Shown piece by piece: positions 1 through 64,000 of a stretch of DNA of 64,000 bases. This DNA is from Phoronis australis. Its lineage: Eukaryota > Animalia > Phoronida. The DNA lies in the NCBI GenBank assembly GCA_002633005.1, contig NMRA01000001.1, positions 3,021,695 through 3,085,694 on the forward strand, written 5' to 3'. The position numbers and the translations under genes are program-made. The notes below the pieces were generated by a model, which did no database searches, was not told the origin of the DNA, and saw only the letters and a program-made list of their open reading frames with translations. Within the stretch, counting starts at the first letter, position 1; each line of letters begins with the position of its first letter.

Positions 1-38
1 TCTACGCCATCACTGCCTATCGAATTTTCAGGGATAAT
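1..38 (-). CDS. LRRC74A: LRRC74A-like coding exon (truncated by window edge)
   Basis: Minus-strand acceptor tgtttcttgtag, then phase-0 IIPENSIGSDGV, an LRR-like xxxxNxIGxxG continuation of exon 682-789. Confidence 0.7.
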   Translation of the reverse strand, partial: MIPENSIGSDGV

Positions 39-505
39 CTACAAGAAACACGATTAAAATACTGCTCTCAACAAGATTTCCTGCCATATGGTTTACAGCT
101 TATTATAAACTGATGACCATTGCGAGAGTATTGAATTAAGTTTTTAAGATAGGGTTCCTGCAAAAACCAAGGATTACGGTGGGGACATTTTCGGCGACTG
201 AGGGGAAAGATTTGTGACGACCGGGAGGAGCGGGGTCGAAAATCGGAAGGGCGTTGAGAAGAGGAACCTCAAATTTATTTCAGCGGTCCCAGATTTCCTG
301 AGACTCAGGGTCCCTGCGAAACCTTGCTTCGGCAGTGTTGAAACATGTCCAGTGATTATTTCAGTGTAATCCGACCACTGGATTACATGTTGCCTAAAAC
401 TTTAATGAGATTACATCTTATACTTGATAAAGCCACGCGCGTTTTACTTGTACGGTAAAAGCTTTACAAATCCTGTGGCTTTGTGAAAGTGTTGCAATGC
501 GGGAA

Positions 506-594
506 AATTAAAGGGGCGGTAAACCCATGCCTTCTGTTAGGTCACATAATTAAAGGGGCAGTAAACCCATGCCTTCTGTTAGGTCACATAATTA
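506..594. repeat. 42-bp tandem duplication
   Basis: aattaaaggggc(g/a)gtaaacccatgccttctgttaggtcacat occurs twice with one mismatch. Confidence 0.9.
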
Positions 595-681
595 TTCTGG
601 GCTTGTAATTTGCTTCGGACCATCTCGGGCCTCGCCACGGCTTCAAAAGTCAAATCTCAGTAGATAGCGTAGTTAACTTAC

Positions 682-789
682 CAAGTCACTGATATACAAA
701 TTTTCTTTTAACATAGTACACAGATGCATGGCTCCGTCTTCTCGTATATCATTGCCTTCCAGGTTGATCCTTTCGATTGTTGTGTTCCA
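682..789 (-). CDS. LRRC74A: LRRC74A-like coding exon (RI-type LRR)
   Basis: ttgcag|...|gtaagt, 108 nt, phase 0-0; WNTTIERINLEGNDIREDGAMHLCTMLKENLYISDL. Confidence 0.88.
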
Positions 790-1069
790 CTGCAATAATA
801 ATTAGTTAAAGTTTTATATAACTTCAACTGCTGTTGATGTTGTACACAGATTTTTCGCCACAATCATTGTCTCGTGTAATCTTCTGTCTCAATATGCAAT
901 TCAGCTACTGGAACACGAAAAACAAAGAGATTAGACAAAAAGTGTTCAATTTTACTTGATCATAATTGATTGCGTCCTCGCAAACCGCCTTCAGAAATTC
1001 ACTAGCACGTCCAAAGAGTTTTCATCTTACCCACACCAAAGCTAATTTAATCAGTGTCTACTCGTTTAC

Positions 1070-1245
1070 CTCTAACGGAGTTGACATTGCCTTTGTTCCA
1101 TTCGGCCCTAACCCATGGTGCTTCATGACAAATTCTCTGTCTTCGATGTGCCGTATGAAGTACGAGACGGGGATGGCACCAACTTTTTGACATTCATCAA
1201 TATAGGTGCCGGCCCCTGAGAGGCGGCGGATCTCGTCTCTTTCGT
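1070..1245 (-). CDS. LRRC74A: LRRC74A-like coding exon
   Basis: tttcag|...|gtaaac, 176 nt, phase 1-0; YIDECQKVGAIPVSYFIRHIEDREFVMKHHGLGPNGTKAM resembles the LRRC74 motif VPVSYFIR...HHGLGP.GTKA as I recall it. Confidence 0.88.
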
Positions 1246-4200
1246 CTGAAAGTAGTATGAGACTAAACGTTTGAAATCTTTTGAACCAACGAGTGAAGTG
1301 AAAGGGGCAATACTTTTGGCTGGGTACCGTCATTCGAGGGCTGATGTAATAATGTTTCAGCATTGATTCTCATCCGAACACCTCGATCGCAGTATTTTCG
1401 TAGGCTCAGAGATACCCTGGGAGGTGGAACATTACCTGCGCATTTGTTGGCTTCAGTAATACGGTAAATCATTTTCCAACTTGAAAGTCACATGACTTTT
1501 GATTGAAGTCCACGCTCGTGCAGATAATGTTCACCTCCGAGGAGCTACGAAAATACCCGAGGTGTTCGGGATGCATCAGATTGAGCTTGTGTCATTTCTG
1601 CTACACTGTCCAAAGCAACCTGGGATAAAGTACAGCGCGATCATGATCAATACAAAATTTTAACAGGATCTAGCCCAGCCCCCGGCCTAGAATACACGTT
1701 GAAGCATCCAGTACACATTATTAGTCATATCCCACAGACACAGCAGTCTCAAAAGCACTGAATCCGGAGAGCCATGTCAGGTCTCATTTCGAGGTACGTG
1801 AGACAAAATGCGATGTACATGATAATCTGCCGTTAATATCCATCTTGTCAGTCATTGTTTGTCGAATGAGGGTGATTAGAAATTCAGTGGTGACTACAGA
1901 GTTTTTCCTTAGCGCGTATTTCAAAAATAGTTAATTTTGTGATTTTTTCTGGAAATTCACTCCGAACTCTTTGAGCGCATGCGCGCTCATCAGAGGTGGA
2001 AAATTTGAAAACTGTATTGAGATGAAAGAGTTTATATTTCGTCTGGGTTTCAAAGATAATGAATCTGACGATTTTCTCCAGAAATTCTTGCAATATTCAA
2101 AGTGAATAACTCAGATTAGCCTTCCCAAGCAGTAGATAAGCCACCATCTGTAAAAATACATTTTAGTATTTTTACGATTTTTCGCGTTCTATGCCCCTTT
2201 AAGGTATTTTATAAATGCTACGCAGGATACTAGAAAAATGTTCAAATTGGGCTAACTTCAGAACATCATATCTCAAAAATGGCTGATCGGATACTATCGG
2301 ATACTATCGGATACTTTCAGATGCTATGCTTTGTGCACCCTTTTTAAAACGTTTTACTTTTGCATGAGAAGCTGTCAAAAATTAGGACTTCTATGATTTT
2401 CTGAAAAACCCTAATGTTCCAAAAAATGAAAACGAAAGATATTTTTTTAGAAAACCGTAACCGCGTTTTTGATGTCTCATCGAGAACCTTTACATCAAAT
2501 AAAATTTGATCATGTTGCTGATATCGGTGTTTTGATGTCAATGTGTTTTTTGTCAAATTTCACTAACAAGACATGGTCACACGACCCAACAAATGGTATA
2601 TTGGTAGAAAGTCAAAATTCAAAAAGCTTTTCTACTCTCAGAAAATGCATACTTTTATTCAGTTTAAATCTATATTTAACTAAACACACACACTTGCAGG
2701 TCCGACAAGAGACAACCTTTCATAAGAGTAGGTGTATTCGCCACGTTGTCGTGAACAGTCGTGTTGCACGGTCGTCGGCTGTATACAACCTTCATAAACC
2801 TAAGCCTATGAAATCTTTGGTTTTACTTATATTTAATACATGTATGTTTTTAGCCTTTAGGGCACAACAATCTAAACATTACCTTAGGCACGTTACAGAC
2901 CGATCGATCATTGCATTATCGTACTATTTAGAGTCAAACAGACTGTGAACGAGGATAACTTACAGAAAGATTGTTTAACCAAGAACCTAGCTAGCTCTCG
3001 TGGGTTGCATTTTGTTTGGGTTGATTCGTGATTTTTGCTTGTTTCTTGACGTTGATGGCCCCACTAAATCCGTTGTGTATACGCATAGAGTTTCTATTGT
3101 TAAATCAACCTCACAACATATCGTGCAGATTTTCGTTCGGAGTCAGTAACTTCACGCACTAATACGGTGAAATCAAATCCCCGGTCATTCGAAACTAATT
3201 TCAGTCATGAGAAATTATAAATCAGGCTTGATTTCCCCCAAAACTAAAGTCAAATCTAAACTATCAAAAATACAGGACCTAAAACGCGGGTAATGGCTAT
3301 CCCTGTTAACATGCTCGTCGTCAGCTAAATAACGCCGGAAGCAGTGAACCATACATTGCATTTTATGTTGTCGTTGCAGCGACGCATGTTTTGTTTGTTG
3401 TCAAAAGACACACTTGCACTATTCTAAACTTTTCATTCAAATGGCTTCACGGAGGAGTACCCCTTTCTAATAATTCACATGTATTAGCCGGGAAAATTAC
3501 ATGTCTCTTTGAACTCTGCTATAAAATAAACCCATCGCTTTAAACATTCAGCTACGCGTATTTTTGTTACCAAAACAAAGAATTGTATTCATCATATCGG
3601 GTGAATAAAAATTTTTCAACTTGGTTCTTCGTACATCTTAACATGACAGTTCCTTGATCGGTATGTAAAAATTACCGATGTTCGCCGATGAATCATCAGT
3701 TTAAAAGATTTGCTAGTGTCTATTTCAGCCAAATATCGTTGTGAATTCGCAGTAAATCGTCGTGAGAAAGACAACAAGCTTTCACCTTACTTTAGACTGA
3801 ATTTTATTCTTCAGATAACATAGGATAATTTGAGTTTCCGAGAGGTGTGCAGATCATCACAATAACTGCTTATACGAATTAATCAGCCCATACATTTGAA
3901 ATCAGATACGGGCAGCTTGCAGTTAATGTTGTATTTCGTGGTTTAGCTGGATAAAAAGGAAACCAAATTATAGGCCTGCCATCCCCATATGGTGGGTCTC
4001 GTAATAATCCGACCTTATCGCGATAGGATTCTTTTCCCGTTACCAACTAGAGCATCAAAACAATTCTCAAGAAACGTTTCAGAGTTTATTGGGGTTGGAC
4101 AGTAGGCCTACCCCGAAATGGCGGACTCGAAAATGTAGCATGCACGCATTGCTTGTGATTGGAGTTGCGGCTTATTAGGCAACAGTTCAGGATCCAGTGA

Positions 4201-4301
4201 ATGCGGTAATGTTTAAACCCCAGATTGCTTCGATCAAGACTAAACTTTGACAGCTATACAGCGACGAAATACAGCTTTATTTATGCTGACTGGCAACTTA
4301 C

Positions 4302-4815
4302 CTTCATCCTCCAAATCCGTGTCATGTCCTGTATCAAACTTGTCACTAACATCCACAGAAGGCTTGATTTCCCTTTTGTCATCTTCTGCTAGTTCGCTGT
4401 CTATGTCGTTGAGGAAATTCTCTGCCCATTCTCTAACTGGCGTGCGTACTCGCAACGTATTAACCTCGCTAACGTTATCCACGTGGTCAAGCTCCGTAAT
4501 CAGAGTGCTAGATTTTTTGCTAAACCCCTTTTTATTGATCATTTTCTTCACACTGCTGTTAAACAAGGACACCCTGGTTTTGCTTTCGTACATCTCATCG
4601 TCTGCGTTGTTTACGTCAGCGTCTCCAGAGTCGAATGCTTTGAACCCATTGGTCGAACTTTTGCTACGGGGTGTACGGATCATCTTACTATGCGCAAGTG
4701 TTCCACTGGCGTCGACCGAATCGTCCAGTGTGTCGTCTGCGCACTTGGAGTGTCCAGACTTCTTTTTAAAATGTTGACTAGATTTTGAAACGACGAACGA
4801 CTGACTCCTTTCCAT
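4302..4815 (-). CDS. LRRC74A: LRRC74A-like large N-terminal exon (probable start ATG at 4815; acceptor at 4821/4822)
   Basis: Long open frame MERSQSF...DTDLEDE ending G|gtaagt; phase 1 fits the next exon (G+AC=Asp). A DTDLE-type acidic motif precedes the conserved region in LRRC74 proteins. The start codon is uncertain. Confidence 0.72.
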
Positions 4816-6922
4816 GTGTGTCTGAAAAGACATCAATATTCTTGTTAACAAATTTTAATACTGACGTAAGCCTTTTAAGCAATATTTGATTTCAACTGAT
4901 TTCATTGTCAAAATTTTCAAATAATTTCATATAATTTTATTATTGCAAAATAAATCGAACATGTCGCGGCAGTCCATTAGTGCATCAAAGAGGGAAGTGA
5001 TTCCATTATTAATTAGAAAACTATGTACTGTATTCTGTTCAAGGCAGTTAATTTCCCAATATAGTGTGTGGAGACCGTGTTCCAGAATCAAATAATGGAA
5101 TTGATTGCTTTCAACAAATATATTCTGGTGTGCATTTTAATGCACGCTGTTAGATATATTGGACAACAGAATTGATTCCGTTAATCAAATGTAAAACCGC
5201 TCGTAGTGACTCAGTAAAACTGGAAATGAAATCTATCTGAAATAATCGAAATTTTTATTTGCGTTTTCTTTAATAGGATCGATTGCATAGGATTTTGTGT
5301 ATTTCAGTAATAAATTAGGAAATCTCAAATGAAGGTCTTGTTTGATTATTCAGGAAATTTGTTAACAATGAAACCCGTCTGTTGTAAAATGCTGATAAAA
5401 AAGCCAGAGAAGATATGGCTTTCTTAGGCGATCGTGTGGTTTATACCTAATCACTTTTTCAGCTCACTACGACTAGCGGATTGTAATCGAGAAATTACCT
5501 GGGTGTCACTAAACTTCTCAAGAGTTTTTATCCGTACTAAACTGTTTAAAGTGGTCACCAAGACCAAAAATTGTCAAACCTATTTAAAATGAAACGTGTA
5601 GGCTCACACAGCGCTGCGTCATGTCCCGTCGTTTCCCACTGTAATCAACTCTGCAGTGCAACCCAAGTTTGCGTTGAAGTTACTTCCTGAAGACATTTTC
5701 ATTAAATGTCTCTTCGAAGCTTAACTGTTTAACAAACGATGAACGCGAGGTCTACATTAAGAATTCTAAAGTAGAAGGGTCCTTACCTATGCTGCGTGGT
5801 TACGTAGGGCCACACAGACCACCGCCTCAGTCTTGATTTGCTCTTTTCCGAGATTGAATTAGTCCCTTGTAGGGGGACGAGTCAAAAGTGGAAGACTCTA
5901 GCCCCCTAACCTAAATGAGCTGTTCATATCTCCGTGCAGACACTCAGAACGGCTTCAATTGCGATCCCAAAAATGGTATTATCCGCGACGTAAACTCTAG
6001 TTGTAAGTTACGGAACTAACGATAGAATCCCACAGTGAGTGGTCCAAGACAAGTTATCAAAAATAGACGGTGTGATTCAATATGTTCAGTTGTGTAACGC
6101 ACTGTAAACGGGGACAATAGAATTGCGGTGATTAATTGTTAGGGTAAAATGACCAAAATAGAAGAGTCACTGAGATGTTATTAATAACATTGTACGACTT
6201 TTACACTGGAGTAGGATTTAGATGAAAGGAGCAAAGGGCAAGGAGAAGGGGGAGAGACGAATAAACAGAACTGTAATTTATGTAGCTAATGCACTGAAAG
6301 CGCTATGGTTACAATGTGCTTGTTTGTGACCCGTTAGGGAATTTACGTGAACGGCACTATAGGACCAACAATGGCGTTGAGACGGCAAAAACAATGCATT
6401 GTTGTTTATATCCATGACCCAGTGTTCGAACTTTTCATGTACTTCTAACGTTTTCTTTTTTAAACAAAATTTATAATAAATTAATGGTTTTAGGAGTAAA
6501 GGTGAAAGTCAGAGTACTTCGGTTAATAATATAGTTTTTAAAACGATGACTTTCATGTGATGGAGTTCTGATTTCACAGCCTTAGTTTCGGTTTTGTTGA
6601 CATTGATGATATTTTTTAAAACGAGGCCAGGTTGTAATAACAACGTAAAAAAAACTATTCTTCGATCCAGCTGAATTTAAATTGAAAAATGTTTTAAAAA
6701 TATTTTCAAAGTGACGGGTATGTTTTAGATAATTCGATTGAGGCGACCGATTTGAAAGATTTTTAAATCTGATTGAAAGTTGCTTTTGCACGGCTTTGTG
6801 AATTTCTAGCATAAAAGACTTCTTAAAACAATTATACTAATTTTACCGTAAGTTTTTAAAATCTTTTTATTGCGAAAATAGTGCAAAACATACCACTCGA
6901 CTTGTGCAAGTGTTTTATTTAA

Positions 6923-7220
6923 AAGGATACTAAATCCTGCATTGGTGATTTCAATCAATCCTCGTGCTGCCACCTGCTAGTCACAGATTGAATATTATGG
7001 CTCATGGTGGGTGGCCTCTTTCCTGGTCTCGGGTTAGTTGTCCCCTGGCAGTAATATACATGATGTTGTCACTCAGTCGCCTTAAGCATAGATTAATTGT
7101 TTACCAGATTTTGAGGGTTAAGCGGGTTGCAGTTACAGACCATTATTTTGTTTCATAGATCTGGAAGAGAAAGTCGTTTTCAATATCTGTTAATAGGCCT
7201 AAAACAGATTTGGTGTCCTT
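6923..7220 (-). mobile_element. TTAA-flanked MITE, copy 1 (Kolobok-like)
   Basis: ttaa|aaggatactaaatcctg...cagatttggtgtcctt|ttac; reverse-orientation homologue of 41979-42317 and 63438-63800. Confidence 0.75.
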
Positions 7221-7543
7221 TTACAAAAGTTTTTTTTGTAAAGTGTTAAAAAAAACTTTTAAAAACACTGTAGTGCTGGCTATTCAGTCATAGGGACATT
7301 GTCATTTCATTGAGTCGGCATCCTGGAGTTGGATCACAATTGTTTTGATTCCCATACCTACACTTGTTTCAAGGGAAATTATAATATCACGTTACTGAGG
7401 TTGCATGTATTTACCTACAGGGGGCCTGGCGTGGACTGCCGATGCCCTGTCTTGTGTGATGGAAGTACAGCACGCCACCTTTCGTGCTCTGAGTTAAACC
7501 TCAGGCGGATATCCGCCAAGCGTGTGTTCATAGAAGTCGAAAA

Positions 7544-7546
7544 ATG
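7544..7546 (+). CDS. FCF1: FCF1 exon 1 (ATG only; GC donor follows)
   Basis: aaaATG|gcaagt; exon 2 begins GGG AAG in phase 0, giving MGK. Confidence 0.75.
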
Positions 7547-7631
7547 GCAAGTTGTCTGAATTTATCGTGTTTTGTTCTTCGTTCTAATCTAGATATTTAT
7601 AACTGACGTCCTTTCTTTTAATTATTTACAG

Positions 7632-7699
7632 GGGAAGACTAAACAAGCACGAAAATACGCCGTAATGAAGAAACTTATCAGTTTAAAAGACTCGAGAAT
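7632..7699 (+). CDS. FCF1: FCF1 exon 2
   Basis: tttacag|...|gtgagt, 68 nt; GKTKQARKYAVMKKLISLKDSR. Confidence 0.93.
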
Positions 7700-7741
7700 G
7701 TGAGTGAGTTTTGTCGGACCACTGGCACTGCCACTACCGTG

Positions 7742-7869
7742 CGTTCAGTAACGCTAGGACCTAGCTAAAATGTAACCAAAGTCACGTCTCTAGGTTTAAA
7801 ATACACGACAATGACTCATGTAATGTAGAGAAGTCTTGCTTTGTAGGGAGGTCCTAGCGTTACTTAACG
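7742..7869. mobile_element. Short MITE/foldback in FCF1 intron 2
   Basis: Terminal inverted repeat cgttcagtaacgctaggacct / aggtcctagcgttacttaacg (20 of 21 match). Confidence 0.8.
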
Positions 7870-9296
7870 GGAGGCCGGCCTTACCTGAAAGCTAGCTGTA
7901 TGTTGACTACTGACAGTCAAAACACAGCTAGGAACCTCTGTATGGTAAGCTAGTCCAATAGAATTGACACCTTCACACCACCTGGGTATTTCTGCTCATC
8001 AGCTCGTCATAAAACTTATATCATTATCAACATGTGGAGCTAATGATGGCCGGGCTGCATTCAAAATCTGGTAACCAGTTTTCACTAACTAACGACCGTT
8101 GCCGTTATTCAATGAAAACTGGTTCCCGGTGGCCATTTTGAAGAGGGACCCTTTTACCCAAAATCTGAGAGTCAATACTCACTCACCTTGCCCGTTGCAG
8201 CTGAGAAAAACAGTCTAACAAGCGCCTTTTTTGCACAATTCTCTGCCTTTTGTAACAAGGAAAAGTCTATAGTCATTTTGGAAACAGTACGCTCGTGTCA
8301 CACACACATGTGCCATTTCCTAATTTTTTGCAACATCTCTTGGGAGATTAGGACAGCTTCGAAACAGCAAAATTTGCTCAGAATTTTGGTTGGGTTGTAT
8401 TGAAATTTATAATGAAAGAAAACCAGTCCCGCAACCTTGTGGAGAATCAGTGAAAAAAGAAACTGGTCTACAGGTGACGCTACATTTCATGGAGCTGAAA
8501 GCTGGCGCATAAGATCGCTCCACTAGTTTTTTTTAAAATACGAGCAAATCTCCAGAAATCGCTTTCGCTCCACCACAGCAGAATAACAGAGAACATTGAT
8601 TTTTCTAACACTGGTAAATAATTTAGCTAACTCAAGGAAAAGTGTTGTTTTAAGGACATCAATTTTGTGTCAGATTTTATTTGACCATTTTTTTATCCAC
8701 GTAGGCGCAAAGCTGTATGTTTAGTTTACAACTTTGCACCAAGGGTATGTGAGGCTTGCGTGGCTTTCACTAGTCAGTGCCACCACCTCTACTTAGCAGT
8801 AGAGACGGTGATGCTCCTATGGGCCCTTCATACACCGGAAGCTTTTCACCGAATTATATCTCACATTAATTTTAAACCATCAAAGTCACGTTGCCATAAG
8901 TACCTTTTGTGCATAGAGGGACACCATAGGAGGCCGTCGATATCCTTTAATTCCTTCCAACTCGAACAAATATTCCTGTAATCAAACGTTTTTCAAGTAG
9001 TCCTTTGTTCAGTTGCCTAAATCAGCAACTTGCCACTTTAAGACTGCTCGTGCCAGGGGTCTGTGAACGAAGGACTGCTCAAAAAACTAAACTCGTTGTT
9101 GTCTGATCTTATTGCTTTGTGTCTAGTTTGGTTTTCATGCCTTATCTCATTTGTGCATGGTTGGAATGTGCAAGATTTGTCTATGATTTGTCTACATGTA
9201 TGAGATACTATGTATATCAAGAGTAGTAATTCTAGTCAAGGTTTCGTCCTGATTTTGTTTTACATGCTTATACTTTAAAGCTTGTGAATTTTCCAG

Positions 9297-9365
9297 CAAA
9301 GGAAAAGAAAGGGAAAAGAAGAAGAAAAAGAAGCCAAATCCACAGAATTTAAGTGTCAGAGAATT
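9297..9365 (+). CDS. FCF1: FCF1 exon 3
   Basis: ttccag|...|gtatgt, 69 nt, phase 2-2; KGKEREKKKKKKPNPQNLSVRE. Confidence 0.9.
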
Positions 9366-10130
9366 GTATGTATCAAGCTTGTGTTTTTATTGACAACGTT
9401 GGTCTTGTGGAATAATTAAGTTTGGGTCAAGAGCACTTGGATGACCCTATTTTCTGATTGACTTTGGCAATGCTATGTAGATGGACTGGACCTGTCTAAT
9501 CTCATCTACTAAGAAATCAAGCCTATGGTGGTTCAATGACAATAAAATAAATTTTACAAACAAAATCAAAATTATTCTTGAATGAGAGTTCCTCAGGAAC
9601 CAAGGTATTTGTTCAAAAATTTCATATTTGCTTTGAAATTGTATCTTTGTAGAATATTACAGTTGTAGTCATTGTTTATTGAAGCTCTATTTCTCATCCA
9701 AATAGTGCAGAAATACATTTTTAGGAATTACATGTTGTTGTGTTGGATCTATATCGCCATAGCGTTTTTTAAGTGTAAATGCTTTGGTATTCTGAAAATA
9801 AAAATGTACGTTATTCAAGTAGTTGTATCGGTATTTAAACAGATATTCAAATCCAGTGCCATCGATAAAAGTGAGAGCTTGTGTTCAAATTTTTATCTAC
9901 GGATATGCTTAAGGCGGAGCAAGTGAGGTGAATCTTTTGCATGGTGTAGTTTTTGCAAATCAGACTTTTCGATCGCTGACAGTGTTTGGGAGGTTCAGGA
10001 ATTAAAGAAAAACGTGTATTGTATAAATCTGTGGTGGGATGACAATTTTCCTTGAAAAGAAGCCGCTGATTTTTCGGTAAGCTAATGAAACATGAATTTG
10101 AATGCATTCTTGTTCTCTCTATCCTTACAG

Positions 10131-10279
10131 GCCTCAGGCATCTTCAGCACTGTTCTTCAAATACAACACACAGCTGGGTCCGCCCTATCACATCTTGATT
10201 GACACCAATTTCATCAATTTCTCCATTAAAAACAAACTTGACATCATGCAGTCGATGATGGACTGTCTATATGCCAAGT
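10131..10279 (+). CDS. FCF1: FCF1 exon 4 (PIN domain start)
   Basis: 149 nt; [49 protein letters not shown], the FCF1/UTP24 signature. Confidence 0.97.
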
Positions 10280-10703
10280 GTAAGTTATGGTGCATGTATG
10301 ATTAAGCACTTTGGCTTGTCTATTTGTTAGTTTAATTAAAAAACATTGTTCGTTGTCTTCTGTTTTTAAGGCTGATCCTGAAACTTGCAGTGGTTTTCAA
10401 GAAAGTAGGCTTTAGCTCTCGTCAGAATCAACAAAATTCCTAAGCAAAATGTTTGATGGTAATTCTCATCTTTGACATAATTTCAGTGAAGCTATAATAT
10501 GAATTCTGACAAAATTTAAACCCGGAAATGTTGTAACAGGATAGACAGTTGTCCTCGCTCAATAACTGGGCTGGCGTTCTCGTTAACACCATTCTTTTGT
10601 CGTGATTATGAATACTGCGTATAAATGTCTTATATGTAATATCCCTGCCTCTGCTATTATTGTTGTGACATCTCGGGTTACTCTGTTTTATGTGTTCTTG
10701 TAG

Positions 10704-10776
10704 GTATCCCGTACATAACACAGTGTGTCATGGCTGAGTTAGAGAAACTGGGCAGCAAATACAGGGTTGCATTGAG
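10704..10776 (+). CDS. FCF1: FCF1 exon 5
   Basis: 73 nt; CIPYITQCVMAELEKLGSKYRVALR. Confidence 0.96.
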
Positions 10777-11272
10777 GTAGGTGGCAGCACTGGTTTGCTT
10801 GTTGATTTTTCTTGTATTCTGAATCACTTAGAATAAGACCCACTTAATAACAAGTTTTCAAGATCATTACGTTTGAGCCTGGAAAGTAATGTGTATCCAC
10901 AAATAGACATATTCGAAAAGTTGTTAAAATTTGAAAAATTTTTTTGGAAAATAGTGCAATTTTTATAGTGACTGGTGCAAAGTTTAAAATACAAGTGTTT
11001 CCCATGGGCACGCTAAATTGATGAATCACTTCCTGATGCCGCCCGTCAATAACTAGAAAAGCAAACTTTTGTCCCCTACTACAACATTTGGTAAAGATAA
11101 ATTTGATTAAAGCATCCATATTTTGCATTTCTTTTGGTTTCTGCTGATGCTAGTCCTGGTGTTGTATGTGGGACATTTTTCTGTGACATTATTAGACGCT
11201 TGATTTCGTTGAAAAAATGAATTCTGCCTTTGTCTACTCCTGTGACTTACTTAACTGTTTTCTTGTTGCTAG

Positions 11273-11360
11273 AATTGCCAAAGATCCGCGATTTGAGCGG
11301 TTACCCTGCATGCACAAGGGCACATATGCTGATGACTGTCTAGTACAGAGAGTAACACAG
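11273..11360 (+). CDS. FCF1: FCF1 exon 6
   Basis: 88 nt; IAKDPRFERLPCMHKGTYADDCLVQRVTQ. Confidence 0.96.
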
Positions 11361-12119
11361 GTATAGTATTTAGGGGTGTATCTGGTACAAAGAGTAACAC
11401 AGGTATGATATTGTCTAGTCCCTAACTTTAACAACAATAAGCAGTTGCTAAGTTTGCATGATGGCAGGAGTACTTGTTGAACTGACAATTTTAAACGTGG
11501 ATGACGTCAAACTTTGACAAAGTTCATCATGCTAAAAGTGATGATAAATGTCTACATTATGTTGGCTACATTTCGTTAAGATTGTCTTGGGATTTTGATC
11601 CTGACAGTTTACTGCAATTATACCCTTCTGCTGTCTCTCTGACAAAAAAAATATCTGGATATGATAGCATCAATTTAGTCTGAGTAAAGTTCAACAGCAG
11701 TGGTATTTTATTGTGATGATAATTCAGGCTCATTGCCAAGTAGTTCTGGCACAAAGAGATTCAAGTGTAAGCAATTTGTTTTGAAAATTACTATCCAATC
11801 TTTGACATATCTCCAAGTTTCGTATGGTTCCAATGTGTGACTCAGTATTCACCAGGTGACGCTAAAACTTCAAGGTCCCAGTTTTTACGTCCTGGATAGA
11901 TTGAGAACAGGAAGTAGTTCATCAGCATTGGTGCCTTTGCGTGATTTACTATGCGAATTTCGAGTTACTCTTTGTCACTTATGTCTGTTCTGATGGACGA
12001 TAAAACATGTTCAGAGGAACACTTCTAAGTCGTTAAAAGTATCAATTCAATTCAAAATCATCTGTGTCAGAACTTTTACTCAACCTGTAATTGACGGGTG
12101 ATATATATTCTTATTTCAG

Positions 12120-12214
12120 CACAAATGTTATATAGTCGCCACCTGTGATAAAGATCTGCGGAGACGAATACGAAAAATACCAGGAGTACCCATTATGTAT
12201 CTCTCTGAACACAA
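12120..12214 (+). CDS. FCF1: FCF1 exon 7
   Basis: 95 nt; [32 protein letters not shown]. Confidence 0.96.
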
Positions 12215-12861
12215 GTGAGTATCTTGTACTCTTTTTTGGAATTACATGAACAATGCGTTCTATAAATTGTTAAGCTGGTATATTTAAAACAACCATAGAT
12301 CAGAGAAACAACTATATCTTTTGCATGTCATGAAATTTTGTGAGATTGATAATCTGTTTAAAAGCATTCTTGAGGCCATTTCCAAGCAGGATGCATTGGC
12401 CTTTTATCTTTGATGGCGAATTAAATAACTATTGAATCACACCACTTAGCTGTAATTGAGCTCAACTTGTGTTTCTTACAATTGAGCTCAACTTGTATAT
12501 CTCACTCAGGGATATATGGACTTGGTAAGAACTGGCTTATTCACCGACAATGACAAGTTTGACTTCACAAGTCATCAATTTGTATGCTGAAAGCAATATA
12601 AGGACTGTCAGTTAAATGGGAAATGCCGGTTCCATGTCTGGACTCTAGATGGAGTTGTGTATTAGTGCTTAGCAGCTTTGAATTTTAGTCTTAGGTATAT
12701 AGCAGGACATCAAATCTCATTTTGTTTGAGATAAGCACCGTATGTGACAACATGGGCGGCGCAGCCCTGAAATAATTGACCCCTTTGGTGTGCCGTCCAT
12801 GAACTACCTTTTCCTTGGTAGACTGATTACATGCATTTAATCTGTGTTCATTTGGCCTCAG

Positions 12862-12910
12862 GTATTCCATTGAGAGGATGCCAGATGCTTTTGGAGCACC
12901 AAAGACTTGA
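12862..12910 (+). CDS. FCF1: FCF1 exon 8 (stop)
   Basis: 49 nt; YSIERMPDAFGAPKT-TGA. The eight exons total 594 nt, or 197 aa plus stop: rRNA-processing PIN endonuclease FCF1/UTP24. Confidence 0.95.
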
Positions 12911-13213
12911 TGGGTGACAGAGGGCGCTGTGTTGCAGTGACTGGAGTGACTTGCTGTTTCTTGGTTATGATTACGGTAGCCAGGAATGTGAAATACTGCA
13001 ATGTGCTTTTTAAAGAAACCTGCCAACAGACTGGAAAACAACATGGCTCCATGCATTCAACGCATGTGAAACATGGGAATTTAGATGGAGGTACTGGATC
13101 GATTTAGACAATAGAAAAGGTTACATTTGATGTATACCATGTGTTCTCAAGTCAATGCTCAGAATGCAGTATATCTCTACTGATCAATGTAACCAATGTG
13201 AAAGACTGTTTCC

Positions 13214-13219
13214 AATAAA
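13214..13219 (+). terminator. Probable FCF1 polyadenylation signal
   Basis: First AATAAA I found after the stop codon, about 300 nt downstream. Confidence 0.5.
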
Positions 13220-16200
13220 GTAATAATATATATGCCAACACACACTTTTAGCTTGATACTCAAGTTCAGTAAAATAGACATTTGCACTCGCCCCTAATCT
13301 CTTTAATTACTATTGTGTCTGGGATGTTTAAGGGCTACTTTGTGAATATTGGGCATCTGTCTCTGATTGAGAGCTTCAGCTCTCGCATACATGTGACGAA
13401 CAACCAGTTCATTTTCTACATTCACCTGATTTTTAATCTTGTATCTGGTGGTCATCTGGGATTTATTGGGTATTTTTTAGCCTCAAATTTCTACCAAAGG
13501 TGTTCTTAATTGCAAAACCAGAAGTATGGCCAGCTATGATGGAATTTTGGACACGTGTGCTCAGTTGCATGAAACAGTCTGCCTTCCCTACATTTTCAGC
13601 ACATTTGTAGACTTTATTTACTCACTAATATTACAATGAGCTTCTCTTTTCCCTGTGATATGATAACTGAGCTTTTATTTCATTGAAAATAAATAGAGAC
13701 CAAGTCCTAAAGTTAGGGATGATGGTCCAGCCCTGTTTATTTTCAATAATAATAAGAATTCAACATGGAGTTTAGTAAAAGCTAAAACCTGACGTGGCAA
13801 TGAAGAAAAATAACAAAAGAAATGACAATTGGTGTTCGCTCAAAGTCCAGTGATGGGCAGAAAATTTAGAGAAATGGTTGAGTCCCTATTGTTTCGTGCA
13901 ACTGGACATTGGAAGGATAAATTTGAGGCTACGTAGACTACCTGGGGGATGTTCTAGCTCTGTCACGATGTACAGTTACTAGCTTGCATGCAACTTTATG
14001 GGTTTTGGTCTGATTCTTTTCAGTTGCTCCTACTAAGCGGACGCTCATACATCCTTGTTAATCTCGTTAATTCCAATAAAAATTCACCTGTACGAATGTG
14101 GTAAATGCACTGGTCTGCCAAGTTCATTACTGGTGCCATCTACTGTATCTTTGCTTGTAAATACCCTATTCACTCAAAATTGTATATTGAAGTTGGGCCA
14201 AGTAATCGTTATTACCAAAAGTGTGTAATATGGTCTTTTACAACGTGGTCCGAGAAATGTTGATTGTTTATCACCAGGTGTCGCTTTTATGCCAAACTGA
14301 ATGATTGAAGGGAACTCTCACACCAACTGTCTATGGCAATTCTTATAAAAGAAACGAGGTGTTGGTCTGCAAAACGATGATAGATAGTCTTTGGATGAGT
14401 CCGTATCATTAGCCAAAACTAATTTTTGAACCTCTTGACAGTTAGTGTTTATACAAGGTAAAAAAATGAAAAATCCTGTTTTTTGGTTTTTGCCATGAAG
14501 TTATATTTAATCAGTCCGATTCACCACTCTCTTTCCAATTTAATAGCCCTCTCGCTGTGCATAGGTTTCACAATCCTCTTATCAACCAGAATAATACGTA
14601 AGGGTAAACACTCTACAACCAAAACCCAAACGGTCATAAAATCGACGTTTGATTGTCGTATGCATTATGAATCAGACGACAAGGTGATAAAACAGAGATT
14701 TAGAATGAAAGCCGCAGGCTTAACGATTTATCAATTTTATTGGACGGACTGGGTCAGCTGGTTTTTATTCAAAAGCACGCGACCTCTTAAAGATGCGCAC
14801 GTTCTTATATGCAATCCCAACATGTGAGTATGCTTCGTGTGCGATTGCTTCCAGCGTCTCGTAATTTTAGCAGGTGTGAACGAATGTTAACATGTTTTAT
14901 TCTCAGAGCTATGTAAATTCCATCTCATCTGTACTTGTCAATTTTAAGCACATCATAGTTAAAGTTATGACCAAGACACATCCTGGAGGCACCTGGCAGA
15001 CTGTATTGCACAATGTCTTCCCCGAGATGGTGATATTTCGCAGCTGTGAGATGTTGGTTTCTTATAACATACAACGAAATCGTGGTGTTTCTATCCACAT
15101 ACTTAAAAGACCGACTAGGGTGAGATTCTGAAGGCAAAATTTGCAGTAAATGGAGAATGAGTGCATAGTATTTCGTATAAATTAATTTTAATAACATATA
15201 ACTTGTGAGCACTGCCGCGTTAGATCGTTAAGGCGGTAAACTACGGTTAAAAGTAACAGTCGTAAAACCGATAATGTCTCTTAAATCAACCAATTGCTTA
15301 TTTATTTAGTTAGACTTGAATAATCAGCCCTTTAGATTACGTTTGTGTTGACGTGAAAAGGTGAAATGGAGTACGACACCCATATCTGTCGAGTTCTATT
15401 GCAAAAATGAACACAGTATTTAGAGAGTTCTAACCCAATACGTTGGGCATTTAATAGGGATTGACATCTTCTATTTGAGCGGCACTTTCATTTTATTCCA
15501 ATATTATTGTGTAAGTTTCTCGCCGGGCTGCACACATTCTCGGAATGTGATCCAGTACCCCCCCCCCCGTGCCTTAGCGCGAAGTTTGTCCGACTGCAGT
15601 CTACCAAACTTATTTCTCATCCCTTTCTGCCAAAGATGATGATTTTTCTTTTACACAGCAACAAACTCGGTGGTTTATCTTTATCACGTCATTCAGCGGA
15701 AAATGGGGAACTGGTTTTTGCGAAGCTTTATTTAATAAATCGCCATTATGTGATATGCATTACATTTGCCTTTTGAAACCGGTATGACTTGATGGTTGTG
15801 TTAACATCAGAAAATTATACGTTAACAACGAAATTAAATAAATCACTGTCTTTTTAAAATTGGCAATGTAACTGAACATAAGTTTTCAATTGACTCTACC
15901 ATGACAGATTTCAATTCAAGACTTTCTCGTACAGTTATTAGACATACAAATATAACGAACAATGTTATGAATGGATATTTTTTAGTAGCCCATGTTGAAC
16001 AAAAAGTTTAGATATGAAAATTCATGACAGACATAATAGCTAGGCTTACTAAGCGTTTTCTGATAGTGATGCGAAATGTTTGAGCACTGTAAGCTACCAC
16101 TGTGATGCAACTGAAACTGTTACGCGTGTTTGTATAAATCAGCTCTAATGTTATGACTTTAAACAGTATTGCACCGGAAATGTCTCCTTCACTGGTGTTG

Positions 16201-17999
16201 CATGGTTTAGTTATTATCGTGTTGTGATGTTTATTCAGTATTCTGCTATTACGCGATCCCCTTGATAACTCTGTGTGAGTAGGTCCATGTGCAAATTGGT
16301 GTATTTTGTCGAACCGCGAGAGGAGGTCAAACGATCTTTCCTCTCTCGTGAGGTCTTTACATGTAGGTAACAGACACGTGGGTCTGGCAAAATTTGAATC
16401 ATTGCTTGTTTTAGAGCATCAAAAGGACAACATGTGAAGAAAATATAAAATACTCATTAATTATTTCCGACGAAGATCATTTTTTAACTGTTGGTAAATT
16501 TTTATCGTCAAATCATTACCTGGGAATTGCTATTTGTTTCATTTTCACCGCAGTGCTTGTTCATCGAAAACCGCTGTGCACGGGCAATACAGTCCAATGA
16601 AGGACCGTAGGAAGCGGGGCCGGCCGGGGGGGACGGGAGGAGGGGTATATGCCCACAATAATTTACAGGCGTCAAGGTGAAACCGTGGCGAGCGGCTTAG
16701 TAGGCGGAAACACGTAGAAGAGGAAAAGTAGGCAGAAACACGTAGAAGAGGAAATTTTTAGTAGAACAACTGTCAATGTTGGATTTATCATTTTGTGGCC
16801 TTGGCCAGAACATTTTTGTTAGGGGACTTCATTTTTTGGAGCATGTAGGTATTCTAAACTGGTTTGAAAACGTATTCTTAATTATACATACTTTAGTCGA
16901 AAAGTTATACATAGAGCAAATTCGTTCAGATTTTTACGTCGAAGGAGACAATTTTGAGGAATACAAACTAGAAGGTCCTCCAAGGCCTCTTATCTGGGAA
17001 GGTATAGTGGAGCCATCTGTCACATCTCTTTTTTCCGATTTTTTTCAAATTGTTTTTCAATTGATATAAATTGGGAGCCTTGCGGAGAGAGGCCCTGGTG
17101 ATATTGATGTTCACGTCCTTTTTTAAATGTACCTTTCATATTTAGGGGCCCCAGCCTGGCTTGCAGAGGAACAGTGGATCCATAGCCACCATTTTCCCGA
17201 CTGTTTTTATTTATATCATCTTAATGGGCCGCTCATGGAAGGGGGTCCCAATGATGAAATCAATTTTGTTCTCTTTTTCTGTTTTCATGAAATTATACAA
17301 CCTTTTGTGTTAAGGAAGGTTGCCTCTTGGAGAGTAACAAGTTGATGGAATTAACTGTCGCTGTTTTGCATTTTTAAACTTTTTATATTAAGGGTCCCCT
17401 TTCAGACGAAGCCCTGTTTTGGAGGTACGACTAAGGGCAATAAGGCTCTCCCGGATTACACAGCAATGGAACTTTCCTTCGTCCCGGAAGTAAGAAAGCG
17501 CGTGCCTCGTTTTCAAATGTCAGGCACATTTTCACAGGTCGTCGTCATTGTAGAAAATCGTCGAGGTGTATGGCCTTGGAAATAGATCCAGTTTCAACCG
17601 TTCAAAAGTACCGGAATTGAAAGGGCATCTTCATGAAACGGGATTCTGTTCGGCTCAAAATTAGTCCATCGAACTTATTTTATCCACTAGCTCCGAATTT
17701 TATTGTCTTTGGTTTATGTCGCCGGAAGGCGAATTTAACATAGGCATCCACGGGTATATTCAGTTTATCAAACTTTCTCCCGTCGGAGTGGCAGCTCACT
17801 ACTCAGCAGTAATACTTGGTTGGCATTGGAAGGACGAATAGAGCAATTCAGCCGAGAAAATCTTGTAAAGTATACGACAATAGCAAAGAACATGTGAAAC
17901 TCCAATGGCGCGATCTTGAGGCTTCAAAGGTACTTGGTGGATATTGCGGCATTGTGGGTAAATACAGAGAGATTCGAGTGTCGCTGTGAGACTGTATTG

Positions 18000-18034
<35 letters not shown>
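18000..18034 (+). repeat. Poly(A) tract of about 35 nt
   Basis: Uninterrupted A run; possibly a retroposon tail. Confidence 0.9.
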
Positions 18035-18035
<1 letters not shown>

Positions 18036-21000
18036 AGTGCTATCGTTCACCATAGAAAGGGTGGTGATTTGAAGAACTTAAAGGCCTCTGTGTGTGAATT
18101 AAACACTGAAGAGGATATTCGCTGATTATTTTACCCGATTCGAATACCAAATACTTTTTCTCTAGCATTTCTAACGTTTCTAAGAATCTTTTATCATCGT
18201 TATTGGAAACCTTTGATAATAAAGAGGAAGTTGTTTGTAGGAGACTTGCACGTGTCAATCAAACTGTCGGGGGTAAGATTTTTGATGACCATGTTTATGT
18301 GTAACGGATTAAGATGCTCAAAGTACATGCACTGACAATCGTTAAGTAAACAAAGATTTCTGCGATTTTTCTCTAATTCAGACAATCACTGGAGGCAGCC
18401 AGCAGAAGCTCGGGTACCCGTGTTTTAACAAGGGGTGTAAAAAGGTCCATGGTTGAGGACTTGCACCGGGACTCCAGAACCGCACTCTTTCTTTCTAAGT
18501 GCAATTTGAAAGCATCATGACCCTGTTGAAGTGAATCTTGAGATAAGGTCTCATCTGCACTAGTGTCAGATATAGACCAAACTATAGTCGAAATTTCCGA
18601 GACGATCTTCGATCTATTTAGTTCAAAGGTTATAGTATTTCTCCCATATTTCTCTGGATTACGTAACCAAAGTGGGAGTTTTTTACGTTACTTTATACCA
18701 TGTAAAGAGTGAATTTGCAAATCTTTTTGGTACCCCAATAAAATGAATTTCGCAAAAAAATACTCCCCTAAATGTGAAAATTCTACTCTACAAGTGTAAC
18801 ACGCTTAACGTATTCAGGGCTAGAAAGTGATCCTTTCTCGTGCAATTTTTTTGAAATGTCGGTACCCATGTTTCTGGTGTCTGCTTCCTCGGGGTCTGAG
18901 GCCGTCTGTTGTGGCGCTTGAGTGGTGAATCTGAAATTTCGGATCACGGGAGGGCAAAAAGAATTGGCGATGCCTAATTAGTGTGTCCCCCGTAGTGTTT
19001 ACCCTTCTTACAGGTCTGTAATTGTAGTATTTAGAAACACAGGTTGTGTCCTAAAAGCGCGTATTGCTTGACCTTCACCTCAGATGTACTTTTATTTTTT
19101 CACAATGGATTGCTGTTTTAGGTGTTCACTAATTTCTCCATTCAACTGTTACTGAAATATTGTGAAATAAGGTAATATAGGTAATACACTTGACGTATAG
19201 ATAGCAAGTTTATTTTTGAACCAAACAGAGAACTGTTATCCTTTCGGATGACAAAACAATCCTCTGTATTGTTAATAGTATTGTATTTACAAACCGTGAC
19301 CCAAGTGGTCGGAAAAGAGACACCTCTGTTACAGACGTTATCGTTTCTGATAACAAATAAAGTGTGTCAAGGTAAACAGTAGCCTAATTCCCGACGAATG
19401 CTGGACAGATTAAAGGGTATGGAATTTCGAATGGAAATGTTCAAAATACTCTAAGTGCAGAGAAATACATTTTCAGTGCGCATAATCTCAGGAAAATTGA
19501 GAATGCTTATGATAAACGTAGTTTATACATCCAGTTACTCAGCCACACGAAATGCATATCTCAAACGGTGATTCCACGCCCCAACAGAGAATGGTTTCCA
19601 TCCTCAAAACTAGTATTATCGCATAAGCGCTGCCATCCTTTGGCGGTGATGGCCAACCTTTTCAAAATTAACCAGATTCATTTCGCTCATATGTGATCTT
19701 TGCTATCAAGGCAAAGTAATTTTTATACTAGAACAGTTCGTTAGAGTTACTGACTCGGATTATTTAATTTTTTTCTTTCAGTGATGAAAAATGGCTCTTA
19801 AAAATCTAAAGTTTGGCCAAAAAGATCATTTCTGGCTCCGGCCGGTACCCTGACTCATTTTGAAACCCTTCACTCTCCGTATTAAGACACGCCCACCCTC
19901 ATCAATTTCAGTCAAGGTCTCTGTTTTTATTTATTTTTTGAAAAGCTGCAGGAAGACACATAAGCAAGGGTGAGAAAGGTTTGAAGCGCAATGATTTGCC
20001 AAGGGTGAAAAAATCGAAAACAAACCCAGCGTCACTCGTGCTGAATGAGTAGAAGGCTTTGACCACAAATTACCCTATTGTATATTCAAGACGGATGTGA
20101 CGTGTACGTGTACTGGAAGCCGTGAAGCAAGATAAACACTAAAGGATGTACGGTCACTGGTTGCACCAATGGGTAGACATATATCGGTATGAATATTAGA
20201 TCTCTCGAAATTGGATCGGGAAAGAACCACTATAAGAACAAATCCTGGATGCAAATAAACGCGATGTTAACTTCGCCTGTTCTAAAATTTACCTGAAGTC
20301 GTAGAACATATGATGTTACCGAAACGAAGACACACAAAATTAATACTTTATTGTGAAGGTATTTATATCAACTACTTTAATATGCAGTCATAATTTTACT
20401 TGTAACGGTGCGCCTGGTCAGTACACTTGAAATAACATGACGTGAATTGTTTTTGTTTGTACAATCATTTCCACATCGTATTTCAAATGCAGAGACCCAG
20501 TGCCGGCAGGTATTGGGTCTCTGCATAGACGAAGCTAAATGTCCGGATAAGAAATAAAAATTTCATGGGCCGATAAAAATCGCTTTGTCGTTCCTAAATC
20601 AGTTGGTTTTATAAGTCTCTTGTCTTTTAGTAATTCAGATAACCTATTTCGAAGAGCAAAGGTTAGCAGTTTATATTGCTAAAACAAATCCAATTGTGCT
20701 ATAAAGATATGAAATCCTTTCTGCACTGAGTTACAAAAACGGTAACCTGTTAGTTGTACTATTCCTAATCATGAAATATACACAAAGCTTTCAATACTGT
20801 TGCGCGAACACGCGAGGCAAAGTGACAACAAACGCACCTGAAATCGATTAATCTTATATGTTATTACTTTTCTTCAACTCATATATAAATAACCAGTCTG
20901 CGTGAATGTGTTAAAATCCAGCAACACTGTGCTGACGTAACTAGTGTTTATCAAACCTAAGGAAATTATTCGTGCGGAAATATTGTGTTATATATTCCAA

Positions 21001-22385
21001 ATTTGTTTATCCGCCACAATGTCCGTTGACAGTGGATTGCTGCACGGCTAGCATTACGGTTTGGTGTTTATTTTAGTGACCACGAACGTAGAAGTCGGTT
21101 TTGTGTGGCGTCGCTTGAAACTTGTCAAAGTAACACGACGGGGGTTACTTCAGACGACAGGAGGAAGTTTTTGGGAATACTGACGTCATAACTACTACTT
21201 TATGGTGTTTATAGCTGCTCTAATTACGCCTGCCTGTGGTTTCCAACATTATTTTTCGTTTCGTAAAAGTTTACACCCGACGTAAGCCAGCTTCTTCACA
21301 AACAAACCCGAATCATTAACGGGTCACATATTTAACAGCGCCAGTAGAGGCAATATCCCTCCAATCGATGCGGCATTAACTGTCATCTGACCAGCACGTG
21401 CTCAAGTGTAAAAGTTTTGCTGTTGTATTACAAGATGAGTTAGCCGGGAATAAAAATAACTTTAATTCAACGAAAGACTCTGGGAATACTTTTATCGTGT
21501 TCCTAATGTTATCCAATAACCATTTTCTAATTTGAATAAATTGAAACTGCTATTCTCAAAATCTGGGGCCCCTGTAATTGACCGTATTGCCGGAAAAGTA
21601 CCATGCAACACCTTTGTTTAGTTCAGCAAATAGTGCGGCTCCAGTGCAATAACGTTGATGTTTCCCCTGTTGTAACTACAGTGTTCGACTCGCACTAGTT
21701 TCACACCAATTTTCTCACGAAGTACAAGTTTGTTGCGTACTTGTTGTGTGCGGCACATAATGATCAGTGCGTCCGTTTCGTTTGGAGAGCCTCCCCCGGA
21801 ATAGAACGAAGTTCATTCCAAATGCAGTTTATTACAGTGTAAATGCAAGGTGCCTGTGTGTGTATTCATGGGTTGTCAATCAATAGAGCTAAATGTCAAA
21901 AGGTAAGTGAGGAGTTAATAGGGATCAATTGGTAATGCATCAAGTATTCTTTTGCTAATGGGTTCACAAACACAAAAATATTGCAAAAAATGTACTTATT
22001 TCTAAAAGTCTCTGTTGCCAGTATTCTATGTCAGAGACACAGAGGAAATTGCAAAACCAACACCAATTAAGTCGGGTTGTCAATGCGCTGAACCTTTCGG
22101 TGATATTCGGCGATCTAAATTTACCAAAATTCATGTATCTCACGCTAGGCAATTTCGAGAAGTACCGCGGACCTGTGGCAGTTCCTGGGTCTATTGGAGA
22201 TCATGGAAATGTATGTCGTTAAAGAGTCTTCTGATGACGCCATGTACGTGTGTTATTAGAAAAGACTTTGGTTCAACGAGGTTATCAAACTTGTACGAGA
22301 TGGAGGTTTTTTGAGTGGGCGACACCGATTGGTAACTGGGTATTTAATTAGTCAGTTGCTAATCTGCTGAAAAGCCTACCGTACC

Positions 22386-22551
22386 CAGAGGCGGATCAAG
22401 GATTTTGAGTTAGGGAGTGGGGGCAGGGCAGAGTATTAGCCAGGATTTTGCCCGTCAGACATTCGCACCCCCGAATTGCCAAATAGAATATGAGAGAATT
22501 TTAGGGAGGGGGGGCATGGCTCCTTTACCCCCCCCCCCAAATCCGCCACTG
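22386..22551 (+). mobile_element. CAG(T/A)GGCGGAT-type MITE with 5-bp TSD
   Basis: TIR cagaggcggat/atccgccactg; flanks gtacc/gcacc; reverse-complement homologue of 27309-27482. Confidence 0.85.
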
Positions 22552-24814
22552 GCACCCATGTTATTTGCATTTCTGGATGTGGTTCGTCGGCTTGGGAAGA
22601 CTATTGGCAGTTCATTATTACTTCGGGCCACAATCGGCGCATAAAATGACCCGCCAGGTCGAACCAGCTTATTGCGCATGATCTATAATAATGATAATAA
22701 TAACGAACTGTCAATCCTTCCCGATGCCAGAAATCACTTCCACTGAATGATTTGAGACCATTTTTACGATGACGGTAAGTACACGGTCTTAATCAAAGTT
22801 TTATGTTGAAACGAGAAAAGAACGTCTCAGAATTCTTCGTAGAATGAACTGTTCCCGAAAAATACACATCTGTATTGATTTGAGGGGAAATTGCAAGCAA
22901 TAATCGTAATAATTAAGGCTAGACATGTGACAGTAGTTAGGATTTTAAAAATCAATATTGTGGGGCGGTGAATATGTATCAGAGTCAGGTACTTACGCAC
23001 AGGCGCATTCAGGGGAGAGGTCCAGAGTGTCCGAACTCTCTTTTTAGTCGAAGCGGCAAAGAAAAAGCCACGGGAAAATAGACGATTTCTATTTTTCTTA
23101 CTTTTATAGAGCGCTATGTGCAGAGATCTCAACAAGGAATTTCATTAACGGTTATCTACTCATCGTTTGTGTTACAGAATTCTCTTCAGAAAACCTATCG
23201 TTGTTATGTGGACCTCCCCTTCCGTAAAAAGCTGGACACGCCCTTGTTATATGAATGTTTCAATGTTTGATTTTTCTTCAAAATGACAAAGTTTCGACAC
23301 TATTAAATGTTTAGAGAATAAACACGTGCCAAGTGTTGGGTCAGTACTCGATAAGAACTGTAAATAGTGTGTAAGAGATTCTTGGCAAAATGACTTGTTA
23401 GCAAGATAATACATTTCTTAAGTTGATAAGAGTTCCCCTTTGCATTAGATAAAAGTGTCAATTTTCCCCTGACCTTAATTTTTACCAACCGTCAACTTCA
23501 CATGCACTGAAATGCCACATTTCGCGTAATGAATGTCCGACTTGCTGGCCATCTGCTAAGACGCTGAAAACCGAGAAATTTCCATTCTGCAATAACAGTT
23601 CTGCCAACCTGGAAGTTGAATTCCCGACAACCCTGAACTATGAGAGGGTGCATCTTTCACAAGAAATCCTAAAGTCTCACTTCTCACTTTTTTGTTATAC
23701 ACTTCATTCGGCGTACTCACCAGAATATCTGAATAAGTTGTAAAAATTAGAGTAATTCCGGCGGAACCTTTAGTGGACATTCCGAGTGTCGACTTCAGCA
23801 AATCGTGTTTTTTTACCCATGTCATGCCCGGCTGTGGTACTTAGTAGTAATTTATCTGGAATTCACAGCTGCTGATGACAGATTCAATTTAGAATGCAGC
23901 ATGCAAGAATATAGAAGAAATGTCTCTTGCTTTATAGTTGGCAGGCTATTTAGCTCTTCTAAACTGATGACTTTTTCAGGCGCCCCGATGGCTTGGCCGC
24001 AAATTAGGTGTTGACTCCAGCGACGTATTTTGTCCTTGTGGGGAGATCAACGGAAGAGAATCGCAACTTAAAAGATATTCAGAAGCACAGTACTCTGACG
24101 TTTTTCATATTTCCTCCAATTTCCCAAAGACGTTATCGTCAGTCTCCAATGTGAGCGTGCGTCATTATATTATACATTTTCCGGGGCTCTGCACATCTTG
24201 CCCGCTCCGCTCTCGACATTTATCTCATAGAGGTCGTAAACGGATGACGAGAGATCTTTTGTTCTATCCATCCTGAAACACTCGGGGTTTATTGTTCCCC
24301 TGACTGATTACTATCTTGTGGTTTGCCGCTATTGCCTAATCACACCTCCTTCCGCGTCAGACATCACTGTGCTGGAATGTAGTCCATTGGAATTCGCCAA
24401 AAAACCCGATTTAGACGTTCACTGCCTGCCCTATGGGGAAATTGATGTACTACTCCATGCGGTGGATTAATAGTTAAATTAAACAGCTTCGCGAAACGTC
24501 GATTTAGTCGTTGGAACTTTCGATTCGTCTAAGTGGTTTTCTAAATACAACAACAACATCGGCTCTAGCCTGTAAGTTTGGAGTGAACCGTAGCTGTACT
24601 AACAGTTGAAATTGTCCAGAACGTGTTGAAACTGAACATTTGGTGGCAAGATTTTTATAGTGGCATTTTGCTGGTCTGTGAAAAAGCGTTCTGTGAAAAA
24701 GCGGTTCGGTTTGGAATACGATCTGTTTGAAATTATCACAGACGTGTGAGTATTTCGACATAAACAGAGCTATCTGGTCGAGTGTGAAACGTTTGGTTGG
24801 TGCAACGTAACACC

Positions 24815-24986
24815 ATGAGCAGACGTGCGAGTCTCTTTGCTAAGCAGAACCCTGGGAAACCGCGCGTGCGTTTCCCGGACGAACTAGTGTTCGAAGATAA
24901 CATAAAGGAGAACGATCTTCAAGGTATGCAAGCGATGCTTCGACGAGCAAGTTTGAAAATGGACATCAATGCGATCAACAAGGCGG
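24815..24986 (+). CDS. PPP1R27: PPP1R27-like ankyrin-repeat PP1 regulatory subunit, exon 1
   Basis: Kozak caccATG; MSRRASLFAKQNPGKPRVRFPDELVFEDNIKENDL... contains the RVxF PP1-docking motif RVRF; donor G|gtaagt. Confidence 0.85.
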
Positions 24987-27308
24987 GTAAGTGGTTTATT
25001 GAACAAAACTAGAAGCGTTAATTTTCAACAAACACGTTTACATTTAACTTGTTTATTTTCATGTTGACGTAAGCCTTGTGTTCAGAGACAACTATTTCTG
25101 ATATCAAAATAAAGATGTTCCGCTTTGCTTGCAATAAACATTTCGTTGGCGGTGGTGCCGTGCGCTTTCTTTGAGAGTCATTTAACCAAGTGTTTACGAA
25201 AACAGATGTGACCCGTTCATGGGTTAATTAGTAAATATATTCTCATTGTCAACGAGCCTAATGAGCCATTTGCGCGTATCGGTAATGGCCTTGCTGTGAT
25301 AACCACGGCGAACTCGTTGTTTTTCTCTTCTGTGTTGAATTTGCTTTTGTGGCTGCGTAGAACTCTAGTATACGCATATGTGCTCTATTCTCAAGTGGGA
25401 CTCATTAACCTGTATTGTTTGAAAAAAATCATCATGCTACATGAATTATTTAAACCCCATACGTTGATGAACTTTCAAAATAAATTGCATGCTGATGTCG
25501 GAAGGGTTTTCGGTTTCAAATCATCACTTAGGACTCCGACTTGGTTTTATCAACTTAATCCTGACGTCAATTTCAGAGTCTACGTTAAACAATCTACCAA
25601 AACAAATATAAGGAAAAAACATCGGATGGGGTACAGCGTTTGTGATGAATAAGCGCGCTCTCATACCGTACGTGTCGGTGTGGGTAACGTGTCGTCCCCT
25701 CTAGTCTGACCTAAGTTTGGGTAATTGTATCGTCTTGCGCTGAAGAAGCACTCATCAGGCGATTCTTGCAAAAATATGATGTAACAATGTCCAACAATCC
25801 CTCTCTGTTTACACCAAGCAAGAGATTTCTTGGAATTCTAACAACTCTCCTCCTATTGCGGCCATTACTTGCTGGTCGAAGGCAGCTTTCCAGTTCATAA
25901 GGATGTAGTTTCCTTATACACCACTAAATGCGCACGTGAGTAGCTGACACATGTAGAATAAAAACGTGATGTGTCACACGATTTGACATTTGTTTCTATT
26001 AAATTTTATTCGTCAGATAAATTTTAACATCCCAATACGTATGCAATTTTCAGTGCCAAGATAGATAAAAATGTCTTTAGAGTTTACCAACGGGCAGGTG
26101 TGTACCATTCGAATAAGTCAATCTTCGCCCTCAAAACTATTAACTATTTCGCTGAACAAAAGGCGCGTTTCAACTACAGACCCAAAGAGGACAACACAAC
26201 AAAAGTCATAAAGAATTACTGAGTCAGAGTGATGAGCGAGTATAAAAGTTTATGGCCCTTATCATTCGGAACTAAACCTGAATGTTGCATTCGGTGGTTT
26301 ATTTTTATTCCCATTGATCAATGAGTCACTACTAGAATATGGAGGCCCGGATCAGGTTTAGTTCATAATTATCTCCCCCAGTGAACATCTGTAAAACCAT
26401 CATCTGCTTCTATTTTATGTTAAACAAGATAATTTGAAAATGTATCGATATACTTCCATTGAACGGTCTGATTAAACTGCCTGCATGGCAGGATTGTTGC
26501 TTTGCGTCATTTGTCAAGAACAGCTGTTGAATGTTGTAACGCGCCATCGTGTCTTGCTTCGAGGCACTGTGTTGTTAAAAATCCGTATTCCTTTGATAAT
26601 GTCATCTAATAATGACACGGGTGTCTCAATCGTATGATCATAGTTTAATGAACATGATGTTTTAAGTTTTTAAAAACGAAATAGTAATGGAGTTGGTACA
26701 GAAGGTTTCAGAAGACACATGTTATCGTACATTCATCAGTTTCTGAAGACGATGGTGGAAATTGGAAGTCCTCGATGGCCGTCATCTATCAATGATCTTT
26801 TCGCCAGGCGGAAGGCTTTTAATGTTTTCACTTAATACGGTTTTGCGCGATAACACCAGAGTTGCTTGAATCCTGCACTGGCAAATGTCCTGGGGAGACG
26901 ATGAGCAATAAAAATGCCAGGTGGAAGGGCATAAACATGCGAATTTGAATTTATCCTATGTTGTTAAGATCTGTGATGCGTTTCGTAGACCCAAGCGCGT
27001 GCGCTGCTCTTGCCACGATAAGCAGTGAGTTCTTTCCCATAATCCATCATTTCAACCTCAACCCCCCTCCCCCATTCACTTCAGTTTCCGCTATTTTGCG
27101 AGGGTGCGCTAATAAGTTGTCGATATCAGTTCCTAAGTAACTAAGACCAGCCGTCTCCGGTCTGTTCTGTCTCAAGATGTCCGCCCGATAACGAGAGCGC
27201 CTTTAACTCTTGGAGTATACTGCGCTGGCTGGCGTTCGTTCGTACCGTAAACGTGCAACAGTACTGATGCAGTAATTATCCTTCAGATTATACACTTATC
27301 TTCGTGTT

Positions 27309-27482
27309 CAGTGGCGGATTTAGAGAGGGGCCAAGAGGGTCATGCCCCCCTCCCCTAAAATTCTCCTAGATTCATTTGGCAGTTCGGGAGCGCGAACGTC
27401 TGACGAGCAAAATCCTGGCTAATACTCTGACGTGCCCCCCCCCCTCCCCCCCCCCTAACTCAAAATCCTGGATTCGCCCCTG
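27309..27482 (-). mobile_element. CAG(T/A)GGCGGAT-type MITE with 5-bp TSD
   Basis: TIR cagtggcggatt/gattcgcccctg; perfect TSD GTGTT on both sides. Confidence 0.88.
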
Positions 27483-27729
27483 GTGTTATATTGCTTACAG
27501 ATATTTTGTGTAATTTATGATATACAGAGTAAAAACAAAATTACAAACAGTGTTTTTGTGTCTTCTATACCCTTTCTTGTATGCGCAAGTAACAACACCT
27601 GTAGCTGTTAGGCAAGTCCGGCAACTCACGTGACTTTCCAAAAAAAGTAACCAATGCAGTCATGAACTTGAATGTATTTGCGGCTTAAACGAAGAGCATT
27701 GGAGACCGGAACGAGGCTAGTGTGTTCCC

Positions 27730-27989
27730 GAATATACCTCGCTGGTTCCCTACGTGCCCAGCCAGCACGCAGGCATCACGCTGTAGCACGCGCTTTAGCA
27801 TTCTCTGCAGAAACGAAATAGTTGCTGCGACGCCACTTGCATGACAAGGCCAAAAATCGTTCACAGTCAGCCATTTTTTCACGGTGTTGTAAAGCTAACC
27901 ACTGATTGCTGAGGTTACATCAGTCAATGCGAAAGCGCGTGCCACTCACTGCGTGATACCTGCGTGCTGGCTAACCAGCGAGCGCATTC
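27730..27989. mobile_element. Foldback/MITE in PPP1R27-like intron 1
   Basis: Arms agccagcacgcaggcatcacgc...gcacgcgcttt and aaagcgcgtgc...gcgtgatacctgcgtgctggct are reverse complements. Confidence 0.75.
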
Positions 27990-30900
27990 TAAGGCTTCTG
28001 CCAGAATCCGACTCAAGTTCACGCATAAGTGAAATATGGGGTAGTCATGTATTGCAGGGGCTATATTAAAGCGCTAACGTGTTAAAAACTCACACACGTT
28101 AACAACCGACAAATTTGAATTCCATTATTGTCTTGCTTGTTCGCGAAGTCCTTGGGTTTACGGAACGCAGCCCTCGGCCAGGTGTTTTATCTTCGTACTC
28201 GAACTAGAAATAATTTAATGCCGTTTTCCGCTCTACTTTTGTTCGAACTAAAGGACATCTGTCTATTTTTCGCTGCACGGGTATATTTTACCTTATGTTG
28301 ATGAGTGTGTAGTTCAGTTATGACCCCTAGGATCGAGCAACAAACTCGAGATTTTCAAGTATAAACTCGAAATTTCGAATTCAAACTCGAATTTATAGTC
28401 CATGACGTGAACCATGATGAACTCAAGCACGGAATAGTGGACACTTATCTTGAAATAGCACAAGAGCAGAACGGAAAATGTCAAAAATAATTTCTAGTTC
28501 CGTATCAAGTTCAGTGATTAGACCCGGGGCACCGGACTCTCAGGTTTGTTTTAAAGAATTCAGTGATGATCTGGTATTTAACCTTTCGTACACCGAAACA
28601 GCGATATATCCAATTAAGGCCATTTTGTGGCAGCAAAGGAAATGGTGTGCTATATCGTATAAATTTCAGATACTCATCTGCACCATGCCCTACGCGATTT
28701 TTTCTCAGGACTTGAACCAAATTTCGTGTTGAAACGCACAAAATTAGACTCGATTGTAACCATGGAATTTAGAAACCGGAAATGTGAATGAAGATGAGTA
28801 CTTATCTTTGCCAAGCTTGAGGTTACTATGCCTAACCCATTTTCAAAACCTTGATGATCAGAAAATCATATGCTCGTGTGCGTTATGGTGGTCGGTCATA
28901 CCAAAAGAACAGATCGTAAAAAGCACAGAGAGCCTTCAGTGTCTCCCCGGGAAACATTCTTTGAAACGTGTGCAGTGTTTACATTATGTAAGAGCGCGTG
29001 GAGGGTAATGACTGACGGGATGTTGAAACCACTGACAATTAACCGTACAGGACCGGTTGTAAATTAGCATAATTTGAGTAGTCGTTATGTTAACAATGTC
29101 CCAGACGGTGTGACAAGCAATGACTAGCATGCATACAAAGTAGTGGAACGCAGACAGCTGCAGTCGAGCTGGAGCAGATATTCAAAGCTTGCTGATCGAG
29201 TGCCTGCTGGTCCGGCCTCAACCGTATGAGACTCCTCATTAGTCTCATTCGAAACCATTGATTGAGCTTATTGGATGGATGTGAAGTTGTTTAAAATGTT
29301 GTTTAAGTGCACTTGATAAGGTTAACGTACGCTTGTCTAGATTATTTGGGCATTTTATGCTAGTGAGCGGGTTACGGAGAAGACTTCGAAATTTTTGACG
29401 AAATCTCAAAATGCGACTACTCGGTCGTTGACATCGCATGACAGTTCGCCAGAAATGGCTTCTGTATTTTATGAAACACAGCATTTTTTATCTTTGTCCT
29501 GATACCGCCAGTGCGCGGTGGCATTCACGCTCACGCTGGTGCCTGGGAGCTCCTAGTGCGCGCCACCTGTGGAGATTTATGGTCCAACATGGTGCTGTCG
29601 CAAGTGCGATTTGTAAGGAAGCGACTGTTTGGACCACTCTGCGTTTGTTATATGTTGACCGATTTCAAAATCTTTTCAGTTCAGCACGCTTTGTTTGATG
29701 ACTAAATATTAATTAATTTCTATTTACAAAACATCTTTATATAACACGAACAGCTTGAGCTGACTAAACAAAAAAATCGGATTATAGAAAGAGGGACATT
29801 TATTGAATATGACAAATTAGCGTGTAAAACAGAGACAGTTGCATACAGTAGTAAACATGGCATTACAGGGGACTCAAGCCGCTAAAACCCCATGAGCCGC
29901 CTTAAAAAATAAAAACGTTAACGTCATTTAATTACACGTACAAAATGAGCCGCAGTACCTAAACATCTAAGTACCGTATAAAACAATCATATCAAAAGAA
30001 AAGAAACTAAAACGGAGAGAAATGAAAACACAAACGTAAAATGCTTGCTGGCAGGACATAAATTAAAACAAAGTTGGAGAAAAAATATTAAACGTAAGTT
30101 TAAATATGTACAGAGAGTGAAGGAAATGGAATGAATGTTATTCGTAAGAATTACATACAAAGCAATATGATATGGTGCAATTTTCTATGTACAGTTCTAT
30201 GGTGTGTTACGCCTTTTACTCTCGTGAAATCGGCCTGATAATACTCCTTACCATGATAGGATTCTATTTCCGTTACTAACAAAAACATCGAAACCACCAT
30301 CAGCGACTCAAGAAAACGCTTCAGATTTTAAGGTGTTGGGACCCGCATTGTGAGGCGCAGAATGGCATCTTTGTCTGCGACTTGAGTTGGTAACGGAAGT
30401 AGAATACTGTCTCGGAAAGTTTGTAGATTTGAAGTTAGTGGTTTTTTTGTTGAAAGAGTATAATTTGGAAATCAATTATTTGATTTGTTTCTATTTGAAT
30501 TTCTTTTTTTTAAGTTTGAAACTGCATTTAAGTGGGAAACAATACCGTAATTTTAAGATGTTTGTTGAATTAAAGGGGTAATAAAGCTAATTCAAAAGAT
30601 GTAAATCAAGATAGCACTTCACCCATCAAACCTTGTGTCCATAATATCCACCATACACCTAAACATAACCTGCGAGTTTACGGTAGTAACCTACCCTCCG
30701 CTTAACCCTCCAAACCTTCCCTCCAGACTTGCTCCGTCCATCCATTTGGATGCGTCAGCTTATTTTACACCTTGCCACATCGAGTGGCATTCTTCGAAGC
30801 ACGACCGCAAATTCTAAATTAAAAACATGTTCTGTAAATTTCACATAAACGTCCGTGTTGAATTTCACGTTTTAAGTGTGGAAAAGGTACGCTTATTAAA

Positions 30901-33900
30901 ACAATCCGATTTAGTATTTGTTTGGGGTTCACTTGTCCGTTCACGTCTGATCGGACTTTTGGCTCTAATTCCCAAATTGAAATGCAGACCACACATGGTA
31001 TTTACACACGATTTGTTATGTTGATTGCGGAATAATCACCCTATGTCTCTCATGTCAGCCAATGAGATGTAAAAAGATCAGGAAGTCCGATAGGAGAAAT
31101 AGTTCAGAATAAATCTTGTGAACAAAACTCAAATCTTTTCGTGGAGACAGATTTTGACGAGAATGGCCCTAAGTAGTGGATTAGTACCGTAGCACGTCAA
31201 GTGTTCTGTACGAAAACGTGGAGTAACCCTATGCTGATAGCTTCTTTAATTGACACGCCAGGAGCAGTTAATTTGTGTTATTGATAACATGGATTTTCCA
31301 TTTTCAAGCAAAACAAGTTTCAACCATAGAATTTTCTCCATCTGAAATGTCTTCAGCGTGGCGAGATGAGGTCTCGTATTCCTGCCTGTCACTTACGTGT
31401 TATTACGTGTGATTTCGAAAATACCGAATTCACCACCTTCTAAAACTTTTCACCATTCAAAGCACGGTATCACATAACGCTATTTGCGCAACTTCGATCC
31501 ACTATCGTTTTAAATCAGTAAACAGTTTTTAAACTTCTGACACGTCTAAATCGATTGACGCAGTTTGTAAAATGTTGTAAGCTGGATTGATTCGATTGCA
31601 AATTTTTGATAAGAACTAAATACTGCTAATAGTATTTTAAGAACGCGTTAACACGTTATTGGAATTTGACTAAGACATCTTATCTATAGCAGAGATATTA
31701 AAATCGATTGCAATACATTCTCTTCATAATTTATGACTTAATATATGTAGGCTTTGGATAAAGCGTTTTGTGATAATAGACAGAAATGATGTAAGATACG
31801 TGAAGTATAATTTCAGGAACTGGGTGTATTTTTCCAACAAACGCAGTTTCATTAGTTGTTCTTGAGTTTAGTAGGAAGACACTATTTGTAAACTACCTTA
31901 TCTCGACGGCAATGGATTTCAAACCTCCTTCCTGTGTCCGATTATATCATACAGTGTTTGTTTTCAGACCGGACATCCTTAAACTTGTGAAATTCGTCTC
32001 TAGTTTGACCTTCGAACTTATGCCTCAAATGGTCAATATTCGGTTTTGACTGATCTGTGAGTAGCTATTGCACTGTTTTAAATTCCACCATAGACGAAGC
32101 AAATTCAAATTAAGTTTTTCAAAACCCATGACTTTCCCATGATATCAAATTTCGTTAATCCGTTTTATTATCGCGGTTGACGGGACGGAGACTGTCCAGC
32201 GATGACTCAAACGGCCCATCATCTTCACACGTCATTCCGCGACATTGCCTATTCTCTGGTAATCAAACACAACCTTCAAATTAGGAAACTACATAATGCA
32301 TGACCTGAATAAGCGACATGGAATTTGGCTCGTTTAGGGACTTTGGAAACGTCCAATGACGAAATCTACACATTATACTGTTAATGACTCGGTTCATTGC
32401 TTCAAAGCAAAATGAGATTTTGAACTGTACCTTAATGACTACGTTCTGTTGTGCAAAGCAAATGAGATTTTCCATTGTTGAGACGGAAGTATTTGCAATG
32501 GGCACTACTCTTGGAAGTAGGAATGTCAATTTTGCCGAGGATAACTATTACCGCATAGTAAATAAATCACTTTGAGATAGACGTGAATTATGAGCGACGA
32601 AATTGTGGAGTGTTAGTTCGATTGTTACGTGTTCATCATAACCTTACAGTTCTGCTTTGGATAACCAGTTTTTAGGATACAGAGAAATAATCACTCTTCA
32701 AAATATGACCTACGAGATTGCGGGCGCCTAGAAATATCGATTTCAATACTCATTAATACTCTACATTTATTGCTCTTTTCAAACAAGCAGTTTTGGCTGT
32801 TTAACAGTTCGCTTATATTTGCATACACGAAAAATCTGATTATAAATTATTAAAGACGTGCGTTGTGCTGTCGCTTGAAAAAAATGTTGAAATTTGGATT
32901 TTAATCATGTGAAGTCCGCGCGCGCCATTGAATCACTTACTATTATACCAGTGTTATCGATAGTTTCTATATCGGAAATGTTTGCCAAGCGACCATTCCT
33001 GCTTTTGACAACTTCGTCTGCTTCCCTTTCTCCTAAATTGTCTCTTTGCCTCACAATTTTTAAGCGCACTAGCGAAATATCGTCCATTCCCACGGAATGT
33101 TGTTTGGCAGTTCTACATGAGCCGACTCGTGGACAAAACGCCACCTGGTGACTGATAGACATGTCTCATCCTATTTCTGAATAGTAGAGGTTCCTATACT
33201 AATCATAAATAACATTTGTTATATTTGTAAATCATTCGACACTACCAAAGATCGAAGTAATTATCTAAGTTTGGGAGGGGTGAGATTAAAATCCGGTTTG
33301 TCACATGTTGACACAGACCCGTAAACATGTAAAAAGTCTGACACTCTGAGAAACGTGTAGGAATAACCCTCATAACTCGTTCTGTCGCAACAGTGAACGT
33401 TCAGTTATTGATGTTAGAAATTATTATCCGTGTTTGGGCTTGTGAGTCTGTTTTCCTTGTTTAACACAATACTCACGTAGTAAGGCTTATTGTGATAACA
33501 AAAACGGTAATAGCACGCAGAAAATGTTTGACAGATATCACCACGTATGCTCCTCTTTAATACTGGAATAAATGTCCAATTATAATCCAATAAGTTTGAG
33601 CTTCTAATCGTGCGAAACGAAAATAGAGGAAACACACGTGTACCCTCGTCATTTAAAACATTTGCTCCCCATCGTTAACAAAATCCCTTCCTCGATTCCA
33701 TGCTCAGTGTTTTCGTGCTTATGTTTCACACGAACTGAGGGAGATATTTATGTACCTAGAAATAACCTTGCTAACTGGTTTTTGTTGAGTAATCTAAAGT
33801 CAATGTTGGTGAATAAGAACTTTAATTTGACCTTTCCAATCACGTACACTTGTTCACGATCCTGCATCATTATGCGAACGGGGTGTGAATAGTTCTGACT

Positions 33901-35523
33901 GCGCCTGATGACCAATACTCTCACCTATACTCATTTAAAGCAAATCCTTACAGTTTAACGTGAGTCTTAATCAGTAACCAAAAAGATTTTGCGCATGTCG
34001 TTTTTCGTAAGATTGTTCTCCCAGATGTGAATAATAATAGATAGCAGCCAACAGATAAATAAACACTTCAGGCATTGTGCAACTGAAAACTTACATTCGA
34101 CATTCGCAAAAATGCAGTTTATCTAGCAATAAAACACTTAGGAACTGTTTTTCCATTTGCCGTACACACTCCATTTGGATAACAAACCATTATCGGAAAC
34201 TAAATTCCTACACTGTGCAATACACCCCCATGTTGGAAAGTTCAGTGTTGTCCTCGAGGCCACGAAAGCAAAGTCTACAGCGGCAGTTAACGGTCATTGA
34301 AATACTTCGGGTGGGGAAACCACGCAAGGCTAGAAGGGCCCATTTTGAGACACGAAAACAGTATTTTACATTTCTAGGTGCACAACCCCGTGGTTGAAAA
34401 GATCATTGGATCGCATTTTGGACATGGGAAGATCTAAGGCATTTTAGAAATTCGACCATCGACAATGTCCGAAGGCCAAAGAATAATAGCATTAATAATT
34501 AACGTATGTCAAGTCTTCGGCTGCATTCTTCCGTTCGAAATGTCCCCGGATGCGTCTGTTGTGTGTTTGTTTTGTAAGTTTCTACGTGAGTGAGAGACTT
34601 ACGGCATGAGACCAAATGCCCCACCTTTATTCACTATGTGTTAAAACATCAGTGTTGAACTAGTTAGTCGCAAGTCTTCTTGGATTTGGAAATAATAAGC
34701 AAATTCCCTAAAAATTGGTACCGTATACGTCACAGCTGCGTCGGTCGTCCTTGATGACCTGATTAGGTTACATCCACAAACTGAGGACCAAATGGCCGGT
34801 GTACATGTCAATTGGGTTTTTGCCCTGTTCAGTGATTATCTGGTTGAGTCGTCCTCATTTCAAGGCAAAATCGTTTTGTCGAATAGTATTGGAACGCTTA
34901 ACCGACACCGAGCCACCAACAGGTCCGCTATTTAACAGCTGGTTGTGATAAACGGGGAATATTTTACAAAACCGTAGAGTCTGTTAACTTGTAGTCTAAA
35001 CGCCTCATAGCAAAAGGTAAAATGCGAGGTCAAGACAACAACTGTTCTTGCCTGTTCTCTGAAATTACTAACTAGGACATGGGTCACGCTCAAGAAGCAG
35101 GTTAGTTTTCCTAATCTTCCTGCGCCTCGGAGAAATTTGATCTTTTACTACTATTCAGATAATTTGGCATAGAGCATCTCCAATCAAGAGTGCTGGTCAC
35201 GTGATCAAAATAACGAACTACATGAGTGCGGATACAGCGCTGGGGGCAGTATAGTTTATTGCTTGTTCCAGCTTGTTTTGAGTGAACATTACAAAGCTGG
35301 CAAAGTTTTCAATCTAAAAATAGAAAACTGTACGCTTCCGAGGTTCATTAATCAAATGTCGCCTAGTTAATGCGAATCCTGAGGTGTCTGTTTATCAGTC
35401 ACCTTTCTGGGTATACAGGATGCTGTGATTTATATGTAGGATTCATAGTATGTTGTATCCTAGTTTATAAAACCTTGCGTTATCTGTATAAGTTAAAACT
35501 TAGATTAATTGGCGATATTTCAG

Positions 35524-35674
35524 GTTTAACACCTCTCCATCAAGCAGTTTTAGACGGAAACTTCCCAGCTGTTAGAATACTTCTCCGCCACGGAGCCAAC
35601 GTGAACCGTCAGGACGAAGACACGTGGACACCGCTCCACGCCGCGTGCGCAGAGGGAAACACGGAAATCATAAA
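35524..35674 (+). CDS. PPP1R27: PPP1R27-like exon 2 (ankyrin repeats)
   Basis: tttcag|...|gtaagc, 151 nt, phase 1-2; GLTPLHQAVLDGNFPAVRILLRHGANVNRQDEDTWTPLHAACAEGNTEIIK. Confidence 0.9.
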
Positions 35675-36453
35675 GTAAGCGAAATAGATGCTTTTATATT
35701 ATTAGTTAGTGGTTGGAATGACTCGAATGTTCTCTTTCCAAACTTAAGGCTGTTCCATTCCTCAACAATGCTCTCCCCCAATATAGTATTGAAAAAATCC
35801 CACCAGTAAAAATTTTAGATTCTAGATTCTTTTGCATTATTAAAAGATTGGTAGACACCGAACTTGAGAAGAATAGAAACAATAACAGTATAGTATTTAC
35901 TATTAATCTACTTATTTTTTATTTTAGTAAATTACTCGTGCTGTCGAAACCGACGAAAAATCCAGCGTAATACCAAACTGAACTAGCATACAAGTGTTTT
36001 ATATGTTGCAAAGTCCTGCTCGATAGTGTCAGATTAGCTGTGTTGTCAACGTTACTACATGACGTGTATAATGGTGAAATATGCTAATGGATACATGTGA
36101 ATAATTATCTTTACTTAACGTCATCAAGTGACGCTAGTGCCGACTTCGGGAATCGGCATCGCTGTGGAAACGTTAATCGCCATTGGTATGTCTGACCAAT
36201 ATTAATATGTGCGACAACGCTGAAAAGCTTCGGACTGGTTACAGGCCTGGTCATTGAGCTGCTCAATCTTATGGTCAGTTTCTTCGCCGCTAATTTCGAA
36301 AGTTGCTCAGTATTTTCACAAAATGATCATTCACATCACCCTCTTTACACATCTTGACGTTGCTTAATTCAGGCGACAATGGTTCCTAGCTTTAGTAGAC
36401 TATTGAAGATTTAATTTTTACAGTCCATCAAGTTATCATGTTTTTGATTTCAG

Positions 36454-36730
36454 ATTTTTGTTAAAACGTGGTGCTGATCCCAATATTCTCAACGACGAAG
36501 GCGAAAGACCAATAGATTTGGTCGATCCATCGGATCTGGCATCGTTTAGCATTCTCCATCCGGTTACAAACCCAAAACACATCGAGGAAGACAGTGAAGA
36601 AAGTGATGACGAAGAGGACGAGGATAAAAATAATAACTGTAAAGAAAATGGACATGAAGACGAGGATGACGATGACATTGATGAAGGAGACGTGATAGTG
36701 AGCCGATTCAGAAACGTAAAATGTGACTGA
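36454..36730 (+). CDS. PPP1R27: PPP1R27-like exon 3 (ankyrin end, acidic tail, stop)
   Basis: 277 nt; FLLKRGADPNILNDEGERPIDLVDP...EEDSEESDDEEDED...KCD-TGA. Total 600 nt, 199 aa. The short RVxF-plus-ankyrin architecture fits PPP1R27 better than the longer PPP1R12/16 proteins. Confidence 0.88.
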
Positions 36731-36992
36731 CTTCCTCCGATCGAGCGCTCATGGGTAGTGAAGACATCTGTGCATGACTATTAGACGACATTAGACAGTA
36801 TTAGACGACATTAGACAAATTACTGGGAGGACTACAGCAGTTATGGTGGAGACGTTAGTCGTGTATCACAAACAAACTTTCACGACAGATTCAAAGAGCC
36901 AAAAGTAGTATACATTTATCGTCAGGACAGTGTAAGCTGCCTTCAATGAGTGTTTGTGTCGGCAATTGCGTTTATTTAGTCGAATACTGTTG

Positions 36993-37630
36993 CTACAAGA
37001 ATTCGATGTTATTTTTGCCCAATAAATGACAGCTCAGTCATTTAGAGATGAAAGTACCAGCGAAGACAATCCAATGTTGCGGCTACATCTCGACTTGTTT
37101 TGCGGACTAAAAACGGAAATCGAATTAAGCTTTTACTGTCATGGAACCGGAAATAGTCCCTATCACAGTAAGCAATATTGTATGAGACCGATTTTATGTT
37201 TATGAGAGTAAAAGGTCTCATTTAAGTTTTGCTTTTCAGCCAGCTTAAGAGGGCGAAATGCGGCTGCGACAAGAATCGAGGTTATTTTTTACTCATGAGA
37301 AATAACTGCTCATTTTCTGAGAAAAGCATCAGCGTAGACAATACAATGTTAATGCTGCCGGCATTTCGACCTGTTTTGCGGACTACCGGTACTAAAAACG
37401 AGAATCGAGTAGACTTTTACTTTCATAGAACCGGAAATAGAATACCATCACGGTAAGCCGGAAATATTATACAGACCGATTTTGTGAGAGTAAAAGGGCT
37501 CGTACAAGTTTTGCTTTTAAGCCAGCATGACAGGACGAAATGCTGTACTAGGCCTACAAGAATCGAGGACTTTTACTCAAGAAATGACAGCTCATTCAGC
37601 GAGAAAAGTATGAGCGAAGACAATCCAAGG
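36993..37630. repeat. Diverged tandem repeat, unit about 280 bp, about 2.3 copies
   Basis: acaagaat recurs near 36995, 37270 and 37557; gaaccggaaatag and gagagtaaaagg each recur twice at the same spacing. Confidence 0.8.
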
Positions 37631-39100
37631 TTCGGAATAAGTTGAAAATATATCGTATGACTGAATTACAACGTAATATTGATATTTGTACAAAGTAGTC
37701 CTGTCAGTAGGTCTGAATTACAAGTCTTCGCTTCTTATCTTGTTTACGGTTCTGGCACAGTAGACAATGGATACATGGGATAGTTACTGTAAAATCGTTA
37801 TTCCTAAGTTCGCTAGGATATGTGGAATCATATATTGGCTAACTCAGGCGTTTTACCTAGCCAACAGTTCTCTCTGTTGTGCCTTGACGCAGATGATCGT
37901 AAACTGAACAGCGGGTGTCTCTTGCGTGAGTGCACGTACTCGACGCTGTCGTTTGCAATCAAATTTATTGGTCGCAAGTGGGTGGCGTTTGCCGTAAAAA
38001 CTTCTGAGAAACTGGTGTGAAACTGTCTCCAAAACATGCACTGAGAGACATTTGGTCATGGTATTGGGCCTTTGATGGTTTCTCATCATTTGCTCTACTT
38101 GAATAGAATCTCACAACTTTTAAAGACAGTTTTTTTAAGAAAAACGAATACACGGGACCGACTGATGGCCAAACCCCGTATTCTCCACATCGAATTAAGT
38201 CTCGAAACTTTCCGTCCACGCTAAATCTTGAGGCCTCCTGGAATCGCAAAAATGTGTTTTTTGCTTCTTCACATCGTTACACTACTCGTTCAAGTTAGTA
38301 TTTGCAAAAACGTTTGATATTTTCTGTAAACAGGGTTTATTTTCTGGTGTCATGACTTGTCGCACAACGCTCATGTTTGCCAACCTTTTAAGTTCCAAGA
38401 GGTGTCACTTGTTTGCCTCTTCAGCTATGCCTACCTCCAGATTTATTAAGATAGCCAGCTTAGGAGATGTGTAGGAAATTCGGGTTTTGACAGCTCTTGA
38501 TATGCCGTGAAAATTGTTGGCTGAAAATCAGGATCGTCCTCAGTGGCTCATCAGGCAGAAAGCTTGGCAACTATGAGAGTCTGCTCTCCATTTCACAATC
38601 ATTGTAATATACCTCAGTATGTATGTGTGGCTTGCCATTGCTGTAAATTGTGCCATTTTAGAAACATATTGTTATGACAATTGTCATTAAAAGTTTGAAA
38701 GCGACTTTTTCTCTTTATTTCTATTTTGTGCGTTCTACATACTCGGCGACCCGAGTAGGCACCGTCTTGTTCTAAACGTAGTAGGTGATAAAGTTCGAGC
38801 CCACCTGTGCACGATTCTCAAAGAGATCCACTCGAGACAACACCACCGATAACGCAGTTCCAAAATACCCACCCTGAAACAAAGCAACACTCCAGACCCC
38901 CGAGGACCGAGATGAATATTAGAACCCGGAAGTAAATACCACTCGACTTGATGTTACGTCCCCGCCAACCCTTCCATGCGATAGGCTCGATCAACATTTG
39001 TTAGAAATTTTTAACTTTTTAAAGAAATCAAATATCTACAGGTTTTCTACTTTCAGAAAATCCGAATAATTTGTTAGCAGCCCCTCTCGAAGACAGTTTT

Positions 39101-39229
39101 TTAAACGCAAGACAGTGTTGTCGGTTGTCATGTATATTCGCTCACTCTCACGTGACCGACAAATATACAGAAAGTTTGAGCGAGCATGCATGAAAATCGT
39201 TAACCGACAACCATGTGTTGTGCGTTTAA
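39101..39229. mobile_element. Short foldback/MITE
   Basis: ttaaacgca...ttgtcggtt...tcgctca pairs with tgagcga...aaccgacaa...tgcgtttaa. Confidence 0.65.
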
Positions 39230-41551
39230 TGAATTCTTTCAGAAAATATGTTTTTATTGAAAATTAAGTTAAAATATAGTTTCTCACATATTTGGTTAAA
39301 TTCGAAGTTTTCCCAATAAGGTCCTACTTTTAAATAACTCTAGAGTAGTCAAAAATAATATTAAAATCAACCTACTGAGCTCGGCAACCCGGCCTTGCCA
39401 TCACTACACGGGTCCCAACATTTCGTTTGAACCGAGGCGTAACTCGAGACTGCATAGAAGCAGTTTAATATTCTTGGTCACATCAGTGATTTCTGATTGA
39501 AGCATCTCCGACTTGTAACTACTCTGGATGTTATACGTGACAACAGAAATAAAGTCTTATTGTGAACATTGGCACGATCAATGTTTCAGGCAAAGGGTTT
39601 TGTTTCTTTTTTATTTTTTTGGTACAATTAAATGAACACGACTGCCTTTTTAATTGTAAAATCCCCTGCAAAAGCTGTTTACATGTCGCTACACAAAGGA
39701 GGCCACACAAACGCAACCTAAAAATTTCCGATTTATGCAAAACTGAACACTGAAGCCAACTCATAAGTTAAAATATTTTATTTCGGAAACAAGAATTCGT
39801 GAAAATACAAGTCATGTAAACGGAATGCACGACAACCCCAAAGTATCGAATAAATCATCACAAGCAATGATACCCAGTCTTCCTCTCTCACAAACAACAC
39901 GGACGTTCTCACTCCCGCCATTCTTGTCTCACAAACACTATCCTTTACTCACAAGCTATAATTCTTTTTCTCATGCACACTTAATTACTAACCGCAGTTC
40001 TTTTCTTACAAACAACGATCATGTTTTCTCACAAATAATTGTGCTATGAGAAAAGATATGCAGCTCATCTGTTCATGAGAGAAGAAATAAAAGGACACAT
40101 ACACTGACAACAAGGATTGAGAAGCAGAGATCGTACAACTCATCCATTGAGCCTCTTTCATTGGACTAGTTGTGGAGAAGTGCCGCTCACTATTTACACG
40201 CGTTTAGCCCAGTTAATACAAGGCCAGCAATTGTGCTTCAGAGTCACACCTTACGGACATAAACGCTTCTATCAAATGAGAAATTTTGACACTGTTGTAA
40301 CTATAATCGATTAGCCCAATGCTATAAACAATCCTTACATTACCAGTGTTGGGTGAATGTATTTCTAATGTAAAAAATGGCGAGATCACCAAACAAGAAG
40401 CTGCAAAATCACTCAGCAGGAACTAAAGTCTCATGCAGCATCATTTTTGAAAACCGCTGTGAGGTTCACGTTTTGGTTTAGAACCCCGTTTGTTTTAGTT
40501 CTTAAATTTGCAGAACTTCTGACAAAACCATGGAATGAAAGACGTTTATTGATTGTCTCAACAGGAAGATTAACTACTGTTAATTGATATGATTTATTTG
40601 AGTTTGAAATTCGCAGCATGGGCTTGAAGAAATTATCGCTGTACGAGTCTTTAACCAGGTAAATAACCGCAAATTTACTAGGGCACATCTATTCTCCTTC
40701 AATAACAACACAGCAGCAACTGGTTGAGCAGAGAACAAGTCATTCGCGGACTTATAAACTAGCTGAGAAAGAAACTGGGCATCGTAAAGCAGTAATAAAC
40801 ATGCCTTTCATTACAAAAACCTTCTTTTGACTTAAACCACTTATGATTATGAAATTGGCTTCTAATTGTTCCTTGGTAAAATTAGAGGTTATTTCAGAGA
40901 TTTGAAGGAACTCACAGTTCCTTATTTATTTCAGACCAAGCCCATAAAAACTCAGGTTACCCGAACGTCTCATGAGCTTGGTCTGAAGAGATAACCAACT
41001 GTGAGAAGAGATCACCCCAGGAAAAAGAAAAGACCAATTTTGTAACCTAAGTGGCCTAAAACAAAACTAGTTTCCTGACAGAAAGCAATGATTCAATGCC
41101 AAAGGTAAATAGCAGTATAACAAACAACCCACAGCTGATTATAGAATAACACACATAAATATTGCACAAGTGCCAAAAACACGATGTTTTAGGTCAGTTA
41201 AACACAAACATAGATGTTCTAATGGCAGTCATGGGGTCTTAACTAACACAGCACCATACAACCATAATGAAACCAGAACTGTCAAAGTTAAGATTGCATA
41301 CAAGCTTCAACAGCTGTTCCAGCCAATCAGGGAACAGGAATTACCAGGGAAAGGCATGTACTACAAAACAAAAAACAACCAAACATGAGATGATTGGTAA
41401 ATTGTGTTCACAGGGCAAATGCGGCTCTGTTCATATTAAAAAATCAACCAGCATAAAATGGACCATTTTGACCCACTCCTAACAGTCTGGATCCATTCTG
41501 TAAATTCGCCACGCTGGGCATCAAAAGATTCGTTAATCTACATATGAAACA

Positions 41552-41788
41552 CAGAGGCGGATCTACAGGGGGGGTTCAGGGGTTCAAACCCCCCCCCTCG
41601 GGACAGGATCAAAAATAAAAACTGGAAAAAAATCGCCAGAAAAACGAAATTAGCTACTAAAAATCAAAAAAAATCTTACACGGGAGGAGGGAAACCCTCT
41701 CGCGACCTTCCTTCTCCTCGGCGCTACGCGCCTCGGATTCTCTCGAATCCTAAACCCCCCCCTTACTGAAATCGTAGATCTGCCACTG
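41552..41788. mobile_element. CAG(T/A)GGCGGAT-type MITE with 5-bp TSD
   Basis: TIR cagaggcggatctac/gtagatctgccactg; perfect TSD AAACA; internal sequence differs from the other two copies. Confidence 0.88.
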
Positions 41789-41978
41789 AAACAACTTTGA
41801 TGAGAAAAAAGAGTAACACAAAACTTCACATTCTCCAATACAGGGATCAAAAAGTCAAGTTGGTTCTGGTCTTAACATCTGCTGTTTTGAAATTTAAACC
41901 CAAACAAATTTATTCTGAAAAGACCTTTAGTTTCTTCCAACACAAAAAATCCAAAATAAAAAATGTGTCACCTCTTAT

Positions 41979-42317
41979 AAGGACACTAAACCCGGTTTTG
42001 GCTTGTTAACAGATTATTGACCACGACTTCCACATCTAGCTTTATAACACTAAAAATAGATCTGTAATCCTTGTCTACCCTCAAATGTTTGAAAACTCTT
42101 TACAAAGTCTGGTGAAGTGCTTTGGTCACCAACGCTTAAGTGGAGTCACATGACAAGCCTGGGGAAAATCACCCACCAAGAATCATAACTGTTTTACAGC
42201 TATACTATGGTTGGGTGTTCTTAGCTGAATCCTGCTTTTGTCACTCAAGTGAGATGTCAGTGGTGCAGGGTGAGACGAGGATTGGTTGGAATCGCCCAAA
42301 CAGGATTTAGTATCCTT
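41979..42317 (+). mobile_element. TTAA-flanked MITE, copy 2 (Kolobok-like)
   Basis: aaggacactaaacccggttttgg...aggattggttggaatcgcccaaacaggatttagtatcctt|ttaa. Confidence 0.75.
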
Positions 42318-44158
42318 TTAAGCCGAGTTCAGCTTGTCCCAGAACAGTTGCACTTGGTAGTTCTAATGCCACAAAAGTAACTTTTGACTTATACCATTTA
42401 TCAAAATAAAAGTGATGACAGCTTGTACCTACTCAAACTAGAAGTAATTTTCAGCTAAATCACCCAGATCTAAATAACCATTTTTGCTGAAGACTGGATT
42501 CCTTAGTTGCTCTTCCAAACACGAAGCAGATTTAGTAATTATTCCGGAGTAGTTTTCAAGTTAATTATAGGTAATTTTTGATATTCCTTGAAAAATGTCA
42601 CCATGTCAAAAATCATAATGACATCAGAATTAACCAAGCATTTCCAGCTATACAGTATTTTACAATCTGGAGTTCAAAGATCTAATTGTTAAAGTCGAAT
42701 TTCATTTCAAAACACTGCAAAAAACGAGCATGAAACCCAATGACAACATAATAAATCACCACTCAACAAGGTCCTCAATGTCTTGATTATGGGGCTGAAT
42801 ATTAGTCCCATGCTTCTCTGACAAAAACAAAATCACATGAAAATTTCCCTCACCAGGCCCAAAAATTCCTTTAATGATCAAAAAAATCCCCTCAAAGTCA
42901 AAACCAATTCTAACTCTCACAGATCCTCAGCTTCAGAAGGTTTTATTTACTGTGGAAATCCTCGCTTCACAGTCAAGCCTTTCCAGTGTTTATAGCCTCG
43001 ATGTGGAGAACAGAATCTGGATGTGTTCATCATAAGTGCAGGGGTGATCACGCAGTATTAATCAAGGAAAGTCATATATGGGAGTCCTGGATTCACTACC
43101 TAACACCTCCACAAGTTAGACCAATCCAATTCCAAGAAATAAACGTGCAAGACCTGACAGACCCTCTGCACAAAGAGTTAGTTTAGGCAGCTTGCTTGAG
43201 GGGCATTAATGAGGGATGGCAACTTGGGGGGGGGGAGATGGACCTGGTGATGACCGGGGAAGATGATTCTCCCCTCACCCGAAAACCTTCCCTTCCTAGA
43301 AGGCAAAGCACCTTTCCCTTCAGGTGACGAGAGCCTTGCCAACGTGCCAAATCCTATCTACAAAATGGAAGTGAGTTGAAAATGTGTCACAGTTATAAAA
43401 AATATTTAAAGCCAATTAACTCCTTGAATGTATTAAGCTAATGAAAATTGTAGTCAACACATAACATACCTCAGAAGTTAATCTCTTACAATGAGAAAAC
43501 AACAAAATGATGAAGAGAACGTGATACAGCCCAGATATCTAAACACCATGTATTTTCAACAAATTAGCTGAAGCTTTAGTTAAACATGTGAATTTAACAT
43601 TGCTATCACATTCATACTTCTATTAGTCAGTTATATTTTCACCCATTCCAAGAGTGATAAAATAGCACAATTCCCTGTCAATTAGATAACAAATAACGAT
43701 ACCAGTAACAATGGTTAACATTTATCCCGTTCACACGACACTCAAACCAAGCAAAGGTACAAAGAACAATATTTCTGGTGTAAATATCAGTGTGAACGCA
43801 AGTTGCTCTGAAACAACTAGTCTGATCCAGTTGAGAAGGTAGCACAGATCATTCCAGATCAAGTTTTAGTGTAAAAGCAACAGGAAGAGTGTGGAAACAA
43901 ATACGAGATGTTAAGCATTTGCATTATTCTTCAGTCTGAAGCTTTTCACTTTCCTGCCATTTGTAACACTAATCACACCAAACAGACTAACAAACAATTT
44001 CTGCCATCTTTTGACTAGTGTTAACATGAAAGTGTATGCAAAGTCAGAACAAATTGTTCCTGTAACAACATATTCTGGATTTTTGTGTAGTGTGAACGGG
44101 ACATTAGAGTGAATAACTTATGTGAAGCACGTTCCATTCACAGATGCTTAGTGGTGGC

Positions 44159-44349
44159 TCAGTTTATCACAGATTCCGTAACAGCTGAGTTGCAGTTCTT
44201 TGACTGATTCATTGCCGGAGTGAGATGAGACAAGACAAACATGGCCACGTCATTGTTAGACCAATAGGATGTGTGCGAGGTGATCGCTGCCACATAGCTG
44301 TTCTCCATGCTGCCCTCTCTGAGACTATAGTCAAGTCTGTACTCCAAAT
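44159..44349 (-). CDS. DDHD1: DDHD1-like phospholipase A1, last coding exon
   Basis: tttgcag| phase 1; DLEYRLDYSLREGSMENSYVAAITSHTSYWSNNDVAMF...TGA, the end of the DDHD domain. Confidence 0.95.
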
Positions 44350-45742
44350 CTGCAAATGCACGTGCACACAGGGTTAAACCATTTGTCATGGGAAAAATAC
44401 AACAGTTGGAGATGTTGAGATGATAGGAAATGACGATGTGGTCGACTCGAGTTTGTGAAGACAAAAAGGACTGTCAGTTATTGCACAAGATGAGCAGCAG
44501 GATCACACAAACATGTTGTTGAGTAAAACATTGAGCAACTCTGAACTGTCACGTCTTCCCAAGCTCATAAATTTTGCCTGACATCTGGTGGTGACTTAGG
44601 AACAACTTGAGACTAGAACTGGTTAAGTTAAAAAATAGTTTTTTTGACTGAAGGCAGTTTTAACTGAAAAATATAACACAGCAGATTGGAATATAACAAG
44701 AAAGATTGTATTGCACATAAATTTTTTGTGATTGACATGTCAAATGTTACAAAATATTACCAGTATTAGGGTCTCACGCCTATGGAGAACATTTGACAAG
44801 AATGATCTCCATAATAGTATTAAGTGAAATGTTTGTTGTCAATTCCAACTTTCAAAGTGCAAAATGTGATGAAGTAACTTAATGTGTTGAAATGACTGCA
44901 GGTACGAGTACACAACGAAAGAATCATGACACCATATCAAAACACTAAGAGAGTCTAAGTTTATTTAATTATACAAAGAGAAAGGTGGCTGACACATCAA
45001 GAACAGAGAAAGAAAAATAGAGAAGCCATGAACTGCCAGTAAAACCCAAACATAACTAATAGTGAACAAAATACATCAAAGTAGCTGAATGTACATAAAA
45101 AGTGAAACAGATTAGTTTAACAGGCTACTGACAACAACTAGACTTACGAATTCCAGCTGAAAAAGACAAAATTGGAATAGGAGATCATCAAACAAGAACT
45201 ATCAACGTTTAACATCAGAATCATAAGTCAGAAGGTTCCACAAAACTTACATTTATTTTTTGGAATTCTTAAAATTCCTAAACACAGTATTTCAAAATCA
45301 CATAGCACTCATAGATACCAGTGAGAACTGGCCAGCTCACAAAATTTATTTACGTCTTAATGTTTATCTAATACAAAAGAGAACCAATTAAAAAGAAAAA
45401 ATACTGTCAAATAAACTACCCCTTGATTTGAACCACAAAAATACGCCTATAAAACTGTTCTCAACTTGTTCCCTGTTCATGTTCGAAATAATTTCTGGGA
45501 TAAGAAAGAGCTGACATTTCGTAGTTGCTTGAGGCAGGGCTCACAGCAATTTGACTTGACACAGCCAGTCATTCTATACACCAGGTATGGAGTCAACCAA
45601 TTGTCACCTCCTTCCAACGCCACATACCACTCCTAACCTGAACAGAGAACGAGCTGAAACCACTTTTAATTGTAAGTGCTCTAAATCAAAGTTAAATTTT
45701 ATAGGGCAGGTGTATGGCGGCTTTAATTGATAAAACACACAC

Positions 45743-45916
45743 CTGTTTGCTCGATCTCCTCGCGTAGCTTCATTTCCTGTTTCTCATTCTCTCGTCTCTC
45801 CATTTCTTCCTCAGCCTGTTTCATGGCATGCTGCACACGCTTTATGGCCTTCAGTTCAGCACTTAACTCCTCAGTCTTATCTTTCTTACGACCACCTAAT
45901 TTGGACCACAGTGAAC
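45743..45916 (-). CDS. DDHD1: DDHD1-like exon
   Basis: 174 nt, phase 1-1; GSLWSKLGGRKKDKTEELSAELKAIKRVQHAMKQAEEEMERRENEKQEMKLREEIEQT (charged, coiled-coil-like). Confidence 0.85.
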
Positions 45917-45949
45917 CTGTCGGTGGAAAACCAACCGATATCCGCAACT

Positions 45950-47260
45950 ACTCAAAAGGTACAGAGGCAAACATAAAAAACATGTTCCACTGAAGGTGGC
46001 ACTGAAGGTAGAGCAATAGTCGTATCCGACCATCTGTTGTCAAGTTAATAGGGATACACCTGCCAAATTTCACAAAAATCCTGTAAGGGGTTTAGGAAAT
46101 ACAGTTACAGAATGATGACACCACTAGGTGGAACCACAGCGGTTGGATCCGTCCATAAATCAATGTCAGTCATGCTCGTGTCAGTGCAAACATATCTGAA
46201 AATTTTCGTGATGATCCTCTGGGCAGTTTGGCAGATTCGGAGGTGGACGACAAAAAACAAGTTGAAAATAATAAAAAATAGCCACTGGGGGACACAGAAT
46301 ATTGTCGTCTCTATAATGGAAACTTAGTCATGAAAACAATAAAGGAATACTAAAGATACAGAGACAAAAAGTAAAATTGGCACTAAGGGGCACACCAGAA
46401 GTGCGATCCATTGAAAGTGCTGGTCACCCTTTGTCACATTAATAGGAAAATACAAAGATCCTCTGGGCAGTAGATGCAAAAAGCTACATTGCCATTAGCA
46501 GTCGCACCCACCCAAAAATCAACATCAGCTGTTGTTTTCTCATCAGGAACTCACCTGCTCATCTTCATAATAATCACTTGAGCAGTTTGGCAAAGAACGA
46601 GGTGAGTGGTAAAAAACGGGCTGAATTATAATAAAAATTAGCACTAAGTGGCACAAAAGTAGAAAGGCATAGTTATCTTCTTAATAAAAATCAATTTATC
46701 AAAAATTTTACCATCCGTCAGCTGCTCCACCTGCCAAATTTCACAAAGCCCCTATAAAATTTTGAGGTGACATGGCTGCGGACGCAAAACAAACAAAATC
46801 GCCACTAGGGACACCACAGTAGTCTGACTCGTCCGAACATCAACATCAGCTGTGATCTTCTAAACAAGCACACATCCGCAAATGTTCATAATGATTTTTT
46901 GAGTGGTTGTGCAGATGGAGAGGCGAACATCAGAAAACAGACTGCAAACTAACAAAAAGGCCACTAGGGGCGTAAAGTATGTTGAATCTGTCCAGATTTG
47001 GAACGTCATTAGCATTTACTTAACAGAAACCAATTTGGCAAATTTCAGGCAAATCCATAAAGGAACTCTGAAGATACAGAGGTACGTGTGAAAAACTAAA
47101 ATTGCCACAAGGGGCACAGTAGTCGGATCGGTGCGAAATTTGTCTCCATCTGTCGCCAGTTTCATAGGAACACATATACCAAATTTCATTTAGATCTTGC
47201 AAGGAATTTGGGTGATAAAGTAGCAGATGGCAGACACCAAGACAAAAATGCCATCAATAT
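45950..47260. repeat. Degenerate complex repeat array (gccactagggg / ctgccaaatttca / gatcctctgggcagtttg motifs)
   Basis: Motifs recur every 100-260 bp; the same family occurs at 54590-55280. Confidence 0.75.
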
Positions 47261-47470
47261 GCACCCACATAATATTATTCATATGTGGGTGCATAGCAAC
47301 AAATTGAGCTCTACAGATCATAAATCTACGTCTGCTGGCTAGCCTACTACAGCTGACCACAATTCTCCTTACACTATCCATTAAAAGTCATTTCAAATAA
47401 ACAGTGCAACAAAATTAATTATAATCATATTTACATAGACACTCAGCTATCAAAGCTCCTGCTAACATAC

Positions 47471-47726
47471 CCACAATGCCACCACCCTGAGAGCTGCTGG
47501 TCGGTGAGTCGGTGACATCCTGATATACAGAATGGTCTTCATCCACAGACTTCTGAGGCGGCTCATTCTTCGACTCGTGCTTGTCAGATCCCGTTTTCAG
47601 GGCAGAGTATGCTTCACTCTTCATTGCCGAGTACGGCGTGGCAGATGAGACGAGATCGTAGCGGTGAATCCTCAACGGAATGATAGTCGTGTAGTGTTTG
47701 AGCACCAGTGGTTCAAGGCGATAAGC
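47471..47726 (-). CDS. DDHD1: DDHD1-like exon
   Basis: 256 nt, phase 0-1; AYRLEPLVLKHYTTIIPLRIHRY... Confidence 0.93.
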
Positions 47727-47765
47727 CTGCAGGGAAAGGTAAACTGTTACTTGTAAGTAGCCACA

Positions 47766-47909
47766 GGGGGAGATAGTGTAGCATAGTGGGATAAATGTCC
47801 ACTTCCTTCACTCAAGGTTGTGGGTTCATGTCCCACTGTAGCACACTGCTAGACCCTTGAGTCAGGTCTCTAGCTCCTCAGCTTGGTAAAAAAAAAAAAC
47901 AAAAAAAAC
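47766..47909 (+). mobile_element. Degenerate tRNA-derived SINE
   Basis: A-box-like tgtagcatagtgg, B-box-like ggttcatgtccc, a cccttgagtcagg body and an A-rich tail. Confidence 0.65.
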
Positions 47910-47942
47910 AGTGCAGGTGGTCTGATGTCATTTGCGGTGCAT

Positions 47943-48090
47943 CAGACGTGCGCAGGCCTCATGGTTGGGCCCATTGCACAAAACACCTGAGCAAAGGCAC
48001 CTCAGCTTGGTTGTAACTGTATATTAATAAAGCATAAAAATGGTGCCAACAGTACAACCAGGGCACACTTGAGTGACCTGCGCACGTCTG
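47943..48090. mobile_element. Short MITE
   Basis: Perfect 14-bp TIR cagacgtgcgcagg/cctgcgcacgtctg; no clear TSD. Confidence 0.7.
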
Positions 48091-49095
48091 CTACAACATG
48101 AACAAAACCGCCTGAAATTATTCTGTTTTAGTAATCACAGGAATATTACCAGAAAACAATGCTCTGGCTTTATTAGATTTTAATGACTTGTTCTGCAAAT
48201 TTTGTGGATTTTGAGCACGGACTTTAGCAAACAGTCAGATACTCTGGTTTCATTTTGTAGTTTTGCAGTTTTGTTTGGACTAGCTTCCCTGGAACACCAA
48301 AACAAATAACAAAATTCAAACAGTACACCCAGGCTAACGTTTGGGAAACTAGACAGGCTGCTTTTCTTGGCATGGAACTTTACTATCAAAAATTTCTGGT
48401 AATAAACAACACCAAAATTTTCAAGTTAAAATTTTTCTTGTCCAAGTTCAAATACATAATTTTTGCACACTGGCCATAAAAGGAACATGATCAGAACAGT
48501 TCACTAGACCTGGTCCCAGGATGTAATCCCCCAACTCAGACTCGACTCAGATTTGGACTTAGACTTGAAACACAACCGATCACGCTACAAGGTGTGAATG
48601 CAAATTTTCAAGTTCACTTGTGCCATGCCATAGAACGATACCAGATTAAACAGCAGCACGCGGTATTTACCCACAATGCTACAACATCCCTCAAGCAGTT
48701 CTCTGCCCTCGCTCTCGTGGCAGTGGAGATTCTCATGATATTTGTCAGTACCTTGTTAATTTTCATTTTTTTCTCTTGACTGCATTTACGTAATTAACTG
48801 TTTGACCTTCAATGCCATCAAAGTTTTAATACTGAGCTGTGGCCTGCAACTTTGAAGGCAGAAAGTTGTCTGAACTTGAGAAGTATCCGCGGATGCGATA
48901 TTTTCTGACATGATTCCTAGCATGAATGGCCCTGACATTTTTTTTTCAGGCCAATGTAACAATGCATTTTCCTACCTCCAGAACAAAAGTGACTTCAATC
49001 CAGGACCGTCCTATTGGTCAATTTTCAAGTCGAGGTTTGAGTGCAGAAAAAAGACCCTGGGCCAAGATCACTTACAGCTCATTGGTGACACTCAC

Positions 49096-49245
49096 CACAG
49101 GATCAGCAGGATGATAAATGTTGAACATACGTTTGCACAGTGCCCTAGGCATAATGTGGTCAGCTTGACCAGTGGCCTGTGGTCGTACTCCTCTCAGGGC
49201 CAGAAACACAGCCAGGGGCGAACCCAGGCAAAAGAAGTTCTCAAG
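49096..49245 (-). CDS. DDHD1: DDHD1-like exon (DDHD domain start)
   Basis: 150 nt, phase 0-0; LENFFCLGSPLAVFLALRG...MFNIYHPADPV. Confidence 0.96.
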
Positions 49246-52200
49246 CTGCAAAATGGACAATCACGCCTAGTGAGAGACAGACAATCAATCAGAACAAAAT
49301 TAACGAAGTCAATATTTTGAATCATCTTTGAATAACATTAAAAACTATGTTACATCAAAATTAAAAAACATTTTTTGTGTACTGAAATTAAACAAAAAAT
49401 ACATCTCAATTGGTAAGTGACCATAAAACTTTCAGCTGAAAGATTCTAATACTGAGATTTTTAAACACAAAATGTCATTGCCAAAACCAAAAGTGCAAAA
49501 ATTACTGCTGCATCAGAATGGTTTCACTTCCTTAAACAACATGTTAAGAGAGCAGAAATACCCATTAACCTCTGGCAAACTACTAGGAGATTAAGATATT
49601 CCATGTTAAAACTAACCCCGGTTAAAACTATCCCATGGTTAAAACTACTATGTGAAATACTATTTGGAAATGAACAATTAGTTGGTGTAAGAAATGAAAA
49701 TTTGCTTCCAATCAATGTACGAGTTAGTTAACAAGCAATTTTATTATATGATGCAAATGGTAAAAGTAATGTGGAAAAATGATGAAAGAGTTTCAGGGTA
49801 CCATTCAATATAAGGAGCAGACAGGGGTTCAAACTAATCAACTCCACCCTCAGTAAATTTAGTGCTTTCCCGTGATATCTTGTGGAACCTTTCCCCCAAT
49901 ACACAAAATCACAAACCCAGATCAGTCCCTGTATCATGTTGTTTTTGTGGCATATCAGATTTGTCTCCCTAGTCAACTTAACACGGCCCTTGCTCATCTG
50001 AGAACAAAGGTGCATGTGCCTTCAGGGAGGGAAATTTTTTGGTTGAGGGGAAAATTCCTCACCTATTGTTACCACCAATTCCACTCCGGCCCCCGGCCGC
50101 CATCCCTCATCGGCAAAGTAGCTAAAAGTGACAGTTCACATAAACCTTGAGATGAATGTTTCCGTCACTGGAGTGATATTTTTGAACATGGTGAGGTGAA
50201 TTTTATGTCATTTTTAAACATTTTTCATAGGGGAATGGCCAATATTCGGCCCCAAAAATCGAGTCAAGGAAGGCCCTGTCTCAAGGACCAAAGATTTACC
50301 ATTACTTAAACTGTTACTTTCTAGTTTCTGTGAGTTGTTCTTTAGAGCTTAATCACAATTCTCTATCCACCAATACAATGTGAGAGTCAATTAGACCAAC
50401 AACATAGTAATTTGAGTGAAATCTTGCCAGTAGCCAGCACCACACCCTTTCAACATGGTTAACCAAGGGTCGCCGTGGAAAAAGAATTTTTGTGCTATTC
50501 TCATTCACTTATTTTGCAGGCCCACATCTATCAGAGTTACGTTCAAAGTGATCGGTTGTTGTCACACTTGAAGGACTTACGGGCAGTTTCACAAACTAAA
50601 GGAGACTCAATTTCAAGACACAAATGGCAAGAAAATTTAAGTGATAAAAATAGTAACTACCCATAATTCAGCACTACCCATAATTCAGCACTATGAGTAG
50701 TCATACACCGACTGCCATTATGGCTGTATGAGACTGGTAAGGTCAGGTGCTTACATGCCAAACACTTGCAAGATCTTGCATTACACCAGCATGAACTTGT
50801 CAAATGTGCAAATACCAAAGGTGCGTTCCATAGAGTAGTTGACTTCTTGCAAGATCAAAATCACTCGAGATAAATGCGAGTGTTTCACAAGTGCGTCCGA
50901 GACCTCATTAGAGCAGACTAGCAAAATGGCCGCCACTGACGTGACTGGTCAGCAAGGCAGGGATGTTGAATTAAGGCAGAAGTTCACAATTTCCATTCCA
51001 CAAACTATCAAAGATTTCTTGCCGAAGGTGTCTTATAAGTGTCTCACCTCACATTACATAACACAGCTGCATTTTAAAAAAAATGTGCCTTAGTCATAAC
51101 CCTGAAAGGCCTAAGGTCCACTCTGATCCAAAGTATCAATTGCATTCGTGCAATATGCAACAGAGAAAATATCACTTTCCAAAAATCCCACGAGTGCTTA
51201 TGACGATCCACAACAGAGGCGGAGAAAGTACCACAACCACGCTTGAAAAGCCCGCCCCCATCACAGTTGTTCTAGCTTGAAGATACTAAGTCATATTAAC
51301 TGTAGAATACGCAAATGAAGCAGACTCACTACGATAATCCGGAGATGAAAGAGAGGCTCATAGTGGAAACAACCCCAACATGACTTAGCAGTTTGAACAG
51401 GCAGTGAGTGCTACACAGAGTCAGACTACACAGCTAGTGCAAGTTCACGTCACGTTACCCTGAAACGCCAAGCGCCGGGCTTTCGCGTCTCGATGTAACA
51501 GTATGGTGTACACAAGACGGACTCGGATAGCTCCTCTCCCTCCTTAGAAATACACTCAATAAAGTTAGGGTCTTATTTAATTGGAATGCATGGATGTAAA
51601 TATGGGCATACTGTCAAGTAGACAACACAGTTTTCGTAACCCCATAGCAGACTAGAGGTTAAACAACCCAGGGGTTATCAATCAATAGAAAAGTTGACTC
51701 GATAAAGCTGTATTTAAACTGACTTCCGTGGAAAAAAACAACTTTTGACTTCAATTTTTAATCTACATAGGAAATTGATCTAGACCTATTCCTTGCTTAA
51801 ATTACATTATGATTTCTGTGCTTGGAAGAAATTAAGAGTTCGTTTTGCTTGAGATCAGACTCAACGCTTGTCACAGTGGGTCATTATATGTGCCAAGCAT
51901 GGCTTCGAGAAATAAGAGCCAACTGTCATGCATTCGCAAACCCAAAAGCCATTTCTCATCCGAATGAAGTACAAGACGATTAAAGTTTTATACCTGAAAG
52001 TAGCCTAAATCAAAAGTTCGTTTCATTCATGAAATTCGGGTCTATAACACCACTAATAAGAAACAATGTACGAAGAGGATAAGAAAAGGAATGGCTTATA
52101 TCAGAATAGTAAATGTTCTCTTGAAGCAATAAAAACAGGAGATACTATAAAAATAAACAGCAGCTTTGATTATAATCATTTCCATGCAGCAGTGCCACGT

Positions 52201-53330
52201 ACTGGTTTGGGTAATTCTCTAATAAAGTTGCACAAAATCTCTCACAATATTGCAGACACGCACAGTCCGAACGATTTGAAGACTTTTATGCGGATGCGCA
52301 AACTGTTGAAACCATAATAGAGATGTACCAAGTTAATAGAGAAAGTACTACACACGGTGAGCATGGCAAAAATTAAGAAATGCAAATACGTCGGTCAGAA
52401 ATTTGTCTTGACATAGTGTAACATTCTTTCAAGTTGAAAATTGTGTGATTTTCCCAAATTACTCAGTGACCGTTAAGGGCATTTCAGTTATTTCATGGAC
52501 ATTACTAAGTACTACAAACTGTGTTTTTGGAAAGGTTTGGAAAGCATTTTGAGATTTTGTTTTCTGTCCTTAATGGGTGGGAGCTTCATGTAATTTACGG
52601 AAAGGAAGACTTGGATTCAGTGAAAATGTGAATGGCCATCTCATTACTATGTTACAGTAAAAAGTAAGACAATATTTGGAGTCACTAAAACTACTGCATA
52701 CATACACAATTGTATAGTCCATAATTGCTAGAATAACGGAGATCGGTAAAGATTTAACACATCAAATGTCTGAGACATTAATGTTACAGTTCTCAGCGTA
52801 ACATGATTGTAAAAAATACTATTTTACAACACTGACAAATATACAAGAAACAAATATGAAACATCTCAATGTACAATAAGTTATTCAAACAAAAGCAAAA
52901 CCGTGTTTAACAAACAAGGTCTTAAAATAATCCAAGAGGTACCGCAAACACCAAAGGCTGGAACAAAAGGGGGTTATAAAAATGTATAAAGTAAAAACAT
53001 AGCAGTCAAATGACGGCCAGGCCACGTGATATTAATACTGGATGACCTCAGTAAACAATAGACAAACATTGAATGACAAAATCATTCATTAAAATTGATA
53101 TCATCATCATCATTATCAAATGTGCCAACGTTTATGGCAAAGCATCTCTTCAAAGATAAATAATTTTCTTTGATTTTGGAGCAACCAAAGAAATTTTTAG
53201 ATAGAAATCTCAGTACCAGCTTTAACACAGAAATTTAAACCTCTGACCACATACAAAGCAGTTAGAGTGATGCCAGAGTCGAAATATTTTCTAATTAAAG
53301 TAAGTGCTTTATAAGAAAAATTCAGCATAC

Positions 53331-53406
53331 CTTAAATTTTAGTGTTGGCGTCTTTATGTGTTGCCTTTCGGTCATGGCCAGCAAGGTCATTTCAAGGTCA
53401 TGCACT
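53331..53406 (-). CDS. DDHD1: DDHD1-like exon
   Basis: tttccag|...|gtatgc, 76 nt, phase 2-0; VHDLEMTLLAMTERQHIKTPTLKFK. Confidence 0.88.
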
Positions 53407-53876
53407 CTGGAAATTGAAAAGGCTTTCCATTTAGATTTATACATAATTTTTTAATTTGAGTTCGATTGTTTGCTGGTCTTTGACCAGATGAAGTCTGATA
53501 CACTTTGAAATTGGCTGAATAAAGCTATTCAAACCATGCATTGAATCAATTAAACCATTGCATAACACCTCTTTAATAACTAATGAGACAGGCATGCTCA
53601 TACCGATTACTAATGTGCAGAATGTTAATTTCTGAGAGCACATAGAATTCCACTTAGTGATAACTATAGACTGAGAGCGCATGACATCATAAATTGTGAT
53701 GTACTTGAAAACATTGCAAAACCTAAAAAAAATCTATAAAAAAACAACACCGATTCTATACCTACACAGGCTGGATAATGTTTCAATCAGTAAATTCTTG
53801 AAACAAAACCGACATGTTCAATAAAACTGACGTTACATCAAGGCGTGTAATGTTTGGGCAGGATGTTTGAACCTAC

Positions 53877-53944
53877 TCTTTTCGTTTCCGCTCCAGACTG
53901 GCCACTAGATTCGAAGCTCCTTCCACCGCATGGCTGACCTCCTC
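53877..53944 (-). CDS. DDHD1: DDHD1-like exon
   Basis: gtttcag|...|gtaggt, 68 nt, phase 0-2; EEVSHAVEGASNLVASLERKRK; supplies the phase bridge needed between its neighbours. Confidence 0.8.
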
Positions 53945-54589
53945 CTGAAACATGTACACATCCAACATCAGTCCAAGAAGGTTTAGTGTTCACTTTTAAG
54001 CGTTAGTGAACACCCGTGTCACCATCACGCAATGAAATTGTGAATTCAAAGGCAGTGCTTAATATGATAAATTAATATTAAGTTTAAAACATTATAAATT
54101 TAAAAAATTTGAATTAAACTGGCTTTCTCCATCAACAATGGAGAGCGCCACACATCACAACTGCATCGGCTGAAATATCAACCATGAGGTATTTGAGTAC
54201 TAGGGCACAAACAATCTCTTGAATGAATTATCTTAGTTTTTTTCTTTATAATAGTTTGGTAGTAGCCCTTCTGTAACACAAACTTTGTTGAACACACAAC
54301 TGAACTTTTTGTTTGCAAGCTTGATACTGAGTCACTTGTAGTGTCTAAACAATCTTCTTTCTTCAGGTATGTAGCTATGCAGCACAACACCGAGAGACAT
54401 AACAAACAAGCAAATTAAAACGTTTCTTATATGTTCATTCCACTTATTGCCTGATGATGAGACATGCAGTCTCAAAATACAATTAGTGTTTTAATACAGT
54501 AAGTTGTGGGATGCCATTGTAACATCTATAGGTCTGGATAACACTGTAAAAGTTCACAAACACCCAGCACAGAAATCATAAGCTATAGC

Positions 54590-55280
54590 CATAACAGCAA
54601 AAATACAAAATCACCACAAAATCAGCATTAGACCCTTCCGAAAATCAACATCAGTCATGGTCTCCTCATCAGGAACACAACTGCTGCAATTCATAATGAT
54701 CCTTTGAGAAGTTTGGTGGATAAAAAGGCAGACGTGAAGCTGCCTGTTTTCCAAATTTCATCAATAAACTCTAAAGTTACAGAGGTAAATGCCAAACTAA
54801 AGTTGCCACAAGGGGGCACAACTTTAGCCAGATTGGTGTGAAACCTCCTCCTCTCCATAGGAACATATTTGCCAAATTTCTTCCAAAGACTTAGGGAGAT
54901 ACAGTCGTAGATGCAAACAACAAAATTGACACTAGGGGTCGCCAGAGTAGACAAACCCCGTCCGAAAATCAGCATCAACCAGTCTTCCCATCAGGTGCAT
55001 ATCTGTCAATAAATGATCCTTTGAGCAGTTTGGAAGATAAAAAGGCGGATATCAAAAACATGCTCAAAATTTTTTTAAATTGCCACCAGTTGGAACAGAA
55101 TGCGTCAAATCCATCAGGAACTCCAAAGATACAGAGGTAAACGTGAAAAATTAAATTGCCGCTAGGGAAAGCGAAGTTGTAGAATCAGTCCGAAACTCGC
55201 CGTCATTTGTTGTCAGCTCCATAGGAACCCGTCTGCCAAATTTCATTTAGATCTTGTAAGGAGTTTAGAATATACAGCCA
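54590..55280. repeat. Second array of the gccactagggg repeat family
   Basis: Shares tccgaaaatcaacatcag, atgatcctttgagcagtttgg and ctgccaaatttcatttagatcttg with 45950-47260. Confidence 0.75.
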
Positions 55281-55427
55281 CAGACATTCGACACGCAGAT
55301 AGAGATCACAGCAATACACCACCACATATTAATACCGTATATAGACGCATAAAAAGGTAACGCAGCTATAATAAAGCTTGCTAGCAACAAGCTGCTGTGT
55401 AAACTGACATTTGCTGAAATGACTTAC

Positions 55428-55504
55428 TATCGCCGTGGCAACATATTGGTCGTAGAGTTCTATAGGATTCCAGCCAGTGATAATGTCATATGTGATAACA
55501 CAAC
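55428..55504 (-). CDS. DDHD1: DDHD1-like exon
   Basis: 77 nt, phase 1-0; GCVITYDIITGWNPIELYDQYVATAI, completing the HSL-G lipase motif. Confidence 0.94.
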
Positions 55505-56532
55505 CTGAAAGGAAATGGAAACAATTAATTTGTTTAAGTATGCTGCTTAAAACGTTTTCATGCTAGTCAGTTTCAAATTACACCGAGTACTTTGATTCAT
55601 TGTTAGCATTAGAGTCTTTCTCAATTTTCTTCTTAGTCTAAATAAGTCACTTAAAAGCATTTATCAAAAGCAGCTGTAACCTAGGCTTCAATAAATTTGA
55701 TCACAATTTAGGCGTTTTTTTTTTCAGTGAAATGACCGAGATCTTGATGATTATGTTTTTGATAGTTTTTTCCAGACACCCGTTTGTGTCTAATAGAATA
55801 TAAAGATGACATTTTCAAGTTCCCTTCAAAATTTGTGTGTTTTCCATACACATAAATTTTCATGGAAATTGCCGAATTTCCTAACAACGCAAATTTCTTC
55901 GTACAACACTTACAAACCCAGTTTCTTTAATAAATCGTGTCTTTCTAAAGCCTTTTAGCTCAAGAACTGCTGTCAAAAAGAGAAGTCATCAACATTCCTT
56001 GACTTTTGACAGCCCACCTCTCCAGTTAAAAGGCCATGAAAGAAATTCCCAGACACTTTGCAGCAGATACAGACATAGCAGAATTGCTGGGTAGTTGCCA
56101 ACAGGGAAATATATCATCATACTATAAATGGTCACCCTATGGATATTACTGTAATGAGTAACTAGATAGAAGAAAAACTTAATAGGAAACAAAATTTGCA
56201 AATTTTGGGCTAAAAATATGTGTTTGACTGTGCAAAATTCAGCAGCTCCATGAAAAATCATGTTTTTTGAAAAAATGCAATCATAAAATTACAAACATTG
56301 CTTTCGTGCACATGAAACGATTCTGTGATCAACAAGGATCTTAAAAACATGCGTGAGGTTTTATGGGTGTACTATTAATACCTTTAAAGGTAATTTAAGA
56401 AATTTGATCTAAGGTAATGAAGGTACCCTATGTACTTTAGAAATTTCTTGGCAGTCATTCTTTTAACCAGTCAAAAATAACTACTAGTCACAATAGATTT
56501 AACACAGTTACTGTAAAACATTTAACATTTAG

Positions 56533-56630
56533 CACTGTTAAAACACTGTTAAAACGCTGTTAAAACGCTGTTAAAACGCTGTTAAAACGCTGTTAAAACG
56601 CTGTTAAAACGCTGTTAAAACACTGTTAAC
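56533..56630. repeat. 11-bp minisatellite c(a/g)ctgttaaaa, about 9 copies
   Basis: Read directly from the sequence. Confidence 0.95.
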
Positions 56631-56777
56631 AGTGTCAGATTGCTGTTGGGAACTAAAACGATATCAAAATCTTAATCTCTTCTTAAATTGTGAAGTATTT
56701 AACAGTGTCCAAAAGATCAATTTAAAAAGAGACCAAGATTTTGAAATCGGTTTAGTTCCCAACAGCAATCCAACACT
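56631..56777. mobile_element. Long foldback (arms about 60 bp), probable MITE
   Basis: agtgtcagattgctgttgggaactaaaacgatatcaaaatctt pairs with aagattttgaaatcggtttagttcccaacagcaatccaacact. Confidence 0.85.
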
Positions 56778-56865
56778 AAAGTCATAAAAGTTATCAACAA
56801 AATGAGACAACAACATCGGCAGGTACATCAGTACGGCAAAACATGTCAAACAAAAATGTTAATAC

Positions 56866-56977
56866 CTAGAGAGTGAGCCACAATGGAGACTTTGCCACCG
56901 TTGGCTTCAAAATAAGGATGCCTAACACAAAACATGCCGTACAATCGATTCAGCTCTGTTTGCAGACCGTGAGTGAT
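56866..56977 (-). CDS. DDHD1: DDHD1-like catalytic-serine exon, copy B (AHSLG), mutually exclusive candidate
   Basis: ttttctctag|...|gtatta, 112 nt, phase 0-1; ITHGLQTELNRLYGMFCVRHPYFEANGGKVSIVAHSL(G). Confidence 0.92.
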
Positions 56978-57254
56978 CTAGAGAAAATCAAAAGAAATCA
57001 TAACACACAGCAACACAACTGTAGGACTGTGCACACAAAGGGGGGGATGATTTTGGACCTGTGAGCTCGTTGTCGGTAACAATTTTAAGCTAATCACATT
57101 TTTTGTCACAAGAATTCTCACATTTTGCACCTTTTTATTTGAGCCAACAAATACAGTCGCAAAAATCTGACAACTACACCTTTTCATAAAAGTCAGTCAG
57201 AATTAAAAACATATTTAAAAAGTCATTGAAAATTAGTGACACTAAAAAAAACAT

Positions 57255-57345
57255 TCAGAATTATTGACACATTTAAGCCAATCAGAATTAATGATACATT
57301 TAAGCCAATCAGAATTAGTGATACATTTAAGCCAATCAGAATTAG
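57255..57345. repeat. 27-bp tandem repeat, about 3.3 copies, each with agccaatcag
   Basis: Unit tcagaatta(t/a/g)tga(c/t)acatttaagccaa. Confidence 0.9.
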
Positions 57346-58022
57346 ACACAGAAGTCAATCAGGATTCGTGGCATGTCTAAACGAACACTAATGATGTTAA
57401 GCATGACTACCATAAAACCTTCATTGTGTTTATGGACTGACGGAAGCAAACATCATGTCAACAATGCCAGTCAGCTATTGAATAACGCACTTTGTAAAGG
57501 AAGCTGGCGTGTACTTGAAAATAATCATGAAACGACAACTAGAGGCATCCACAGGGCTACTGAATTGTCCAGTCCGACACTGGACAAGTGGTCAAACTCA
57601 ACACATGAAAATACAAACAATGGAATTAATGATATGCACAACTTTTAAAATTCAAAAATAATATTTGTTTCCATAAAAATTCTTCAGCTTAGGACATGAT
57701 ATGGATAAAAGATGAAATTCTGTTAGACACATTTCCCAGCAAAATGGGTTTAGTGTTACCTAGTTGTCATAGTTTGTATTATAAAGCTGTCGCAAAATAA
57801 TATTAGGAAAATTTTCGTAGCAACAAAGTAAGGTTTTGAAAAATTGAAATGTGCAAATTTTGGCACACATTTTAGTCCAACATTGAAGAATTTTCATCAT
57901 TTAGTAAAACGGATCCTTTTGGACAAATCATGAGAGATTCATAGCACGTCAGCACACTCATGTCTAAAATTCTATAGAAAGCTGAACAGACGAAGGAGTA
58001 GTATTAATTTGCACCTCTTTAC

Positions 58023-58134
58023 CTAGAGAGTGTCCAATAACTGACACCTTACCCCCACCTGCCTCAAACATGGGGTGTCTGAGAACAAAGCGGGAGTAAA
58101 GTTTGTTCAGCTGTGACTGTAATCCATGTGTTAT
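58023..58134 (-). CDS. DDHD1: DDHD1-like catalytic-serine exon, copy A (GHSLG), mutually exclusive candidate
   Basis: ctgttttag|...|gtaaag, 112 nt, phase 0-1; ITHGLQSQLNKLYSRFVLRHPMFEAGGGKVSVIGHSL(G). Confidence 0.9.
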
Positions 58135-58904
58135 CTAAAACAGCAGCAAGGAAGAGAGCAATGATCACTGTAGATCAGTTTAAAATTGAGGACTTTCACC
58201 GACAATCACCCATTTTTAAGTAATATTTGACAAGAGAAAGGTTAACACAGAAAGTAAATTGTGAATCGGGTAATTCGATGAAAATGAGCTGGGTAATTTT
58301 GCTTTCACAGAATGAAGTTTCATCAGTTTTTTAATAGGAGCACCATTTGTTAACTTTTCTGAAAACTACAGTGGTTTTGCTAAGTTTTACCTACAAATGG
58401 TGCGATATTTAATGAACACATTTTCTTAAGATCTAGGGAGTGCTTTACAAACACATCCCTCAATAGTGACAGTGAAACGTTATTATTTGCAATATGGCAC
58501 AGGATATTTCAGGAAGATTATTAATGAATTTTTTGAAAGTAGGAAAATATTTGCAATGAATACTTTTTACATTTGACAGAGACAAGATCGGAAAATTGAA
58601 GTTTAGAAATTAAAGAAGTGAGTCTTTGCATCATATTAAAATCAAAAGCACTTGAGAATGTTTATCCTTTAAAATATGTGATTTTTTAAAATCATATGAA
58701 CAATAACATCATTTCATCAAAATTTCAGAGTGACACTTCTAACTACCTGTTGGGTGTCGAAGTCTCTTCAAAAATATCTGATTTGAAGAAACTGTAGAAT
58801 GTGTCCCCAAGCATTGCGTAAAAAAATATGACAAATCGCACTCAAGATCATAAATCATTGTCTACGATGTAGAATACTGTTGTGTCACCACAACGTGAGC
58901 TAAC

Positions 58905-59011
58905 CTCAGATCTGTAGAGAGGGCTGGTGTAGTACAATATGTCCATAGCACTACTGTTGAGCAAGTGTCTCAGTCCCTTCACCTTCTGTGGTGTGATCGA
59001 GTCAACAATAT
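58905..59011 (-). CDS. DDHD1: DDHD1-like exon
   Basis: 107 nt, phase 1-0; DIVDSITPQKVKGLRHLLNSSAMDILYYTSPLYRSE. Confidence 0.95.
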
Positions 59012-59480
59012 CTATAAAAGAATGGTGATGCTCTGTCACGTACACAATAGTTCAATATCTATCCAATAAAAGTTGAGTAGTTCCGTCGGAAAATGGCAAA
59101 ACAACAAAAGCCAAATTTGTTGAAAACTGTCCAAGACGTCTTATTACAGAGGTCAATAAAATTAGTGCAAACAATTAACATCTATGGCCTCCATCAGCAT
59201 ATGTTTAATTTCGTGATTATTCAAAACATCCTATCTTTGATGTCTACACCACCATGATAAAGATGAGGGTAGCAGAAATTTTAGCCTTTCACTGTTTTGT
59301 GATAATTAACCTGGACGTATAAGATTAATTAAAAGTGAAAGTCAAAATAATCGGTATATATCAACCATGATCATCCCCAGTCTCACAATAACTTTGTAAG
59401 GGCCAACATCATTAAGTCCTCATCATCGGCAGTATCACTGTCATTATCTTTTGTGATTGTAACAATGAGTAATGATTAAC

Positions 59481-59593
59481 CTCCATCTAATTTCAGCGAT
59501 GACCTCCACTCCACAGGTAAGAATTCTGCTCTCTCTTCACTGGCATCATCTGAGAAGAGCTTCGACTTGATGCGGGTCACAGTGTTTCGAAGG
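59481..59593 (-). CDS. DDHD1: DDHD1-like exon
   Basis: 113 nt, phase 2-1; LRNTVTRIKSKLFSDDASEERAEFLPVEWRSSLKLDG. Confidence 0.95.
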
Positions 59594-59820
59594 CTGCAAA
59601 TAGACGTAGACGGTGGCATCTGTCATCGTAGATGATTGACACTGTTTAAATGGACAATTATGGCACATCCCATTATCAAACAATGGAACGTAAAACTCAG
59701 GTTGTTATCTAGGGGTCTAGCAGACATGCTGGCAAAATGCAGGGAAAAGGGTCTTAGAGTATTTTGTGGAATAATGTAATGCTACACAATACTAAAGAAC
59801 TCCTATCAGCTTTAACATAC

Positions 59821-59959
59821 TCTGAACAACAGCGGACGATGCGTCCCGTGTCCATCTTCTGTCCAATCCCATGTACCACAAAAACCAGGTGCGAGATGTC
59901 AGATGGCTTGTCATCCATTCTCGACTCGTACGCATAACCTCGCTCTAGTCGGGTGCCAG
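59821..59959 (-). CDS. DDHD1: DDHD1-like exon
   Basis: 139 nt, phase 1-2; GTRLERGYAYESRMDDKPSDISHLVFVVHGIGQKMDTGRIVRCCS. Confidence 0.95.
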
Positions 59960-60122
59960 CTGTAACCAGAAAAAACAGTCCTTTTAGTTCCGCTAAATTG
60001 AAATGACTATGTTGCTAAAATCGGTCAAAAAGTTGAAAACGAAAAAAGCGATGAAGACGTGCATTAAGAATAAATGACGTTTCAGTATATTCCATGTATC
60101 ATCAGAAGGATTATAGTTCCAA

Positions 60123-60250
60123 GACAGTCAATAGACAATACAGTCAGTAACGGACAATCAACAAATAATACAATCTTTAACGGGCAGTCCATTGAATAAA
60201 CAATCAGTAACGAACAGTCCACAAATACAATTAGTAATGGACAGTCAACA
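60123..60250. repeat. Degenerate minisatellite, unit about 30 bp
   Basis: Recurrent aatacaatcagtaacggacagtc-like unit. Confidence 0.7.
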
Positions 60251-60600
60251 GATACTACATCCTCCACATCAATGTGCAAGTGGCCTAACAGAACAATCTC
60301 CAAAATTCAAGACGTAATACGGTGGACTCATAGGAATTTTATTTTTACAATGTTCTATCAAAAACAAGTAGACAAAAGCAAATGCCTTTTGATTTATATA
60401 TCCTACACTGTAGCTACCGTTACACAATACTTTGGAAATTATGGGCATTCACAACGTAATTCCATGAAAAAGAAAACAATAATTTATGGCAAATTTGGCT
60501 TAACATTTTTGTCTGAACTTGGTAAGATTTTACCTGTCTACTAAGGTGATCTGCCTCATTACTTCAGTTTACATGACCTATTTACACTACACCTACTTAC

Positions 60601-60729
60601 ATTTCTGCATACCAAACGTCTGCCGCACGCTGCGGTACACACGTGACGATGTAGACTCACTGAACACATAAACTTCCATTGGACTGTTCCAGTCAACGTG
60701 AAACTCCTTGAACTTCATATTATGCACAA
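60601..60729 (-). CDS. DDHD1: DDHD1-like exon (most 5' exon found in the window)
   Basis: 129 nt, phase 1-1; VHNMKFKEFHVDWNSPMEVYVFSESTSSRVYRSVRQTFGMQK. Upstream exons are presumably beyond 64000. Confidence 0.92.
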
Positions 60730-63437
60730 CTGAAATATAGAAAAATATTTTTGTAAAGTCCCATGCCATGCCAATTAGATAAAGTTTAACACCTCACACC
60801 TCAAACTGAAATAAATCCGGTTAGTGGTAGTGAATCTTGCCTTAGAAACAATCAACAAACTCCAATCTATCCATAGCGGTATTTTGTGTGATAACGAATG
60901 GCAGCTCAACAACTAAAATACAAGCCGCTTCCATGCACAAAGTAAAACAATGGTTTTCATAGATGGCGCTGCATCACTAGAATTGATACTTCAACAGCTT
61001 ACATTCCCATAGTTAAAGAATAACATTTTCTAGTAGCTACTACTATTCACTACTTGCACAAATTCGCCATTATGCTTGAAAACGAGGTGTTGTGTCCAAT
61101 CTATAAATGGTTCTGCATGTTTGGAATGCGTGCTTTCACGTTTGTGTAGTTAAAATTGATGCTAAAACGAGGTTTTGTGTCCTAAACAACAATGCACAAC
61201 AATCATTTTTTGCAGCGCCACCAGAGTGCAAGTAATGAATTGCTATGACTCTTATAACAACAGAACTAAAAATAAAAGCGTTGCCAACGGACTTGCATGC
61301 TGTTGGGGGTTCAAAATCAAGGCTTTATCGACTGAGGCATATTGAATGCTGTGTTTAGAGTCACATGCACGCCAACTGAGCATGACACACGCACATTGAA
61401 GAGCCAGTAAATCTGTTTACTGAGAAGTTAACTAGCGATGCTAGCTTTGGTCTGAAAGAAGTTGAATATTTGCACTGAGAGACAATCCTCAACGTGTTTA
61501 CGTTGGTGTGAATGGTACTTTTTGAAAGCTACTTTCACACTTACAAGCGGATAACTTTCCACAAAAGGATTCGTCTAACCAAGACATTTCTGACAATCTG
61601 CTATGATATCGCCCTCTCAATAAAGTGGAAATATGATATAATTGGTCTACCAACTGATCAAAAATGGTGGTTATTTAATGAATTGACTTAGGTTGAGGAG
61701 AAATGTACTCCTTGTTTCACTTGCACTGACGAGAACAAATAACAAGTTTACTGTCTGGTAACCATTAGAACGTTCATTAATATTGAACGAACAGCTGGAC
61801 TAGAATAATTGAACTCAGCACAAACATATACATATCACACTATGGTAAACTCTCACAAATTTGAAAACAATATTATAGAAAAACAAATTTCTATTTTATA
61901 ATTTCCATTCTTTATAAAAAATTAGCAACACTAACAAATGATTTGTCGCTTTAAAGTTCTCCAACATATCTTCCATAAAATAATGATTTGGAAATTGTGA
62001 GCATGATCACAAGAATTTCAATTAAGCCTTTGCAAAATCTAAACGGATCAATTTCGGTAAATGTTTGCGTCATAAATAAGTGACATTTTCCCGCGAGTTT
62101 CTTCAACTATATACACTTTCACTGAGGGAATCCAGCATACTCCAATGTCCAAACACTAACGAGAATACTATACATCTAGCCTCTACAGCAATGTAGTGCA
62201 GTAGAAATTGTATTGACTCATCCAACACTAATTGCAACATGAAGATTGTAATTATTTATTGGATTGCGATTAAGTCTCGTAAGTAATTACACTGTAGGTA
62301 GACCATTCTAAAATTGTGACAACTCTTAAATGTCTGCCTGACAGGTGTGCTGTTACTTTTCTTCTTTGCTTGCACCATGAGCAAGAGGCAAATGAATTTG
62401 ACTAATTGACTGAAGTCAGTCAAGAGCTAGGATTCAAACATTTGTGTGGAAGCGAAATTAACACAATTAAGACCACTGTTGACTGCACTCGTCAATATGA
62501 AATATGCAAAATAATGAAGAAAACAACATGAAACGTTGACCTTTGCTCGTAAGATATTTTTAACGGCTAACTTAAATGACAAACTCATGGTTTCCATGAG
62601 TGGTGAAAACTCGGGAAGTTTTTCAGGGGCGAAAACGCCAAAATTTAAACTGGATTGTGGCAATTTTTGCTCGCCGGGCTATTATCAGTAGTTTGTTTCC
62701 TCAGCACCTGAATCACCACTATAATTGGTTAATTCGACGATAAGCAAAAGCCTCTGCCTTAAGTGCATGCCCGTCCTATGAAAAAAGCGGTCCAACTACA
62801 TGAGTGCTTGGCAAAATGACAGCACTTGTGAAATAACTGAAACCGCCAGGAAAACGCCACTTGTATTTACTGGCATTTTCAACATCAGAAAATGATATCC
62901 CTTCAACCAGCTAATACAGTTTACCAGTTATTGTCATGAAATTTTAAAAAATGAACACTCCCCATGAAACTAATGCATAATGACAAGATCAGATGTCATG
63001 ATTTATTGAAATATTTCTGGATGCTGGCATTTTATTCTCACCTGCCTGTCATCATCTACCTTCACTTTATCACATGAAAACTGACCTAATTCATATTTAA
63101 TATGTTTGCATTATCAGAACTTGGCATTTGGATAAATATCAGTCCTTTCCAGTCTTACTCTCAGACAAAACAAAAACGATGAATATAGACTACACGCAAC
63201 ACCATGTGACTAATCTAATAACGAGCACCCAGCACTGGCACAGTAACTTGACCCATGTTAAGTTTACATCTTCTTGCTCTGGGATGAGTTCCCAAAATGC
63301 AAAATCTTGCCAGTAAAGCTAGTGTGGTCAAGTGCTTTGTTTGTTGCAATGCCTGGAAATATCTCGCTAAGTCTCGCGTGGTCTTGGCATTTATTCTTTG
63401 TTCTTGATTCTACTGAACAATGCCCTGCTCTACTTAA

Positions 63438-63800
63438 AAGGATATTAAACCCTGTTTTGGTCTATGAACAGATACTGGAAACACCTTTGCCATCCAGTTC
63501 TCTTAATAAACCGAATAAAGCTTTGCAAACCTCGACAACCCTCAAAAGTTTGGAGCATATTTTGTAAACTCCTAAAAGTGTGCTAAACAATTGCAAGCGT
63601 GACCTAAGCTCTGGACGAATTACACATTAAACTGTAGAGAAGACAACCTATCAAGAACCATAATGTTGAATTTGTGACTAAGAGTCTATAAACTTTTACT
63701 CGAATTCTTCTTTCATCACTCATGTGGTACGCCAGTGATGCAATAACAGGTGGCAGAATAAGGATTGGTTGAAATCACCAAAACAGGGTTTAGTATCCTT
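63438..63800 (+). mobile_element. TTAA-flanked MITE, copy 3 (Kolobok-like)
   Basis: ttaa|aaggatattaaaccctgttttggt ... accaaaacagggtttagtatcctt|ttaa: 24-bp TIR with one mismatch and TTAA on both sides. Confidence 0.85.
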
Positions 63801-64000
63801 TTAATATCATCAGCTTAGTATAATGAAGGTTACCAATATGTTGCCAAGTTGGAACCCGCTTAATGGAATATATCCTGCTCATTATAGCAGTTCACGTTGA
63901 ACCAGAGCGCGTGGCACTTAGCAGGCTCCACTGTACTGCGAGAGCCCCTTTCACAGCACCATCTGTGGAGGACGATGAACACCAAGAATCGGCAGGAAAT

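What the first reader, a model, noticed from the sequence alone, without database searches (positions are those of the whole stretch)
56866..58134. Tandemly duplicated, apparently mutually exclusive catalytic-serine exons in DDHD1 (GHSLG versus AHSLG)
Seen in sequence: two paralogous 112-nt exons with intact AG/GT sites, no stops and identical phase (0 in, 1 out) lie between the ...PLYRSE exon and the GCVITYD exon. They share 25 of 37 residues, yet 18 of those 25 conserved residues use different codons, and the flanking introns show no similarity. That pattern indicates an old duplication kept under protein-level selection, not an assembly artefact or a decaying copy. Including both exons frameshifts to TAG inside copy B; skipping both frameshifts to TAG in the next exon; so exactly one must be used. 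Established: this exon encodes the strand and nucleophile elbow (G/A/S-H-S-L-G) of DDHD-family intracellular PLA1. As I recall it, human DDHD1 has one such exon, reading ELNRLY...FC...GGKVSIVSHSLG, which is closer to copy B. Inference: the gene switches its active-site segment by mutually exclusive splicing, possibly changing lipid preference, since GHSLG is the motif I recall for DDHD2/SEC23IP. I know of no description of this for DDHD1 but cannot search the literature.
Basis: partly seen in the sequence, partly recalled or inferred. Interest (0 to 1): 0.9.

Follow-up and report, generated by a model that had tools for sequence, protein, structure and literature searches.

The report
Spare catalytic exon in invertebrate DDHD1
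An invertebrate animal's DDHD1 phospholipase gene carries two old tandem copies of the exon with its catalytic serine, but only the ancestral-like copy appears in the RNA reads available, so the second is likely a rarely used alternative active-site segment rather than a shown splicing switch.

Summary
In detail: two 112-nt paralogous exons (A 58023-58134, B 56866-56977, minus strand), same phase, 25/37 residues shared, synonymous sites saturated, flanks unrelated; A+B or skipping gives an early stop. The gene is a lophotrochozoan-like DDHD1. B is the ancestral-like copy (34/37 identical to two nemertean DDHD1s); AHSLG is the usual protostome motif. A is derived (10 of 12 differences on its branch). 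A has been under protein-level selection (conservative changes, 8/8 invariant residues kept, acceptor ranks 3 of 362 AG sites). However, three RNA runs of one study show only B (15 upstream, 20 downstream junction reads) and no read on A. No A-type copy was found in 217 full-length homologues or 40 animal loci. So mutually exclusive use is inferred, not shown; a recently silenced relic stays possible. Best reading (0.6): a lineage-restricted, condition-restricted alternative exon that changes the outer face of the helix before the nucleophile strand and restores GxSxG. This is a known class (coq-2, ACSL6, ACOX1). The scan noted similar catalytic-exon pairs in other enzymes on other DNA, none in DDHD1; I found no paper on it in DDHD1.

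The parts
58023..58134 (-). Copy A of the catalytic-serine exon (112 nt, derived, GHSL|G; Ser codon 58029-58027). No RNA read covers it.
58135..58160 (-). Pyrimidine tract and AG acceptor of copy A; ranks 3 of 362 AG sites in 53400-60700; three YGCY and seven UCUU-like motifs in the 120 nt upstream
56866..56977 (-). Copy B of the catalytic-serine exon (112 nt, ancestral-like, AHSL|G; Ser codon 56872-56870). The form seen in all junction reads.
56978..58022 (-). 1045-nt intron between A and B; GT-AG; holds a 27-nt minisatellite; no long AG-free zone before B
58905..59011 (-). Upstream constitutive exon (ends PLYRSE, phase 0)
   Evidence: read joints
55428..55504 (-). Downstream constitutive exon (completes the Gly after the serine; CVITYD)
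   Evidence: read joints
59481..59593 (-). Earlier DDHD1 exon
   Evidence: read joints
59821..59959 (-). Earlier DDHD1 exon (VFVVHGIG strand)
   Evidence: read joints and loose ends; tblastn
60602..60730 (-). Earlier DDHD1 exon, approximate edges; the 5' end of the gene was not traced and likely lies beyond the window
   Evidence: tblastn; loose ends
49096..49245 (-). DDHD-domain exon (first part of PF02862, 67.4 bits against cut-off 28.3)
47469..47726 (-). DDHD-domain exon (middle part); upper edge approximate
44201..44350 (-). Last DDHD-domain exon (SHTSYW, the family's conserved His; 55.4 bits); edges approximate

Best explanation
The DDHD1 gene here holds two old tandem copies of its catalytic-serine exon, normally splices copy B, and likely swaps in copy A in some tissue, stage or condition not sampled, which would give a minor isoform with a retuned active-site segment. 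Shown: the anatomy, the frame logic, B use, A's derived and conservative divergence, intact strong splice sites on A. Inferred: A is repressed by default despite a strong acceptor, exclusivity is enforced by regulated choice plus nonsense-mediated decay of A+B and skipped messages, and the A protein stays an active serine lipase. In A, six of seven helix changes fall on the face away from the buried core and Ala before His-Ser becomes Gly, so the predicted effect is on membrane or partner docking and fine substrate preference, not on catalytic chemistry.
For: NG86 between copies: pS 0.88 (saturated) against pN 0.24. Neutral decay of A with equal time on both branches reproduced the pattern in 0 of 4000 runs at each of 5 depths. 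Conditioned on 10 changes, 41 of 3000 neutral simulations matched A's score on a profile of 69 orthologue segments and 11 of 3000 matched its mean BLOSUM. A keeps 8 of 8 invariant columns, exon-like GC 0.46 against 0.32 in introns, an acceptor ranking 3 of 362 AG sites and a donor with 6 of 9 consensus matches against 5 for B. In the model of homologue P0007 the exon spans helix 379-403, strand 413-419 and Ser420, pLDDT 86-96. Helix changes cluster on one face, P 0.024 by exact enumeration. Several of A's states that are rare or absent in DDHD1 (Q8, K11, basic 15, aliphatic 17, G34) recur in a plant family member P0164 and in P0172, so the fold tolerates them.
Against: No read on A in 3 of 3 RNA runs, against 15 upstream and 20 downstream junction reads for B; 95% upper bound on A's share about 14-18% in these samples. 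No A-type segment in 217 full-length homologues, in 68 proteins of 11 isoform clusters, in 51 hits of an A-peptide search, or in 40 animal loci. A evolves faster than B (10 against 1, p 0.012) and has lost R11, M15, C17 and Y22, which relaxed selection would also give. Two of the four neutral tests are weak (all invariant columns kept in 153 of 3000; columns of 90% or more in 342 of 3000). Models with late release from selection fit (3.7% and 15% of runs). A's net charge of +3 lies within the orthologue range (8 of 69 at +3 or more).
Confidence: 0.6

Rival explanations
1. A is a former alternative exon that was selected for a long time and has recently fallen silent; it is now an intact-looking relic.
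For: Zero reads on A in 3 of 3 runs; faster change on A's branch; late-release simulations reproduce the pattern in 3.7% and 15% of runs; no A-type copy in any relative examined.
Against: Frame, AG/GT, pyrimidine tract and all 8 invariant residues are intact; the changes are conservative as a set; the RNA evidence is about 20 junction reads from one study of unknown tissue.
Confidence: 0.28
2. A is a poison exon: it is included together with B to shift the frame and lower DDHD1 levels through nonsense-mediated decay.
For: A+B gives a stop inside B; such messages would be rare at steady state, which fits zero reads; A has strong splice sites.
Against: A poison exon needs no amino-acid conservation, yet A shows saturated synonymous change with kept invariant residues and conservative substitutions.
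Confidence: 0.07
3. A is an assembly artefact, a second allele placed in tandem, or a recent segmental copy.
For: No read covers A; no DNA run was listed to confirm the stretch.
Against: A and B differ at 44 of 112 nt while RNA reads of other individuals differ from the window at 3 listed sites over the covered exons; flanks are unrelated; intronic reads fit both sides of A (57393-58036 bins in X1, 58198-58519 in X2).
Confidence: 0.02

Closest known systems
Homologous mutually exclusive exons from tandem exon duplication in enzymes: C. elegans and lophotrochozoan coq-2 exons 6a/6e (PMC7434440, passages seen)
   Same: Two same-length internal exons, length not a multiple of three (134 nt there, 112 nt here), one ancestral-like and one derived, building part of the enzyme core in invertebrates.
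   Different: In coq-2 both forms are abundant, conserved across phyla and proven to switch substrate; here only B is seen in reads, A was found in no relative and no function is tested.
ACSL6/ACSL1 gate-domain exon pair (PMC1543647, abstract seen) and ACOX1/KHK pairs (PMC9741552, passages and one supplement file seen)
   Same: Lipid or metabolic enzymes in which the swapped region touches the active site while ligand-binding residues stay conserved in both copies, as His-Ser-Leu does here.
   Different: Those are ancient, expressed vertebrate pairs; the swapped segment there is a gate or cofactor region, here it carries the nucleophile itself.
DDHD1 / PA-PLA1 / iPLA1-alpha (named homologues P0007, P0002, P0196; PMC9031518 and PMC3039968, passages seen)
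   Same: DDHD domain, x-H-S-L-G elbow, conserved exon; copy B is 34/37 identical to nemertean DDHD1.
   Different: All 217 full-length homologues held here show one version of the segment and none has Gly before HSLG (A 117, S 98, no motif 2).
DDHD2/KIAA0725p, p125/SEC23IP and plant SGR2-type proteins (GxSxG per PMC3039968 Table 1; SGR2 label for P0164 is recalled)
   Same: Copy A has GHSLG and shares several helix residues with P0164 and P0172.
   Different: A keeps the longer DDHD1-type loop and B's exact length and edges, so it is a copy of B that converged, not a captured DDHD2 exon; no named full-length DDHD2 was examined.

Membership tests
DDHD1 / PA-PLA1 | C-terminal DDHD domain (PF02862) | tested here: met
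   Two exons pass the curated cut-off (67.4 and 55.4 bits against 28.3), a third matches weakly
DDHD1 / PA-PLA1 | Lipase-type x-H-S-L-G elbow after a beta strand | tested here: met
   Both copies; strand 413-419 then Ser420 in the homologue model
DDHD1 / PA-PLA1 | Closest named relatives are DDHD1, not DDHD2/SEC23IP | tested here: met
   All gene-named hits are DDHD1 or DDHD1-like; best summed tblastn scores Tubulanus 718, Lingula 716, Lineus 707. No tree with named DDHD2 was built.
DDHD1 / PA-PLA1 | Phospholipase A1 activity on PA or PI | not testable with these tools
   Needs an enzyme assay
Homologous mutually exclusive exons | Adjacent paralogous exons of equal length and phase with intact splice sites | tested here: met
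Homologous mutually exclusive exons | Only one copy gives a productive message | tested here: met
   A+B and skip both hit early stops
Homologous mutually exclusive exons | Each copy is spliced alone in some transcripts | tested here: inconclusive
   B yes (15 and 20 junction reads); A 0 reads in 3 runs of one study, 18-19% of each run read, tissue unknown
Homologous mutually exclusive exons | Protein-level selection on both copies | tested here: met
   pS 0.88 against pN 0.24; neutral simulations 41 and 11 of 3000; a late release of A is not excluded
Homologous mutually exclusive exons | Pair conserved in related species | tested here: inconclusive
   Absent in all relatives examined, but none is close: best identity in a conserved exon was 80%
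Steric or U12-type exclusivity | Very short intervening intron, distant branch point, or minor-spliceosome sites | tested here: not met
   1045-nt intron, AG-free zones of about 30-40 nt, GT-AG donors unlike the U12 consensus (consensus recalled)
Docking-site / selector RNA pairing | One intronic element pairing with either of two selectors | tested here: inconclusive
   44 inverted pairs found, 25 shown; none beyond chance-like AT-rich matches except one 60-nt hairpin downstream of B; no congener to test conservation

The most novel reading that the evidence does not exclude
Copy A is a regulated switch that moves a DDHD1 enzyme toward the DDHD2/SGR2-type active-site segment (GxSxG, changed helix face), so that one gene yields an anionic-phospholipid PLA1 and, in a specific tissue or stage, an isoform with broader or neutral-lipid activity. 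It would be a natural 10-residue swap that tests what separates DDHD1 from DDHD2 specificity.
Probability: 0.12. Interest if true: 0.7.

Novelty: new member of a known kind. Interest (0 to 1): 0.38.

Why it matters
If A is used, it is a natural variant of the nucleophile segment of an enzyme family with no solved catalytic structure (only the Nir1/Nir2 relatives were found) whose human members cause spastic paraplegia (PMC9031518). Ten defined substitutions could then be assayed for their effect on lipid preference and membrane docking. As a splicing device it is ordinary: duplicated active-site exons are a described class, and this one looks restricted to one lineage.

Tried and rejected
No whole genome is held, so other individuals' or paralogous loci could not be searched. 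No RNA holder was listed by index; three raw-read runs and one contig set came by species label. The contig set X4 laid 0 records, which says nothing. The second lay read the same subset at 85% likeness and again showed nothing on A: bin 58008-58674 was 0 in X1 and X3, and the 0.44 in X2 equals the intronic reads already seen at 58198-58519. A-peptide search among longer proteins: 6 candidates, none significant, weak evidence. PDB by sequence with B: one chance antibody hit. Steric, U12 and RNA-pairing mechanisms: not supported. A charge-switch argument was dropped because +3 is within the orthologue range. The idea that AHSLG is itself a variant was rejected. The first neutral test (P 0.001) counted two positions not attributable to A; the corrected test is. 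Literature: 8 searches; 'DDHD1' + 'exon duplication' 0 papers; 'DDHD1' + 'mutually exclusive' 7 papers by listing, one opened (PMC9237535, unrelated); a Schistosoma paper lists DDHD1 as alternatively spliced without the event type in the passages seen (PMC4583307). Subscription journals are not covered, the one supplement file held for PMC9741552 was short (15,271 characters) and may lack the full gene list, and bioRxiv supplements were not seen.

Full report
Observation. They share 25 of 37 residues, 18 of the 25 with different codons, and 68 of 112 nt. Joining both gives a stop inside B and skipping both gives a stop in the next exon. The 300-nt flanks are no more alike than random intron.

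The gene. Two downstream exons pass the Pfam DDHD cut-off. A search with one of them gave 87 hits among 102 candidates, and those that carry a gene name are DDHD1 or DDHD1-like. The best summed tblastn scores on the window come from two nemerteans and a brachiopod (718, 707, 716), ahead of molluscs (664 or less) and Capitella (596); no deuterostome is in the top 25. The host is therefore likely a lophotrochozoan without an annotated close relative: the best identity in that exon was 80%.

The copies are unequal. B is 34 of 37 identical to Lineus and Tubulanus DDHD1, A 25 of 37. Against four outgroups, 10 of the 12 differences lie on A's branch, 1 on B's, 1 is unclear (p 0.012). Before HSLG, 117 of 217 full-length homologues have Ala, 98 Ser, 0 Gly, and 2 lack the motif (the plant protein P0164 was left out of this count, and the set is redundant). 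So AHSLG is the ordinary protostome motif and only A departs.

Selection on A. Synonymous sites are saturated (pS 0.88) while pN is 0.24. If A had decayed neutrally since the duplication with equal time on both branches, the observed pattern arose in 0 of 4000 runs at each of five depths; with most of the synonymous change placed before a late release it arose in 0.05% to 15% of runs over four settings. Given 10 changes, neutral simulations reached A's profile score in 41 of 3000 and its mean BLOSUM in 11 of 3000, but kept all invariant columns in 153 and as many well-conserved columns in 342 of 3000. A keeps exon-like GC and an acceptor that ranks 3 of 362 AG sites by a simple pyrimidine score, above B's. 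A was a working exon for most of its life; whether it still is cannot be read from one genome.

Expression. Three paired RNA runs of one study, 18-19% of each read, gave 118 reads on 55300-60100. Joints: 58905>56977 in 6, 6 and 3 reads; 56866>55504 in 7, 6 and 4, plus 3 loose ends matching B's end. Depth in the bin 58037-58197, which covers most of A, was 0 in all three, and no joint to A was listed. A second lay at 85% likeness read the same subset and agreed. With 15 to 20 independent junctions the 95% upper bound on A's share is 14-18%. Tissue is unknown, so this shows that B is the main form there, not that A is dead.

Conservation. None of 68 proteins in 11 isoform clusters (nemerteans, molluscs, lancelets, a hemichordate, octopods) differs by more than 3 residues within its cluster in this segment (listings are partial for the two largest clusters). 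An HMMER search with A over 1.84 billion representatives gave 51 hits, none an A-type copy of an animal DDHD1 exon; those scoring higher to A were a plant protein, a springtail fragment and three unnamed fragments. Of 40 animal loci from metagenome contigs, 0 show a second copy; by eye 22 span the intron where A would lie and 5 span both flanking introns, and many are near-duplicates. The duplication looks restricted to this lineage.

What A would change. In an AlphaFold2 model of homologue P0007 (58 sequences, pTM 0.75) the exon covers most of helix 379-403, a loop, strand 413-419 and Ser420, at pLDDT 86-96; the fold matches Nir1/Nir2 DDHD structures (E 3e-13) and weakly small alpha/beta-hydrolases. 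Six of A's seven helix changes fall on the face opposite the buried L5, L9, L12, F16 stripe (P 0.024, helical wheel). This fits the general finding that variable residues of mutually exclusive exons are exposed and near functional sites (bioRxiv 10.1101/292813, passages). Q8, K11, a basic residue at 15, an aliphatic at 17 and G34 recur in the plant protein P0164, and R15, aliphatic 17 and G34 in P0172. A nonetheless keeps the longer DDHD1 loop. I infer an active enzyme with altered docking or preference; nothing here tests it.

How exclusivity would work. The intron between the copies is 1045 nt with short AG-free zones and ordinary GT-AG sites, and no convincing pairing was found. What remains is regulated choice plus decay of frameshifted messages. 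A's tract is richer in UCUU-like and YGCY motifs than B's (7 and 3 against 4 and 1); repression by PTB- or MBNL-type proteins is a guess from recalled motifs.

Comparison and verdict. The closest known cases are coq-2 6a/6e, ACSL6 gate exons and ACOX1/KHK. Eight paper searches found no description for DDHD1, within the limits of the library. The scan's own notes list eight other enzymes with duplicated catalytic exons and none with DDHD1 (unchecked), and no look-alike of this locus. The feature is real and apparently undescribed, but it is a candidate member of a known class whose key property, use of both copies, is not shown. Best explanation 0.6, relic 0.28, interest 0.38.

Noticed in passing
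window 56631-56777: 60-nt arms, 88% complementary, 27 nt apart, about 90 nt downstream of B's donor; looks like a small inverted-repeat element, next to an 11-nt tandem array at 56513-56644.
   Followed up: no
window 57243-57380: 27-nt minisatellite in the A-B intron; its unit holds branch-point-like words, 270-400 nt upstream of B, with AGs in between, so not a distant branch point by anatomy.
   Followed up: partly
window 47069-47114, 48000-48041, 54270-55250, 61100-61150, 63470-63804: Intronic repeat families that draw hundreds of partial RNA reads from elsewhere in the genome.
   Followed up: no
window 45726-45947 (-): A charged, helix-like coding stretch joined to the 47469 exon by 36 reads, inside the DDHD domain; not compared with homologues.
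   Followed up: no
window 48670-53338: Sense-strand intronic depth is higher in run X3 (2-9) than in X1, suggesting more unspliced or retained intron there; repeats may contribute.
   Followed up: no
window 4243-4854 (-): 204-codon open frame, no Pfam family above cut-off; probably an exon of another gene.
   Followed up: partly
L008, L010-L012, L014, L019, L022, L024-L035, L038, L039: In several other animals one or both introns around this exon are absent or shifted, so the exon could not be duplicated as the same unit there.
   Followed up: partly
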